Assembly (NCBI GenBank): GCA_020891255.1
Contig: BQFW01000006.1
Location: forward strand, 2,294,001-2,358,000
Reading direction: 5' to 3'
Source of the DNA: Entomortierella parvispora E1425
Taxonomy: Eukaryota > Fungi > Mortierellomycota
DNA length: 64,000 bases
The notes beneath the pieces were generated by a model, which was given only the letters and a program-made list of their open reading frames with translations, searched no databases and had not been told where the DNA came from. Below, in pieces: positions 1 to 64,000 of the stretch. Position 1 is the first letter of the stretch; every line of letters starts with the position of its first letter. Position numbers and translations under genes: made by a program.

Positions 1-439
1 GATTCAAAACACACCCCAGTCGATTGCCCTTTGCGAGCCAATAGACCAGCTCACTTTCAAGGCCGTAGGACGATACCCATAGGTCCTCAAGATGTGGATG
101 CATTGAGCCCTTTCTGCATGAACACAATTATGGGCTTGGCCAATGGCAGGGCTGCGCTGTCCGATTTTTTGTGGAGCTCCTCGGGCTCGATCTTTTGCCT
201 TGCAACCATGCATATAAAAGTGGCCAAGGGCCGTCCATATGGCATCAGCTGGGGTGGCAGAAGATTTGAGCGAGAAGGTATCCTCTTAACCTCCTTGAGT
301 AGTCGCCGTATCCGTCTTGGGATAGTCCGATCCCTGACGAATAGTCCAATGTCGACGTTCATATAGAGGGGAAGGGGGCAGGATCCAACTTGATTCACGA
401 TACAAGGGCCAGTCCTTGAGGAAGGAAATAGTTTCGTAC

Positions 440-962
440 CTGCCAGCTGACTCCATGGGAAAGGTTCTCGATGATCAAGCGATGCTCGGTCCTCTCTGGG
501 GGGCGGAATCTGTGAAGGGTGTAGGTCAGGTATTAATTCAAATTTCATCGATCATTCCCAAGAGTCGAGCTGGATTATCATATCCAGACATGTACCTGCG
601 GTCGTCTCTATCGTCACGACGATCGCCACCTTCCCGTCTTCTGTCTCCACGAGCGAGTTCGACAACAAGTCTGGTTGTCAAATTAGTAGGCCAAGGGCAA
701 GGGTATGTTAGTGGCTTGACATGTTTTGCATCTCGCATTTCAAAAGAACACCAGGGTTGTATACATACCTCTCGCCCATGAAGTCTTTGCCGTGGAAGTC
801 ATGAACAGCATCATCGGCATCCTTAGGGTCACTGAATTCAACAAACCCAAAGCCGTTCTTGAGAGTGACCTCACGAAGGCGGCCATAGTTCTTGAAGAGG
901 CCCTCGACATCACGGTCAGAGGCGTCTCTAGGGAGATGTCCCAAGTACACACGAGTGGACAT
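440..962 (-). CDS. SR-family splicing factor, SRSF4/5/6 (S. pombe Srp2)-like, two RRMs; 5' part only, gene continues past the left edge
   Basis: Exons 962-769, 670-596, 509-440 (339 nt, GT-AG, in frame) give MSTRVYLGHLPRDASDRDVEGLFKNYGRL...KNGFGFVEF...GERLVVELARG...RRFRPPERTEHRLIIENLSHGVSWQ: RRM1 with RNP1, then the start of the SWQDLKD-type RRM2. The intron from 439 runs off the window. Confidence 0.9.
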
Positions 963-1461
963 GTTATAGATGGAAGAAAAGGGGAGGGGGAGCGAGGAAA
1001 GAGGAAAGAGAAAAGGGAAAAGGGGAAAGGAAAGAGGGAAGGAAGGAAGAGCGGATTTGTCACCGGTTGGATTGCGGGCGGGATGCGGATGAGGAAAAAA
1101 GAGTCTGATGAGAAGATGAGGGACAGAGAGGGAAAAAGTGGGAAAAAGTGGGGGGATGCAGGCGATGCGATGCAGGCCGTGCGGTGACGTGTCCTCTTGG
1201 CTCCCAAGGGGAGCAGTGGATGGATGGATATCCATATATATCCCCATATCCCTTGGCTGCACTTCATTCATCTCGACCCCGTCGCATCATCTCCGCACCT
1301 TCCCCATCTTTCCTCATCCTCTTCATCCTAGGGTTGTCCCGACCTGGTTCTTTCTTGCCTTTTTTTATCACATCTCCTTTCTTTTATCCAAACAGCGGGG
1401 CCAACTGTTGCACCCATAGCCACTACCTACCCCATTTCACTTTCCTTCCCCACATCTCATC

Positions 1462-3636
<2,175 letters not shown>

Positions 3637-6273
3637 AACAAGAGAATTTGGTCAAGAACTGGAGACGGACGGAGAACGATTCACTTGTACAAAAGTCGAA
3701 AGACACCACCACCTATGGAAATAAATATATTTTTACTGTAATGTCATTTTGGTGGTCATCAGTCTGTCGACATTCGTTTCACTATCATCCCTTGTCCTGG
3801 CTTGCACTTGACCGAAGTGTCTTGATCTTGATCGGATCGTCCAGTTTGTGAAGCATCCTCCTGTGTTTCTGCGCAATTTTTCTCAATCCTTGAGCATGGG
3901 CTTGAAACTATCAAGAATAATCCAAAGTGTATGATCGTGGCTGTAATAAGTGGAAGCTCTTATGAGCTCATTTTGTAATTATCAAAGGGGCATGGACCTT
4001 TTACTTCACAGTGAACATATGGCGCAAGATCATGGGCATCTCAATCCAAACTATTGGTAGCAGCAATGCAGCCGCAGCAGGGGAGCAATCTTGTTGATCT
4101 AGGCGATAGGACCTCCAAGCATCATCATGGAGCAATTGGAGATGTCAGCCTATCAGAGCAGTTATTGTAGAGGAGTGTAGATGAATGAAGCGGACACATC
4201 CTACTGAGGATGTCATGCCGAAAGGATGCTTTCATTTTCATTTTTATTTTTTTATTATTGTTGAAGGCATCTACACCCACACAGGCACACACTCGGTCTC
4301 TCTTCGTCTCTCTGCCTCAAGCAGTCGGGACATGGACTTGGAGTAGAAGAGAGGTGAGGAGGGTGGCCTTGCACTCTCAGATCAGCCATGGCTGTGTGGT
4401 CAAGACCAGGTTGTCGGTGTTGGGGTTGATATATCTTTTTTATTCGAGATTTTTATTCCTTTGATTTGATCTGTCGCGCACAGGCCAGAACGAGGGATGG
4501 GGGGCCATCCTTGCACAGAAGCTCCTTCCTTGCTTGACCTTGGCCACGCATCTCTGGAATCGATGGTGGATGCCAACAGCACCGTCACTCTACGATCTCA
4601 ATCTGACTCCACTCTGCGACCACCTTGCGTTGCATCCAGCTGGACATCCACACATTAAGCAACATCCCCACTCTCTCAATTCACCCCCTCTTTTTCTTTG
4701 CGTTGGCTCTCCATTGACCACAGACACCACCTCTCGACACATCCACCCTCTGCCGTGTTCTTCATCTCTGCCATCTCCACTTAAACCCGGCCTCAGCAGT
4801 GTCCAAGTGCACTCGGAGCATCCGTGTCAAGAGGCTGTCAAAGAACGAGAAGAAAGAGGCGTTGTACCGAAGGCCGTAAGTGAGGATCCTACCTCGGACC
4901 ATTTTCACGTTCTTTCTTTCCGGACCAACAACTCCACCTTGACCAGGACAGTTTGGGCTCCATGGTGACAGATCTCCCCTCCGAGTGCCCATACTCCTCT
5001 TCCACCATCACCCTGCAACAGGCTGAGATGACATTCCCTCATCGTAGCCTTGAATCCCTCCGTCTCTCGCACCCCGACAACACCACGAGTCTTTCGCTTT
5101 AACTCGCGTTTTTCGGATTCTCGTTTATTCGAGTTCCTTTAAAACGACTTGGTGTTTTTTTGTTTTCTCCACTGCTCCCATTCAACGCTGATCTCCTTCG
5201 TCTCATCCTTGATCCCTCACATCCCTCTTTGCCCTTCACCTCGACCGCCACTGCTCATCTCCTCTGGTCCTGGCTCTACCCCACTCCCTCGTTGGTATGT
5301 GCCGGCTGTCCAACCACAACTATCTGTGTCCACAGTCCTGTTCTTGCCTCGCCACTCCCCGTCTCTGCCACCAAATTCTACATCGGGCGACTTCAACTAT
5401 CGTTCCTGCTGCTTGCACTTGTCAATATCCCATGCCAAACCTCTTTTGATCCGTTTGCCCACTGCCAAGCGACTTGGGCACACCTTCCTCCCACTTTCTC
5501 GCCGTTATATAGCCTGCTCATCGATTCATCGCCGGGACAGTGCCGTGTGTCTCCCTGTCGACTTGCTGTGGACATTTCTGCTCTTTCAAATGTCCAATGA
5601 TCCACCCTTCTATCCACGCTACCCTTCTCTCCACCCTCCTTAATGACTTGCAGCAGCAAAGAGTCATCCTCGTACCTGCTGCATACTTTTCTGAGGATTT
5701 GAAGACAAAAAAATATTACTCGAGGTGTGAATGGAGACGATTCGATCTCTTTTTTTCCCCTCATCGATTCTTGAATCAGCAAGATCTCTTCACCTCACTT
5801 TCACCAAGCACCTCCGACCGAGGTCCACACCCTGGTCCCCCATCCTCTCGTGCGCCTGCTGCACTCTTCTATACCGATATCCAGCTTTGGTTCTCTTGGC
5901 AAGTCCAAGTATTGTTGTCTGGGCTGTTACTGACTGACCTCATATTCTTTTCTGTAGACATCTTGCCTACTTTCCCACAGACACCCTCACATCACCTGCG
6001 GCGTAAGAGGCGATACCGAACCACTGATCTCACCAAAGCTTCTTGGACTCTTTGGAACTTGTAAGGTGGATAGTACGCTGAAGACACGGCAAAATCTCGT
6101 CGTCGTACGCGTCCTATTCCAAAAACCATTTCCAGTGCATTTGCCTCCAGTCGTAGAGTGCAACTCCTTGGGCACAATTTTTTTTTGTTCAAGGCCATTA
6201 CCCTCTGAGAAACGTCATCTCGACAAGCTTCTGGGAAGAGGACAGCGTCAACGCCCATTCACTGGAACAACAA

Positions 6274-9200
6274 ATGGCGGATTCTCCAAGCTCATCAACG
6301 TCCCCCACAATCGGGACATCCAAACAGTCCCCACCTGGCAGGTCGCAACCCGGTACATGGTCTGGATCACGGCCAGAGCCACCAACGGTTCCAGAAGAAG
6401 GGGCACCAGAGGCTGCTGCACAGCCGCCGGTGCATACTGTGGCGCCTGCTCGAAGCGATCGAAAAGAGGGTAGATATTAGATGTCTGACATTTTTTTTGG
6501 GGGATATACTCGATTCGACATCGGAACTAATAATCGGTTGCAATTGAACTCATTGTCATCCTCGATGATCTCTGATAGACAATACTGGTGAACAAACAGG
6601 ATCCGACACGAGTTTCAAGATTCGCATACCCAGAGATCTGCCCAATATTCCAGACGCATTTCGGAAACAAAGCTCGGTTCCGACCATATCAAAATTGCAA
6701 TCCATACCAATGGATTCACGTTCATTATCAGCAGGAGCAGAGACCCCCACCAGCACCGCAACTTTCGAAGGGGCTGAGCCAATTAAACGATCACACAGCG
6801 AAATGCTTTCGACAGAGCCAGAGTCAAGGAAAGCGCATTTCCCCATCTTTGGTATGTATAATCCAAGAGATTTCCGGTGTAATTTCGTAATTTCGTACTT
6901 TTTCATTTTTTTTTTCCTGTTCTCAAATGCAGAAAACTGACATTGCCCTCTCTTCGTGATGGCCAATAGACAAGAAACGAAGACTTGCATCCTCGTCACC
7001 AACCATCGTTGAGCCATCCTCGCAGATTAGTCCCTCGACAACGTCGGGGTCACCAACCGCAACAACCACATCCGTTTTTACACACCTATCTGTTGCGCCC
7101 GAGGTTTCCCAAACAGAGGGAACCAATTCGTCCGCGCTGCTTTCGCCAGGGAAAAGGCGCTCACGGAGCCGGACACACTCGGGCTCCAATTCACCAGCAC
7201 CGTCCCATCTTCTGGCCAGCCCCTCATCCTCAGAGACCGCACCACCTACAGACGCCGAGGAAATGATTATCAAAACAGAATCTGCTCCTTCACCGAAACC
7301 ATTTGCCATTCCAGCAGTCGTGGTTCCGATGCGTACGGATCGATCCCCTTCTATAGACATTGAGCTCCTGGATGTAGAAATCACGGATGCAAAGTATCCT
7401 GAGCTGACACCGATGGAGCTCGTTCGAGTTGGCACCATGATTTTGGATACACTGCTGAGCGACCCCATTTGCAGTAACTTTGTGAACAGGGTTCCGCAAT
7501 CGCTGACACTCTATCACGCCGTCATCAAGAACCCCATGGATCTGACAACCATCGAGGCAAAGCTTTGGAAAAGCCTCGATGTTCATCAGACCCTGCCAAG
7601 CGAACCTTCCACACCGTCTTTGACTGCTGCTACCGATCATTTAGACCTGTCAGCAGTGGAAGGGTACAAGGGCCTCCAGGACTTTGAGAACGACCTCCGA
7701 CTGATATTCCAGAACGCTGTTCACTTCAACAGCCCCGGTGACCCTGTTCACAAACACGCTCAAGCATTTAAAATCCTCTATTCTGCCTTGCTGGGCGCCT
7801 GCCAACAAGGGTGAGTCTTTGTCATGGGTCAACCAATGTTATTATCCCGCTTTTGGATCTCTACACACTAGAAACTAATCGATTCAATCTCACTCTACGT
7901 TTCTGCACCAAAGGCGTTTAGACCCAGATTCAACAATACCCCAGGAGGTTTACAGTCCATCGACAATACCTTTGTCCGAACCAGGGTATGCACATGATAT
8001 CCACCAATGATTGCAATGAGCCGTTGAATGGCTATTTTTTAACAAAGTATTTCGTCTTTGCATTTCGACATCTAGGACATTGTATATTTGTCGAGCACAA
8101 ACTCTGCGCGAGATGAGGCAAAAAATGACAGACTTGTCAGTTGAGCTCTATACCAGCTTTCACCAACCGTTGATGGAGGTGACTCAAGAGATTGGGCTGC
8201 TCACTGAAGATAAGCCACGGTTCGTTCGACTCTACATCAGCAAGAATCGCCGTGGCTTATACAACTGTCGAGACGAGTATGGGGCCAAGCTCGCCATTGT
8301 GAGCGACATGTCGACAGGAAAGCCATACACTTCACAAGTCCAGTATGCGGCTGATGGAACGACGATTGTTGGAGGTGGCGAGAAAGTAATACGACTCACG
8401 GCGCGAGTATTAATCGGAAAACCGGTGGGAGAGGGCCACGACCTCTCTACTGTGGGAGACTTGGATTGCCCGAGCACCTGGATCATGGTCGCGTGTGTGA
8501 AGGCCATCGCGATAGACGTAGAGATTCCTGCAAGGTACGAAAAGGGTGGCCTCACCAAAATGAGGAGCGAAGTTGTCTCTCTTGGTCCCGGCTCCAAGAT
8601 GAGGGAAGACCTCATCCATCTTCTCGCAGATGCCATGGGCCTCAAATTGGGGCCAGCCACCCAGGGGGGCTCGACGATCCCCAGTTCGTCTATCGCCCCT
8701 TCTTCAGCGCCATCGTCTGCTCGCCCAAGTATACCAGTCTCGCGACCGTCGAGTCAGAGGCACCAACCTTCATCTGCGATGGCCATGAATGCAGCCCGTG
8801 GCGATGTCTATGAATCCTCAGGTCCGGCCCAGATCAGGTCCTGGACAGAGAGTACATTACCTCCTTCTCGTCCTCCCCAACCGTCCCGCGACTCTAAACG
8901 ACCAGCGCCATCACCTCTAGAGTCTGCACCTCCACCGCAGCGGCCAGCATTGTCGCAGCACAATGATAAACAAGACGCACTCGGAATCCAGGCGCCAAAG
9001 CCTGTACGAGCGCCTGTTGTAGAGTAAGTGAGGCTTTGCCACCGATGCAATGTGGATGTGCAACCAGTTCACCTTGAACTAATTCTTTTTTTTTGTTTGT
9101 TTGTTCGTTTGTTTGTCTCTCAGGCCTTCACCGCCTTTGGCATCCAAAGCAATCTCCATGCCCAAGCCTGTCAACACAACAGCCCCCGAGATAGCAGGTC

Positions 9201-10630
9201 TGACCCGCAGCAGTTCTAGAATCTCAAACCAAGCCGCCTTTGCTATCGCTAATAACAAGGAACCTTTACCAAAGGTGGAGTTCATGGAGCTTGACTCTGA
9301 GGTGATTGTGCCCCTGTCGAGCGGATCCTCAGAGCAGCGGGCATTGACACGACGTGAGCTGCAACTACTTCGAGATCTCAAGGTGGCGGCACACCATCGA
9401 CATATTCCTTACACCCGATGGAGCGATATCGAGCCGACCCTGACGGTCGACTCGGCTTTTGGGCTCTTCAAACGGATATACCATGTTCAAGGCAATGACG
9501 GTTTGGTCGTCCAGAACTTCAAGGAGATGGATGTAGAGTCGTTTGAGCAGCGGGTCCGAGAAGTCGCCTGTCTACTCAAGCTCCGCGGGCTGGAAGGCAT
9601 TGGTCAGATCCAATCGGTGATTGATGACGAAAAGGACCAGCTCGTGGGTCTTTCTATGACAAAGTAAGATGCCGTTCCTGTCTTTGGAATGTGCGCTACA
9701 TGCTTCTTTTGGTTTTCTGTCGAAAGGCTCGTGCTTATTTTTTTTTTTTTTTTTTTTTTTTTGCGCAACTTTAGATACGAATACACGCTCAAGGCCTACG
9801 CGACCAATGCTCGTCGTGCACCCAGTCCACATCAGAAACTGAGTATTGTCCAGGACATGGTGGCAGCCATCAGCAGGATCCATGCCGCTGGATTGGCCCA
9901 TCGCGATTTGAGCGAGGTCAATATCATGATTGATGAGGACCCCGTTAACAAATTGGGGGATGGCACTCCTCGACCGCTTGTGCGTGTGATCGATTTTGGA
10001 AAGTCTGTGTTTGTGGAGGCAGATGAGGTCAAGCGATGGAGTATGCTCGAGACTGTGCCCGAAGAAGAGCTGGCGCTCTTGCCTTTGGTGATTCTACCCC
10101 CCGACCATGGGTACAAGCTCTATAGGTAAGAGCAAACGGATAATTCTAAAAAAAAAAAAAGCGATGACATGGAACTCTCCCTGTGTCGTGCATGCTCTTG
10201 AAGACTCACTTTTTTTTTTCTTCTTTTGTCGTTGCTTAGATCCATTTTGACACTGCCCAGGAGCAAGTCCGATCACACCCCACTCCCCCCAGTGGATCCC
10301 CGCTTGGAAGACGTGTATTCTATGGGAGTTTTGATCTGGCGAACGTTCAGTGGCAAGTCACCCTGGGCAGGCGCGATCGAGGATGACATTCGGGCGATCC
10401 GGTGCCTCGTCTGCAGCGACCATCAGATCAAGTTCCACATTGGTCGTGAGGTCGAGGGACCTCGAAGCCGCGAACTGCTGTTGAAGTGCTTGACCGCGCA
10501 GGCCGAGACTCGATGCACGGCAGAGCAGATCTTGAAATGGCTGGGACAGGCCCATGTATTACGGGATCTTCTCCAAGAGTTTGAGAGTGTAGGCGCGGGA
10601 CGAAAACGGGTCAAGAAGAACCTGGATTAG
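6274..10630 (+). CDS. Bromodomain + unknown beta-rich domain + C-terminal atypical protein kinase-like domain (~1,200 aa, about 8 exons)
   Basis: Each junction keeps frame (approx. exons 6274-6469, 6578-6851, 6969-7810, 7911-7985, 8076-9024, 9124-9663, 9775-10125, 10240-10630). Bromodomain motifs YHAVIKNPMDL and DLRLIFQNAVHFN. Kinase motifs HRDLSEVN, IDFGKS, DVYSMGVLIW. Start codon uncertain. Confidence 0.8.
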
Positions 10631-11029
10631 TGGTTCGTCTCTCTTTCTCTTCTCTTTTTTTTTGGAATTCTTGAGAAAAAAAAAAAAAAAAAAAGAAAAA
10701 AAACTCAATTGTACTGTACAAAAACAAAAAATAATAATAGAAGTAGCAACAGGGGAGTGAGAAAGATCCACCCTGGAAAAACAATGAAGTTTGTATATCA
10801 TGAAAGGCAATGTGGAGAGATGTGGAGACACTAAGAGGCACAATGACGCGCTGAAGACGACGTGTTTTACTGATCTTGTCGGTTGAAGGTAAAAAAAATA
10901 GTGCATGTTCATTATTGTTTGGAAGGTGTATTTGTGGTAGCGTGAGCAGTAGATGGGGATATAAGACGATTGGGATCGTAATGACTGTGGCTATGATACA
11001 ATGAATGGGGAGAAAGGGAGGGGGTTTTT

Positions 11030-12322
11030 TTACAACAGAGTGCACATCAATGCTGTCGAGGAGGCGAGCACCACCAACAGGGCGAGCGTGACGCGGTGGC
11101 GGATCTGAAGACGAACTGCCAACGAAGGCACCGACTGTGTCTTTTCTGCGTCGGAGGGAGTCAACTTGACGTCGCTGCCAAAGCCAGTCTTGGCCCCCCC
11201 GACATTGTTGTTTGCGGCCCTGTCGGGAGTAGGAGGAAGAGGGGCGACGCTGTTGATGTACATCTTGGCCGCGTTGGGTTTCCCACCCGGGTTGGCTTGC
11301 AAGCCCTTGATCCTGAACTGCCGATCTTGCACCAAAAACCCGCTATTGTCCATGGCCGCGGTCGAAGCAGAATTGACCGTGTTGGCGTTATCGAGGGCAT
11401 TGACATGCTTGTTCTTGCCCTTGACCAAAAACTCGAGCAACTCAAACCGCTTCCTGTTCTTTGGGTTGTTTTGACCATTGCCTGCTGCAGCTACGGACGC
11501 ACCACCCGGGTACATGACCGTGGGTAGATCGGTCAAGGTGGCGACCCGGGGGGCATCCGAGGTCTTGAGGACGACGCGAAACTTTTCCGAAAAGTCGAAA
11601 TCCGCATCCAATGCCTTGGGGATCTGCCATGACTTCCACAGGAAGGGTTCGTTCTTCTTGGCCAGATTCTGGGGCACCTCGGTGCCCTCGGGGACCAAGA
11701 CCGCCAAGCGGACCTTGCCAAATTCATCCATCAATTCCAACGAAGCCGATCGAGGCGGTTGAGCGCCTTTGGGGGTCAACATCCAGAAATCAATCTTGTT
11801 CTCTCCGGCCACATAACTGGAACGGTAGTTGAGATAGTAGAAATCCAAGCCTGGGCCTACCGTGGGCAGGAACGCGAGCTTTTGTTTGCCTTCGGCTTGC
11901 GCCTCGATCTGGAGCTGCAATGGCGCGGCCTTGGGGGACATGGAGACATCCATGATCTTGATCTGTTTGTCCGGTGTCTTGTTTCCCTTCTTGGCAGGGG
12001 CTGCTTCACTGCCGAGGGAGAGGATCGACATGGAGGCAAAGGAGAGCAGGATAAGCAAAGTCCAGAGGGAGGGGATCGAGACTCTGAAAAAAGCCGAGTG
12101 GGAACGACGATTGGGTGGATGGGAGAGAAAAGACGAGGCAAGGACGGTCGAGCGTTCCTTGGAAGGGGACAGGGCCGGGCAAAGAAAGTTCACGGCCATG
12201 GCCAAAGTCCTTAAGGCGACTTTTGAAGGTGCCGTGGATTTGAAGGGATCCATAGCCTTTAGAAGCGAGGAGTGCAAAAAGGAATGAGAGATGGGTAGTG
12301 AAGTTGTTGGCATCTCGAGCAT
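11030..12322 (-). CDS. Hypothetical membrane/cell-surface protein (~430 aa, intronless)
   Basis: Long open frame from ATG 12322. Internal hydrophobic signal-like segment (SLWTLLILLSFASMSILSLGSEA), a beta-rich central domain, and a C-terminal hydrophobic tail (VTLALLVVLASSTALMCTLL) resembling a GPI signal or tail anchor. Confidence 0.7.
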   Translation of the reverse strand: MLEMPTTSLPISHSFLHSSLLKAMDPFKSTAPSKVALRTLAMAVNFLCPALSPSKERSTVLASSFLSHPPNRRSHSAFFRVSIPSLWTLLILLSFASMSILSLGSEAAPAKKGNKTPDKQIKIMDVSMSPKAAPLQLQIEAQAEGKQKLAFLPTVGPGLDFYYLNYRSSYVAGENKIDFWMLTPKGAQPPRSASLELMDEFGKVRLAVLVPEGTEVPQNLAKKNEPFLWKSWQIPKALDADFDFSEKFRVVLKTSDAPRVATLTDLPTVMYPGGASVAAAGNGQNNPKNRKRFELLEFLVKGKNKHVNALDNANTVNSASTAAMDNSGFLVQDRQFRIKGLQANPGGKPNAAKMYINSVAPLPPTPDRAANNNVGGAKTGFGSDVKLTPSDAEKTQSVPSLAVRLQIRHRVTLALLVVLASSTALMCTLL

Positions 12323-12850
12323 GGTGCGAAAACAAACGAGTACTGTGGATAGAAGCACCTGATCAGGGACAGACAGTAAAAAAAAAAAAAAAAAAAAAAA
12401 AAGAGCTGAGTAATGATACAAGCGCGTTGAACCAGCAGACAATGGCTGGAAAGAGTCGAGTTGAAAACGGTTGAAGGGTGTGGCTGTTTCTGCTTGTTGT
12501 GTTGTGGTTTGCAACAATGGGGGTGAAAGAATCGAGGGTTGAACAGGAGGTGCCCTTTATATCTCCAGGGATCGAGGATCGCCCTAGGGACACGGCGGCA
12601 AAGGAAGCCAGGTGAGACCCCAACGGACAGGAAAATAATTTTTCGTTTGCTTGCGGGCCGTTGCGCATCATCCTCCCATTCCACATTCCCCGGCGTCCTG
12701 GCTGCTGTCAGCAAAGGTCGCGTCAAGATCATCTTTTTTTTTTTTTTTTCATTTCAGGATGGATGGAGGGAAAGGATTTTACGGGGATAAATTTTTATCC
12801 TCATGATTTTATTCTCGATTTCATAGTATGAAAAACATGTGGAGCCCAAC

Positions 12851-15268
12851 TCACGCGCGTTTGCGATATTGCAATCCATTGTTGAAGGAATACAAGACCC
12901 TTGTGTCTTCTCCCTCAATGTGCACCACCCGAATCCTCGGGTCATCCCCTTCTTCCACTTCCTCCTCGACGATTCGAATGTCACCAAGACCCGTATCTCC
13001 AGGCATCACTTGGAGAAGTCCGCCCAACTTCAATGTGCGTTCACGAACTTCCAACTTTGATATCGCCCTCTTGAGCGACATCAGCTCATCGGTCGCCTGC
13101 ATCCAGCCTCTAAACGTGAATCCAATGCAAGACTCTTCGTTGATCTCTGTCAAATTTGGCATCACTTTTCCAAACATGTACAGCAGTGCTGCATCCGAGA
13201 TGGACCACTGCCCAAGAAGGTGAAAAGCAGACAACTTGGGAGCCAGGATCGCGTTCCCTGCGGCATCTTGAAAGTCGTCCTCTTTCAAGATCCTGAGGTG
13301 ACCACCTCGACCTTGCAGAGATTCCATCGTAATGGTGCTCAAAACCAGCAGCTCCAAGTTCGGACACCCTTGCATCATCCTAAATTGGAACCGCCACGCA
13401 AACTCGGACGTCAACTGGATTCTTGTCAACTGTGGCAGATGCCAATCCCACTTCCAAGTAGGACGTGTAAACATTCCTGTGAGAGAAGGCGGCAGCCATG
13501 GATTTTCATGCTCATTTGCTGCTGATAATATCTGTTCGAATTGGTGCATCTCTGTGGAGGGTGGAATGAATGTCCTGCTCGGGTTCCAACTGTACAACCC
13601 CAACGTCAATTCCTCGAGTTTTGTGCAGTGCCTCAAGGTCTCTGGATGGAATGAAAGTGCTGCAGAACCAATCAGCCTCAATGTCGTCAACTTGGGTAAA
13701 TGAGCAGGCGACCAAGGAATGATATGGGAGCATCTGTAGTGATTGAGTTCGTCCTGGAGGTCAAGCGTCTCGAGATCGGGGCTACGCAAGAGGAAATCGG
13801 GTTCGACCTGCATTGTTCGGACCATGCACGAGGCCCTCAGGTGTTGAAGCCGAGGCAGGTCCCATCCGCCACCCACGACAACTGGGAGAATAGGAGCCAC
13901 TTGGGCATCTCTCCGAAGACATCGGACAACAAGGGATTTCAATGTGCTTGAAAACGCAAACACCACATCATCCATTTCGTCCGTCATCTCTGCAATAGGT
14001 AGTCGCAATCGAACCACCTTGACTGGCAGGGCGGGTGGAAATGGAGTTGAAGGGGCTGAACTACTGGAGAGTTCAGTTGAAGAAGCGGTGGCAGCGAGAG
14101 AGACGTCCTGAGACGCTTGGCGAAGGCGCTTTTCAGCATCCTTTCTTGCCCAGAAGAGTGGTCGCGATCCAGGAGATGAGATGTCAAGGAGCACCAAGTT
14201 GTGGCTAGCACGGAAGATCTCCAGGCCCCCAGCACCCTGCGAAGCCAAAAAGTCCAACCAGGGGGCTTCGTGCTGGGGCACAACGATTTTCTCCAGCCGA
14301 CTAAAATCCAGATGGCCAATATTCTGGATAAAGTCGGGCCAGTTGTGCTTGTTGATCACCTTGGGCCGATAAGGAGGAAGACAGGCGCGGATCAGCTTCA
14401 TGTAGTGAGGCGGACACGACTGCTCCATGCCCGGCCAGGTGCCGTCTTGGGGGCACTCTACACTCGTCAATCCACGCTGGAACAGCTGCGTGTGTTTCTT
14501 CACAAAGCGAACCATCTGCGACATGGCCTCGTCTTTGGCCAGTCGCATGGACTGGAACAGACTCGGGTCTTGTTCTTGAAGCATGCTTACCAAGTATTGA
14601 GGACGATCATGTTTCTCGTCCAGGATGAACGTGAGTGAGCGAAGGCTCTTGAGTTGGTCCGCCACATCGATGTATCGCTGGAGACCAGAGACTGGGATGG
14701 AGAGACTTTTGACGTTCTGTAGAATCGGACGGCAAAGGGCCCAAAAGAGGGCGACTCGCACATCTACTTGAAAGTACCGTCGAGGAACAACGTCCTTGGG
14801 CATGTACGGATTGATTTCCAAATCCAATTCTCTGGCCTGATAAATGGATTCAAGGCGGCTCTCGTTCACAAAGCCCTGGATCGAAGGTGACGAGTACTCG
14901 AAGGATGACTCCAAAGGCAAGCCTGAGAGATCCAAGTACTGCACATAGGCAAGGTAGTCAATGCCCGAGGGTGCCTTTTGATAATCTCCGGCGGAATACA
15001 GGTTGAAGACAGCTGAAAGCAATGTTGACCAATGCTCTGAGGAGTGAGATCTGAGGAGAGTAAATATCAGCTTGTGCAGGGCCGGATCATACTGGTTCTG
15101 GTCCTTCTTGGTGGGAATAAACCATTGGAAAGGATTGGTATAGAGGAAGGGCAGGCTCACGGCACAGAGTCGCCTGTTTGTCGTCAACAGCGAGAACAGG
15201 TCTGCCTTGGTCGACAGCTCCCTGATGATGAGCTGCAGACACTCGATGGGCAGGTCATCGAAAGCCAT
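12851..15268 (-). CDS. F-box-like / degenerate LRR protein (~805 aa, intronless)
   Basis: N-terminal LPIECLQLIIRELS...LFSLLTTNRRLCAVSLPFLY F-box-like motif, followed by repeated LxxLxL segments (LPRLQHLRA, LPKLTTLRL, CPNLELLVL, MPNLTEINE). Confidence 0.8.
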   Translation of the reverse strand: MAFDDLPIECLQLIIRELSTKADLFSLLTTNRRLCAVSLPFLYTNPFQWFIPTKKDQNQYDPALHKLIFTLLRSHSSEHWSTLLSAVFNLYSAGDYQKAPSGIDYLAYVQYLDLSGLPLESSFEYSSPSIQGFVNESRLESIYQARELDLEINPYMPKDVVPRRYFQVDVRVALFWALCRPILQNVKSLSIPVSGLQRYIDVADQLKSLRSLTFILDEKHDRPQYLVSMLQEQDPSLFQSMRLAKDEAMSQMVRFVKKHTQLFQRGLTSVECPQDGTWPGMEQSCPPHYMKLIRACLPPYRPKVINKHNWPDFIQNIGHLDFSRLEKIVVPQHEAPWLDFLASQGAGGLEIFRASHNLVLLDISSPGSRPLFWARKDAEKRLRQASQDVSLAATASSTELSSSSAPSTPFPPALPVKVVRLRLPIAEMTDEMDDVVFAFSSTLKSLVVRCLRRDAQVAPILPVVVGGGWDLPRLQHLRASCMVRTMQVEPDFLLRSPDLETLDLQDELNHYRCSHIIPWSPAHLPKLTTLRLIGSAALSFHPETLRHCTKLEELTLGLYSWNPSRTFIPPSTEMHQFEQILSAANEHENPWLPPSLTGMFTRPTWKWDWHLPQLTRIQLTSEFAWRFQFRMMQGCPNLELLVLSTITMESLQGRGGHLRILKEDDFQDAAGNAILAPKLSAFHLLGQWSISDAALLYMFGKVMPNLTEINEESCIGFTFRGWMQATDELMSLKRAISKLEVRERTLKLGGLLQVMPGDTGLGDIRIVEEEVEEGDDPRIRVVHIEGEDTRVLYSFNNGLQYRKRA

Positions 15269-15596
15269 GGCCGGTTGATGGGGAGGAGGAATGTGCGTTG
15301 CAATGGAGCTGATGGGCAACAGAGGAGAGAGAAGAGAAAGAACGAGAAGCACAGTCCGGGTGAACAGACGCTTGGCAATACGCTCTAATTTATCGATCCC
15401 TCGGTCAGATCTCTGTCATTAAATACATTAAACGATGCCACGAGGGACGTCAAGGGTCGAGAGGTCCAGTTCAAGGCGATTTGCCACCAAACGGATCAGG
15501 ATGTTTGTCTGTCTGTCTATCTGTCCGCCAATGCTGCCGAAGGGTCATTCTCGTTCTTTTTTTTTTATTTGTTCTTTTGTATCCCAGATATCGCAA

Positions 15597-16204
15597 TCAG
15601 GACGTCGTTGGGCCTCTAGCAGGTGTTGATGTTGCCTCTCCAGATTCTTCCTGTGCTGGTGCCTCGTCTCCAAGGACATTCTTCTTGAGCCAATCCTCAT
15701 CTGCCCAGATAGCCTTCTCAGGTCCACGCCCACCGCCCAGTCCAGAACCGCCCTTTAATGGCTTGGCGAGGTTGACCTTGATAGTCTTTCCAAACAGTTC
15801 CGAGAGATGCATGTTGTCCTGTGCGGCCAAAGCGTCTGCTGGCAAATCAAACTCGATGAATCCGAATCCACGATGAGGAGCAGCTATCAATACAAAAAAA
15901 AAAAAAAAGTTAGTCGCCAGTTTGTCAAGCCTGTATTTCCAGTCTCCAGAGCCTCGTTTCATTCATACTTGATGATGGGTCTGGTGGAATCTCGATCTGT
16001 GTAATTTCTCCAAAGGGGATGAATGCAGCATGCAGCACCTGCGTCGTGACCTGATCGTCCAATCCGCCTATTGTTTGTTACAAAGTGAGATTAGAATCAC
16101 CATTGTCCATGCTCCTTTGCTTTGACACAGAGTCCAGATAACAACAAGAGTCCGAGTCCGGTACCGATATAGAGCGTGCTCTTTGAGCTGTCCCGTGCGG
16201 CCAT
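15597..16204 (-). CDS. RRM-only homologue of cyclophilin E (PPIE/Cyp33 N-terminal RRM), 3 exons
   Basis: Spliced: [14 protein letters not shown]|[32 protein letters not shown]|[42 protein letters not shown]...WADEDWLKK. This matches the PPIE RRM and its W.D.DWLKK motif. It stops with no cyclophilin domain. Confidence 0.88.
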
Positions 16205-17026
16205 GGTGGTTGTGGTGATGTGTGTGTGTGTTGAAGTGTGTGTCGAAGAGAATGCAGGCACAGTGGGCAAAGTGGAAAGAGGGGCAAAGTGGCTGCTTAA
16301 GGGTGCACAAGGTGCACACGACCATCGATCGAGTCGCGATCAAAAGGACCCCGATTCTTGTCGTTGTCGCGTGGGTTCTGCCGTGGTTCCCAGGCCGAAT
16401 GAGCTGGTGCAGCTGGCCAGTTCTACTCACAAACTCGTCATGGCTGACCCCCGTCTTTTCGTTCTTTTTTTTTGGCAAAAGGGTACGACCGTTACGCGTC
16501 TGGTCTCCTGGGCACAATCCGCACAAACGCCCTTTTTGACCGTCGTCAGCAAAGAGAAAGGAAGACCATCTTGTGCTATGATCATGGCATGGGCAGTAAA
16601 CATAACATCCAAATTGGATCCAGAGAGCACACGCACTAGAGGACATTCCACTCTCCCCTCAGCCATGGCCGCAAGTGTGGCCCTTCTTTCCCGTTACCTG
16701 GTCACAGCCCTTGCAGTAAGTCTCGTCCCATGGTCGCACTCCGCGATACCCCGTTTCACCGACTTGTCCCTGGGGAGGACGAGCAAGAAGAGGCCACTTC
16801 TCTGTCTCATTCTCGCATCTCCTTTGCGCATTCCTTCATTGCTACATCTGCCATTCCTCATTGCCCTCACCTTTTTGTCGCCTCATTCCGCTTTTTTTTC
16901 TTTTTTCTTTTCTTCTTACATACTTCAGCCACATTCGCGTCTATTACCTTTTTTTTTCTCTTTAATCTCTCCTGGTCCCCCTTCCTTCCCTCGCCCTGAA
17001 TCCTCTCATCTCCTGAGCTAGTCACC

Positions 17027-18300
17027 ATGGGACCACGGACGGAGCGATTCAAAGCCTGGTTCTTCCAGCGATACAAATTCACGCGACAGAGCATCATCTT
17101 CACAGCTCTGTGCGTCGTCATTTTCGGACTGACCATGTACTTTATGGTAAACTTTCAAAAAAGAAAGATGAATGGTTGAAAACGGGTCGACTTTCGGGTC
17201 GACTTTTTTTTTTCTTTGTGGCTGACTCCTTTTTTTTTTCTTTGCAACCCTCAATGGGCTGTTACAAAAAGAATGTCATGGCCAACGTGGCTTCCTATCT
17301 CTCGCCTGACAACACCGAGGTGCCCAAGATGAGTGATCGACTCTTTGAAGCCATTCCGTCCATCAAACTGCTTTGGTTGACAGATCTAGCGGACGCCTTG
17401 ATGTTTATCCCGACCGTGATCCTGATTTTGACCCATTATCGACCGCTCTATCTCCTCTGCAAGGTCCTCTTGACCTGGACCCTTTGCAACGTCATGCGGA
17501 TCACCACCATCGCCATCACCTCCTACCCCGATCCGCGCGACGGCTGTGTGCATGCCGTGGGCGAGTTCTTTTCCACCTTTTTGTTGCACCGATGCGGCGA
17601 TTGCATGTTTTCGGGTCACACTGTCATCTTTGTCATCTCGGCCCTGGTCTGGACCAGTCATGGATACCACCGCTTCCCCCGTCGATTGAGATGGTTGGCT
17701 TGGATCTGCATGTTGTTTGTCTGGGCCTTGTGTTTCGGAAGCGCCCTCATCGTCATTGCGAATCGTGCCCATTATACCGTCGATGTCATGGTGGCGTTTT
17801 ATGTCGCCGGCGGTAATTTTTACATTTGGACTTATATCTTTGATCATTACATTGAGGACAGGGGGAGACTCAAGGACTTGACGAGACCTTGGGGCGACGG
17901 ACCGGATCCCAGACCCCATGTTCGAGAACGTGCATTGAAGTTACAACAGCAAGGAGGCGGTACTGATAACGACAGCGATGTGAATCAACGATCCGATGCA
18001 GAAAAGGTTGGCCTGCATGACGAAGTGCAGATGCAGTCTATTTACGGAGAGGCTCCCGCTGGGCAAGGCGGACAGCCAGTCGTGTACAACAGTGACTTTA
18101 ACAGTGGCAGAGGCAGCAACGGCTACCCACAGTACCAACAACAGCAGCAGGCGACGGGTGAGCCAAATCAGGAACACGACACGATTCAAGTCCTTTCAGA
18201 GCAAGGAGGAGAACCCGTTCTACAGCAACCACAACCATATGGTCAAGAAGTCCAGGTCCAACAGCTTCCAGGTGCACCCATTAATAACACTTCTGGATAG
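17027..18300 (+). CDS. Sphingomyelin synthase-family (PAP2-like) sphingolipid phosphotransferase, 2 exons
   Basis: Exon 1 17027-17146, intron to 17271, then multiple TM segments with CGDCMFSGHT and RAHYTVDV (SMS D3/D4 catalytic motifs) and a Q-rich tail. Confidence 0.85.
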
Positions 18301-18395
18301 AAACCCATACATACACGAAATACACCCCATCTTAGAACCCCGAGCGCAAGCATGTTTCACCATGAACAACTTGTTGTTGCCATGCAAAGAAGAGA

Positions 18396-18434
<39 letters not shown>

Positions 18435-18637
18435 GCGGAAATGCCATTGATCTAGCAATACACAAGGTGTCACAGAGACCCTGCTCCAGGGACGAGCCTT
18501 GAGCGCGATGGTTGCACAAACAGCAGGCGCGTCTTCTTTCTGCTGCTGGTTTGATTCTAATGGCCCTGGCCCTGGGTTGTCTCCTGCCGCAAGACTAGCT
18601 TGCTGTACAAAAGATAGCGGTGGTTGACCAACTCAGG

Positions 18638-21600
18638 CTAACAAATCTTGAAGGCGGAGTGGATGGACTGTGCCCCCATATCAGTCTCCAAGAGTTTGTC
18701 CTGGTCCTTTCTCTTGGTCTCTTCATCTCTATCCCGGTTCTTTTTCGTCTCTGGTACCTCACCATCGATTCCAGGGGCCACGTCCGACAGATCCGTTCCA
18801 ATGACATTATTCAGTCGCGTGAGCCAACTCCGAGTGACTCCATATTCCTTCTTGCGGACCAAGATCTCGGCGTCCGTGGGAATACTCTCTAAAACAGTTC
18901 TGACAGCCCACTGGAGGCCCATGTACGCGTGTTCGGACGCCAACAGACAGAGCAACATCATACTCAACGACAAATTCGATCCTACCTCTGTCGCCAATGT
19001 GATCAAAGGTGAAGAAGAGGATGCAACAGCCTCAGCACCTGTCACAATCGCAGAACCGTGATCCAGAGATCCACGAAAGAGGTACAGAATAGAGGCATTG
19101 GTCAGGGATGAAAACCAAGTGAGATGCTGCATGTTGTCAATCCAGGGTCCAATGGTGTCTGTCCTGGCAGGGATAGGTCGTCGCGTATTGAAACAGATTT
19201 TTGCGGCATCCGATCGCAACTCGATCCAGTTGTTGATGAACGCGCAAAGACCCGTTAGCGGCCAGATAACACTGAAGAGCGACACGTATCCAAACTAAAT
19301 GTACAGGAAGAAAAAAAAACAATTAGAGTTAATTGCGATGCAGGAAGGAAAAAGACAAGAAACAAACTTGTCCTGATCAAGCTTTTACCTGCTCCACCAT
19401 CTCTCCATAGTCTTCATTGACGTCGTATTCTGGCAGGTCGACTTGGTCATGAACGCTCTTCAAGAATGCTTTGACCTCTTCTGGATCCTGCTTAAGGTCC
19501 TCAAGCTCTTCCTCTTCCTCTATTTCGTGGTGCATTGCTTCAGAGACTTCCTTTTGAATCTTGGCAGCGCCTGTTACGACACGACGACTCATCCATGGGT
19601 AAATTGTCTCTGTGAAGAAACTCGTCAATTGGTTGGAGATCATGAATGCCTGAAGTCGGTCCTGAAGCATCTTGGGATCAATCGCCACTGTCGAAAATGG
19701 AAGTCCGTACCCCTGCAGAACAGAAATAACCCGCGGTCCAAAAGGAATGTAAACATAGGCCGTCAACAGAATCGAAAGGTAACTGTTGAGAACCTTGAAC
19801 ACAAACACCTTTTGGACGAGATGGTAGTCGTAAGATCCATGTGTCTCATAGTTCTCATAGTCTGTCAATCTCTTGGAAACTGAATTGCAAAGCTCTTCCA
19901 CATACGGCATCGCCAAGGTATACAGGACTGTTGGAAGATACACCTATCAATTCATATTCCATTATCAGTATTTCAGATTCTAAGTTGCCAGTGGCCAGAT
20001 GAACATCCGTCGTCTTTCTTACCAGGATTTCCTTCATATAGCCGTCATAGTACACCTCCAAAAAGACTTCGACTCCAAACACAATGGTGAGAACGACCGA
20101 CAGTGCGAACGCGCCTCCAACAACCACCGGGAATCCTGCCATTTTCCGACCCCATCGTTTCCAAGGAGAAAAGAAAGGAGTCGGCTCGCCTGTGACAGGG
20201 TCTGTGACAATGCTATCGCCCTTGAAGGTCGGCCGTCTGGACTCGGATTTTGTCACGTTTTTGACCCCCCACCAAAGTGCCAGTTCCCTTTCCCGACGTC
20301 TCCAAGATTCAATAAAGACGGCAGACCACAAGATGACACAGAGACTGTAAAAGGCCGAGAACGAGGATCCGATGAGATGCACAATCGCCCCCAAAGCTGT
20401 TGGGATGATGAGCCAAAGAAAGTAAAACTCCAGAAACTCAAAGTAGTAGGCAACCTTTTCACCAAAATGATCCCGAATCCGCGAGAGATCGTCTTGGTTC
20501 AAGAACCACTTTGTGGACCAAGACTTTAGCCAGGACTATGTTGAAGATCATCGAATCCTGGTCATTAGTAAAAGAAAAGAAAACGAATGAAGAAAAAAAA
20601 CACACGGTATTCACTTTTCATGACGTAGAGACCAGGTTCGAAAATAGACTTGACTTCTTACTTTGTTAAAGTCCCAGTCATGCAGCGGCAAGATGCTGTC
20701 TACGAACGGAGTCTCGCCCGGGTATATTCCTGCGCCTCCTTCGCTCGGCAGACCAGCGATCAGACTATGGACCATCCTGAGGCGATCCGAGTCTGTGAGA
20801 TCATCCAGAGAGCGATCCCTGACCTTGGCAGGCTGAAGCATCTGCTCGGCCTCGCCAGTGTCCGCCACTTTTACTCCAGTCAGCCAATCATGGACGCTAT
20901 TAAAAAAAGAACGGGCTTGTGAGTTGCAAAATAAAAACAGGGCATCATTCCCTTACCCTTGGTCCCATGCTCCTTCCATGCATGGAAGTCAAGGGGGTTG
21001 ATCCCTCCGATCGATTTTGCCAAGAAGGCAAAGCAGAGGGCGAGGAACAGTAAACAGAAAGAACAAGGGAGAAAAAGGAGTTCGAGCTTTGTGCTTACTT
21101 GTGCCGAGTCACCTCGCGCCGAAGAACTGTCCACGGACAGATGATGAAGATCAGAATCGTCTCCTTCCCGCTGGGCCGGGTTTCATACCGCAGGCCCACG
21201 CTGGTCAACTTGGCCAGCAGGTTCTCGTAAGCGTCCATGGTCGCCTGTTCCAGTTCGATTCTCTCTCCGATAGACATCACTGGCGAAGACGATGAGGTGG
21301 TTGAAGAAGGCGGCGAGTCCGTCAATGAGGACGAACTTCCAAAGCGCCTCAATGATGGCTTGGGTGGACCCTTGTACTTGAACACAACTACCAGGTCTGC
21401 ATAGAGGTCACGGCCTTTGCTGTTTGGGTTCTCTGAAAAGCGCTTCTTGTTGCGGTAGTGACGCCGACGACTTGGGTGAAGATGTGAAAAGGAGGACGAC
21501 GAAGGGTCATAGAGGGTGTGGGTGGTGGCCATGTGAACCTCGTAAAAGTGGAGGTGCTGGTGGTCCTCCTCTTTGCCGTCCTTGTCCTTGTCCGGGGAGC

Positions 21601-21694
21601 TCACGTCGGCCAGGGTGATGGAGGCGTTGCTGCTCGAGGGTGAGTGGTGGATCCTGAGAGCATTCGTGCGCCGGATGGGACGGGCCTCCTTCAT
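18638..21694 (-). CDS. Anoctamin/TMEM16 family channel-scramblase (multi-exon)
   Basis: IRDHFGEKVAYYFEFL, WSAVFIESWRRRERELALWWG, LTDYENYETHGSY...KVF, EYDVNEDYGEMVEQ, NNWIELRSDAAK, IGPWIDNM, SEH: the typical TMEM16 motif series. Confidence 0.93.
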
Positions 21695-22359
21695 TGCGAA
21701 TGGGATTCACGGATGAGCTAAAAGGTGGAGGAGTGGAGGAGAGGAGTGGAGGAGGGAAGAGAATGGAAAAAAGAAAAAAAAAGAAAAAAAGAAAAAGGGG
21801 AGGAGCAATGAGAAAGAGCAAGAAGGAGCAAGAAGGAGCAAGAAGGAACAAGACAAGGTGCGAAACAGGCTGGTCTCGAGAGAAAGGACATGGGGCATTG
21901 GTAGCTAAACTGAACCGTATCATGTATGGGCTGCATGCACTCCACTGGTGCCACCAGAGAGCAGCAATAATGACCCAGGGCAACAACAATGTTCCTGTTT
22001 CTGGCTCAAAGGGCGCCCGCGCCCCTTGCCGCCTTCCAAATCAAGCAATTACGGGCACAGGCACGCTCTCGGCGACGGAGAGCGATGGACAGCCACAATC
22101 TACTTTAAGTGCTAATATCCAAGCATCCAACCCCATCTGCGCCGAGGGTCGAAGGAATATGCAAAAGAGGACAGCAATCCCAGGGATGTGTCTGAATGTT
22201 GTTTCCGTGGGCCTCTCTCCTTTTCCAGATGGGAGTCCCATGGTATTATACATGTATGTAGTATGTAGTATGTTTTTTTTTTTTTTTTTTTTTTTTTTTG
22301 CTCTGATGTTATACAATGTTCTAAAAGTACAGTGGTCCTCATCCTCTTCTGCCGTTCTC

Positions 22360-25300
22360 CTACATGTGGTCCGACAGCAAGACCATTTCCCTGCTTCGAT
22401 ATTTCTCCAGAAACCCTCCATTCATCGTAAAAATACTCACTGCGCCCATATCCGATCCAACAATGAGGTGCTCGTACATGGGCGACGCCACCGCGCGCGC
22501 CAATGGTCCCAAGTTGACGTTTAGTGTCGATCGCAGCGCGTTGTCGGTCGCCTGCCGAAGGTCCCACGTCCTCACAGCACCATCTGCTCCAGTGGTCAAC
22601 AGTACACTTCCGCTAGTCCCGCTCCCCTGAGGCAGCCAAAGCGCAGATGTCACGCCTTCATGAGCTTCTCCATCCGTCCTTTCCTGGTGAACAAATTGAT
22701 GAAGAGGAGTCGTGGCAATAAATCGTCGATCGAACACGGCAATCTCATTGCTGCTGGCACAGCTGATAACGTACTGTCCACATGGGCTGAAATCCACAAT
22801 ATTGACATCTCCTTGCCCAGATTCGGCCACCTGAACTTGTTTAGCATACCGCCGAACATCAAAGAGACGTATTAGACCGTCTCCCATTTCATCCGCCATT
22901 CCTGCTGATCTGCCAGATGTTCCACAAACAATATATTCTCCTGCAAAGAAATAAAAATATTGGCGTAGAAGAATGAGTAATTAATTATGAACAAACGCAT
23001 CGCGACCACGCTCGCCACACCTACCATCAGGAGAGAATGACAAACAGGACACGCTCTTTGCAATGGATGACTGATTCGTTCGTCTAAATTCAAGTTCCCC
23101 CTTCTTTGACTCGGTATTCGCGTCATAAAACTCGATCTAGCGGAAACGCAACAAGTTCAGATCAGTAAATGCAGTTGCAAAAAAGCGAGAAATACTTCCT
23201 AGCCAACACGGCCATGAACATCTTACCATCCCATGTTGGTCACTGGCGCTCCAGCCTTCTGAGAGTCCTTCCAGTCCTACTGCAAGGCAATCCCAGAAGT
23301 ACTCGCGTCCAAATGATACACATGACGCTACGCGAGGGTGTGCAGGGCCTTTTTTGATGCGTTTGTTCCTGGCCTTCACTTTGCCATCACTGTCCAGAGA
23401 GAAAATATCCACGATGCCTTTGGAAGAGCAGGTCGCAAAGACGTCCTCTCCATTCATACTATCAACTACAGTTGCGACCTGATTAATTGACCCGCTATGT
23501 TCTATGTGAAAAGCAGATAATAGTTAGATTCACCCCATATTTGCAAGCAAGATTTCCATTGTTTCTGGAGGGCCTTACGAATTGTGTCTGTACGTTCCCC
23601 AGTGTCAGAGTTCCAAATCTATTCAAGGGTCAGAATAAAAAAAGATCCTGTTAGTTTCCGCTCATGGTCTACTCCCCTTTTGGCATACATCTTTGATCTC
23701 TGCTCATTTACAATGGTCTGCTTGTCGTTTGATCCTGTGATGAAAAATGATTCTGAATATGAGAGCTTCACATCGTTGACCGAGGTCACCAGATCTATAC
23801 CACACGTTTGCAATTCAGGTCAGAGGGTGCGGAAGGGCTATCAATTGCATCAATGAACATGAATTCCACAACTCACTTTGATATGGTTGTCCGGCTCGAT
23901 CTTGAGTCTCGTGCCCATGTAATCGTTTGACCACACCAGCCTCCAGATCACAGAGGAGCAAGTTACCAGGTCGATTGTATATATCATTCGTCGCACTGTT
24001 GGCAATCGCCAGTTTCATTCTAAATAAACACAAGGAAAAGTCCCTGGCGTTAATTATCGGATGGACCCTTACTTTATCTTTCAGACTCTGCTGCGATCCC
24101 GTACCCTGATCCATTTGCCTTCAGAGCAAAGTCAACAACACTCCCGCTTGAAAAGTCAAAGGTGGTGGCGCACTTGTATGAATGGATCTGAGTCATCATC
24201 ATTCGATCCTGGAGGGGAAAAAACCGGGTTAGGAGGGTCTGTGAATGGAGAGTCCTAGGCACTTGTCATCGCCTGTCCGAGGCTTACCCTGTACAGTCGG
24301 CTATATCTGGGGCCGAGTTCCCGTAGCCTCTTTGTTTTCAAGAAGGACATCCTGCCGACGACATCTGCTGGCTTTCGCGGCGCCGCTGTCTGAGGGAACT
24401 CTTGGATAGAGTATTCAAATACTTTCCTACATCTCGCTGCGTCAATCTCGTTTCCTGTCTGCTCTAGAGCGTTTCTGGAAACAGTTGCCCAGTCCACTGC
24501 CTGTCCTCTTTCGAGAAATCGACACGACTCCAGGAAGATGATTGATAGCACATTAGGTGGAATGGGCGGCAGTCGTAACATTGGCCTCTCCCGCTCCCAT
24601 CGTTTTGTTGCATGATGTCTATCCACTTCCTCTTGTTGATAACGCTAGAAGAGGGGCAGCACGACTCTTAAAATTAAGACAATGCTTTTGGATTCAATGC
24701 ATCAAGTACATCAAGTACTGCCCTTCCCTTGGATGATGAGCAAGGGTATATACATACCAATAGCTTCCTTTTCTTCGATTCCAAGTAATATCTCTGCGCC
24801 ATAAACTCATAATCCGTGTCAGGAGGATGATAGTTCTGTGTCTAAATATTCAAGAAAGCAACACCCAGGTTAGGTTCAGTCATCAATAGAAAGTCAAAGG
24901 AGAAAAATGCCAACATAGCTTGGTAGGTTACCACAGTCTCGTCCATCATTTCTACTCCAAAGTGCTCTTCCTCGTCGTACTCTGACGCGTCAGTAAGGCC
25001 ATCATGGTGACCAAACGACTCATCTTCTCGCGATCTCTCCTCGTAGCTCTTCTGATACCACTTTCCACTAAAGTTCCTTGGATATCCACCTTTGTCTGCA
25101 GAGATATCTGAGGCATCGTGAGTCGAAATGTGGGCCCCTGCCGCTGCTGAGGCTGGCATTTTGAAGTCTCCTGTATGCGGACTTTGGCTGGCAGAACTGT
25201 TGGTTGAAATCAGTGGACTTGGGAAGGGAGATTTTGACAGGTTGGTCTTTATAGCCCGATGAGACTCCTCAGATCGCCGTTCTCCTTGAAGCCCGTTGCC

Positions 25301-25429
25301 TTCCTCGTCGTCAGAGGAAAGAATGTCGATAACTTGCAAGCTCGGTAGGGGATCATCGGCCTGGATCGAGTCACTGTCGGAATCGGACGAAATGTCGATC
25401 GTCAGCGGGTACATCCAGGAACGCGACAT
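22360..25429 (-). CDS. WD40 protein with acidic N-terminus and Myb/SANT-like segment; probable CUL4-DDB1 substrate receptor (Raf1/Dos1/DIM-9-like)
   Basis: Multi-exon. WD blades SFFITGSNDKQT, FATCSSKG, LIRLFDVRR, IAVFDRRF, VRTWDLRQ (WDxR/DWD boxes). DIYNRPGNLLL motif. VDWATVS...G...CRKVF helix pattern. WD40 call is strong; the orthology call and start codon are tentative. Confidence 0.75.
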
Positions 25430-26018
25430 TAGAACAAGCTCTGGCAAGGAATGACGCGTCCAAGGCAAGATGGGACAAAGCAGACAGGAGGGGAATCAAG
25501 AAGGAAAGGTGGGCCCATGTGCATGCCCAAGCAGCGAGTCTTGTTTCCATTTCCACACTGGACATGCTGGGCAACGACCACTTGAGGGGCGCGCTGATTT
25601 TTGTCACGCACGATCCCCATCGCAGTTGGTGGCAAAGTCTGGTGGATATGGTGCACGCTCGTGGTCCCAGCAATCCCAGACTCCGTGCAGCCAGTTGCGC
25701 TCATGGCAGGTTCTGGTCGCTTCTACCTACCCTTCTTGCGAGAAGACCTCTCTGGTTGCCGAGAGACAGGCGAGTGGTTGTCTCGGCTAATCACACATCC
25801 CAAGAGAGACGGACTTGGTCATGCCAGACTGGCAGCCACCCCCTCTCTTTTCTGTATGGAGGTCAACAAGAGATGAGGGGAGGGGGCGAGAGTAGGCCCG
25901 AGATGCTGAAACCAGCAGGGGTTCTGTTCCCAAGTCCCCCCACCCCACCCCATGAGGAAGAAGAGGAGCAAGAGGGAAGCAGCAGCAGCAGCAGGTATGG
26001 CTGGCTATTTTTGCGCGG

Positions 26019-26028
26019 CTATTTTTAA
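26019..26028. promoter_or_regulatory. MEF2/Rlm1 consensus site CTATTTTTAA, with an imperfect copy GGCTATTTTTG at 26003-26013
   Basis: Exact match to YTA(W)4TAR, ~410 bp upstream of the MEF2-type MADS gene. Confidence 0.45.
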
Positions 26029-26437
26029 CGTGGGCCGTCCCTTCTTTGCTTGCCTGTTCGAGGACTGATGGAAACACCAAACCCTTTCCCTCTCTGCCAG
26101 TCTCTCTGCCGCTGACTTGCTCGTTCCCCTTGCAACAAACTCTGCATCGACGTCGCTCTCTCCATTGCGCCTCTTCTCCACGAGGCAAACTCCTGGTCCT
26201 CCTGCCAAACAGGGCAGACAATTGCCGAGAGTCTTCCTCCATGGGAGTCGGACATCCAAAAGCAGTCACTCCCTTTTCCCTTTCCCCTCCTCGAGCCAGC
26301 CAGTCTCTCCTTATTGTTTTGCCATTCATCATCTCCCTTGCAATCTTGTTTTCTTTATTCCATCCTTCATCCCTCCCCGCTTGTAGACCCGAGCCCATTC
26401 TCCCCTTTCTTCCATCTCTTCACCCTCGCGCAACACC

Positions 26438-29230
26438 ATGGGACGCAAAAAGATTCAGATCAAGACCATCGTCGACGAGCGCAACCGTCAGGTACGTGAC
26501 CCCACTCTGCGACAGCGACCGCTTGGCACACACCGGCTCTTCTGCCTCTTGGACCATACGCCCCCGTCTCTGAGCGATGCTCGCGGGACCTGGCCCGACT
26601 TGACTCCTCACTCTTCCAACAAAGGGCGTCGGTGCAGACAATGCGGATATGGTTTGAAAGGCCAGCCGTCCCCCGCTGCTTCGCCTAGGGGACGGGTGCT
26701 GGGTTTCATCCCACGCGACAACTACAAACTCTTTGTAAAAATAGAGATGAGTCTGTAACGTTAGAGCCGAGACGAAACGACCGCCTGTCTATAGGGCGAA
26801 TGAAGGATTCAATGCATGGACGCTGACCACATCCATGGTCAAAGAGAATGAAAGGCACAGACGAACGAGGATGGACCACAGCGCAACGGGGATGAGACCG
26901 AATGGGGATGCTGACGAGGCTTCATTTATTTTATTCCCTCTTTTGTTTTCCCTGATCATTCCCGCAGGTTACGTTTCAGAAGCGTCGATTCGGACTGATG
27001 AAGAAGGCCATGGAGCTCAGTGTCCTCTGCGACTGCCAGATTGGTCTGATCATCTTCAACTCGAACAACAAGCTGGTCCAGTATTCCTCCCACGACATTG
27101 ACCAGATCCTTCTCCGATATACCGAGGTGAGTGGCCACGCGTCATGTGGATGGGTACTTTTGGCTTGGCTGCGACAGGATCATGATTTGCAGCGACTGTA
27201 CTGCTGTCCTGCCCCTCCATCCTCTTTCCCCCAGCGGCTTGAAGAGGGGCTGGGTGAGGGCTGTGCCGTTTCTCTCATGCCTCCACAGCAAAAGGGGGAA
27301 AGAGACAAACGCAGGCATTGAAAGAACGATAGTTCTCCCCCTGCGTGCATCAACTGATAGCTAGGAACAATCTTTTGGTCCTTCCCAATTGCAACTGCTG
27401 ACTTTTGCCCCTGTCCTGCGTCTTTGCATTTTAGTACAACGATTCGTGCGAGACTTACACCAACAAGGAGTTCCTCAACGCTGCCGACATCAAGGATGAG
27501 GAAGAGGACGAGGATGCTTTGTCTGTTGCCGGAGATGATCGCAGTAAGCTATCCGTGACGCCCCAGCCTCAGTCAGTGACCCCCCAAATGCAGCATACGC
27601 CCATCCAAGGCGCCGTGCACACACCTCCGCCCCCTCACCAGTCGACCATGCAACATAGCACCCCGCCCAACTTGCCGTTGCACATGCAACAGCGAAGCCC
27701 ATATCAGATGCCGCCCAATGTTGTGGTTCACCCTCAGCAATATGATGCTTTTCAATACCAGCAACAGCCACAACAGCAGCAGCACTTGGACCCTCAATAC
27801 CGACAGCAGCAATACGGACATCACCCTGGACAGTACCAACAGCATGCGATGCTCTTGCAGCAGCAGCAGCAACAACAACAATCCCAGCATCTCCAGCATC
27901 ACCCTCAACAACAGCCACAGCCACAGCCACAGCACTACCAGCAACATATCCAGCACATTCCAGGCCCTCAGCACCCTTCGCCTCAGCCCCCCAGACATCC
28001 GAGTCCGCATCACCCACAGGCCATGACTGAAACTATGCAACAGCACGAGCAGGTACTTGACTGTCACGAAGGGAGAGAAGGAGCCCACCATTTGATATGA
28101 ATTCATATGCCTAAACGGCGACACTATTTAACTTTATATTCATTCCACTTTGCAGATGTATCCTCAAAGCCGGCCTTTCCAACAACAGCAATTCCAGCAG
28201 CCTGTTGCCCCCTTTATCAACCGCTCTTTTGCTCAGCCGCAAAATGGGCAAAGCTTGCAGCTCCCTGTGACAAGCACCCCAATGTCCACTCCAATGTCCA
28301 TTCCGATGCAGCAGCAGCAGCCTCAGGCATCAAATCAACCACAGCAACAACAACAGCAACAACAGCAGACCCACTCACAGTCCGCCTCCCCAGTTATGAG
28401 CCATCATAACGCCATGAAAGGAGGCCAATCGCCGATGAACGGTGACAAGTCGCCCATGACGGATGGATCTTCTGTTATGAATTCTACACCTCCTGGCACC
28501 ACAACAGGAACTGGATCTCCTGTGCTGAGTCCTACTGGTGGTGCCAAGAAGCCAAAGCTTCGTGTTCAGATTCCTTCAGATGCCAAGGAGAGTGCTACGC
28601 TCGCCGGACCTATGATCAAGGAATCAGAATCAAGTGAGCTGCCTCCAGTAAGTTTTATTTTTTACATTGAACACGACCTTTGCTTCAAATTTTTGCATGA
28701 GACTGACACTCTGGTTCGTTTTATATTAGATTCAGAAGAGGCCATTGGAATCAGCACCCATTTCGTCCACACTCCCTTCTCAATTCGCCAAAAACCTTCC
28801 TTCGCCATCCACCTTTTACCCAGAGTTTTACGCCTCGCAGGCTGAATTGAGCCCCATCGTCTTTAACCAAACTCCCACGAGCGCCCAAGTTGGCTCTGCC
28901 TTTAATTGGCCCGTGCCCAGGGAGCGCGAACTCGCAAGGGTACACCAGCCTAGTCCTTTAGCCAAGGGACAGAATGTTACGACCGCATCATCTTCATCAC
29001 CGTCCTCTTCTGTCACTGCCTCAGAATCTACAGCCACATCCAAAACACCGGGATCCAACTTGAGAATTACTTCGACGCCTGGATTGACCCCAGCTTCATC
29101 CACGTCCCCAACCACCAACAACTCTGCAGAGGACTCGCCCAACGCAACCAACTCCACTAGACCGAGGGATTCACCCACTGTGGATGACGCCGAGGATGGT
29201 CCATCTGCGAAAAAGGCCAAGAAGGTGTGA
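26438..29230 (+). CDS. MEF2-type MADS-box transcription factor (Rlm1/RlmA-like) with polyQ region
   Basis: [18 protein letters not shown]|[30 protein letters not shown]...[15 protein letters not shown]|[11 protein letters not shown]-terminal [11 protein letters not shown] motif typical of fungal MEF2 proteins. Ends with AKKAKKV. Confidence 0.95.
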
Positions 29231-29625
29231 TGAACTGTTTAGCATGAGCACGTCTCTCTTTTTTTTTTTTTTTTTTTTTGGCCCTGAGATTTCCCTGTCG
29301 AGCGATGTAGCTGTCACCTCTACGATATTGCCCGCACTTCCTCTCTATATTTTGTTCATTGATAGCACCATTCCCAGCTTCACTCATTGCCTCATGTACT
29401 TTTATCGTCGAGTGTGTAATAAAAAATACCCCTCTCTCTTACTCATTTTCCTGTTGCTTCACTTTTGTTCAGAATCACCTAAGGATGGATTGCTTTGAAA
29501 TATGATACATTTTTATTGGTCAAAGAATGATATGATATGAGGATGCAATTGGGGGGGGGGGGGAGGAAGGGGTTAAAAAGTTGAAAAAAGTGAGAAAGGA
29601 AAGAGAGTGAGGTTGTCTTTTGTAC

Positions 29626-30523
29626 TTAATCCAGGGAAACCAACTCGACGTCAAAGGTAAGACGGGTGTTGGGGGGAATAGGGATCTTGGCATCTGGGAC
29701 ACCCTTCTTTCCGTAAGCGTGCTCGGCCTCGATGATGATCTTGGCCTTCTCGCCTCTGCTCATGGACAACATGGCGTCGTCCCAACCAGCAATGACGTTG
29801 CCGGAACCGACCTTGAAGCGCAAGGGGTTGGACTTTTTCTTTGTGTTGTCGTTGGTATCAAAGATGGTGCCGTCATCAAAGTAACCGGTATAAAAGACGG
29901 CGACCTTGGAACCCTTCTTGGGGAATCCCAACTTGTCACCCTTCTTCAAGACGACCTTGGTGAATTTGGGGGGGCCGGACTCGACCACGGCCTCCTTCTG
30001 AACAACAGCGGTGGGGGCGTTCTTGGCAGCCATGATGTCCTCCTCTGAGGGCTCGTCAGCGCCACGGAAAGCCTTGCGGGCAAAGAGGGAGTTGTAGGCC
30101 TCGAGGAGGGAATCCTTCTTGGCTAGGATGAACGAACGGTATAAAAGTGTGAGTACGAGAGATGGTGACAGCGAATAGAGCGGTCCATGGTCGTCAGGGC
30201 CAATCTGAGACGGAGAAAATTAACGCAGTTGCGGTATTATTTTCTCCTTTCGAACTGTCTGCTGTCTTTCTCCATTGCCTCTGAGGGTAGAGAGTCCTAT
30301 CCTCGAGGAAAGTAACCAATTTAAATGGCCAATTGAACAGCCATTAGGAGGAAAAGTAAGAAGACATACCGTTCTTGACAACGGTGGGGAGCTTTCCGGT
30401 CAACTTGAACTCGACCAAAAAGTCGTGGGTGGCGTTCAAGTGAAGGTAGGTGACAATGTCCTTCTTGCTGACAGCATCCGAAAGGAGCTGCTCGCTGGTC
30501 CAGTCTTGAGTAGGGGTGGCCAT
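29626..30523 (-). CDS. FKBP3: FKBP25-type peptidyl-prolyl isomerase (N-terminal BTHB domain + FKBP domain), 2 exons
   Basis: Exons 30523-30370 and 30122-29626 give WTSEQLLSDAVSKKDIVTYL...KKDSLLEAYNSLF...FRG, then PPKFTKVVLKKGDK..FPKKG..FYTG..FDTN..KKK..PLRFKVG..VIAGWD..YGKKG.PDAK. Both domains match FKBP25 as I recall it. Confidence 0.88.
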
Positions 30524-30741
30524 GTTGATAATATGAAGAATGGAGATGAGGGGTTAATGCAAGAACGAAATGGACCCAAGGAACTTTTTTTTATTGAAAA
30601 AAAAAAAAAAAAAAAAAAAAGGAAAAGACAATAGTGACTGCCCTGGCTTGTGCGGGGGTGGTGCAGGGGGAGGCGAAGCCAGGGCAGGAAAAGGTCGTCT
30701 TGTTCTTTGCTGCATCATCCCTCAGGACAAGAATCAACCTA

Positions 30742-32118
30742 ATGTCTGCATCCACAGAAGACGACAAGAAGCGTGCATCCAGCTCAAGAGATGTCAATGC
30801 TCCCTCCGATGCTGCCTTTGGTGGCCGCATCCTCGTCGACGAGTCCGCTGTCTTTGAGCAGAATGCATGGTAAAAAAAACTAGGTCTTCGGAATTGGTGG
30901 CGTAAATCCTCTTGACTGGACCTTGACCGGCCCAAGAGGAAAAGAGATCATCTTTGGGAATGTCGAAGCAGGAATATACGCTATGGAGAACTATGGCTCA
31001 CCAGGCTATTGATTTTCTTATTAGGGACCATGCGACTTGGGGTGAGGAGCAGATTCAACACGCAAAGAACGAGATTGCCCGTCAGCAATTGAACCCGGTT
31101 CCCGAGGAATTAGTCGAGACTTATCATGCTGAAGCGGCCGAGAACTGGAACAAGTTTTACGCCAAGAATGAAAACAAATTCTTCAAAGATCGCCACTGGA
31201 TCCGTATCGAGTTCCCTGAGCTCTTTCAGATGATCGAGGCTGATGTACGTGTCATTTTCAGGACATTTCTTTCAGGATTCATTCGAAAACACCTCTGTCA
31301 TGGATTCAGTCAACTAATGTGCTTTCATGCCCACCTCATATTGGAACATCTTTAGGCAGGAAAGAAGACTGTGATGGAAATCGGCTGTGGCGCCGGCAAC
31401 ACCATGTTCCCATTGCTGATCGAATCCAAGAACCCCAACCTGTTTGTCTATGCCTGTGATTTCTCATCAACCGCCGTAGATGTTGTCAAGAACAATCCTG
31501 AATATGATCCTAAACGCGGCCAGGCCTTTGTTTGGGATTTGGCAGGAGACGATATCCCACCAGAGGTGGAACCTGAATCAATGGATGTCCTTGTTTTGAT
31601 CTTTGTCCTCTCAGCACTCCATCCAGACAAATGGGAGCAAGCCATGAAGAACCTGTACAAGGTACGCGTGAGAATTGACAGGAAATGAAGTCGGATCTAG
31701 GAGACTGAGAATAAGACCCCTTCATTGACAACTGACGTTCTTTTACCTTGATTAGCTTCTCAAACCTGGTGGATTGATTGTGTTCAGGGACTATGGACGG
31801 TACGATATGGCTCAATTGCGGTTCAAAAAGAACCGCCTTCTCTCCGACAACTTTTACGTCCGTGGTGATGGAACCAGGGTCTACTTTTTCGAATCGGACG
31901 AGATTGTGCAACTCTTTGGATCACGGTTTACGATTGAGCAGAACGCGGTGGACCGCCGATTGATTGTCAACCGGTTACGAAAGGTCAAGATGTACAGAGT
32001 TTGGCTTCAGGGCAAGTTCCGGAAACCGCTGGAGGGACAGGCTCCTGGCACACCTTCGGCCACAACCGTCGTAACCGACGATTCAACGGCAGAGGGCGGA
32101 GAAGCGGACGAAAACTAG
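30742..32118 (+). CDS. TRM140: tRNA m3C32 methyltransferase (Trm140/METTL2-like), 4 exons
   Basis: FEQNAW|[18 protein letters not shown]...[15 protein letters not shown] (SAM motif I), [41 protein letters not shown]. Confidence 0.93.
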
Positions 32119-32295
32119 TAGACCTAATAAAACGAGAATGTATACCATGGTAACTTGGTGGCGCAGTGACTGGTACTTGAGGGGCCAATTCCCGCATCCA
32201 CGGCAAGGAACCAGGCAACCTTCCGAGCTTGGACCTCCACGTCCGCCTTCACTCTCAACCTCCATTCCTACTCATAACCCCACACACACACGACC

Positions 32296-33558
32296 ATGCA
32301 TCGCGCCCCTACTGCATTCCTGGCTTCCGCTGCAAAGCGTGTTGCCAGCTCATCCTCCACTGCTGCATTCGCTCCTCGTGTGTCACAGTCTCCATTGCTG
32401 ATCAGATCCCTGCTCGCTCACCAACAGCATGCTTCCGCCATGGTCGCCACTACTTCCTTCCGTGGTTTCGCCTCCAAGAAGGACAAGGGTGGCAAGGGCG
32501 GAAAGGGCGGCAAGAAGAATGCCAAAGACGACGATGATGATGAGGACTCTGGCTCCCGTAAGGGCAAGGGCAAGGGCGCCGCTGCCTCCTCTGGCGAGAT
32601 GACTTTTGATCTGGAAGACTTGGAAAAGAAGTTCAGCCAGTGCCTGGAGAGACTTAAGAGAGACTTTACTACCATGAGAGCTGGAACTGCCAACCCAGGT
32701 AGGCGTTGTTGCTTGCTGTGATGTATTGCCTCTGTGTTAGAGGGACTTGGACAATACGAGGATGTTCAGATCAGGGATTTGCTCCCCAAAAGCTAACCAT
32801 GTGATGCTTTTCAATATAGCCATTCTGGACCCCGTCATGGTCAAGGTTGAGGGCAAGATGGTCCCATTGCGCGATTTGGCTCAGGTTTCTATCAAGGATG
32901 CAAAGACGTTGATGGTCAACATCAACGACGTGGAGGTATCCCATCATCGAGACTCGCCCCAGTCAATTGAGTATGCATCTGCAAATAATCTAACATTCCT
33001 CGCTCATCTCTGTTCTCATTAAAAGCTTTCGTCCTCGATTGAAAAGGCCATTCGTGAGGCCGGATTGAACCTCAACCCCATTGCCGACAATAAGGCTGTT
33101 CGCGTCCCTGTGCCAAAGTAAATCATCATGGAATAACCAAGGGTCCTCAAAAGTGGATTCTGGAGCATTTGATTACTCTTGTACTTACTTGCTTGTCTCT
33201 CCTTCGTAACCCATTTAGGCCAACAAAAGAGTTCCGCGAATCACTTACAAAGCTCGCCGCCACAAGCACGGAAAAGGCAAAGACCATTATCCGCAAGCTG
33301 CGTCAGGATGGCATGAAGGATTTGAAGAAGGATCTCAAGGCAGGAATGAGCGAGGACGAAAACTATCAGTTGGAGAAGAAGGTAACAGAAAAAACCTTTT
33401 GCTTTTGACCAATCCTTTGTATTTTGAACCCTTTGATTTCTGCAATTAAAACTGACAATCATCAACAACGTACATAGGCCCAGACACTGCACGACAAGTA
33501 TATCAAGGACGCAGAGGAGGCACTCAAGGCCAAGACAAAAGAGATCATGGCCAACTAG
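32296..33558 (+). CDS. RRF1: Mitochondrial ribosome recycling factor (multi-exon)
   Basis: Ala/Ser/Arg-rich presequence, MRAGTANP, LDPVMV...PLRDLAQVS, AIREAGLNLNP, IRKLRQD, QTLHDKYIKD; TAG at 33556-33558. Confidence 0.92.
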
Positions 33559-33691
33559 ATTTGAATCTTTTGACAGTGTGGTTTATTTCAATAAAAACAA
33601 CCGCTTGGTTACCATTTTATGATATGTCTTTGTCGCATTTTTTTTTTTAATATCCTTGCTCAATTGATTTGTCTTCTTCCGTGTCTGTAAA

Positions 33692-34892
33692 TTATACAAC
33701 TGGTCCCTTGGGCTGGGCAGCGTAGTGCCAGTGAAGCTCGCCAACGTCGTAGTTTCCAATGAACTCCCAACCAGTCTCCTTGACGTGGAAGACGTTGACT
33801 GATCCTCCAGAGTATGCGTCACGATGGGTAGCGTGGTAAATGGCTCTACGGCCCAGCTCAATAGCATCTGGGACCGACAGGTCAAAGTCATATCCTGAAT
33901 CCAAGACACCGTATGCGAAAGTGGATCCCGATCCGACTGAGAAACGCTCGCCCTTCATACGAGTACCATCCGAGTCGACGTAGAACAGTGCGGGTCCCTA
34001 GAGAGAGAGAAAAGCAAAAAGACATTGGATGTCGTTAGAAAATCACTCCTGGCAGACGTATGCTCCTTCTTTCCTCCTGCAAATGGATATATTCTTACAG
34101 TCTTGTCCCATCCTGTGATCATAGTACCCATGGAAAGACCCATACCCTTGTAGTCGTACACCATGTTGCTCAAGATCTTGGAGGCCGCCGCTACTGAGAT
34201 GCGCTCCTTGTTGCGCAACTCGTACAATCTGCAGCGTCTTCCAAGCTCACGCTCCCAGTACTGACAATCAGCAGCGCCTCCAGCCATGGTTCCAAGAAGA
34301 TATGGGTTGATCTCAATAACCTTCTTGACAGTCTGAGAAGCTGTGAAAAAAGAGTGGGGTAAAAGACCATATGATGTCAGCTTTGTGTAGGAACAAATCC
34401 ACCGGTGCTCCTGCAAGGTGCATCCTGTCTCCTATGCTTTACCGATATACGATCCTCCTGAAGCACGGGAATCGACAGCGACAATAATTCCTCCCTGGAA
34501 CTTGAAGGCCAAGGTTGTGGTTCCGTGTTGAATCCTGATGCGGTTTTCTGCTGAGGCATCCGTGTGTGCGCGCAAGAAATCCACGGGCTATTTGACCATT
34601 GAACCAGAAACGATATGATCCAATCAGTGAAAAATAAAATAAAAGATATTGGACATGTAAGAAAGAGAGGGAGGACCCCTCGTTACAACCACTAAAAGTC
34701 AAAAGGGCGAAACGTTTTTCGAGACTGATTCCAAATTGAAAGACATACGTTGGCGACCATGGGGATGTCAAAGGCTGGGAGAGCAAACTGGTTGGCGGCA
34801 TCCCATCCCGAGAGGTTGTCGCCGAGGTTATCGGCATTGTCGAAAGAGGCGGATGAGGCCGAGTTGGCGTATTTGCTGACGAGGGTATCCAT
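33692..34892 (-). CDS. PRE2: 20S proteasome beta5 subunit (multi-exon)
   Basis: Propeptide, then HG|[66 protein letters not shown]. Confidence 0.97.
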
Positions 34893-35330
34893 TGTCGAAA
34901 GGTGCAGAGATGGTTGAAGAATGAAGTGACGATGGAAAGGACGAACAAAATGAAGCGAATGAATGAATGGCGACCACGGTCGTACGCATTCGCCACACGC
35001 ACATCGAGGACGCGTTTCGGCCGTGCAAGCGCAAGCAGGGAAATGTCCACGTCACCCTGCACGTGACTGCCCTAGGAATTTTTACGAATTTGATACAGCA
35101 ACGCGCTGATCCTCTTGTTGGTTGCTCCCTTCCCTTGGTCTTGTGCGGTTACATCCTCTGCTTCTCGTCCCCAAGACTTGATAGAAGAATTCAAGCACAT
35201 CAACATTGCTCGGCAGAGGAATAAAACTCTCTTTCTATCTATCCTCTTTCGCCCTCCACTCCATCCCAATCTTTGCCTTTCCGTTTTTTTTTAATGGACA
35301 ATGAGAATAATGATACAGTAAACTAGGTTG

Positions 35331-36155
35331 TCAGCGGGTAGGGGTCCTGGGATCTAGAGAATCACAGGATACATTGTCGGCTTCTGTCATCTCTGCTGCT
35401 GCTTGCAACGAATCCCAAAGTCCCAGCTCCTTGGTCGTGAGAAGCAAACTCTGACAGAGACGGATCGGTGGCAACACTGGTGGTCCTCCTCTTGATGAAC
35501 TGAACGACAATCCTGAAGTGGCCAAAGTCATCAAGGTCATCTTTTGATCCGACCCACCGTTTCCTGTATTGCCACTGCCTCCATCCCGCTTTCCTGGAGT
35601 GGCCACTTTGTTTCCAAACATGGAATGAGGTCGTCGAAGCTCTCTTCTCACTCTAGAGGGAAAGATCTCCTGGACAGTTGATCCTGACGAGGTACGGGTA
35701 AAGTCAGCCGCCAATTCTTCTTTGGTTCCAATGCTGCGGGACCGACGAAATGAAAACGCACTGATAGCCCTTTGTTGCTCAAGATGGAACCGATCCTTGG
35801 CAAGAAGACACTGCAGTTCCCGTTGCTGTCGAAGACGCTGACTGTGTTCCAATTGAAGTTGTTCTTGGTGGCCCGATTGATCTTTCCTGAGCTGTGTCAA
35901 TGCTTGGACCTGCTCAAGAGTGAGAGGTGGGGATGGAGGCGTTGTGTCCTGGATCATGCAGGGAAGGAGTGATGCCCAACGGACAGCGTGGGAGGCATTG
36001 TGGGAAAGATGGTTGGTATCGGACGATGTGCTGTGGATGACTGCATTATTGAAGTGGAGTGGTTTCTTGGGGCTTTGGAGTGACAGCGGTCTAGGACGGC
36101 GCAGAGCTGAGAGAGGGGAAGACATGGATGTAGGTACAGTGATAAGGGGGTGCAA
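35331..36155 (-). CDS. Hypothetical orphan protein (274 aa, mostly disordered, one predicted coiled coil)
   Basis: 825-nt ORF preceded by a pyrimidine-rich leader on its own strand. Q/L/E-rich heptad segment, RRPHS and LPPI short motifs. No recognisable family. Confidence 0.5.
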   Translation of the reverse strand: MHPLITVPTSMSSPLSALRRPRPLSLQSPKKPLHFNNAVIHSTSSDTNHLSHNASHAVRWASLLPCMIQDTTPPSPPLTLEQVQALTQLRKDQSGHQEQLQLEHSQRLRQQRELQCLLAKDRFHLEQQRAISAFSFRRSRSIGTKEELAADFTRTSSGSTVQEIFPSRVRRELRRPHSMFGNKVATPGKRDGGSGNTGNGGSDQKMTLMTLATSGLSFSSSRGGPPVLPPIRLCQSLLLTTKELGLWDSLQAAAEMTEADNVSCDSLDPRTPTR

Positions 36156-36572
36156 ATGCAGGATCTAAATGAGAGAGTGAGAGAGAGAGAAAAAGAAAGA
36201 GAAAAAGTAGGTGAAGAATCGGACGATTTTATCAGCTTTTTAAAGTGTGGATAGCCGGTGAGCTGGATACTGGTTGTCCTTTGAATAGATTGTTGGGCTC
36301 TGGCCGATGGAGAGGAAAGAGCGTGGGTTGGTGATGTTATTCACCACCTTTGGTCCGCCCTACTCTCAATCTCTCTGTCTCTCTCTCAGGCTTTGTACCT
36401 GATGCTGGAGAGATTGGATAAAAATAGACGTGTTGATGGACGACAGGACGAAACGATGAGGCAGTTGAAAGAAGGTATTTAACCGTTGGAGCCTCAGAGT
36501 GGACTCAATGGTCAAAAGAGCTGCGTGGGTCCCATGTGGCAAACTGAGCCAACATGCACCTCCGTGTTTTTT

Positions 36573-36607
<35 letters not shown>

Positions 36608-37341
36608 GATCGGCCAAATAACAACACACAATTGATGACTTCAGCTATGCAGCACAGCAAAGAATGGCCCATTGTAAAAAGCACGATAGCAAATGAGTCC
36701 AGTCTGAACGGGCGGTGTTATCCAGGTCAAAATACTGCTGGTTTTTTTGCGACAGAATTCAACACGCTTTTGTGAGGTCATCAAAAGTTCATGGGGATAG
36801 GAAAGAAAAAAAGATTCTTTCCTCCTCATCGAGGGACAAGGCTCGGAGAGTAAAAAGAGTAAGAGTGGGGACACTCCTGACCTGGTCGCGTGGCGATGTA
36901 GGTTAGTCTGAATCATGGATCCAGGTCCAGTCAAAAACAAGCAAAAAGATGGAATCCCTGGGTGGGCCGTTGCAGAGACGCGGTGGAGTGCTCTGACCAC
37001 TTTTTTTTTGTTCAGTCACCACTTGTTTGCTGCACCTGATTCCCTGCCGCGCTGAGTAAGCTGTTCAACTGTTCAACCTCGACTGTTCTGAAAAACAAAG
37101 GGAGCAAGCGAAAGAGAGAGAGAGAGAGAAGAGAGAGAACAAAAACACGGAGATCTGCACAAATTGGTGGCGCAGAGTGACTGCACTGTGGCGTTTCTTT
37201 TGTCTGTAAATGAAATTGTTTGTCCAAACAAACAGAAGGACGCGTCGAGGAGTGTGCCGTGCCTGTGTGCCTGCGAACGAGAAAGGGCCCCTTGACTCGA
37301 CTGCCTGCCAGCCAGCCAGCCAACCACCTCGGACTGTCCCT

Positions 37342-37368
37342 GCCCTGTCTGCCCTGTCTGCCCTGTCT
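37342..37368. repeat. Tandem 9-mer (GCCCTGTCT)x3 and adjacent (GCCA)n in the MCM6 upstream region
   Basis: Direct reading of 37305-37371. Confidence 0.85.
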
Positions 37369-37528
37369 GCCTGCCTCTTTCCACGCCTGAAAGCTGAAAG
37401 CAAAGCATCTTCTTCTTTCCTTCAGTCTGCTGGCCTCACTCTTCATCCCCCCGTCCACTCTCTCTCTCTCTCTCTGCACCCACCCACCTCTCGCCTTTCC
37501 TCCCTCTACATACATTCATACTTCCACC

Positions 37529-40895
<3,367 letters not shown>

Positions 40896-41412
40896 AAAAG
40901 AAAAGGTCTAGCTTTACCCCCTATCCTCTAGTTTTATTGCGCCATGTTCAACACCACCATCATCACCAACCACTCCATACGAAAAAAAAAAAAAAAAGAG
41001 AAATTTCATAATAAAAACAAGCTGCACTCCATTTCATTTCAATCAGAGCAGGGAAAAATTGATTACTAAGGAATGCATCGACCTGCATTCGGCTTTTTGT
41101 TTTCTTGTGTCCATGTTGGACGGTCACATCATTACTACCCTGCAGGGAGCCATTGCTGCAGGAGATGTCGTCAATGTAGCCAAGGGACTCTTGCAATTCT
41201 TCCGAGCACTACTTTGACCGATGCTCTTGAGTCTAATGGCCCCTGCAACAGGAGAAACTGATGCATTTGCGTCGAGGGCTGTCCAGAGCAACAACATTGG
41301 CGTGAGAAAATGCCTCCCTTCAAACTCGAGCTTGTTGGACTGAAAGCAAAGGCATTCCAGAGAAAATTCCCACCATGCATCGCTCCCATGAGACCCCGAC
41401 ATTCACCCGGAC

Positions 41413-41614
41413 TGTTGTTGTTGTTGTTGTTGTCCGTTGGCGTGCATCTAAACGGCGGTTGGGAAAGGAGGAAGGGGGCTCGACCCCCTCAACCCAAGAC
41501 ATTGGCAGTAAAGCACGCGTATGCTGGAGTTTCCATTGACTGTCTAGAAGGGATGTCGAGAGGATTGACAAATCATGGCCATTGTTGACAACAACAACAA
41601 CAACAACAACAACA
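41413..41614. repeat. Inverted pair of trinucleotide microsatellites: (TGT)7 at 41413-41433 and (ACA)9 at 41588-41614
   Basis: Direct reading; the two tracts are reverse complements. Confidence 0.85.
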
Positions 41615-43074
41615 AAAAGGTGAACGGACGCGTGAGGTTGTGAGCAAGGGTAATGAGACTTGAGTTTGACGAAATTTCATTGTCCCGTCCCTGTTCGTTT
41701 TTCCGTCTGTCCGGACCCTGACGACCCTTGCTGACAGTGCAACGCAGGAAACGAAACACAAGGTTTTTGTTGTGATGTTTATTGGGGGCGATTTTTGTCC
41801 AGCTGTTGGGAACAACCATTGCTCGGATTGGATGAATATGGGAAATCGACGGGCATGTGCACGACAGGCAGTGAGCATGAGGGATATAGGCGAAGGGGGA
41901 AAGGAAAGGACGAGAAAGGAAGGTAAGAACACGTTTTGAGGGGAGCAAGAATAAACAAGAATAACGACATCCAACTCCCGGCGCAGAGTGAGGGGGAAGG
42001 AGGACAGCCTGGGGGAGGCAAAGGTGGTCTCCTTTTCCCTGCGACCGCAGCTGCCCGCCCATTGGCCATCGGCACTCTTTGCTGCATGTGCTTTGACTCT
42101 TCAGGCACGTCTTCTGATAGGTTACCGGCTCATGAGAGCCTTCGGGCAACATGGGATGGGTCAGTTTCGCGGAAGAAGAAAGATCCTCCTTCTATATGGG
42201 CTAGTTCCTTGTGGACAAAAGAAGACATGAATGGAAGTTCAATGATGAGAGTAGGGGTGAGAGTGAGGACATGACCCTGCCTGTGCTCACACGCCTTCGC
42301 ACTCACGCTGGATAAACCGCTCTCATTCAAACATAATCGTGGGGCTCTCAAGTCTTAACAGGGAAGTCCAAAGGGTCGCGCACTTGCGTGCTCCTTGCCC
42401 AATGGAGTAAAACTTTGGCACAAGGAGACTTTTTCGCAGGAGGACCCTTTCCCCGCCCTGTCTCCTTTTCGCCTGTACACAGGTAAAGTTCGCCTTTTTG
42501 TTGTTTTGCATCGTTTCTCGTGTTTGTTGGAGCGCTGCTGAGATTCTACTGCCTTTGCTCTCCTCCGATCGTTTGCTGCTCTCACCGTGTGTTGGTTGGT
42601 CATCCCCCCTTCCATAGGGTTGCCCTTTGTCTTGTGGTTCTGCTGGGAACATGTCGTGTTTGTGTTGTCCTTTTTGGGTTTTTTTTTTGGTTTTTTTTTT
42701 GCGTTCGATTGCAACTTTCTCGGTCACCTTTCATCATTCTCCCAAATTGTAGACTACTTTGCCTTCGATCCAATATTATTCTCCATTTCCTTCTCCCTCT
42801 TTTGCACTTGAATACTCATGTAAACAACAGAACAACGGTCGCCTCATCAAAGCCTAGACTGATGACTGGACCCAGTCGAAGGTAAGGTTCAATTGAGTTC
42901 GCAGGGTTCGCTACCTTGAAGGTGCCATTAGTGAAAACACGCGTTCTCGACAGATTGTATTGGCCGTTGGCAAAGGACGCATTAGTTCCTGCATTGACAC
43001 ACCCCTTCTTTTGAGGAACAATACATCGTCATCCTCAAGAGGATTGACAAACCTGGGAAACTAGCCATTTTTTG

Positions 43075-43082
43075 TATAAAAG
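43075..43082 (+). promoter_or_regulatory. TATA box (TATAAAAG) of the aspartic protease gene
   Basis: Consensus TATA about 100 bp upstream of ATG 43181, followed by a CT-rich leader. Confidence 0.65.
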
Positions 43083-43180
43083 GTGCCTGACATTTCCAGC
43101 TTTCCCTTCTTTTTTTTTTTTGTCCATCATCCACCTCTTCTCTTCTCTTCCTTCAAACCACCTCAACAACAACAACAGCA

Positions 43181-44350
43181 ATGGTCAACAAGATCCTTCC
43201 CATCCTGCTCTTGAGCGTCGCTTGCGCCTTTGCCGCCCCTACCCCTAAGGATGGCACCGTCAAGGCCACCCTCAAGCGCCCTGCCAACCCCGTCCAGCTC
43301 AAGGATGTCCACAACCGCGATGTGAGACGCTGGGCCAACTTGGCCACCGGAAGCTCCTCCTCCATCCCCGCCATCAACGCTGATGTCTCCTACTTGATCA
43401 CCGTTGGCTTGGGTACCCCAGCCCAGGATGTCGACCTCATCTTCGACACCGGTTCGTCCGATCTCTGGGTCCAGACCGCCAACTACAACCCCAAGTCCTC
43501 CTCGACCTCCAAGAACCTCGACGAGACCTGGACCATCGAGTACGGCTCTGGTGATGCCAGCGGTAAGGAGTACACCGACATTGCCACCATTGGCAGCTAC
43601 ACCTTCACCCAGGAGTTCGGTATTGCCTCCACTGCTGAGGGTTTCACTGGTGTCGACGGTCTCGTCGGATTCGGACCCGATGATCTCTCGGTCATCACCA
43701 ACAAGGGCGAGAACATCCCCACCCCCGTCGACAACCTTTACTCCTCTGGCCAGATCGGATCGGATGTCATTGGTGTCTACTTCCAGCCCATCACCGATGG
43801 CGGTTCCCAGGAGACCAACGGAGAGATCACCTTTGGAGGTGTCGACTCTACCAAGTACACTGGTGACATCACCTACGTTCCCATCACCACCGCCAGCCCC
43901 GCCAACGAGTACTGGGGTATTGATGTGAGCTCGGTCAAGTACGGCTCCACCTCGGTCACCAGCACCATCCACGGTATTGTTGACACCGGTACGACCTTGA
44001 TCCTCCTCTCCAGCACTGCTGTCAGCGCCTTGTACAAGAACATCTCTGGCGCCAAGCTCGACAACAACTCTGGCTTGTACACCATCCCCGCCTCTGAGGT
44101 CTCCAAGCTCGAGGACATCACCTTCACCATCGGTGGCACTGCCTTCACCTTGACCCCCTCCCAGTACCTCATCCCCGCCAACCAGGTCGCCAACTTGGGC
44201 GGTACCTCCGGCGACACCTACTCCTGGATCGGTTCCTTGGGTGACAACGAGTCTGGCTTGGCTTTCATTCTCGGACAGAAGTTCTTGGAGAACTTCTACT
44301 CTGTCTTTGACACCACCAACAGCCGTGTCGGTCTTGCCGTTGCTGCTTAA
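43181..44350 (+). CDS. Secreted pepsin-family (A1) aspartic protease, polyporopepsin-like, intronless
   Basis: Signal peptide, short propeptide, both catalytic motifs (IFDTGSSDLW; IVDTGTTL), flap EYGSG, C-terminal FYSVFD. Strong C-ending codon bias. Confidence 0.96.
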   Translation: MVNKILPILLLSVACAFAAPTPKDGTVKATLKRPANPVQLKDVHNRDVRRWANLATGSSSSIPAINADVSYLITVGLGTPAQDVDLIFDTGSSDLWVQTANYNPKSSSTSKNLDETWTIEYGSGDASGKEYTDIATIGSYTFTQEFGIASTAEGFTGVDGLVGFGPDDLSVITNKGENIPTPVDNLYSSGQIGSDVIGVYFQPITDGGSQETNGEITFGGVDSTKYTGDITYVPITTASPANEYWGIDVSSVKYGSTSVTSTIHGIVDTGTTLILLSSTAVSALYKNISGAKLDNNSGLYTIPASEVSKLEDITFTIGGTAFTLTPSQYLIPANQVANLGGTSGDTYSWIGSLGDNESGLAFILGQKFLENFYSVFDTTNSRVGLAVAA

Positions 44351-44829
44351 ATGCAAGAGCAACATTCGCGACAATGGGTACTGTCCGCAGCAGGAATTGT
44401 ATTTACGAGGGGGGGATGTTCCCCTGGACCCCCCTTCCCTTCCACATAGTGTACATACGTTTGGATCGCCTTCAAGCCGGCTTGGAGCAATAAAAAAAGT
44501 TACAAAAAAAAAAAAAAAAAAAAAAAACAATGGCCATGAAATTGGAGATTGAAGGAGGCTCAGCAATTTATCTTTCCAAACGCAATGCCGACTAGTTATG
44601 AAAATGAAGAACAAAATAGGATAAAGGCAAACATGGATGGTAGTCGCTGCTGCACCAGATAGGATCCACTCTTGACTTTGTTCGAAAACAGACTTGCAGT
44701 GACATGAGATAGAGTCAAGACGTTCAACTTTTTATGGGATATTACCAATGCAAAATGTGCAGCAAAATGAATGAAAAGAAGGAGGGGGTGGGGAAAAGGG
44801 AGGGAGAGACTTTATGAGTCATTCTATTT

Positions 44830-47169
44830 CTATGCAGCAGAGTGCCGCTTGGAGGGGTTTAACGACGATCGCCATCTTTGGAACCAGTCGCCCCTGAAGG
44901 ACGACGTAGCAGACCTCGATGGAGTCCGCACATGCTCACGACTGACAGGAGGAGAAGAGATTATAGCATTAGATGGCGTAACGGCCTCGTTTGGTAGAGG
45001 AGGCAAGGTCCTGTGGGTTTCTGGAGGGCGCAAGGGCAAAGGACGGTCGATAAAGACGTGCCTCGCATGCGCATCTGCAATCGGCGTCGCTGAAAGCGGT
45101 CGCCCATTGCTTCCGAGGCTATGTCTTCCTGAAGGCACTCGGATATCCGTGATCAATTGCAAGGGAGGCATCGCTGAAGGCGTACCCTCCTCCTGCTGAT
45201 CTTTGCTACTACTGTTGATACTCTCCTCTCGCCTGCTGGATAGACTCGTGTCCGCCAGCAACCGACGTGCTTCGCGCCTGGAGGACGAAGAGTCGGTGCG
45301 AGTGCGGTGTCGTCGAGTAGAATGGGGGGAGGGATGTGATCCTCCGGGGGATGTGGAGTCGGATGAAGACGATGAGGAAGGTTGAGTAGAGGCAGACGAC
45401 GATGAAGGTGAGGGGGTGGATACTGCCGACAGAGTGAATTTGGGTGCGAATGGCGGTCGAAAGACTTTGCTCAGGGCACGGAACCCCTTTGAAAATCTAG
45501 ACCGGGCATTTTTGAAAAACTTTTTCTTCTTCTTGTCTGCCTTTTCTTTGCGACCATTGTCGTTTCTGGGGCCATTGTCATCAGTGTCAGTTCCTGGTAA
45601 TGCAAAGTTCACTGTCGGGTGAATGATAAAAGCCGGCACAAGGTCATCGGGCACTGGAAGGAAGGGTGGGGGTGCTGGAGGACAGATTGCATCCAGGGGT
45701 CCATGACTGCTGCTGCTGCTACTGCTGCTACTGCCGTCTGCGCTGCTACCACCGTGGGATTCCGCAAGCTGCCTGAAATAAAAATAGTCTAGAAAGACCT
45801 CTTCCTCAAGCAGATCGCCCTCGCTGTCCATCTGATACTCGTGGTCTTTCATTGTTTCTGGTCGATCCTGCCTCTCTTTGTCATCAACAGGAAGAGAGTC
45901 GACGTCCGACAGATCGGAATCCAGGTCGGCTGCTTCTGTGTACGCCCACGAGGGTGAGGGAGCTGCGGCGATGGGCGAGGGTGTCTGTTCAGTTGGGGTG
46001 AACAAGGGTGCTGACCGCCGATGTCCCTTGACAAAGCTGTGGCCACCTCCAGCGCCGGGCCAGCCCTGACGCTGTCGTTGGTGAGTAGCGGAAGCTTGTG
46101 TTCCGGGTCTAATGTTTGTGTCTGTTGTTGTCATTGTTGTTGTGGAGCCATAGGAGGTGTTTGGTACGTGGATCGCGTGTGATTCGCGCTCGTGGTGGAC
46201 CAAGGGTCGCACAATGGGGGGACGAGAGCCTTCTTCTCCTATCCTGCCCCTGTGGTCTCTCCCCCCTGACAAAGTCTCTTCGGCAATGATGGCCGCGGTG
46301 GAGGGTTCCATGAACCAGCGGTCAATTTCCTGCAGACCACGACGGTTTGAAAGGGGCGATGAATGACTGCATCCATGGCCGCGTCCCGTCCTGTCGCCAT
46401 GGCCGCCATTGTGACCGGTGCTACTGAAACTCCAGTGGCTCTTTGGGTCACCATCCTGGGGCGGTGTGGGCGCAGTCCTATGTTGAGCGGCCTCTGTAGT
46501 TGTGTGATGGTCCAGCATTTGGAATAGGACATCGTCCAAGGGTCGTCGTGTGCTCTTGGATGGTGTGGGAGATGAGGACGGGGAGGAGGAGGGATAGGTG
46601 GCGGCAGTCAAAGCGGTGGTCGTTCCTTGACACCATGGCAACATTCTTTGGCCAGTACCTCTCTCCCATGGAGTCTGCCATGTATCTTCATCCTCACTGT
46701 CTATTGTTTGCGATCCCGGCGTGGGATTTGAATCCAGAGGGACGTCCGTTCCTTGGGCCCGCCTTCGAATGATGGAGGTCGGAAAAGAGGTGGGACGAGA
46801 TCTTGACCCTGCAGGGGCAGGGGCATGAATCGGATGGCTTTCCATCTCGGGACGACCCTCACTGTCCAGTGCAAATCGGACTCTACGAGCTGTTACTGTT
46901 TTGGGAGGAAGGAGAACCAACGACTTTTTGTTTTGGATACCGTCGTCGTCCCTCCCACAGTCGTCTTTGCCATTGTCCTCAACCTTGTTCTTGTTGTGGT
47001 TGTCCCTGAAGGGTGCGTTCTCTTCTTCTTTTTCTTCGTCGTCTTCGTCTTTGTCTTTATCTCCCCCTTGGTAAAAGTCTGTGTCGTCTTCATCGTCCTC
47101 TTCGCTCTCGTCCTTGTGCTTGTCCTCAATGGGTGGTGGGCCAGACGCTTTGTTATCGTCGGAAAGCAT
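44830..47169 (-). CDS. Hypothetical intrinsically disordered protein (~780 aa, intronless)
   Basis: 2.3-kb open frame from MLSDDNK with acidic, Ser-rich and basic low-complexity blocks, preceded by a long pyrimidine-rich leader. Confidence 0.7.
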   Translation of the reverse strand: MLSDDNKASGPPPIEDKHKDESEEDDEDDTDFYQGGDKDKDEDDEEKEEENAPFRDNHNKNKVEDNGKDDCGRDDDGIQNKKSLVLLPPKTVTARRVRFALDSEGRPEMESHPIHAPAPAGSRSRPTSFPTSIIRRRAQGTDVPLDSNPTPGSQTIDSEDEDTWQTPWERGTGQRMLPWCQGTTTALTAATYPSSSPSSSPTPSKSTRRPLDDVLFQMLDHHTTTEAAQHRTAPTPPQDGDPKSHWSFSSTGHNGGHGDRTGRGHGCSHSSPLSNRRGLQEIDRWFMEPSTAAIIAEETLSGGRDHRGRIGEEGSRPPIVRPLVHHERESHAIHVPNTSYGSTTTMTTTDTNIRPGTQASATHQRQRQGWPGAGGGHSFVKGHRRSAPLFTPTEQTPSPIAAAPSPSWAYTEAADLDSDLSDVDSLPVDDKERQDRPETMKDHEYQMDSEGDLLEEEVFLDYFYFRQLAESHGGSSADGSSSSSSSSSHGPLDAICPPAPPPFLPVPDDLVPAFIIHPTVNFALPGTDTDDNGPRNDNGRKEKADKKKKKFFKNARSRFSKGFRALSKVFRPPFAPKFTLSAVSTPSPSSSSASTQPSSSSSSDSTSPGGSHPSPHSTRRHRTRTDSSSSRREARRLLADTSLSSRREESINSSSKDQQEEGTPSAMPPLQLITDIRVPSGRHSLGSNGRPLSATPIADAHARHVFIDRPLPLRPPETHRTLPPLPNEAVTPSNAIISSPPVSREHVRTPSRSATSSFRGDWFQRWRSSLNPSKRHSAA

Positions 47170-48126
47170 GGGAAGGTTCAACAAGCAGAAAGCAAAAAAA
47201 AAAAAAAAAATCACGAACACAAGAACGTCAAGATTTTTTTTTTTTTTTTGTGCTTTGTTTTCTTTTTTCTCTCTTTCGAGGCGTTTAGCAAAATATGGTG
47301 GACTCTTTTTTTTTTTTTTTTTGGGAGTCTCGCACTGATCTAAGGGGCTTCAAGGGAGTGAGAGAGAGATAGAGAGAGAAAGAGAATAAACCCGTAAAGA
47401 GACGGACGGAATTTGATGGGTGGTTGACTGGAAGGTTAGGGTGATAGTTGGTGGTGGTGGTGCAAAGTTGAGCGAGGGGGTGGTAGGATAGCAAAGAGAG
47501 AAAATTGTTGTTTAAATGAAAGAAAAAAGAGAGAGCGAGAGAGCGAGGAAAAGAGGGGAGAAAGAGAAAGAGAGAGAGCTGCCTGTGAGGTAAGAAAGGG
47601 GCTCTGGGGATTGGGATTGTCCATTTATTTTTATATCACTTTTGAGGGTTGCAGCAGGCAGGGTGGACTTTGGGTGGGCAAGGTAGGTTGGGGAGGGTCC
47701 AACTCTCCCTTAGGCCGACCTGAAATCACCCGGCTTTATTTGGGAGGACTTGACAGCCATTCCTGACGTCTATCAACCAAAAAAAAAGGGACGAGAACAC
47801 GGAGACGGAGAGATATCGACCTGGGAGGGTCGCCGGGGAAGCCGTCAAAGACGCGTCTAAGCAATTGAGGGTGTTGTCTGTGTGTGGTTTGCCCAGAAAG
47901 AGAAGGGAGGAGTAGATATGACAACGAAACGACAAAGGTGTCGTTACACAAAGTTGTCTTTCAGGGCAAAGGGAGAAACATGCACGTCCCAGATGCATCA
48001 AACAAGCGGATGGTTGGTCAATCTACAAAGATCTCTCCGTCTTGGTCACCCAGTCTATATGTATGCTTATTTTGGGCTGACCAAGGGAGTGCATCTCTCC
48101 CCCGTTCTACACACGGGTTTGATATT

Positions 48127-49476
48127 TTATTGAATCTTGACATCGCCCTCGTTCAGTTTCAAAAAGTGTGTGCAAGATTTCAACAGCCTGGCCGTGTTAC
48201 CAAGTCCTCTGCCAATAAAGACGACCTTGCCCGCTTGGTCTAATTCTCCCTGTTCCTGCTGGGCGGTTGCTTCCTTAACATCGTAGAGCTCTTGAACTCC
48301 CTGGATTACAATCTGTGTGCCTTCTGGCCGCTCCGATGGCCTAAGAATGCCTTTGACGCGCAGGATGTCCAGCTTTTGGGAAGGCGGCAAATAGGATGTG
48401 GCGGAAGGATGGTCAAGCTCGTCCAGGCTCAATTCTTCCTCAGGAATCTGATGCTCCCACAGCAGCATCTGCAACCAGTGTTCGAACAACTGCTGATCCA
48501 CTGTTGGGCAATAGAACGTCAACGTCCTGGTCTCGATAGATTCGTCCAGATGATTAGATGATGGTTTCCCTGCAACCGCATGCTCGTGCCCACATCCGTC
48601 TCCATGAACATGGTTTGGGTCGTCGTGAGCATGGTTGTCTCTGTATCCTTTAAGATGCAACTCTCCTTGCTCCAGCTCCTTGGCACGAACAGCATCAAAC
48701 GCGGCAATATCGAGTACAAAGTTCAGATCAACCTTTGAATGCTGAGTCCTGACGATCTGTGCCACGCCGTTCATGGCTCTACAGTCGGCCTCTAATTGAT
48801 CGACCTCCTCCTCGCTGATGAGGTCAGTCTTGTTCAGAATCAGTCGATCCGCCATGGCGATCTGCTTTGCCGTCTCGTTCAAGCTTCCGTCTTCCTTCTC
48901 GATTGCCAATTCCTTGCGGACGTTTTTTGAATCGACCAACGTCACGATGCCGTCCAGATAGATATCGCTGCCTAGATCATCATCCATCCAAAAGATGGAC
49001 GCGATGGGGCCTGGATCGGCCAAGCCAGTCGTCTCCAGTAGGATGTAATCAAACTTGCCCTTCTTCTTCATCAGGTTCTCGATCGCCAGGACGCCATTGT
49101 CCTTGACAGTGCAGCAGAGACAGCCGTTCTTTAACTCTAGCCACTCCTCAACGACTTCTCCTCCCATGCCAACGTTCATGGCCTGATCAATCCCGCCCGA
49201 GTCGCCAAACTCGTTCAGGATGACGGCCACCTTGAAGTTGTGCTTCTCTGTGAGGATGTAGTCGAGCAGCGTTGACTTGCCAGATCCAAGGAACCCAGTG
49301 ATGATGGTGATAGGGATTTTTTTCGTGGGGCGCGAGTCGGCTGCGGACACGGCAGAAGCTGCAGTCTCGCCCACTTCTGGGACAAGGTCTGGAATATCGT
49401 CGTCAATGTCACTTCCGAGTTCCTGTGTATCCTGGGCTACAGCCAAGGGCGGGCAATCGTCGTCAGAGTTGCTCAT
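48127..49476 (-). CDS. ZNG1: COG0523/CobW-family Zn-regulated GTPase metallochaperone (449 aa, intronless)
   Basis: GFLGSGKST, NEFG, GCLCC (CxCC), ETTGLADP, NKTD, His-rich linker, CobW C-terminal domain (ILRVKG...QGV). Confidence 0.95.
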   Translation of the reverse strand: MSNSDDDCPPLAVAQDTQELGSDIDDDIPDLVPEVGETAASAVSAADSRPTKKIPITIITGFLGSGKSTLLDYILTEKHNFKVAVILNEFGDSGGIDQAMNVGMGGEVVEEWLELKNGCLCCTVKDNGVLAIENLMKKKGKFDYILLETTGLADPGPIASIFWMDDDLGSDIYLDGIVTLVDSKNVRKELAIEKEDGSLNETAKQIAMADRLILNKTDLISEEEVDQLEADCRAMNGVAQIVRTQHSKVDLNFVLDIAAFDAVRAKELEQGELHLKGYRDNHAHDDPNHVHGDGCGHEHAVAGKPSSNHLDESIETRTLTFYCPTVDQQLFEHWLQMLLWEHQIPEEELSLDELDHPSATSYLPPSQKLDILRVKGILRPSERPEGTQIVIQGVQELYDVKEATAQQEQGELDQAGKVVFIGRGLGNTARLLKSCTHFLKLNEGDVKIQ

Positions 49477-49563
49477 GTTGCTGTCAATGTGCGGTGAAGA
49501 ATGAAAGAAGCAAAGCCATGCACGAATGGCACTATTTGCCTCGGTCTCACTCACAGCGTCATG

Positions 49564-49591
49564 GCACGTGACACTCGATCTGATCACGTGC
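49564..49591. promoter_or_regulatory. Inverted pair of RTCACGTG E-boxes in the ZNG1/NELFCD bidirectional promoter
   Basis: GCACGTGA (49564-49571), 12-bp spacer, TCACGTGC (49584-49591). Confidence 0.5.
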
Positions 49592-49749
49592 AATATGCAT
49601 TTGGCTTTTTGATCATGCCTCCCAGCACTGTTGCCATCGCCACCAACCAAAGCAACCTCAACCCCCTGGACGAAGCAAGGCCTTGTCATTCTTGTCATTC
49701 TTCTATCGACCACAGAGGCAAAGACAGGATCAACAACACTCAATTCACC

Positions 49750-52555
49750 ATGGCTACAGTAAGGCGTGCTCTCTCGTTCTCGCTGCATGAGATTTGATCT
49801 GACCAAGGACCGCGACAAACCATTGTCCTCCAATCATGACCATGGATTCTAACGCGTTTCCGATGGCGGATATGGGCTTTCTCTACTTTTTTTTTTTGCT
49901 ACTCTCGTCTTTCTAGAATACAGAGAGCAATGTGGATCAGATGATGCGCTCATTTCAGGAGCCGGATTCGATTCTGGAACCCAACATTCTGGACACCATC
50001 AGTGCATTCATCAAAGAGGGCGGCAAGCCACTAATGCTCGTTAATGCACTTTCGAGCAGCTATGTGGGCATGCCAGAGATGTGCAACCTCATGTCGGGAT
50101 GGGCACGCGACTTCGATATCGACCCTGTTGATGTCATGCAGGAAGTTCTGAAGGAGCAGCTCATGGACCGATTTGATCCTGAGAGCGTCGATAGTAAATT
50201 CATGGCTGGATCGGTAAGGAGAGCGTCCCACTACTGCCTCCATATCTCAGAAATACTTTCGGCGGATAGGTCTAACCCTTCCACCGTGATTGCAACAACT
50301 CTAGGGAACACCGGACTGGCTGTTGGTCATGATTCAACATCCATTCTGGAGATCTGTCATCTATGAGCTTTCAGAAAAGCATCAAAAGTGCGCCCTTCTC
50401 AACTTTGCGATTCAGGTAGACAATCGCCATCAGATGATGTATCTTGAGATCTCACATGGCACAACCCCTCTGAACGTCTCGCTTCTTTGCTCTCCTTTAT
50501 GTTGTCGCTAATAGCGTATCTCGGATGCCGGATACCAGGGAGAAATTGCAAGTGTGGCAACAGCATCAACGTTTGTGAACGTATTCTCAGGAGTACTAGT
50601 CGACTCTCTGGATAAGTTGCGGGAAGAGGACGACGTTGGACTGTTGGATAGGCTTCCGGATTTGCTGGTGAGTTCACTTGAACTTGTTTTCGCCTGCTGA
50701 GAAGAGAAGCAATACTGACACTGTTCATCTTGTTCTGACTGCAACCCTTTGCAGAAAGTATGCTGTCAAAGTGAACACACCTATCTCTACACGCAAGTCT
50801 TGCTATTCCGACTTATGAAGACAGACAGAGGACTTCCATTGAAGCGGATATCCAAGGAGCTGGAATCCGGCGTGCTTGAAAAACACAACAAGTAATGAGG
50901 AAAACAGATGGCTTTTCTTGGTCCATTCATTCAGAGACAACTTTACTCACCCATTTCTCTCTGGATTCCTCTAGACCACCACTTATTTCTATCTTACGAA
51001 TGCTGCTTGCAGGGGCGTCTTCAAATGTGGCCAGTGCAATCTCTGCCATCCTACAATCAAGAGTGCCTTCTCCAGGAGACGTCATGCAGGTAAGGATGCT
51101 ATATTCGTTAGACCAATACCTCATGCCTGGCTTTGTTTTTCTCTACTAACTAGACCATCCACGTTTTCAATCGCAATTTCAACTTTTAGCTTCATAGAGC
51201 TTACACGAGTCCGGATCCACCTTCTACATACTTTTTACGGGATCCAGACTTTTTTGGTATGGTTGCTTTCCATGAACATGGACAGATATGAATGACAAAA
51301 CGCCAAATCTGACCACTGTTGCTCTCCATTACCTAGAAATTATGTTGTCGTCGATCTTTGTACCAAGTTTCAAGGGAGGAGTAGTCAGACAAGAACACAA
51401 GGACAAATATCTATGGCTTGTGGCCTACGCTGCCAGCGTGCATGAGGAAGACGACAAAGTAACGGACACATCAGAAGTGGAACCAACATACCAAGCCTTG
51501 CGTGCTCTTGAGGATACTCTCTCAAAACGTGCTGCAGGAACAGACGTGACTCCTATCCTGGGTAACCTTTTACGCGCCATTGAGTACGTTTGACCTCCTC
51601 ATCTTTCCTGGCTTGTGATTTAGTCACTGAAAGAAAGATGTCTGACCACGCTCTTTGATATTTCTTGAAATTATTAGAACCCCAGTGGCTTCGATGGCAC
51701 TTCTTTACTGGATTCAGTTTGTCATCACGGAAACAAGCTATATTGAGACGTACTTCAGAACACACGAGGTCCCTGTACCTTTGCTTCTGATTGAAGAGGT
51801 AAATCTAGGAAGCTAGAGATGACTGTTGTGGGAACCCATGGCATGTTTGACCGACTGGACCCGTCCACTCAACCTTTTGACTCTCTTTCAATTTGATTTA
51901 TTAGATGGCCTACAAGCACCCCCTGCAACAAACGGCCATCTTTGCGACCCTGGTCGACTTTTTCGAAGCTCCGTTGGAGCTGAATCCTGAAATTATGGTA
52001 GGAAATAGCTGAATAGAATCGGCGTGTATTATGGATTCAGCAAACTTACATGCACTACTTGTGGGACCCTAGATGACATACCGCAAATCGATCTTGGACA
52101 GGATGATCTATTTGATGCAGCTGAATTATGTCATACCTGTCCTGGATTACATTTGCAGTCGGGCACGCAAGATTGATCAATCACTCTCGATGCACTTTGT
52201 CAAAAAGGTGCTGGAGATGACCAAAGGACCCTATTCTCGGAAATTCATCGAGGGTATGGGCGAGATGATTAGCGAGATTGTGGAGGTGGTCAAGAAGACT
52301 GACGCGGAGCCTGTGGTGCGAGGATGGATCGGTAAGTCAAATCCCGGTGCCTTGGGTTCCTACTTCTTTTCTTTCAGGTTTTTTTTTCTTTTTTTTAAAT
52401 CCTATTTTACTTTTGAAATAGACGATGTCGTGACCCAGCCAGTGGATATCGAAATGCAGGACACGACTGATGCCTCAGGGTCACTCCTGTCCGCGGATGT
52501 CGGGATGAGCACGATCTACGATGTCAAACGTCGCCTTGAAGAACCTCGCAGATGA
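49750..52555 (+). CDS. NELFCD: Negative elongation factor C/D (TH1-like), ~12 exons
   Basis: DSILEPNILDTI..F..GGKP, FDPESVD, TPDWLLVMIQHPFWRSVIYELSE.H..C.LLNF, ISDAGYQGEIASV, YTSPDPPST..LR.P.F, RKSILDRMIYL...YVIPVLDYI, GPYS: these motifs follow human NELF-C/D in order along its length (recalled alignment). Confidence 0.88.
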
Positions 52556-53211
52556 AGAGTCGCTAGGAAGATAATAAAGGAAACAACAACCCAATGTGCT
52601 AGTTTGTGTCATGGAGAGAGAGGACTCTGGCTACAGGGCTCAAGGACGCAGATGGTGTAGTGTAGAATGATGCGAAAGGGAACTCGGTTGTTAGCTGCTC
52701 CTTCAGGGTTGTGGCAGAAGAATGGTCAAGGATCATCACATTTCAGGCCCCTGAACTTTCTTGCCTGTTGACCTCTTGTGGAACACCCAAAGAGAACCTC
52801 GTCTGACCGATGCTTGCCCCTTCTACCCTCATTCATTTCCCTCCCAATATCCAGAGCCCTTTGCAAAAGAGCCCCTTCATTTGAAGGCCATGGCCAACAA
52901 AACATCGCACAGATTTTTGTTCAATCGAAGCAGAGGTTTATGTACAAGGACAGCTATGAACAAAGCACAAATCAGAAGCAGACAAAAGAAAGCAGCTAGG
53001 GTACAAGGTACAGCATTGAAGAAAAAAGTAAACTAGGAAAAACTAGACGCGTATGCAAACGAGCAAAGGAAAAAAAAAGAGTAAAAGGAAAGCAATGAAA
53101 AAGAGACTTTGCGAAACGGGAAAGGGAATATGAAGGAAAGAGAGAGAAAGAGAGAAAGAGAGAGAGAGGAGAGAGCATCTTTCTGTCCATTTCTTTTTAA
53201 ACCCTCGTTGT

Positions 53212-54735
53212 CTATGCATGGCCAAGGTAGTCGGCATCAGAGTAGGCGACCAAGAAGGGGGTGAAGGCGGACATGGCCTTGTTCTTGTCTTCTTTGGCTT
53301 GCTTGTTGGTATGGCGATGGATTCGCACATGTTGGTTCAGGTTGTCGGATCGTGAGAACCGCTTGGAGCAATCTTCCTTTGGGCACGCAAAGGGCTTCTC
53401 TTGCGTGTGAATGGATCGGACGTGGCGCTTCAGGTGCTCGGATCGCTTGAAGATCTTGCCACACTCCTCGTGTTCGCACGTAAAGACCTTGCCGCCAGCT
53501 GCTGCCAGCGAGTTCATGTCCAATTGACTCGAGACCCGGCGACCACGCGAGCGCTTGGGCGAAGAGGAAGAGCTGGTGGAGGTAGAAGACAACTCACCGT
53601 TCTCACGCTTGATGATCTTGTTCAAGGACGAAGCTGAGGAACTTGAAGAAAGAGAGTGGGTGGATGAGGAAGAAGTTCGCAATGGGTGGATCATTTCCAT
53701 GGATCCGTAATCCTCGTCCATGCTGAGACCATGGTAAGCTGGCGAAGAAACCGAGTGGTGGTGACCATGGCTGTGGTGGTGATGATGGCTCAAGGACATT
53801 GAAGGCTGGCTCAGCGTCCGGGACAAGTCGCAGGTGGCAGCGCTGTGACCTTGAGTAAAGGGCGATCTTGGTGACATGGACGCCAATGAAGAAGCCGATG
53901 AAGACGAGCAAGAGACCTCGGACATGTTGGAGATGGACGAGTTGGAGTAGCTGTGGGTGGGTCGGAAGTGCTGGAGCTGCTGCTGTTGCATCGCGACCTG
54001 GGACGCGTACAAGGCTGGTGATTCTGCGGATGTGGTCGAGACACCCCCCATGGAAGCCTCACAGATTTCTGAGAGTTCGCTGCCGGACAAGGACCGAGCC
54101 ATGGCTGCGAGCATGTATCCCGTCGAGGACGCAATGTGGTCGTTGGTCGAGAACTCGCTCTTCACGTGCTGAGAAGACTGCGTCAGCGTCGGGGAGCCCA
54201 TCACGTACTCGGTGCCGGCATGGATCTGCTGGATATGGTGGTGTTGAGCGAGGATGTGTTGCTGGATCATCTGCTGCTGTTGCTGTGGTGGGTGGTAGTC
54301 GACCATCGTGGACTCGCAGTCAAACATCATGTTATTCTGATTACCAGAGCCAGGCAGATCCATGAACATGGATGGGGGGGATGCTGCGTGATCACCCAAG
54401 ATAGCCAATTGATGGTTTTGATCCATATCCTGCGAAGAGCCCAGAACTTCCGCAAAGGACGAAGCTTGAAAGTGTTGGATCATAGGGGCGGTATGCGATC
54501 GAGAGGATGGAGGCGAAGGGCTTGGTGAAGAAGAGTCGGTGTTGTCCATCTGCTGAGACTGGAGGAGTTGTTGGTGATAGATCTGCTGCTGCTGCTGCAT
54601 GTGCTGTTGTTGAAGCTGAAGCTGGTGAAATTGATGGGCGCGCTGCTTCTGGTTGTGCTGGATCGCATAGAGCTGCTGTTGTTGTTGAGCAGCTGTGGTC
54701 GAGGATGAAGGTGTTGCGAGTGTCAAAGCAGTCAT
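53212..54735 (-). CDS. C2H2 zinc-finger transcription factor, Msn2/Seb1-like, with polyQ and His tracts (507 aa, intronless)
   Basis: [56 protein letters not shown]; the recognition helices (EHLKRH, RSDNL) are STRE-binder-like. Confidence 0.88.
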
Positions 54736-57700
54736 TATGAAAAAGAGAAGAAAAAAATCGAAAGAGATCTGACTGAGATTTAGACGAGGGCGGGGGGAAG
54801 AATAGGGGCGACAATCAATAAAAAAGCCAAGTAGACAGGATCTTCAGGGATGGTAGTTGGCTGACAGTTGCAAAAAGGTAGGGGGGGGGGGGTTGCACTG
54901 AGGTGTGTAAGTATCGATGAGATGTAGTATGAACAGGAAGACGAAGCGAGAAGGGTGGAGGAAGAAAAAAAAAGAGGGGCGAAAATAGGGATGTCGACGT
55001 TCCTTTTGTACTCGAAGGGATGCAACAATGGCCGAGGCAGAACTATTTGCGATCGTACTGTCACAGCGAATGACAGACGAACAAGGTACGAATGATACAA
55101 TTGAAGGCAGTAGACAAGCAGCGCGAAGCTGGGATGTGTTGGCATTGGGCAGCGGACAGAAGGAAGCTTGGACCATGCCTGATTGAGTATTCTAAAACAA
55201 TTCAATCGGCAATACGAAGGAGGTGAGTATTCAATGGTACAACAACGACAGCGCTTTGTTATTTTTACATTCTAAATAGGTCATCCACCCCATTCATTCG
55301 CCGTGTATTCACTCCTGTCCTGTTCATCTCAATTGCAATAGTGCCGGTGGTGCGCAAGTCCCCTCGCAACACTAATGAACGCTGGGAACACAAACAACTC
55401 GGCAAAAAAAAACAATGGTCGTCCTTCGGCACACAAACACAACAAAAACAAAAAACACAACTCATCATGGCCAGGCCCAAGCATTCCAGCGCACCTAAAC
55501 TCTTCAGATTACTCCCACAGCCTGGTCGCCGTCCGATTTTCAGACGAAGAAGGGGGGAGGTGTCTTCTGTGTCTTGTTCCTCCACAGAACTGACAAAAAT
55601 AATCCGCGCGAAAAGAGTCTTGTGTCCCCGTCGCTGACCTCTGGCTGTGGTCCCGCCTTCTCGAAAAGGGTATATTTGGACGAGGACAGACATAACCAGT
55701 GGCAGAAACAGAAAAAAATGCACTGTCTTCAAACCCGATTCCCGTGGGACTAGAGGAACTGGAAGGTTGTCGTCAATCCAGGGCGAGGCAACTTGAGGCT
55801 GCGGGCTCAGCAGGATGCAGAGGACGTCGTGAACAGATGCCAAACGCAAGCGCTAGGGATGACATGCTGCGATCGGCGGCCAGTCTTCGCAGTCCATCGT
55901 CGCGACGTTCCTGGGCTTACTCATCGGCTGCTCATCTGCTCATGTCCACCGCAGTCCAAGCCAAGAGAATTGTCGCAGCCCAAAAGGAATCACACTTTTG
56001 GCGGGCCCGCGACTGGCGCGGTGTGTCGTTGATCCGTCTCTTGCTGCAAGCGGAACCCCCCCCCTTGAATGTTGGATAATGAACATACGTTCCCCCTCGC
56101 ATCACCTCTGCTAGCAACCCCTTCGTTTTTTTCCTGCTGCTTTTTTCAGACGTGTTCCAGCTGGAACAACAGACGTCAGTAGAGGAAGGGTGTTTCTACT
56201 CTGCAACTGCATAGAAAAGTCCCTCATGTATTGTTCATCTCTGTCTCATCTACCACCACATCACCAAGGAGACGGTGGTCAACAAAGTGGTCACTGATTC
56301 AAATGTCAAAACCCGAGGGACACTTTTCCACTTCCCTATCAACAAGGACCGAACCTCACCAAGCCCATGTTCAAGTTGAAAGGGGTAAAAAGCAAGCTTG
56401 ATGCGCTCAAGCCATTCGCTTGATAGTTCAATCTTGTCAAAAAAATAAAAAGGATTGATTGTTTTATTGGTTTTTTCATTTTTTTTTTTTTGGGAGCAAG
56501 ATCTGATGTGGAGCGAGAAAGGTAAATAAATAAAACACGATTCGACAACCAGGTCGAAACGCACACGGGCAAAAGAAAAAAAAGGGGAGGGGGCGGGGGC
56601 GAAGGCCCATGGGTTCCTTGGGTGCGAGCGTACGATGTGTTCTGTCGAGAAAAGACGTCGTCCCCCACACAGGCGCGACCCCGTGGGCTCCTTTGGATTG
56701 TCAGCACGACCTGCTTTTATAGGGAAACAGACATGAATAAACATAGGGGGCAAGACTCTCAAGAGAGTAGCGCAAAGTTGTAGCTTTACAACTTTTCTGC
56801 CCACGGACTCTGCCTCGCGATGAATCGCGATGGATCGTCCTCGGAGTGCCCGGATCTTCGTCAATGTTGTCGCGACCACATTTTAATATACCTCTTTTCA
56901 GTCGTCATCCCCCCTCTCACAATCTCTAGCTTCTGTGTATCCCTGGTCAGACAATTGCATGTGGCATGGAGGACAGCAGGAATCCTGCCCTGATAGTAAT
57001 GGATGATGAAAGATTAAAGCACCTTTTTTTTTTTGGAAAGGAATATCGATTTTGAAGATGAAACGTTCGAAAGATTGAGCTAATGGACCCTTTGGGCCCT
57101 GAACATACCTTTCTGTCATTTGATCTGAAATGCTTTCCCACACTGGCGGTCGACTGTAAATTAAGGACGAGCCTCGAGTGGACTGTGGGAGAAAAGTAAG
57201 AGAAAAAAGAAGGAAAAAAAGCAGCATGCAGAACGCGGTCCGGGGTTGAAACAGTCGTGTGATGGGCGCGCACTGATTGGCTGGGGGAGGGAGTTTCCGC
57301 TTACCTGAAATTGCGACGCGTTCATGCGGGCCAGATCCAAGTTCTCTATTTGCATGGGCAATGGAAGGGAAGAAAGTACCCTCGATGCCAGCTGCGTTTA
57401 GACAATGATTCAACTCTGCCCAGATGACCCACATCCATTGGATTCGGGTGAACTCATAGGCCTTGAAGACCGAGTGAGAATCGTTCTCCATTGTCCTCGA
57501 ATCCCAACTGGAACAAATTCTACGCACCTTCTCGTTGCTGTTGTGCCCTGCCCTTCGTTCCATACCCAGCAACCGGATCATGATTGAAAAACACGTTGGG
57601 ACACCGGTTCGGACAGTCATCTATTTTTTGATTCCATATATTCGTCTTGTTTTTTTTCTTTTTTCCTCGCATCGATGGCACATTGGTTCTTCCTCTCTGC

Positions 57701-60700
57701 GCTATTGAGCCGTCTGTTCCTGCTCTCTCTCATCTGACTCCCTCCCTCTCAGTGTGTTTGGGTGTTCTCACAACGGTCTCTCTTTTTTTTCTTTGCCCAC
57801 ACCTACACCGTTTGTGGGTTGGTTAGCTCGTTCTTTCGCTCATCGTTAGTGTGTTCCTTTGTTCTTCCACAACCCTTGGATCTTTGGAACGGAACTAAAC
57901 AATCAACAAAAGTTTGCTTTGACTTGATCCTGCACGTCTTTTTTTTTCTCGCAAACATTCAAGCATTTGTTGAGAAACAAAGGTGTGGCAGTAGCAGGAG
58001 CAAAAAAAACACCAGAGATTATAACGCAAACATTCAATTCTTGGAGTAGCGTTGTCCACCTCGAATGGTAGTTTTTTTTTTTTTACCTGCTGTGACCATT
58101 TCATGTTCTCAGAGGGACAGAGGGACGAAAGACATCAAACCTGGGTGGTTTGGAACGGCATTCATATCCCCTTTCCTTGCCTCTCTTGCAACGTCTTTTT
58201 TCTCTTGAAATGTATATAAGGAACAGCGAGAAGACGAGGGTGATTCCGATTGACACCAGATGTATCCCTGAACTATCTTGAGGGTCATCCAAGTCATTTT
58301 GAACTGCGGGAAGCCCGAAATTTCGGATCAAGGAAAGAACCAACCGCTGAACCTTCAGGGTACCCTGATGTTCTTTTTTTTTTAACTTCGGAATGGTAGC
58401 AACAGGGTGAAATACTCCATAGCAGACGATTACGTTCCATCCTTTACATCCCAAAGTGCCTTCTTAGGAAAAGGATCCATTCGACCTTAAAGAGAGTTCT
58501 GGCACCCCCTTCCTTCGTGTCTGATTTACGACTGACCTATCATGATTCATCGACCTGGATCTGATAATATTCGTCAAGTACAATTGGATGGAAGAAATGG
58601 ATAGACCACTCACTCTTCCCCTGTGTAAACACGGACCACAATATGAGCAAAAAGGGTCGCTTGAGAACTGGCCCAATACAGCTCAAGCCCCAGGGTGTGT
58701 TGGGCCTGATAACACAAGACTTGGGTGCCACCATGCATGCACGCCAAAGAAGAGGGCCCTCTGGGTCTATCGGGAACAGAACAGAGAACAAGAAAAGACC
58801 GAACGTGATAACTTGTCATGATGTGGCCCCTGCATTTTTTTTTTCACTCTGTAAGACTTAATCCGCTTTGCCCAAAGGCGAAGAGCATCTGGTGTGCTGT
58901 TGTTGACAAGTCCACACCAATCCCTCCCAACATGCCAGTGAGAAGGCCGACAGTGCGTTTGTGACCAGGCTGGGAAGAGGATCACACAAGAGAATAAAGA
59001 GAGAGAAAAACCACATTGGCCAATGAGCGATAGAAGCATCGAAGTTGCGTGCGTGCGCAATGCAGTTGTGTCTTTGAGACACTGGCACAATATCAATTGC
59101 TCGGCAATGCAGAGCTCTTCCTCTCCTCCCCCTTCTTTAGAATTTACTACACCATGCAGTAGTTCTGGGATCTGAACCCCCTCTTTCGTCGTTTTTAAAA
59201 CTCAAACTCCCAGGTCTGTTCCCCCCCTACGTTTCCTGTCCCTTGTGTCACCGCAATAGGACCGTAATTTGCTCTCCTTCTTGCTCAGTAGTCCATGAAT
59301 GCCATCGTTCCATTTTGACTGGCATGTCGCCAGAAACATGTGGGCGCCTGCTGCACAGTTTGTGGTGAATGTCGCACAAACAAAGATGGTCCGGGATCGA
59401 CTCTTTCTGATTCTCACGGCTCTGGTGGTCTTTTGGTCTTCCTGCGGTCGATTTGATTTCTTTTTGCTCTTTACCGGAATTACAAAATACTGCATGCTGA
59501 TGCAACACTTTTTGATGCAGCAAACTCGCACAAGGAAATTATGGGAAAGCACGACTTTGACTTGGCCGTCCCTTTGCCTCTTGCATCTGGGATGTTGATT
59601 ACTCACGCCAAAAGAATGGTGAATGGAGTGCACAATCAGACCACTCGGGATCCGATTGCTCGCTGGACTGGGCACTCTGAAGCGCTTTGGCGCAGTTTTT
59701 TTTTTTTTTCTTTTTCTTTTGGTCCTCCAAAGGGCAATCAGATCGAGACCAACAACACGAAAGAGGCACCCCTACTTTTCTAGAGTGTTAATCCTCTTCC
59801 AGGGTATCAACAAAAGAAGCTTTTAGTTGGGCTGCTGCTACTGTTGTTGTTGTTGTGGCCAAGTCGAGGGATAGTCCAAGATCGGTATCAGTGGGTGGCA
59901 TGTGCACTCGCTCTTTGTTTTTTGATCGACTTGTCGGACAATATTTTCACACACTCGAGCCAGAAAGAACCCCCAACGATAAACACAAAAAGAGTGGTGC
60001 GTATCCTCCGGAGGATGACATATGGGAAGTCCATAAGGTACTCTTCAGGTGGTCGGACAGACAGACAGCAGGAGAGACAGACGTACAAAAAACACACCAG
60101 CACCCATCCCTGAATTGCAACTTTTTTTTTTCGCGCTCTTTTTTTGGGTCCCAAGAAAAAAAAAATGTTGAGGACGCGCTCCGACGCGTTTTTTTTTCCA
60201 GTCTGTCCGTGATTAATCGATCCACCGACAACATGGACAACATGGACGGACGGACGGACCTCATTTTGTGCGCCAAAAGGGAAGAAAGAGAATCGGGCAC
60301 AACCCTGCTCATCCGATCCATTGCATGTATCCTTTTTAGGAATCCATGTAAGGGGCATGGACCAAAACAATTTTCTCTGCTGCTTCTCCCCAGCCCAAGG
60401 AGAATTCCTCGATGACTCCTCCACTCGCTTGGCCCTTCAAATTTTTTTGGATTAGACAATCGTTCCTGATGGTTTGGGTATCAGAACAAGGGATCTTCTG
60501 TCTCTTTCTTTTGTCTCTCCCCTTCTATGGTAGTCCGAATATGAGCTAAACAAGAGACGAAAGAGAGGAATATATCAGATCGAACCAATCGGCCACGTAG
60601 AAGAAAAAGAAGGTTGAGGGGGAGGGGATTGAACCGACAAGGTTGACGAGGGAAAAAAAAGTAAGACTAACAAAGTTGAGCAAAAACAGGGTCGTCCCTG

Positions 60701-62894
60701 ACGTCCCTGACGTCCCTTCAGTCCACTTGAGCCCAAGGTTGCACGGGTGTAGGGAGGACAAGAAGAATGATCATCCCAGTGTTGATGCCAAAAACAACTG
60801 TGCCAGTCGTCACGCCTAGACTTCAGCTGAACCACAGACAAATATCACGACGGACAATGAAGACAACCCCTGCAGACCTTAATATTCGCAGAGTCGCAAC
60901 CTCTTCTATGAACACTCATTTCTTGCCGTGCCTAACCTCACGAGTCATTCGCCTCTGCTTGTTGCCTTCACAAAAAAAACAAATCGACCTCTTTCATGAA
61001 CCGCCTCCATCAGACCATACAAATATGGTGACGACGCGCAGACCTCGTCCTTCTCATTTCCGAAGGCCGCCAGACGACAAGGACGGTAAAATCAATTGCT
61101 GTTGGGAGATCATTTATTGTCCAGACCACAGTCTGCACTTCTAGGCTTGGCAGAGGCTGCCAATGAAGAGACGGAAATTGGTTCATCCACCCGATCACTT
61201 TTTTCCAACGATGAACAATGAACAGTATGATTACCATCACCCTCTTCGCCTCGATAGCGAGGTAGCCTTATCAGCCCAACGTCATGAAAGCGGACATTAC
61301 TCTCAAACTGGTGACCTAGTATTTGTCAACCATTTCCACCGTGATCGGGTCCGGGATGAAGCACAAAGGCGTCATCCTCCTCCCTGCATCCAGCTCTTTT
61401 CCTTGTATCACGACAAAGAGGCGCAAGCCCATTTCCAAAGGCGCATCATAGCAAAAGAACCCTCGATCTGGCGCAGTCTAGGACTTGATGAATATGTACA
61501 TGTATGTAGACTCGCAAAGGATCTGCATTCAGTCAGCCTCTGTCATCTGAACTCCTCTCCGGGAAGGAATGATCCGCCCCTTGCCTTCTTTTCAGTTGAC
61601 GGGGCTTAGTAAATCCATCTGCACCGCGACCACGCTTGAACCCGCCCTTCTTTTTTTTTTTCAATCGTGAAAAGCGAGTCCGGATCCAGCGTGGGCTGAG
61701 TTGTAAGGCGGCGATGCGCAGCAATTCCAAAACCGCACACGATGTATGATTGGGGGTAACGCGAAGGTTTCGCGTCAATTGGTCTTGCATCGCAAACCAC
61801 AAACCAGGATCAGGATCAGGCAAACAACCCTCTCTTTGTCTTCTTCACTGATCTCTTTACTTCGAAGAGTATCCACCTCTGTAAATACAATAAGATCATT
61901 CTGACGAGTCGGTCCTGCTTGCATTGCTCGGCTCAACCCCGTCGATATCCCATGCTCTTATTCTGCGCGTGTTGTACAAATCTATGACATGCCTTTTTAA
62001 CCAACCCTTCGTCAAAATCTCTGAATAAAAACAATCTGAATCCCCCTATGGCCTATGTTTACAGTATTGCCTTTGTCAATGGCAAGAACTCTAGAAGCAC
62101 GCGATGGCTCTGCCTCTCTGAAAACAAGAATCTACTACTACAACAGCCGAGGGGGAGGCGATGGAGGGGCTAGACACGCGGTCGATGCCTGGATAATGAA
62201 GTTGGACAGAGTACGACAGGGTTGCTACAGCTCTTCTCTGCCGCGCCACACACCTGAACCAATTGCTTCTACTCAACAGCTCAAGATCAGCATTCCTAGT
62301 CGCGTATTGTATCACCCTTGCGCCTAAAGTCGATACCTTGCTTTTCTATTTCTGTGCAATCGCGATCATGTGGAGTTGAGCAACAAGGAGCAAGCTCTGA
62401 CTGTTGAACTGTACAACCACACGCAACGCTTTCGGGTCATTCTTTGTCATCGTGGTTTGTTTATTCTTGTCGCTGATGGAACTCTGTGGAAGAAAAAAAA
62501 AGGTGACTCTGCTGAGCAGGGCGAGGTAGGTTTTTTGTTGGTGCGCGCCTCCATGTTTTCACCGCTCCGTGAAGGAGACTGCTTCAGCTGGACCTTGGCT
62601 GCTCATGAGAGTCGAACAACAACCAACTTTGTTCTGTGCAACCCAAAGAGGGATTTTTTCTTCTACGAATAGCTGTAGGTTTGAGTTGGTGAGAGCACGA
62701 GAGGCTTCTTCGTTGCCACCAAGGCAAAAAAAAAAAAAAAAAAAAAAAAAAGTTCTGATAATCTTGAGGTCTCTGCCACCCGCAGCCCATTGAGTGGCCA
62801 TTTCAGGTTTGCTCGTCAACAAGTCGACGATAGGGCGAGCGAAACTATGTCCAGATGGACAGTGGAGTGCCCTGACCTCCGAGTCCGGGAAAGG

Positions 62895-62902
62895 TATAAA
62901 AG
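62895..62902 (+). promoter_or_regulatory. TATA box (TATAAAAG) of the small secreted protein gene
   Basis: Consensus TATA about 90 bp upstream of ATG 62990. Confidence 0.65.
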
Positions 62903-62989
62903 AGAGAAAAATCCTCTTCAGTACTAACCTCATCATTCGCAAAACCTTTCCATCTCCTGACACACTCTCTCGCTCTCCAAAAACGAAAC

Positions 62990-63358
62990 ATGAAGTTCCT
63001 CGCCGCTGCTCTTGCCTTGGTTGCTGCCGCCTCTGCCAGCATTGTCGCTCGTGATCTGCCATTCATCAAGACTCTGGCTGAACCCACCAACTATGTGGAC
63101 TACCAGAAGCCGTACTCAGTCAATGGCTATTCCCGTTGCGAATTTAACAATGGAACCAAGACCAATATCAAAGACTTTCAAAAGATTGCAGGCTCTCGCT
63201 GGGAGTGCACAGTGGGACCTAGTCCCCGCTACAACTTCTGCACGGTCAAGTCCAATGTTCATGACTTGACCACTGTCGAGTTTGTCAAGGTCACGGCCGC
63301 TTTGTGCACAAAGTACAATGGTTTCTTGATGATTGATCAAGGTCCTTCCACCGCTTAG
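62990..63358 (+). CDS. Small secreted protein (122 aa, 4 Cys), unknown family
   Basis: Signal peptide MKFLAAALALVAAASA, short pro-like segment SIVAR, C-ending codon bias, TATA box, good Kozak context (AAACATG). Confidence 0.88.
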   Translation: MKFLAAALALVAAASASIVARDLPFIKTLAEPTNYVDYQKPYSVNGYSRCEFNNGTKTNIKDFQKIAGSRWECTVGPSPRYNFCTVKSNVHDLTTVEFVKVTAALCTKYNGFLMIDQGPSTA

Positions 63359-64000
63359 AATTTACCGAGTCTCGACTCTCTTGGACTCTTGATTCCAATT
63401 GAAGAGGATTAAAGTCAAAGTGAAATAAACTACCCGTCAGTATTGCCAAGAGTAAATCACTCTTTTCATTCTACAATTGTACCTTTTTTTGAGAGAGAGA
63501 GAGAGAGTGAGAGAGAAAGGAAAGGGAACATCCAACATGTACCTACCCGTGGCCGTGGGTATTGTAGGGTATGGATCTTCCCGATGGTGTGTGAATCTCT
63601 AATCATATCATCCCGTCGTTAAATAAACGTGCACCTGTCCCATCGCGATGGAGCTCTCAAAAGCGAGAATAGAGCGCATCGCGTAAAGGGCTGTGGTATC
63701 ACAAAGAAGGATCGCAAAACAAAAGTGTCTTTGCAGCGGTTTCGGCCCATGTCGGCCACTGTTTTGAACAAAAAAAAAGGGGGCAAACTGTCCTGCTGCC
63801 GGAAGAGGAAGTTTTTGCTCATGTTCAAACTATCTGTGGGCCAACGAGGACTCCTCTTGGTTGACTCGAGTTCGAGAGCAATTGAGGTTGTTTGTCCTTT
63901 TGCCACCACAACAAAAGCCCAGGCTCTGAACGTCCAGTCCCTGGACAGCAGTCGAAACCGTAAGTGGGTATCAAAGAGCAGTTTTTTTGTTCCCTGGATT

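Follow-up and report, generated by a model that had tools for sequence, protein, structure and literature searches.

A conserved family of early-diverging fungi joins a bromodomain, a family-specific middle domain and a protein-kinase-fold domain in one gene, as seen in Entomortierella parvispora

The window analyzed here, a stretch of 64,000 nucleotides from Entomortierella parvispora, was found to contain one 8-exon gene at positions 6274-10630 of its forward strand, with a coding sequence of 3612 nt comprising 1203 codons and a TAG stop codon. Its features are collected in Table 1. The seven introns are each 90-118 nt in length and all are of the GT..AG type, and a check of boundaries and phases showed that the phases fit throughout. 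The first-pass annotation had spliced six open reading frame pieces into one frame; the single frame held, whereas the number of pieces was revised to eight exons, including a 72-nt mini-exon. The join that it had regarded as the key one, between the central region and the kinase, was placed correctly to within one base, since the GTAAGT donor begins at 9024 and its AG acceptor occupies 9122-9123.

Table 1. Features of the bromodomain-kinase gene, in window positions
Feature	Position	Strand	Basis or remark
Coding region of the full gene, 8 exons	6274..10630	+	GT..AG introns, phases, homologue alignments
Exon 1 (E1): proposed start codon, disordered S/P-rich N-terminus	6274-6469	+	Least certain part of the model
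Exon 2 (E2): disordered; conserved short motif FKIRIPRDLPNIPDAFR (6614-6664) and KRxHSEML motif	6579-6851	+	Paralogue match
Exon 3 (E3): KKRR basic patch, S/T-rich spacer, bromodomain	6970-7810	+	Translation, Pfam
Bromodomain; pocket Tyr codon 7512-7514, pocket Asn codon 7728-7730	7410..7793	+	PF00439, PDB matches, family alignment
Low-complexity AB-loop insert, about 32 aa	7569..7664	+	Split Pfam match, family alignment
Exon 4 (E4): 72-nt mini-exon; conserved connector peptide, bromodomain to middle domain	7914-7985	+	Homologue alignment
Exon 5 (E5)	8076-9023	+	
Family-specific middle domain, ~188 aa, predicted α/β fold	8076..8640	+	
S/P-rich disordered linker, split by intron 9024-9123	8641..9340	+	Paralogue reads straight through, intronless here
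Exon 6 (E6)	9124-9663	+	
Protein-kinase-fold domain, exons 6-8, introns 9664-9774 and 10126-10239	9341..10597	+	Pfam, alignments, paralogue model, Foldseek
Kinase codons	G-loop Lys 9470-9472; β3 Gln 9512-9514; αC Glu 9560-9562; HRDLSEVN 9899-9922; DFG 9992-10000	+	
Exon 7 (E7)	9775-10125	+	
Exon 8 (E8), ends in TAG	10240-10630	+	
Basic C-terminal tail GRKRVKKNLD and stop codon	10598..10630	+	Tail kept in all Mortierellaceae members

The splice joins of the gene are supported by homology and by the mRNA of a related species. In alignments, homologues were contiguous across every exon junction except E1/E2, including all of the exon joints within the kinase. The mini-exon peptide of exon 4 also aligns with contiguous homologue sequence (65% identity to P0004), and the exon 2 motif is conserved across Mortierellaceae. 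Exon 1 and its start codon, which gave no match when homologues were sought by BLAST, are the sole part of the model without homology support, and the exon 1 donor (GTAGAT) is weak.

We then considered whether the locus could instead hold a bromodomain gene and a neighboring kinase gene that merely seem to splice in one frame. The NCBI annotation of the orthologous locus in Mortierella sp. GBAus27b does divide it, giving one model of 1054 aa and another of 219 aa. However, a Logan contig from this species (L010) was found to hold a complete 1210-aa open reading frame with all three domains, and it matches the GBAus27b genome at 100% in five blocks with four intervening GT..AG introns, which identifies the contig as a spliced mRNA. 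This mRNA covers the whole locus and shows that the annotation was wrongly split at an intron; two of the four introns interrupt the same codons in the same phase as the last two introns of the window gene, where every intron phase likewise fits a single gene. A paralogue on another contig of E. parvispora (G000:C1, L003) reads through the junction between middle domain and kinase with no intron: a single 461-aa open reading frame encodes the middle domain together with the linker and the N-lobe of the kinase, and a single 274-aa frame the C-lobe of the kinase. All three domains (Bromodomain, middle domain and Pkinase) occur together in 10 of the 50%-identity representatives, and precomputed PF00439 and PF00069 matches fall on the same protein in well over 100 database proteins. 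The order of bromodomain, unassigned domain and kinase within a single reading unit, as first proposed from the open reading frames, is therefore real and is conserved over more than 100 independent gene models in three subphyla. Two separate genes can be given next to no probability, and the fusion is real.

We sought to assess the distribution of this architecture through whole-protein searches with database homologues of the window protein as queries. The family was found in Mortierellomycotina, where there are two old paralogue clades, in Mucoromycotina (Mucorales and Umbelopsis) and in Glomeromycotina, and Basidiobolus carries a degenerate form; a search with the Basidiobolus protein P0020 matched its own paralogue alone. 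The architecture was absent from all sequences retrieved outside the early-diverging fungi. A lineage restriction had been suggested earlier and is upheld, but its range takes in all of Mucoromycota sensu lato together with the degenerate Basidiobolus form, and the family is thus old and not a local novelty. Database names for its members are automatic only, consisting of hypothetical, "RIPK1" (the commonest) and "kat2b". It was noted that mislabels of these proteins in databases include RIPK1, SIK3 and KAT2B. The possibility that the architecture belongs to a well-characterized family, which the first-pass annotation had allowed for, found no backing in a full-text search of a literature library, which returned no description of a bromodomain-kinase fusion. 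The family is uncharacterized, and among studied proteins none is known to us in which a bromodomain is fused to a true ePK-fold kinase.

The bromodomain of exon 3 matched Pfam PF00439 at 62.1 bits (E 4.8e-17; gathering cut-off 21.7), and the paralogue bromodomain at 59.8 bits, while its PDB sequence matches included PBRM1, TRIM24/33, BRD4, BRD2 and Bdf1. The pocket Tyr (LYHAVIKNPMDL, YHAVIKNPMDL) and Asn (HFN), both reported before and located here in the window bromodomain, are kept in all Mortierellaceae members and are degenerate only in Basidiobolus, and the domain is a predicted acetyl-lysine reader. A break in the Pfam match, from profile position 48 to 51, indicates that the AB loop holds an insert of about 32 aa, in close agreement with the ~33 aa first estimated between helices A and B. 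The length of this insert varies within the family, from ~8 aa in Actinomortierella to ~20 aa in the paralogue and ~32 aa in the window gene. The window protein shares a bromodomain with conserved pocket Tyr and Asn with the BET proteins and Bdf1. It differs from them, however, in the long AB-loop insert, in the middle domain and kinase that follow, and in having a single bromodomain and no ET match by Pfam, where BET and Bdf1 carry tandem bromodomains and ET.

The middle domain begins exactly at the position first assigned to it, and like the earlier reading we could not assign it by sequence. It had no match in Pfam, whether searched with the window copy, 46 Mortierellaceae members or 36 diverse members, and no match in the PDB by phmmer and profile searches with the 46 and 36 members; for the window gene, nothing in E5 or E6 matched Pfam. 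Across the family only Y3, R51, N57, R58, L61 and P116 are invariant or nearly so, with R51 and R58 fully invariant inside the motif R-x-Y-I-x-K-N-R. The models, which are confident, point to a new domain with an α/β fold that weakly resembles PUA-like domains, at scores within the range that the tool regards as possibly non-specific. DUF3626, DUF3841 and OspC, proposed as look-alikes by a language model (0.90-0.92), fell below its reliability mark, were otherwise unsupported and were dropped.

The PUA-like superfamily comprises the YTH, EVE, ASCH, SRA and Lon N-terminal domains and the Lon-like domain of CRBN, and DNA N6-methyladenine (6mA) marks active promoters in early-diverging fungi. An intriguing reading of the fold resemblance would place the middle domain among the PUA-like (YTH/EVE-type) modules, as a divergent form that recognizes a modified base such as 6mA, so that the protein would be a kinase reading both acetylation and 6mA. 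If true, fungi would gain their first candidate 6mA reader, and the protein would read two marks, histone acetyl-lysine and 6mA, wired to a WNK-style kinase. The similarity is undetectable by sequence or profile, though, and the middle domain has no obvious aromatic cage, and we regard this reading as a long shot. In a quick tree of the middle domain the window copy forms a long branch and thus may have come to serve a function unlike that of most family members.

We next characterized the kinase domain. Pfam Pkinase (PF00069) matched exon 7 at 32.5 bits and exon 8 at 26.4 bits, while the N-lobe was detected neither by sequence search nor by hhalign against a canonical kinase of the same genome. 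The kinase of the E. parvispora paralogue P0046 (EMPS_00608), which is 72-82% identical to the kinase exons of the window gene, was represented by a structure model of residues 851-1204 with a pLDDT of 90 and a pTM of 0.90. Foldseek aligned this model with many ePKs at a probability of 1.0 over ~340 columns, and the matches were scattered among CMGC, DAPK, EGFR, CK2 and RET. The canonical ePK fold claimed in the first-pass annotation is thus retained as a fold, but its active site is not canonical. Five residues (G41, K44, V56, Q58 and E74) are invariant in 135/135 sequences, and the HRD, catalytic-loop Asn and DFG are present in the window gene and essentially invariant in the family. The β3 strand was placed from just two sources: the fold model, and a single HMM alignment, itself weak, that sets the corresponding Lys from a CMGC kinase against the family Gln. 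It reads V-x-Q, with Gln in place of the catalytic Lys in all 135 sequences. The glycine loop is AxGxFK and retains only the middle glycine of GxGxxG, and the family census and model place K44 where β2 begins, immediately behind G-x-F. In the catalytic loop, HRDLSEVN, Ser replaces the Lys of HRDLKxxN in 127/128 sequences. A second candidate for the catalytic Lys, K61 just after β3, was rejected because it is Arg or Gln in 53/135 sequences and lies outside the strand. It was also noted that the HRDLSEVN loop resembles that of RIO-type ATPase/kinases.

Because the consensus is not kept at the β3 Lys, at two of the three loop glycines or at the HRDLKxxN Lys, catalysis is not assured. The protein could instead be a reader-scaffold whose pseudokinase or ATPase module carries out no protein phosphorylation and serves as a nucleotide-dependent switch or docking platform, with the bromodomain and middle domain providing the targeting. 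Besides these three departures, such a reading draws on the weak Pfam RIO1 and Kdo matches that the HRDLSEVN loop yields, on a degenerate APE motif with a 23-aa insert ahead of αF, and on one Basidiobolus paralogue that has HRN and DYG. The subphyla carrying the family are deeply diverged, however, and the catalytic Asp and Asn, the DFG Asp, the αC Glu and the glycine-loop Lys are invariant across them, so that an active enzyme would be expected; the WNK kinases also show that the same relocation of the lysine supports catalysis (PMC5346417). We consider the pseudokinase unlikely, if well short of negligible, and refer below to the domain as a putative active kinase.

WNK1 uses Lys233 in its glycine-rich loop (PMC5346417), and both the WNK kinases and this family have an ePK fold that lacks the β3 Lys and carries a Lys at the third-glycine position (G-x-F-K), together with HRD and the αC Glu. 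The family differs in its β3 Gln and HRDLSEVN loop and has DFG where WNKs have the chloride-sensing DLG, and WNKs possess neither a bromodomain nor such a middle domain. No WNK was found among the best 60 PDB profile matches or the best 50 Foldseek matches of the kinase, and the resemblance is probably convergent. Three WNK-like sequences occur in Phycomyces according to PMC10301571. When the kinase profile was searched against PDB sequences, RIPK1 ranked first (E 7.6e-11), but this match spans only the region from αC through the catalytic loop, plus αF, and RIPK1 was not preferred in the fold search of the kinase model. Neither a death domain nor a RHIM was found by Pfam in the family proteins, which matched only Bromodomain and Pkinase, and the name "RIPK1" for family members is an annotation artefact.

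Several metazoan bromodomain proteins, TAF1, BRD4/Fsh and BAZ1B/WSTF, have reported atypical kinase activity, which lies in non-ePK regions (the NTK/CTK of TAF1, the N-terminal region of BRD4 and the WAC domain of BAZ1B). The window protein is predicted to resemble them in uniting, within a single polypeptide, the reading of acetyl-lysine with the phosphorylation of chromatin or transcription proteins. It differs from them in that its kinase is a true ePK-fold domain, and Pfam found no ET, PHD or WAC domain in the window protein or its family, in which the bromodomain is single.

Taken together, we favor the reading of one conserved multidomain fusion gene that couples an acetylation mark to local phosphorylation, the mechanistic part of which we infer, and we put its probability at roughly 0.6. 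Through its bromodomain the protein would be held at acetylated lysines, of which those on histone tails at active chromatin are the most plausible, and the middle domain may supply a second binding specificity. The kinase would hold ATP through its glycine-loop Lys and phosphorylate nearby chromatin or transcription proteins, and the net effect would be an acetylation mark coupled to phosphorylation in its vicinity. Basic patches in the sequence suggest that the protein is nuclear, and its predicted site of action would be chromatin.

Bromodomains and protein kinases are each well understood separately. Here the two occur together as a fixed, strongly conserved feature of a whole major fungal branch that includes the opportunistic pathogens of Mucorales, the oil-producing Mortierella and the arbuscular mycorrhizal fungi, and this strong conservation argues for a real role of the bromodomain-kinase protein. 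The kinase also provides a second, independent candidate example of a WNK-type relocated catalytic lysine. The role of the family is probably in chromatin signaling, and it is one that lies beyond the reach of the model yeasts.

It was confirmed by four independent lines of evidence that the bromodomain, the middle domain and the kinase belong to one gene, as the first-pass annotation had proposed. First, in the second family copy of Entomortierella parvispora, on contig C1 (the C1 paralogue, EMPS_00608), one unbroken ORF of 461 aa encodes the middle domain, linker and kinase N-lobe, and one of 274 aa the remainder of the kinase. Second, an exhaustive middle-domain search returned only 22 cluster representatives, ten of which are predicted proteins that combine Bromodomain, middle domain and Pkinase. 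Third, the peptide of mini-exon E4 is contiguous with its neighbouring sequence in homologues, where both kinase exon joints (LSMTK/Y and KLYR/S) are likewise uninterrupted. Fourth, a Logan contig, L010 (SRR6256839), encodes all three domains in one continuous ORF of 1210 aa; it aligns to the Mortierella sp. GBAus27b genome with 100% identity as five blocks, with a GT..AG gap at each of the four breaks, and therefore represents a spliced mRNA. Two of these four introns have exactly the codon positions and phase of the last two introns in the window gene. The GenBank annotation of the GBAus27b orthologue is wrong: by a cut at the LSMTK/Y intron it makes two models, KAI8358705.1 of 1054 aa and KAI8358706.1 of 219 aa, out of what the 100%-identical spliced mRNA shows to be one gene.

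The gene structure was derived by reading window 6100-10800 and translating each piece in frame. The six pieces first described proved to be eight exons, whose total of 3612 nt corresponds to 1203 codons and the stop. A scripted check found consistent phases at every exon junction and GT..AG boundaries in 7/7 introns, each 90-118 nt long. The join of the central region to the kinase had been placed correctly to within one base (donor GTAAGT from 9024, acceptor AG at 9122-9123). Single exons or full-length database homologues served as search queries, and the predicted splice joins of the window gene itself rest on homology; for exon 1, homology support was looked for and none was found. It was also noted that poly-T/poly-A runs of up to ~23 nt occur inside the kinase-region introns (window 9740-9762, 10150-10162 and 10210-10222), with further long runs in the 3' flank (10660-10700), and assemblers and gene callers could stumble on them.

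Exons of the window gene and location of its orthologue in Mortierella sp. GBAus27b (locus L015)
Feature	Position	Strand	Basis
E1	6274-6469	+	in-frame translation
E2	6579-6851	+	in-frame translation
E3 (bromodomain exon)	6970-7810	+	in-frame translation
E4 (72-nt mini-exon joining bromodomain and middle-domain exons)	7914-7985	+	in-frame translation
E5 (middle-domain exon)	8076-9023	+	in-frame translation
E6	9124-9663	+	in-frame translation
E7	9775-10125	+	in-frame translation
E8	10240-10630	+	in-frame translation; stop TAG
Orthologous gene, GBAus27b	L015 3001-7255 (GCA_025330735.1 JALLLQ010000006.1)		100%-identical L010 mRNA

Directly downstream, window 11030-12517 (-) encodes a Ser/Ala-rich protein of ~495 aa with hydrophobic ends and no Pfam match. 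The downstream neighbour of the C1 paralogue (6907-8301 (-) of its stretch, L003) is a paralogue of this protein in the same position, and at least a two-gene block was therefore duplicated. An 833-aa ORF at 12851-15352 (-), with weak F-box-like and LRR Pfam matches all below gathering cut-offs, is probably an F-box/LRR protein, and the ORF at 2788-3636 (+), which covers the signal-peptide-binding (M) domain of SRP54 together with the last part of its GTPase domain, is an SRP54 gene exon.

The Pfam Bromodomain match of E3 (62.1 bits against a cut-off of 21.7) falls into two parts, between which the AB loop holds a low-complexity insert of ~32 residues. The pocket retains its Tyr and Asn, both also conserved among relatives. 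Insert and pocket residues agree with the initial description. The otherwise disordered N-terminus contains a short motif, FKIRIPRDLPNIPDAFR (window 6614-6664), ahead of a KRxHSEML motif. Across Mortierellaceae the short motif is almost invariant, and it may act as a signal for docking or localisation.

Pfam Pkinase matches were obtained for E7 (32.5 bits) and E8 (26.4 bits), with no Pfam match for E5 and E6. The kinase domain first reported is present, but its description as canonical needs correction. When 41 sequences were aligned and 135 family sequences surveyed, the glycine loop G41-x-F43-K44, β3 V56-x-Q58 and αC E74 were absolutely invariant, and H-R-D with N157 and D-F-G essentially so; K61, the Lys directly past β3, varies (K, R or Q), and the Lys position of HRDLKxxN holds Ser. 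In an AlphaFold2 model of the C1 paralogue kinase (pLDDT 90, pTM 0.90), K44 is the first residue of β2, right after the G-x-F turn, while Q58, but not K61, lies within β3; when the best fold match was aligned by HMM, the lysine of that kinase's VVK fell opposite the family Gln. WNK kinases use Lys233 of the glycine-rich loop in place of the β3 lysine (PMC5346417), the same defining layout. However, the family motif is DFG rather than DLG, and WNKs are absent from its best sequence and fold matches, which are scattered (RIPK1, ULK1, TTK, CMGC, DAPK, EGFR, CK2). The likeness is therefore read as a mechanistic parallel without family membership. The set of catalytic residues is complete except for the relocated lysine; the HRDLSEVN loop, which explains weak RIO1 and Kdo Pfam matches, is consistent with a less probable reading of this domain as a pseudokinase or ATPase.

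We found family members in essentially every Mortierellaceae genus, typically two per species, and a word search started with a Mucorales protein extended the family to many genera of Mucorales, to Umbelopsis and to Ambispora (Glomeromycotina), all with precomputed Bromodomain and Pkinase on the same protein. Basidiobolus ranarum has two relatives (KAK9727673.1 and its paralogue; P0020 and P0100) with middle domain, kinase and a degenerate bromodomain-like region below Pfam detection. One of them has HRN and DYG where HRD and DFG are expected, which suggests a kinase decaying towards a pseudokinase outside Mucoromycota. The proposed lineage restriction thus holds only when widened to this range. 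In iterated profile searches within the retrieved set, the middle domain occurs in all these lineages, invariably between bromodomain and kinase. In a quick, provisional maximum-likelihood tree, Mortierellaceae middle domains formed two clades of 33 and 34 rows (support 97 and 82). One holds the window copy, as a long branch adjoining a 91%-identical fragment, and the other the C1 paralogue. Family members carry automatic database names throughout ("hypothetical protein", "Receptor-interacting serine/threonine-protein kinase 1", "SIK kinase 3", "Histone acetyltransferase kat2b"). Full-text searches of the literature turned up no description of the architecture, as the first reading had anticipated; the family is already in databases, yet appears undescribed in the searchable literature.

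The middle domain was modelled from a 46-sequence alignment as an α/β unit (pLDDT 85, pTM 0.80), for which Foldseek gave no match at E <= 1e-3 and an ESM Atlas search only TM scores < 0.5. Our reading is a new domain family, possibly PUA-like. Only Y3, R51, N57, R58, L61 and P116 are (nearly) invariant across all lineages; the conserved residues yield a basic motif, R-x-Y-I-x-K-N-R, and no aromatic cage is evident among them. The domain is mildly basic overall. DNA 6mA is dominant in early-diverging fungi, co-located with H3K4me3 and H3K27ac nucleosomes, and recent papers state that its reader is not known (PMC13297926; PMC12695648). A more novel reading, for which the evidence is thin, is that this domain recognises a modified base such as 6mA; we judge it very unlikely.

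The architecture, its conservation and the intact bromodomain pocket residues are established. On the most likely reading, the bromodomain would recruit the protein to acetylated lysines, probably histone ones, the middle domain would add a second specificity, and the kinase would phosphorylate nearby proteins. What is new here is a variant combining known kinds, namely reader-enzyme fusions and WNK-type kinases.

Follow-up and report, generated by a model that had tools for sequence, protein, structure and literature searches.

Entomortierella parvispora carries a full-length, constrained gene for NELF-C/D

The NELF-C/D gene and its neighborhood

We analyzed a window of 64,000 nucleotides (nt) on contig BQFW01000006.1 of Entomortierella parvispora E1425. 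A gene for NELF-C/D, a protein of the TH1 family, lies on the plus strand of this window, divergent from a gene for a cobW-family GTPase. The features of the locus are listed here by window position, with residue numbers of the predicted protein.

48127-49476, minus strand: cobW-family GTPase gene, divergent from NELF-C/D; Pfam cobW/CobW_C
49477-49749, no strand: intergenic region of 273 bp between NELF-C/D and the divergent cobW-family GTPase gene, from annotated gene positions
49750-52555, plus strand: complete coding region of NELF-C/D (TH1), derived from splice signals and reading frame; 12 exons separated by 11 GT-AG introns, encoding 580 aa and ending in TGA
49750-49758, plus strand: exon 1, a mini-exon of 9 nt (Met-Ala-Thr), followed in frame by a 158-nt intron with donor GTAAGG and acceptor TAG
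49917-50213, plus strand: exon 2, residues 4-102, which make up the bulk of the N-terminal helical domain; Pfam TH1 55.4 bits, profile 42-130
50305-50415, plus strand: exon 3, residues 103-139; Pfam TH1 41.4 bits, profile 135-170
50515-50667, plus strand: exon 4, residues 140-190, with ISDAGYQGEI at 50518-50547; Pfam TH1 27.5 bits
50755-50891, plus strand: exon 5, residues 191-236, last codon split; Pfam TH1 26.8 bits, profile 222-266
50975-51089, plus strand: exon 6, residues 236-274; within the full-length human alignment
51190-51256, plus strand: exon 7, residues 275-297, last codon split; the preceding intron (51090-51189) is missing in Gryganskiella
51337-51583, plus strand: exon 8, residues 297-379; Pfam TH1 25.4 bits, and a match to NELF-C/D in the PDB
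51441-51467, plus strand: beta-hairpin within exon 8, residues 332-340, acidic here and basic in human NELF-C; predicted by the AlphaFold2 model
51678-51798, plus strand: exon 9, residues 379-419; Pfam TH1 13.7 bits, profile 413-449
51905-51997, plus strand: exon 10, residues 420-450; within the full-length human alignment
52073-52331, plus strand: exon 11, residues 451-537, where the horseshoe ends in HEAT repeats and a polar patch is conserved in part; Pfam TH1 48 bits, human NELF-C/D E 1e-7
52422-52555, plus strand: exon 12, residues 537-580 plus stop; a disordered acidic/Ser-rich linker, then a basic C-terminal helix (561-576) starting at 52493

All 11 introns begin with GT, end with AG and measure 75-158 nt, and the 580-codon frame is intact in both a three-frame translation and the raw DNA (49700-52800). 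Public annotation of the contig gives an identical span, a 580-aa product and a Pfam TH1 assignment. Translation of our joined exon model reproduced GJJ72418.1 letter for letter. Expression and splicing are predicted, on the basis of conservation and the depositor's annotation.

The closest comparison came from Gryganskiella cystojenkinii, whose protein is 94% identical to that of E. parvispora without gaps and is encoded beside the same neighbors. The mini-exon has a counterpart there, with the N-terminus MATNTESNVDQMM, a GT..AG intron and identity at 8 of its 9 nt. Gryganskiella lacks exactly intron 6 and reads straight through it, which independently confirms the junction of exons 6 and 7. 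Other full-length Mortierellaceae entries are 59-85% identical to the E. parvispora protein. Nothing of substance sets E. parvispora NELF-C/D apart from these entries; intron 6 is present here and absent from Gryganskiella. The divergent cobW and NELF-C/D arrangement is also found in Gryganskiella, and the 49477-49749 interval is presumed to be a bidirectional promoter of the two genes. An Rfam scan of the whole 64-kb window gave no match, 7SK included.

Orthology, selective constraint and origin

The full-length protein matched Pfam TH1 (PF04858) with an E-value of 3.7e-116 and 389.6 bits, against a cut-off of 24 bits, over profile positions 31-572 of 579. Human NELF-C/D was matched over residues 11-512 (E 8e-88), which confirmed the full-length, collinear similarity claimed in a sequence-only reading of this DNA. 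A reciprocal search, named there as a check, returned TH1/NELFCD: all eight PDB sequences with E < 0.001 were NELF-C/D chains, the best at E 8e-88. Single exons told the same story. Seven matched PF04858 collinearly (profile 42-551 of 579), six of them exceeding the 24-bit gathering score alone; exon 6 searched alone against Pfam gave no match. In searches of single exons against solved structures, human NELF-C/D was the sole significant family (E 5e-11, 5e-5 and 1e-7, with a further 0.01 borderline). Exon 2 matched human NELF-C/D and the NELF-C/D fragment of 8jj6, a NELF-BCE structure, at E 3e-11 to 5e-11. An exhaustive homolog search with exon 2 (91 aa) yielded 179 cluster representatives at E ≤ 0.001, and the database relatives carry the names NELF-C/D or TH1. 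The ESM Atlas, queried with exon 2, gave no usable match. The E. parvispora protein is a true, full-length NELF-C/D ortholog of the TH1 family.

Two finer points of the sequence-only reading fared less well. The decapeptide ISDAGYQGEI is indeed identical to its human counterpart. To call it invariant was somewhat overstated, since only I141, G145 and E149 are at least 90% conserved across 54 eukaryotic homologs. The fungal protein was also described as NELF-D-like for want of an acidic N-terminal extension. This distinction is not meaningful: human NELF-C and NELF-D are start-codon variants nine residues apart, and both contain the acidic stretch. The fungal protein has 10 residues ahead of the conserved core, compared with 45 in human NELF-C.

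The gene is intact and under strong purifying selection. Between E. parvispora and Gryganskiella, the proteins are 93.8% identical and gap-free; exons are 82% identical and introns 31%. Third codon positions hold 262 of the 316 nucleotide differences, and dN/dS is 0.02-0.03, with dS close to saturation. These values bear on the idea of a decaying remnant, either a pseudogene or a relic made dispensable when the rest of NELF was lost. Several losses of NELF in eukaryotes, yeasts among them (10.1101/2023.02.19.529146), lend that idea some plausibility. Yet the frame is open through all 580 codons and 11 canonical introns, amino acid change is strongly suppressed at saturated synonymous divergence, and full-length orthologs occur in ∼30 Mortierellaceae and many other early-diverging fungi. 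We consider decay very improbable.

Still more improbable is that the gene came from a contaminating scaffold or by recent transfer from an animal or protist, and we found no evidence favoring either source. The contig is 2.44 Mb long (2,436,474 bp) and is one of 19 in assembly GCA_020891255.1 (BQFW01000001-19, 38.7 Mb, GC 49.4%; PMC8759367); the paper describing the genome also gives an RNA-seq dataset, DRA013164. GC content in the window is 46-54%, near the genome's 49.4%. Microsynteny is kept with two other genera of Mortierellaceae: the order cobW (minus), TH1 (plus), zf-C2H2 (minus) recurs in Gryganskiella cystojenkinii, and TH1 next to zf-C2H2 recurs in Linnemannia hyalina. Maximum-likelihood analysis of 26 named sequences placed E. 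parvispora NELF-C/D inside a Mortierellaceae clade with 100/100 support. This clade grouped with Umbelopsis, Mucorales, Endogonales, Glomeromycota, Basidiobolus and Syncephalis, with weak deep support, and animals formed a clade of their own (100/100) that lay outside this weakly supported set of fungi. The large fungal contig, the conserved gene order and the tree placement together exclude contamination, which the sequence-only reading had raised as a concern, and recent transfer. NELF-C/D is a resident fungal gene, inherited vertically within fungi.

Predicted fold and departures from the human protein

An AlphaFold2 model was built on a 54-sequence alignment (mean pLDDT 85). It is all-helical except for the small hairpin at residues 332-340; residues 545-561 are disordered (pLDDT < 50) and are followed by a terminal helix, 561-576. 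The protein has the fold of NELF-C/D: in a Foldseek search against the PDB, the best 11 matches were all NELF-C/D chains (E 1e-22 to 5e-6). Target-normalized TM scores were 0.66-0.70 for chains of the NELF-AC core (5l3x_B, 8uis_W) and 0.77 for the 8jj6 NELF-BCE fragment. Whole-chain TM was ∼0.5, probably because two modules differ in orientation.

In the model, the protein is a helical scaffold of two modules, an N-terminal helical domain and a horseshoe with HEAT repeats. The first (residues ∼11-147) is the equivalent of the human fragment crystallized with NELF-B and NELF-E (8jj6). Conservation with animals and protists is highest here, at a mean identity of 0.37 versus 0.28 for the AC core. 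The second (residues ∼148-512) is the equivalent of the part of human NELF-C that wraps NELF-A; in the animal complex, NELF-A helices lie buried in a horseshoe made up of NELF-C residues 183-590 (PMC4940160). Within the animal complex, the AC lobe lies near RPB8 with the secondary channel blocked, and the BE lobe lies near RPB5 (PMC11881899).

Identity to human NELF-C/D (NELFCD/TH1L; PDB 5L3X, 6GML, 8JJ6) is ∼30%. The two proteins share collinearity over 11-512, ISDAGYQGEI, the two-module helical fold, the beta-hairpin and the HEAT repeats. They differ in the hairpin, which is shorter and acidic in the fungus, and in the C-terminal tail, where the fungal sequence has a disordered linker followed by a basic helix.

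A further difference concerns RNA-binding patches 1-4 of human NELF-C, which comprise nine basic residues (Vos et al. 2016). Their positions were read from a direct human alignment, as numbering of the patch-1 residues via a bovine TH1-like paralog is unreliable.

Human R291: N in E. parvispora
Human K315: R (R277) in E. parvispora, the sole position of patches 1-4 that is still basic
Human K371, K372 and K374 (patch 2): D, gap and gap in E. parvispora
Human K384 and K388: E and Q in E. parvispora
Human R419: E in E. parvispora
Human R506: L in E. parvispora

Eight of the nine basic residues are lost in E. parvispora, and most of the sampled fungi have similarly non-basic residues at these positions. 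Polar patch 5 survives in part, with human K494, D498, D526 and S528 corresponding to fungal K455, D459, D485 and S487. The basic patches 1-4 are a feature of the animal complex and do not define the family. None of the fungi sampled conserves the eight lost residues, so the fungal protein lacks part of the animal mechanism. Conserved partner-binding regions and only partly kept RNA-binding patches are shared with the 'core NELF' that Chivu et al. describe for non-animal eukaryotes and with the Dictyostelium and Chlorella homologs noted by Vos et al. (2016).

The C-terminal basic helix has the motif STI(Q/Y)(D/E)xK(R/K)RL(D/E)ExRR in Mortierellaceae and is preceded by a linker whose length varies. 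Other early-diverging fungi end in a shorter basic helix, and animals have none. Suggestions that it serves as a nuclear-localization signal or as a partner-docking motif are only guesses.

Distribution and possible role

Fungal NELF-C/D is not new. GJJ72418.1 is named 'negative elongation factor C/D' in GenBank, as are the proteins of ∼30 other Mortierellaceae. TH1 proteins are listed for Mucorales, Umbelopsis, Endogonales, Glomeromycota, Zoopagomycota and Basidiobolus; 'TH1 protein' entries come from Umbelopsis, Jimgerdemannia, Calcarisporiella, Hesseltinella, Mycotypha, Basidiobolus, Dimargaris, Dispira, Syncephalis, Geosiphon and Acaulospora. Outside fungi, the family is found in Amoebozoa, Heterolobosea, Rhizaria, choanoflagellates, ichthyosporeans, insects and filarial nematodes. 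Homologs in Dictyostelium and Chlorella were noted some years ago (Vos et al. 2016). NELF-B and NELF-C/D are widespread in eukaryotes, and a minimal core of the two, with its 'proto-pause' model, has been published (Chivu et al. 2024, bioRxiv, 10.1101/2023.02.19.529146). The candidate files of that survey hold 16 fungal NELF-C/D headers, including Rhizopus, Rhizophagus, Batrachochytrium and Spizellomyces and none from Ustilago, Cryptococcus or Neurospora, as well as 14 fungal NELF-B headers. Rhizopus and Rhizophagus have NELF-B candidates alongside NELF-C/D candidates, and three fungal 'NELF-A-like' sequences are given. Mortierellomycota lie outside the dataset, as the string 'Mortierella' appears in none of the supplementary files. 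With the protein already named in databases and the subunit already surveyed in early-diverging fungi, E. parvispora NELF-C/D is an unexceptional representative of a known family.

How such a protein works in a fungus must be judged by analogy. The sequence-only reading knew of no functional study of a fungal NELF, and our literature search, covering any fungus, likewise found none. To our knowledge, all functional work on NELF has been done in animals, and no pausing data exist for fungi that retain it. We favor, with some confidence, the view that this vertically inherited, constrained NELF-C/D acts in a NELF-type complex that slows early elongation by Pol II. Both modules are conserved in the fungus, from which we infer that on Pol II-DSIF, as in animals, NELF-C/D would bridge a NELF-B protein and probably also one resembling NELF-A. 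Relevant to the former, residues 11-144 in the N-terminal domain align with the NELF-C/D fragment of the 8jj6 'NELF-BCE complex' (E 2e-25). Once assembled, it would dock onto the Pol II-DSIF elongation complex close to the secondary channel and may slow early elongation there, as in the 'core NELF' or 'proto-pause' model for non-animal eukaryotes. Pausing indexes are higher in species with the B plus C/D core (10.1101/2023.02.19.529146). With the basic patches absent, any RNA contact would need to be made via other subunits or surfaces.

The main competing view accepts a genuine NELF-C/D and gives it a job in fungi other than promoter-proximal pausing, such as RNA 3'-end processing, cap-binding/Integrator-coupled termination or a role outside transcription. 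We regard this as possible, though appreciably less probable than an action on early elongation. It would fit the loss of the RNA-binding patches of human NELF-AC and the fungus-specific basic C-terminal helix. It would also fit the survey result that NELF-E and NELF-A's HDAg-like, Pol II-binding region, both needed for strong animal pausing, are essentially confined to animals and their closest relatives (10.1101/2023.02.19.529146). NELF subunits can have pausing-independent roles, an example being a cytoplasmic function of NELF-B (PMC10591015). On the other side, the fold as a whole is conserved, and so are the two modules that bind partners. Mortierellaceae might also keep a complete four-subunit NELF (C/D, B, A-like and E-like) that imposes regulated promoter-proximal pausing. 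This seems doubtful, and less probable than a different job. If true, the full complex would have arisen before fungi and animals diverged, contrary to the idea that NELF-E and focal pausing are animal inventions.

Textbooks still call NELF 'metazoan-specific'. The same term persists in recent structural work (PMC11881899). Soil fungi that can be cultured retain a strongly constrained NELF-C/D, which shows yeasts and other Dikarya to be the exception. Its retention also makes Mortierellaceae or Mucorales possible systems for studying an ancestral role of NELF that preceded animal-type pausing. What remains of value in the fungal protein is its biology and its fungus-specific differences, namely the loss of RNA-binding patches and the presence of a basic helix at the C-terminus.

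A Pfam scan of ten unusually long or rearranged TH1 homologs found no COBRA1 domain in any of them. The same ten proteins carry an occasional Zn-cluster, WH2, kinase or WW domain, probably reflecting gene-model fusions.

Neighbouring genes

On one side, NELF-C/D is adjoined by a cobW-family gene and, further out, by two long open reading frames that are putative genes; on the other lies a zinc-finger gene.

window 43163-44614, - strand, long open reading frame (putative gene), 483 aa
window 44830-47220, - strand, long open reading frame (putative gene), 796 aa
window 48127-49476, - strand, cobW/COG0523-family GTPase gene, single-exon, 449 aa
window 53212-54735, - strand, C2H2 zinc-finger gene, single-exon, 507 aa

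The GTPase gene and NELF-C/D are divergently transcribed, with a 273-bp spacer between them, and this pairing is also kept in Gryganskiella. The zinc-finger protein is Gln/His/Ser-rich, with two C2H2 fingers at its C-terminal end; a zinc-finger gene likewise adjoins NELF-C/D at the equivalent position in Gryganskiella and Linnemannia. With an E-value limit of 0.001, Pfam gave no hit for either of the two long reading frames.

Intron 6

In a comparison of two genes, intron 6 of E. parvispora NELF-C/D (window 51090-51189) was found to be precisely absent from the 94% identical orthologue of Gryganskiella cystojenkinii. This difference between close genera is a recent gain or loss.

C-terminal tail and additional domains

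NELF-C/D ends in a predicted helix.

window 52493-52552, residues 561-580, basic C-terminal helix (predicted), …STIYDVKRRLEEPRR

This helix is conserved in all Mortierellaceae NELF-C/D proteins, where it follows a Ser/Thr/Pro-rich linker of variable length. The protein also terminates in a basic helix in other early-diverging fungi, albeit a shorter one, whereas the C-terminus of animal NELF-C/D is unrelated.

Additional domains occur in some TH1 proteins of other eukaryotes (P0126, P0118 and P0117, matched with exon 2). The Planoprotostelium protein has a Zn(2)-Cys(6) cluster; the others have WH2 plus a kinase fragment, or WW. Such combinations may reflect fused gene models and not true domain architectures.
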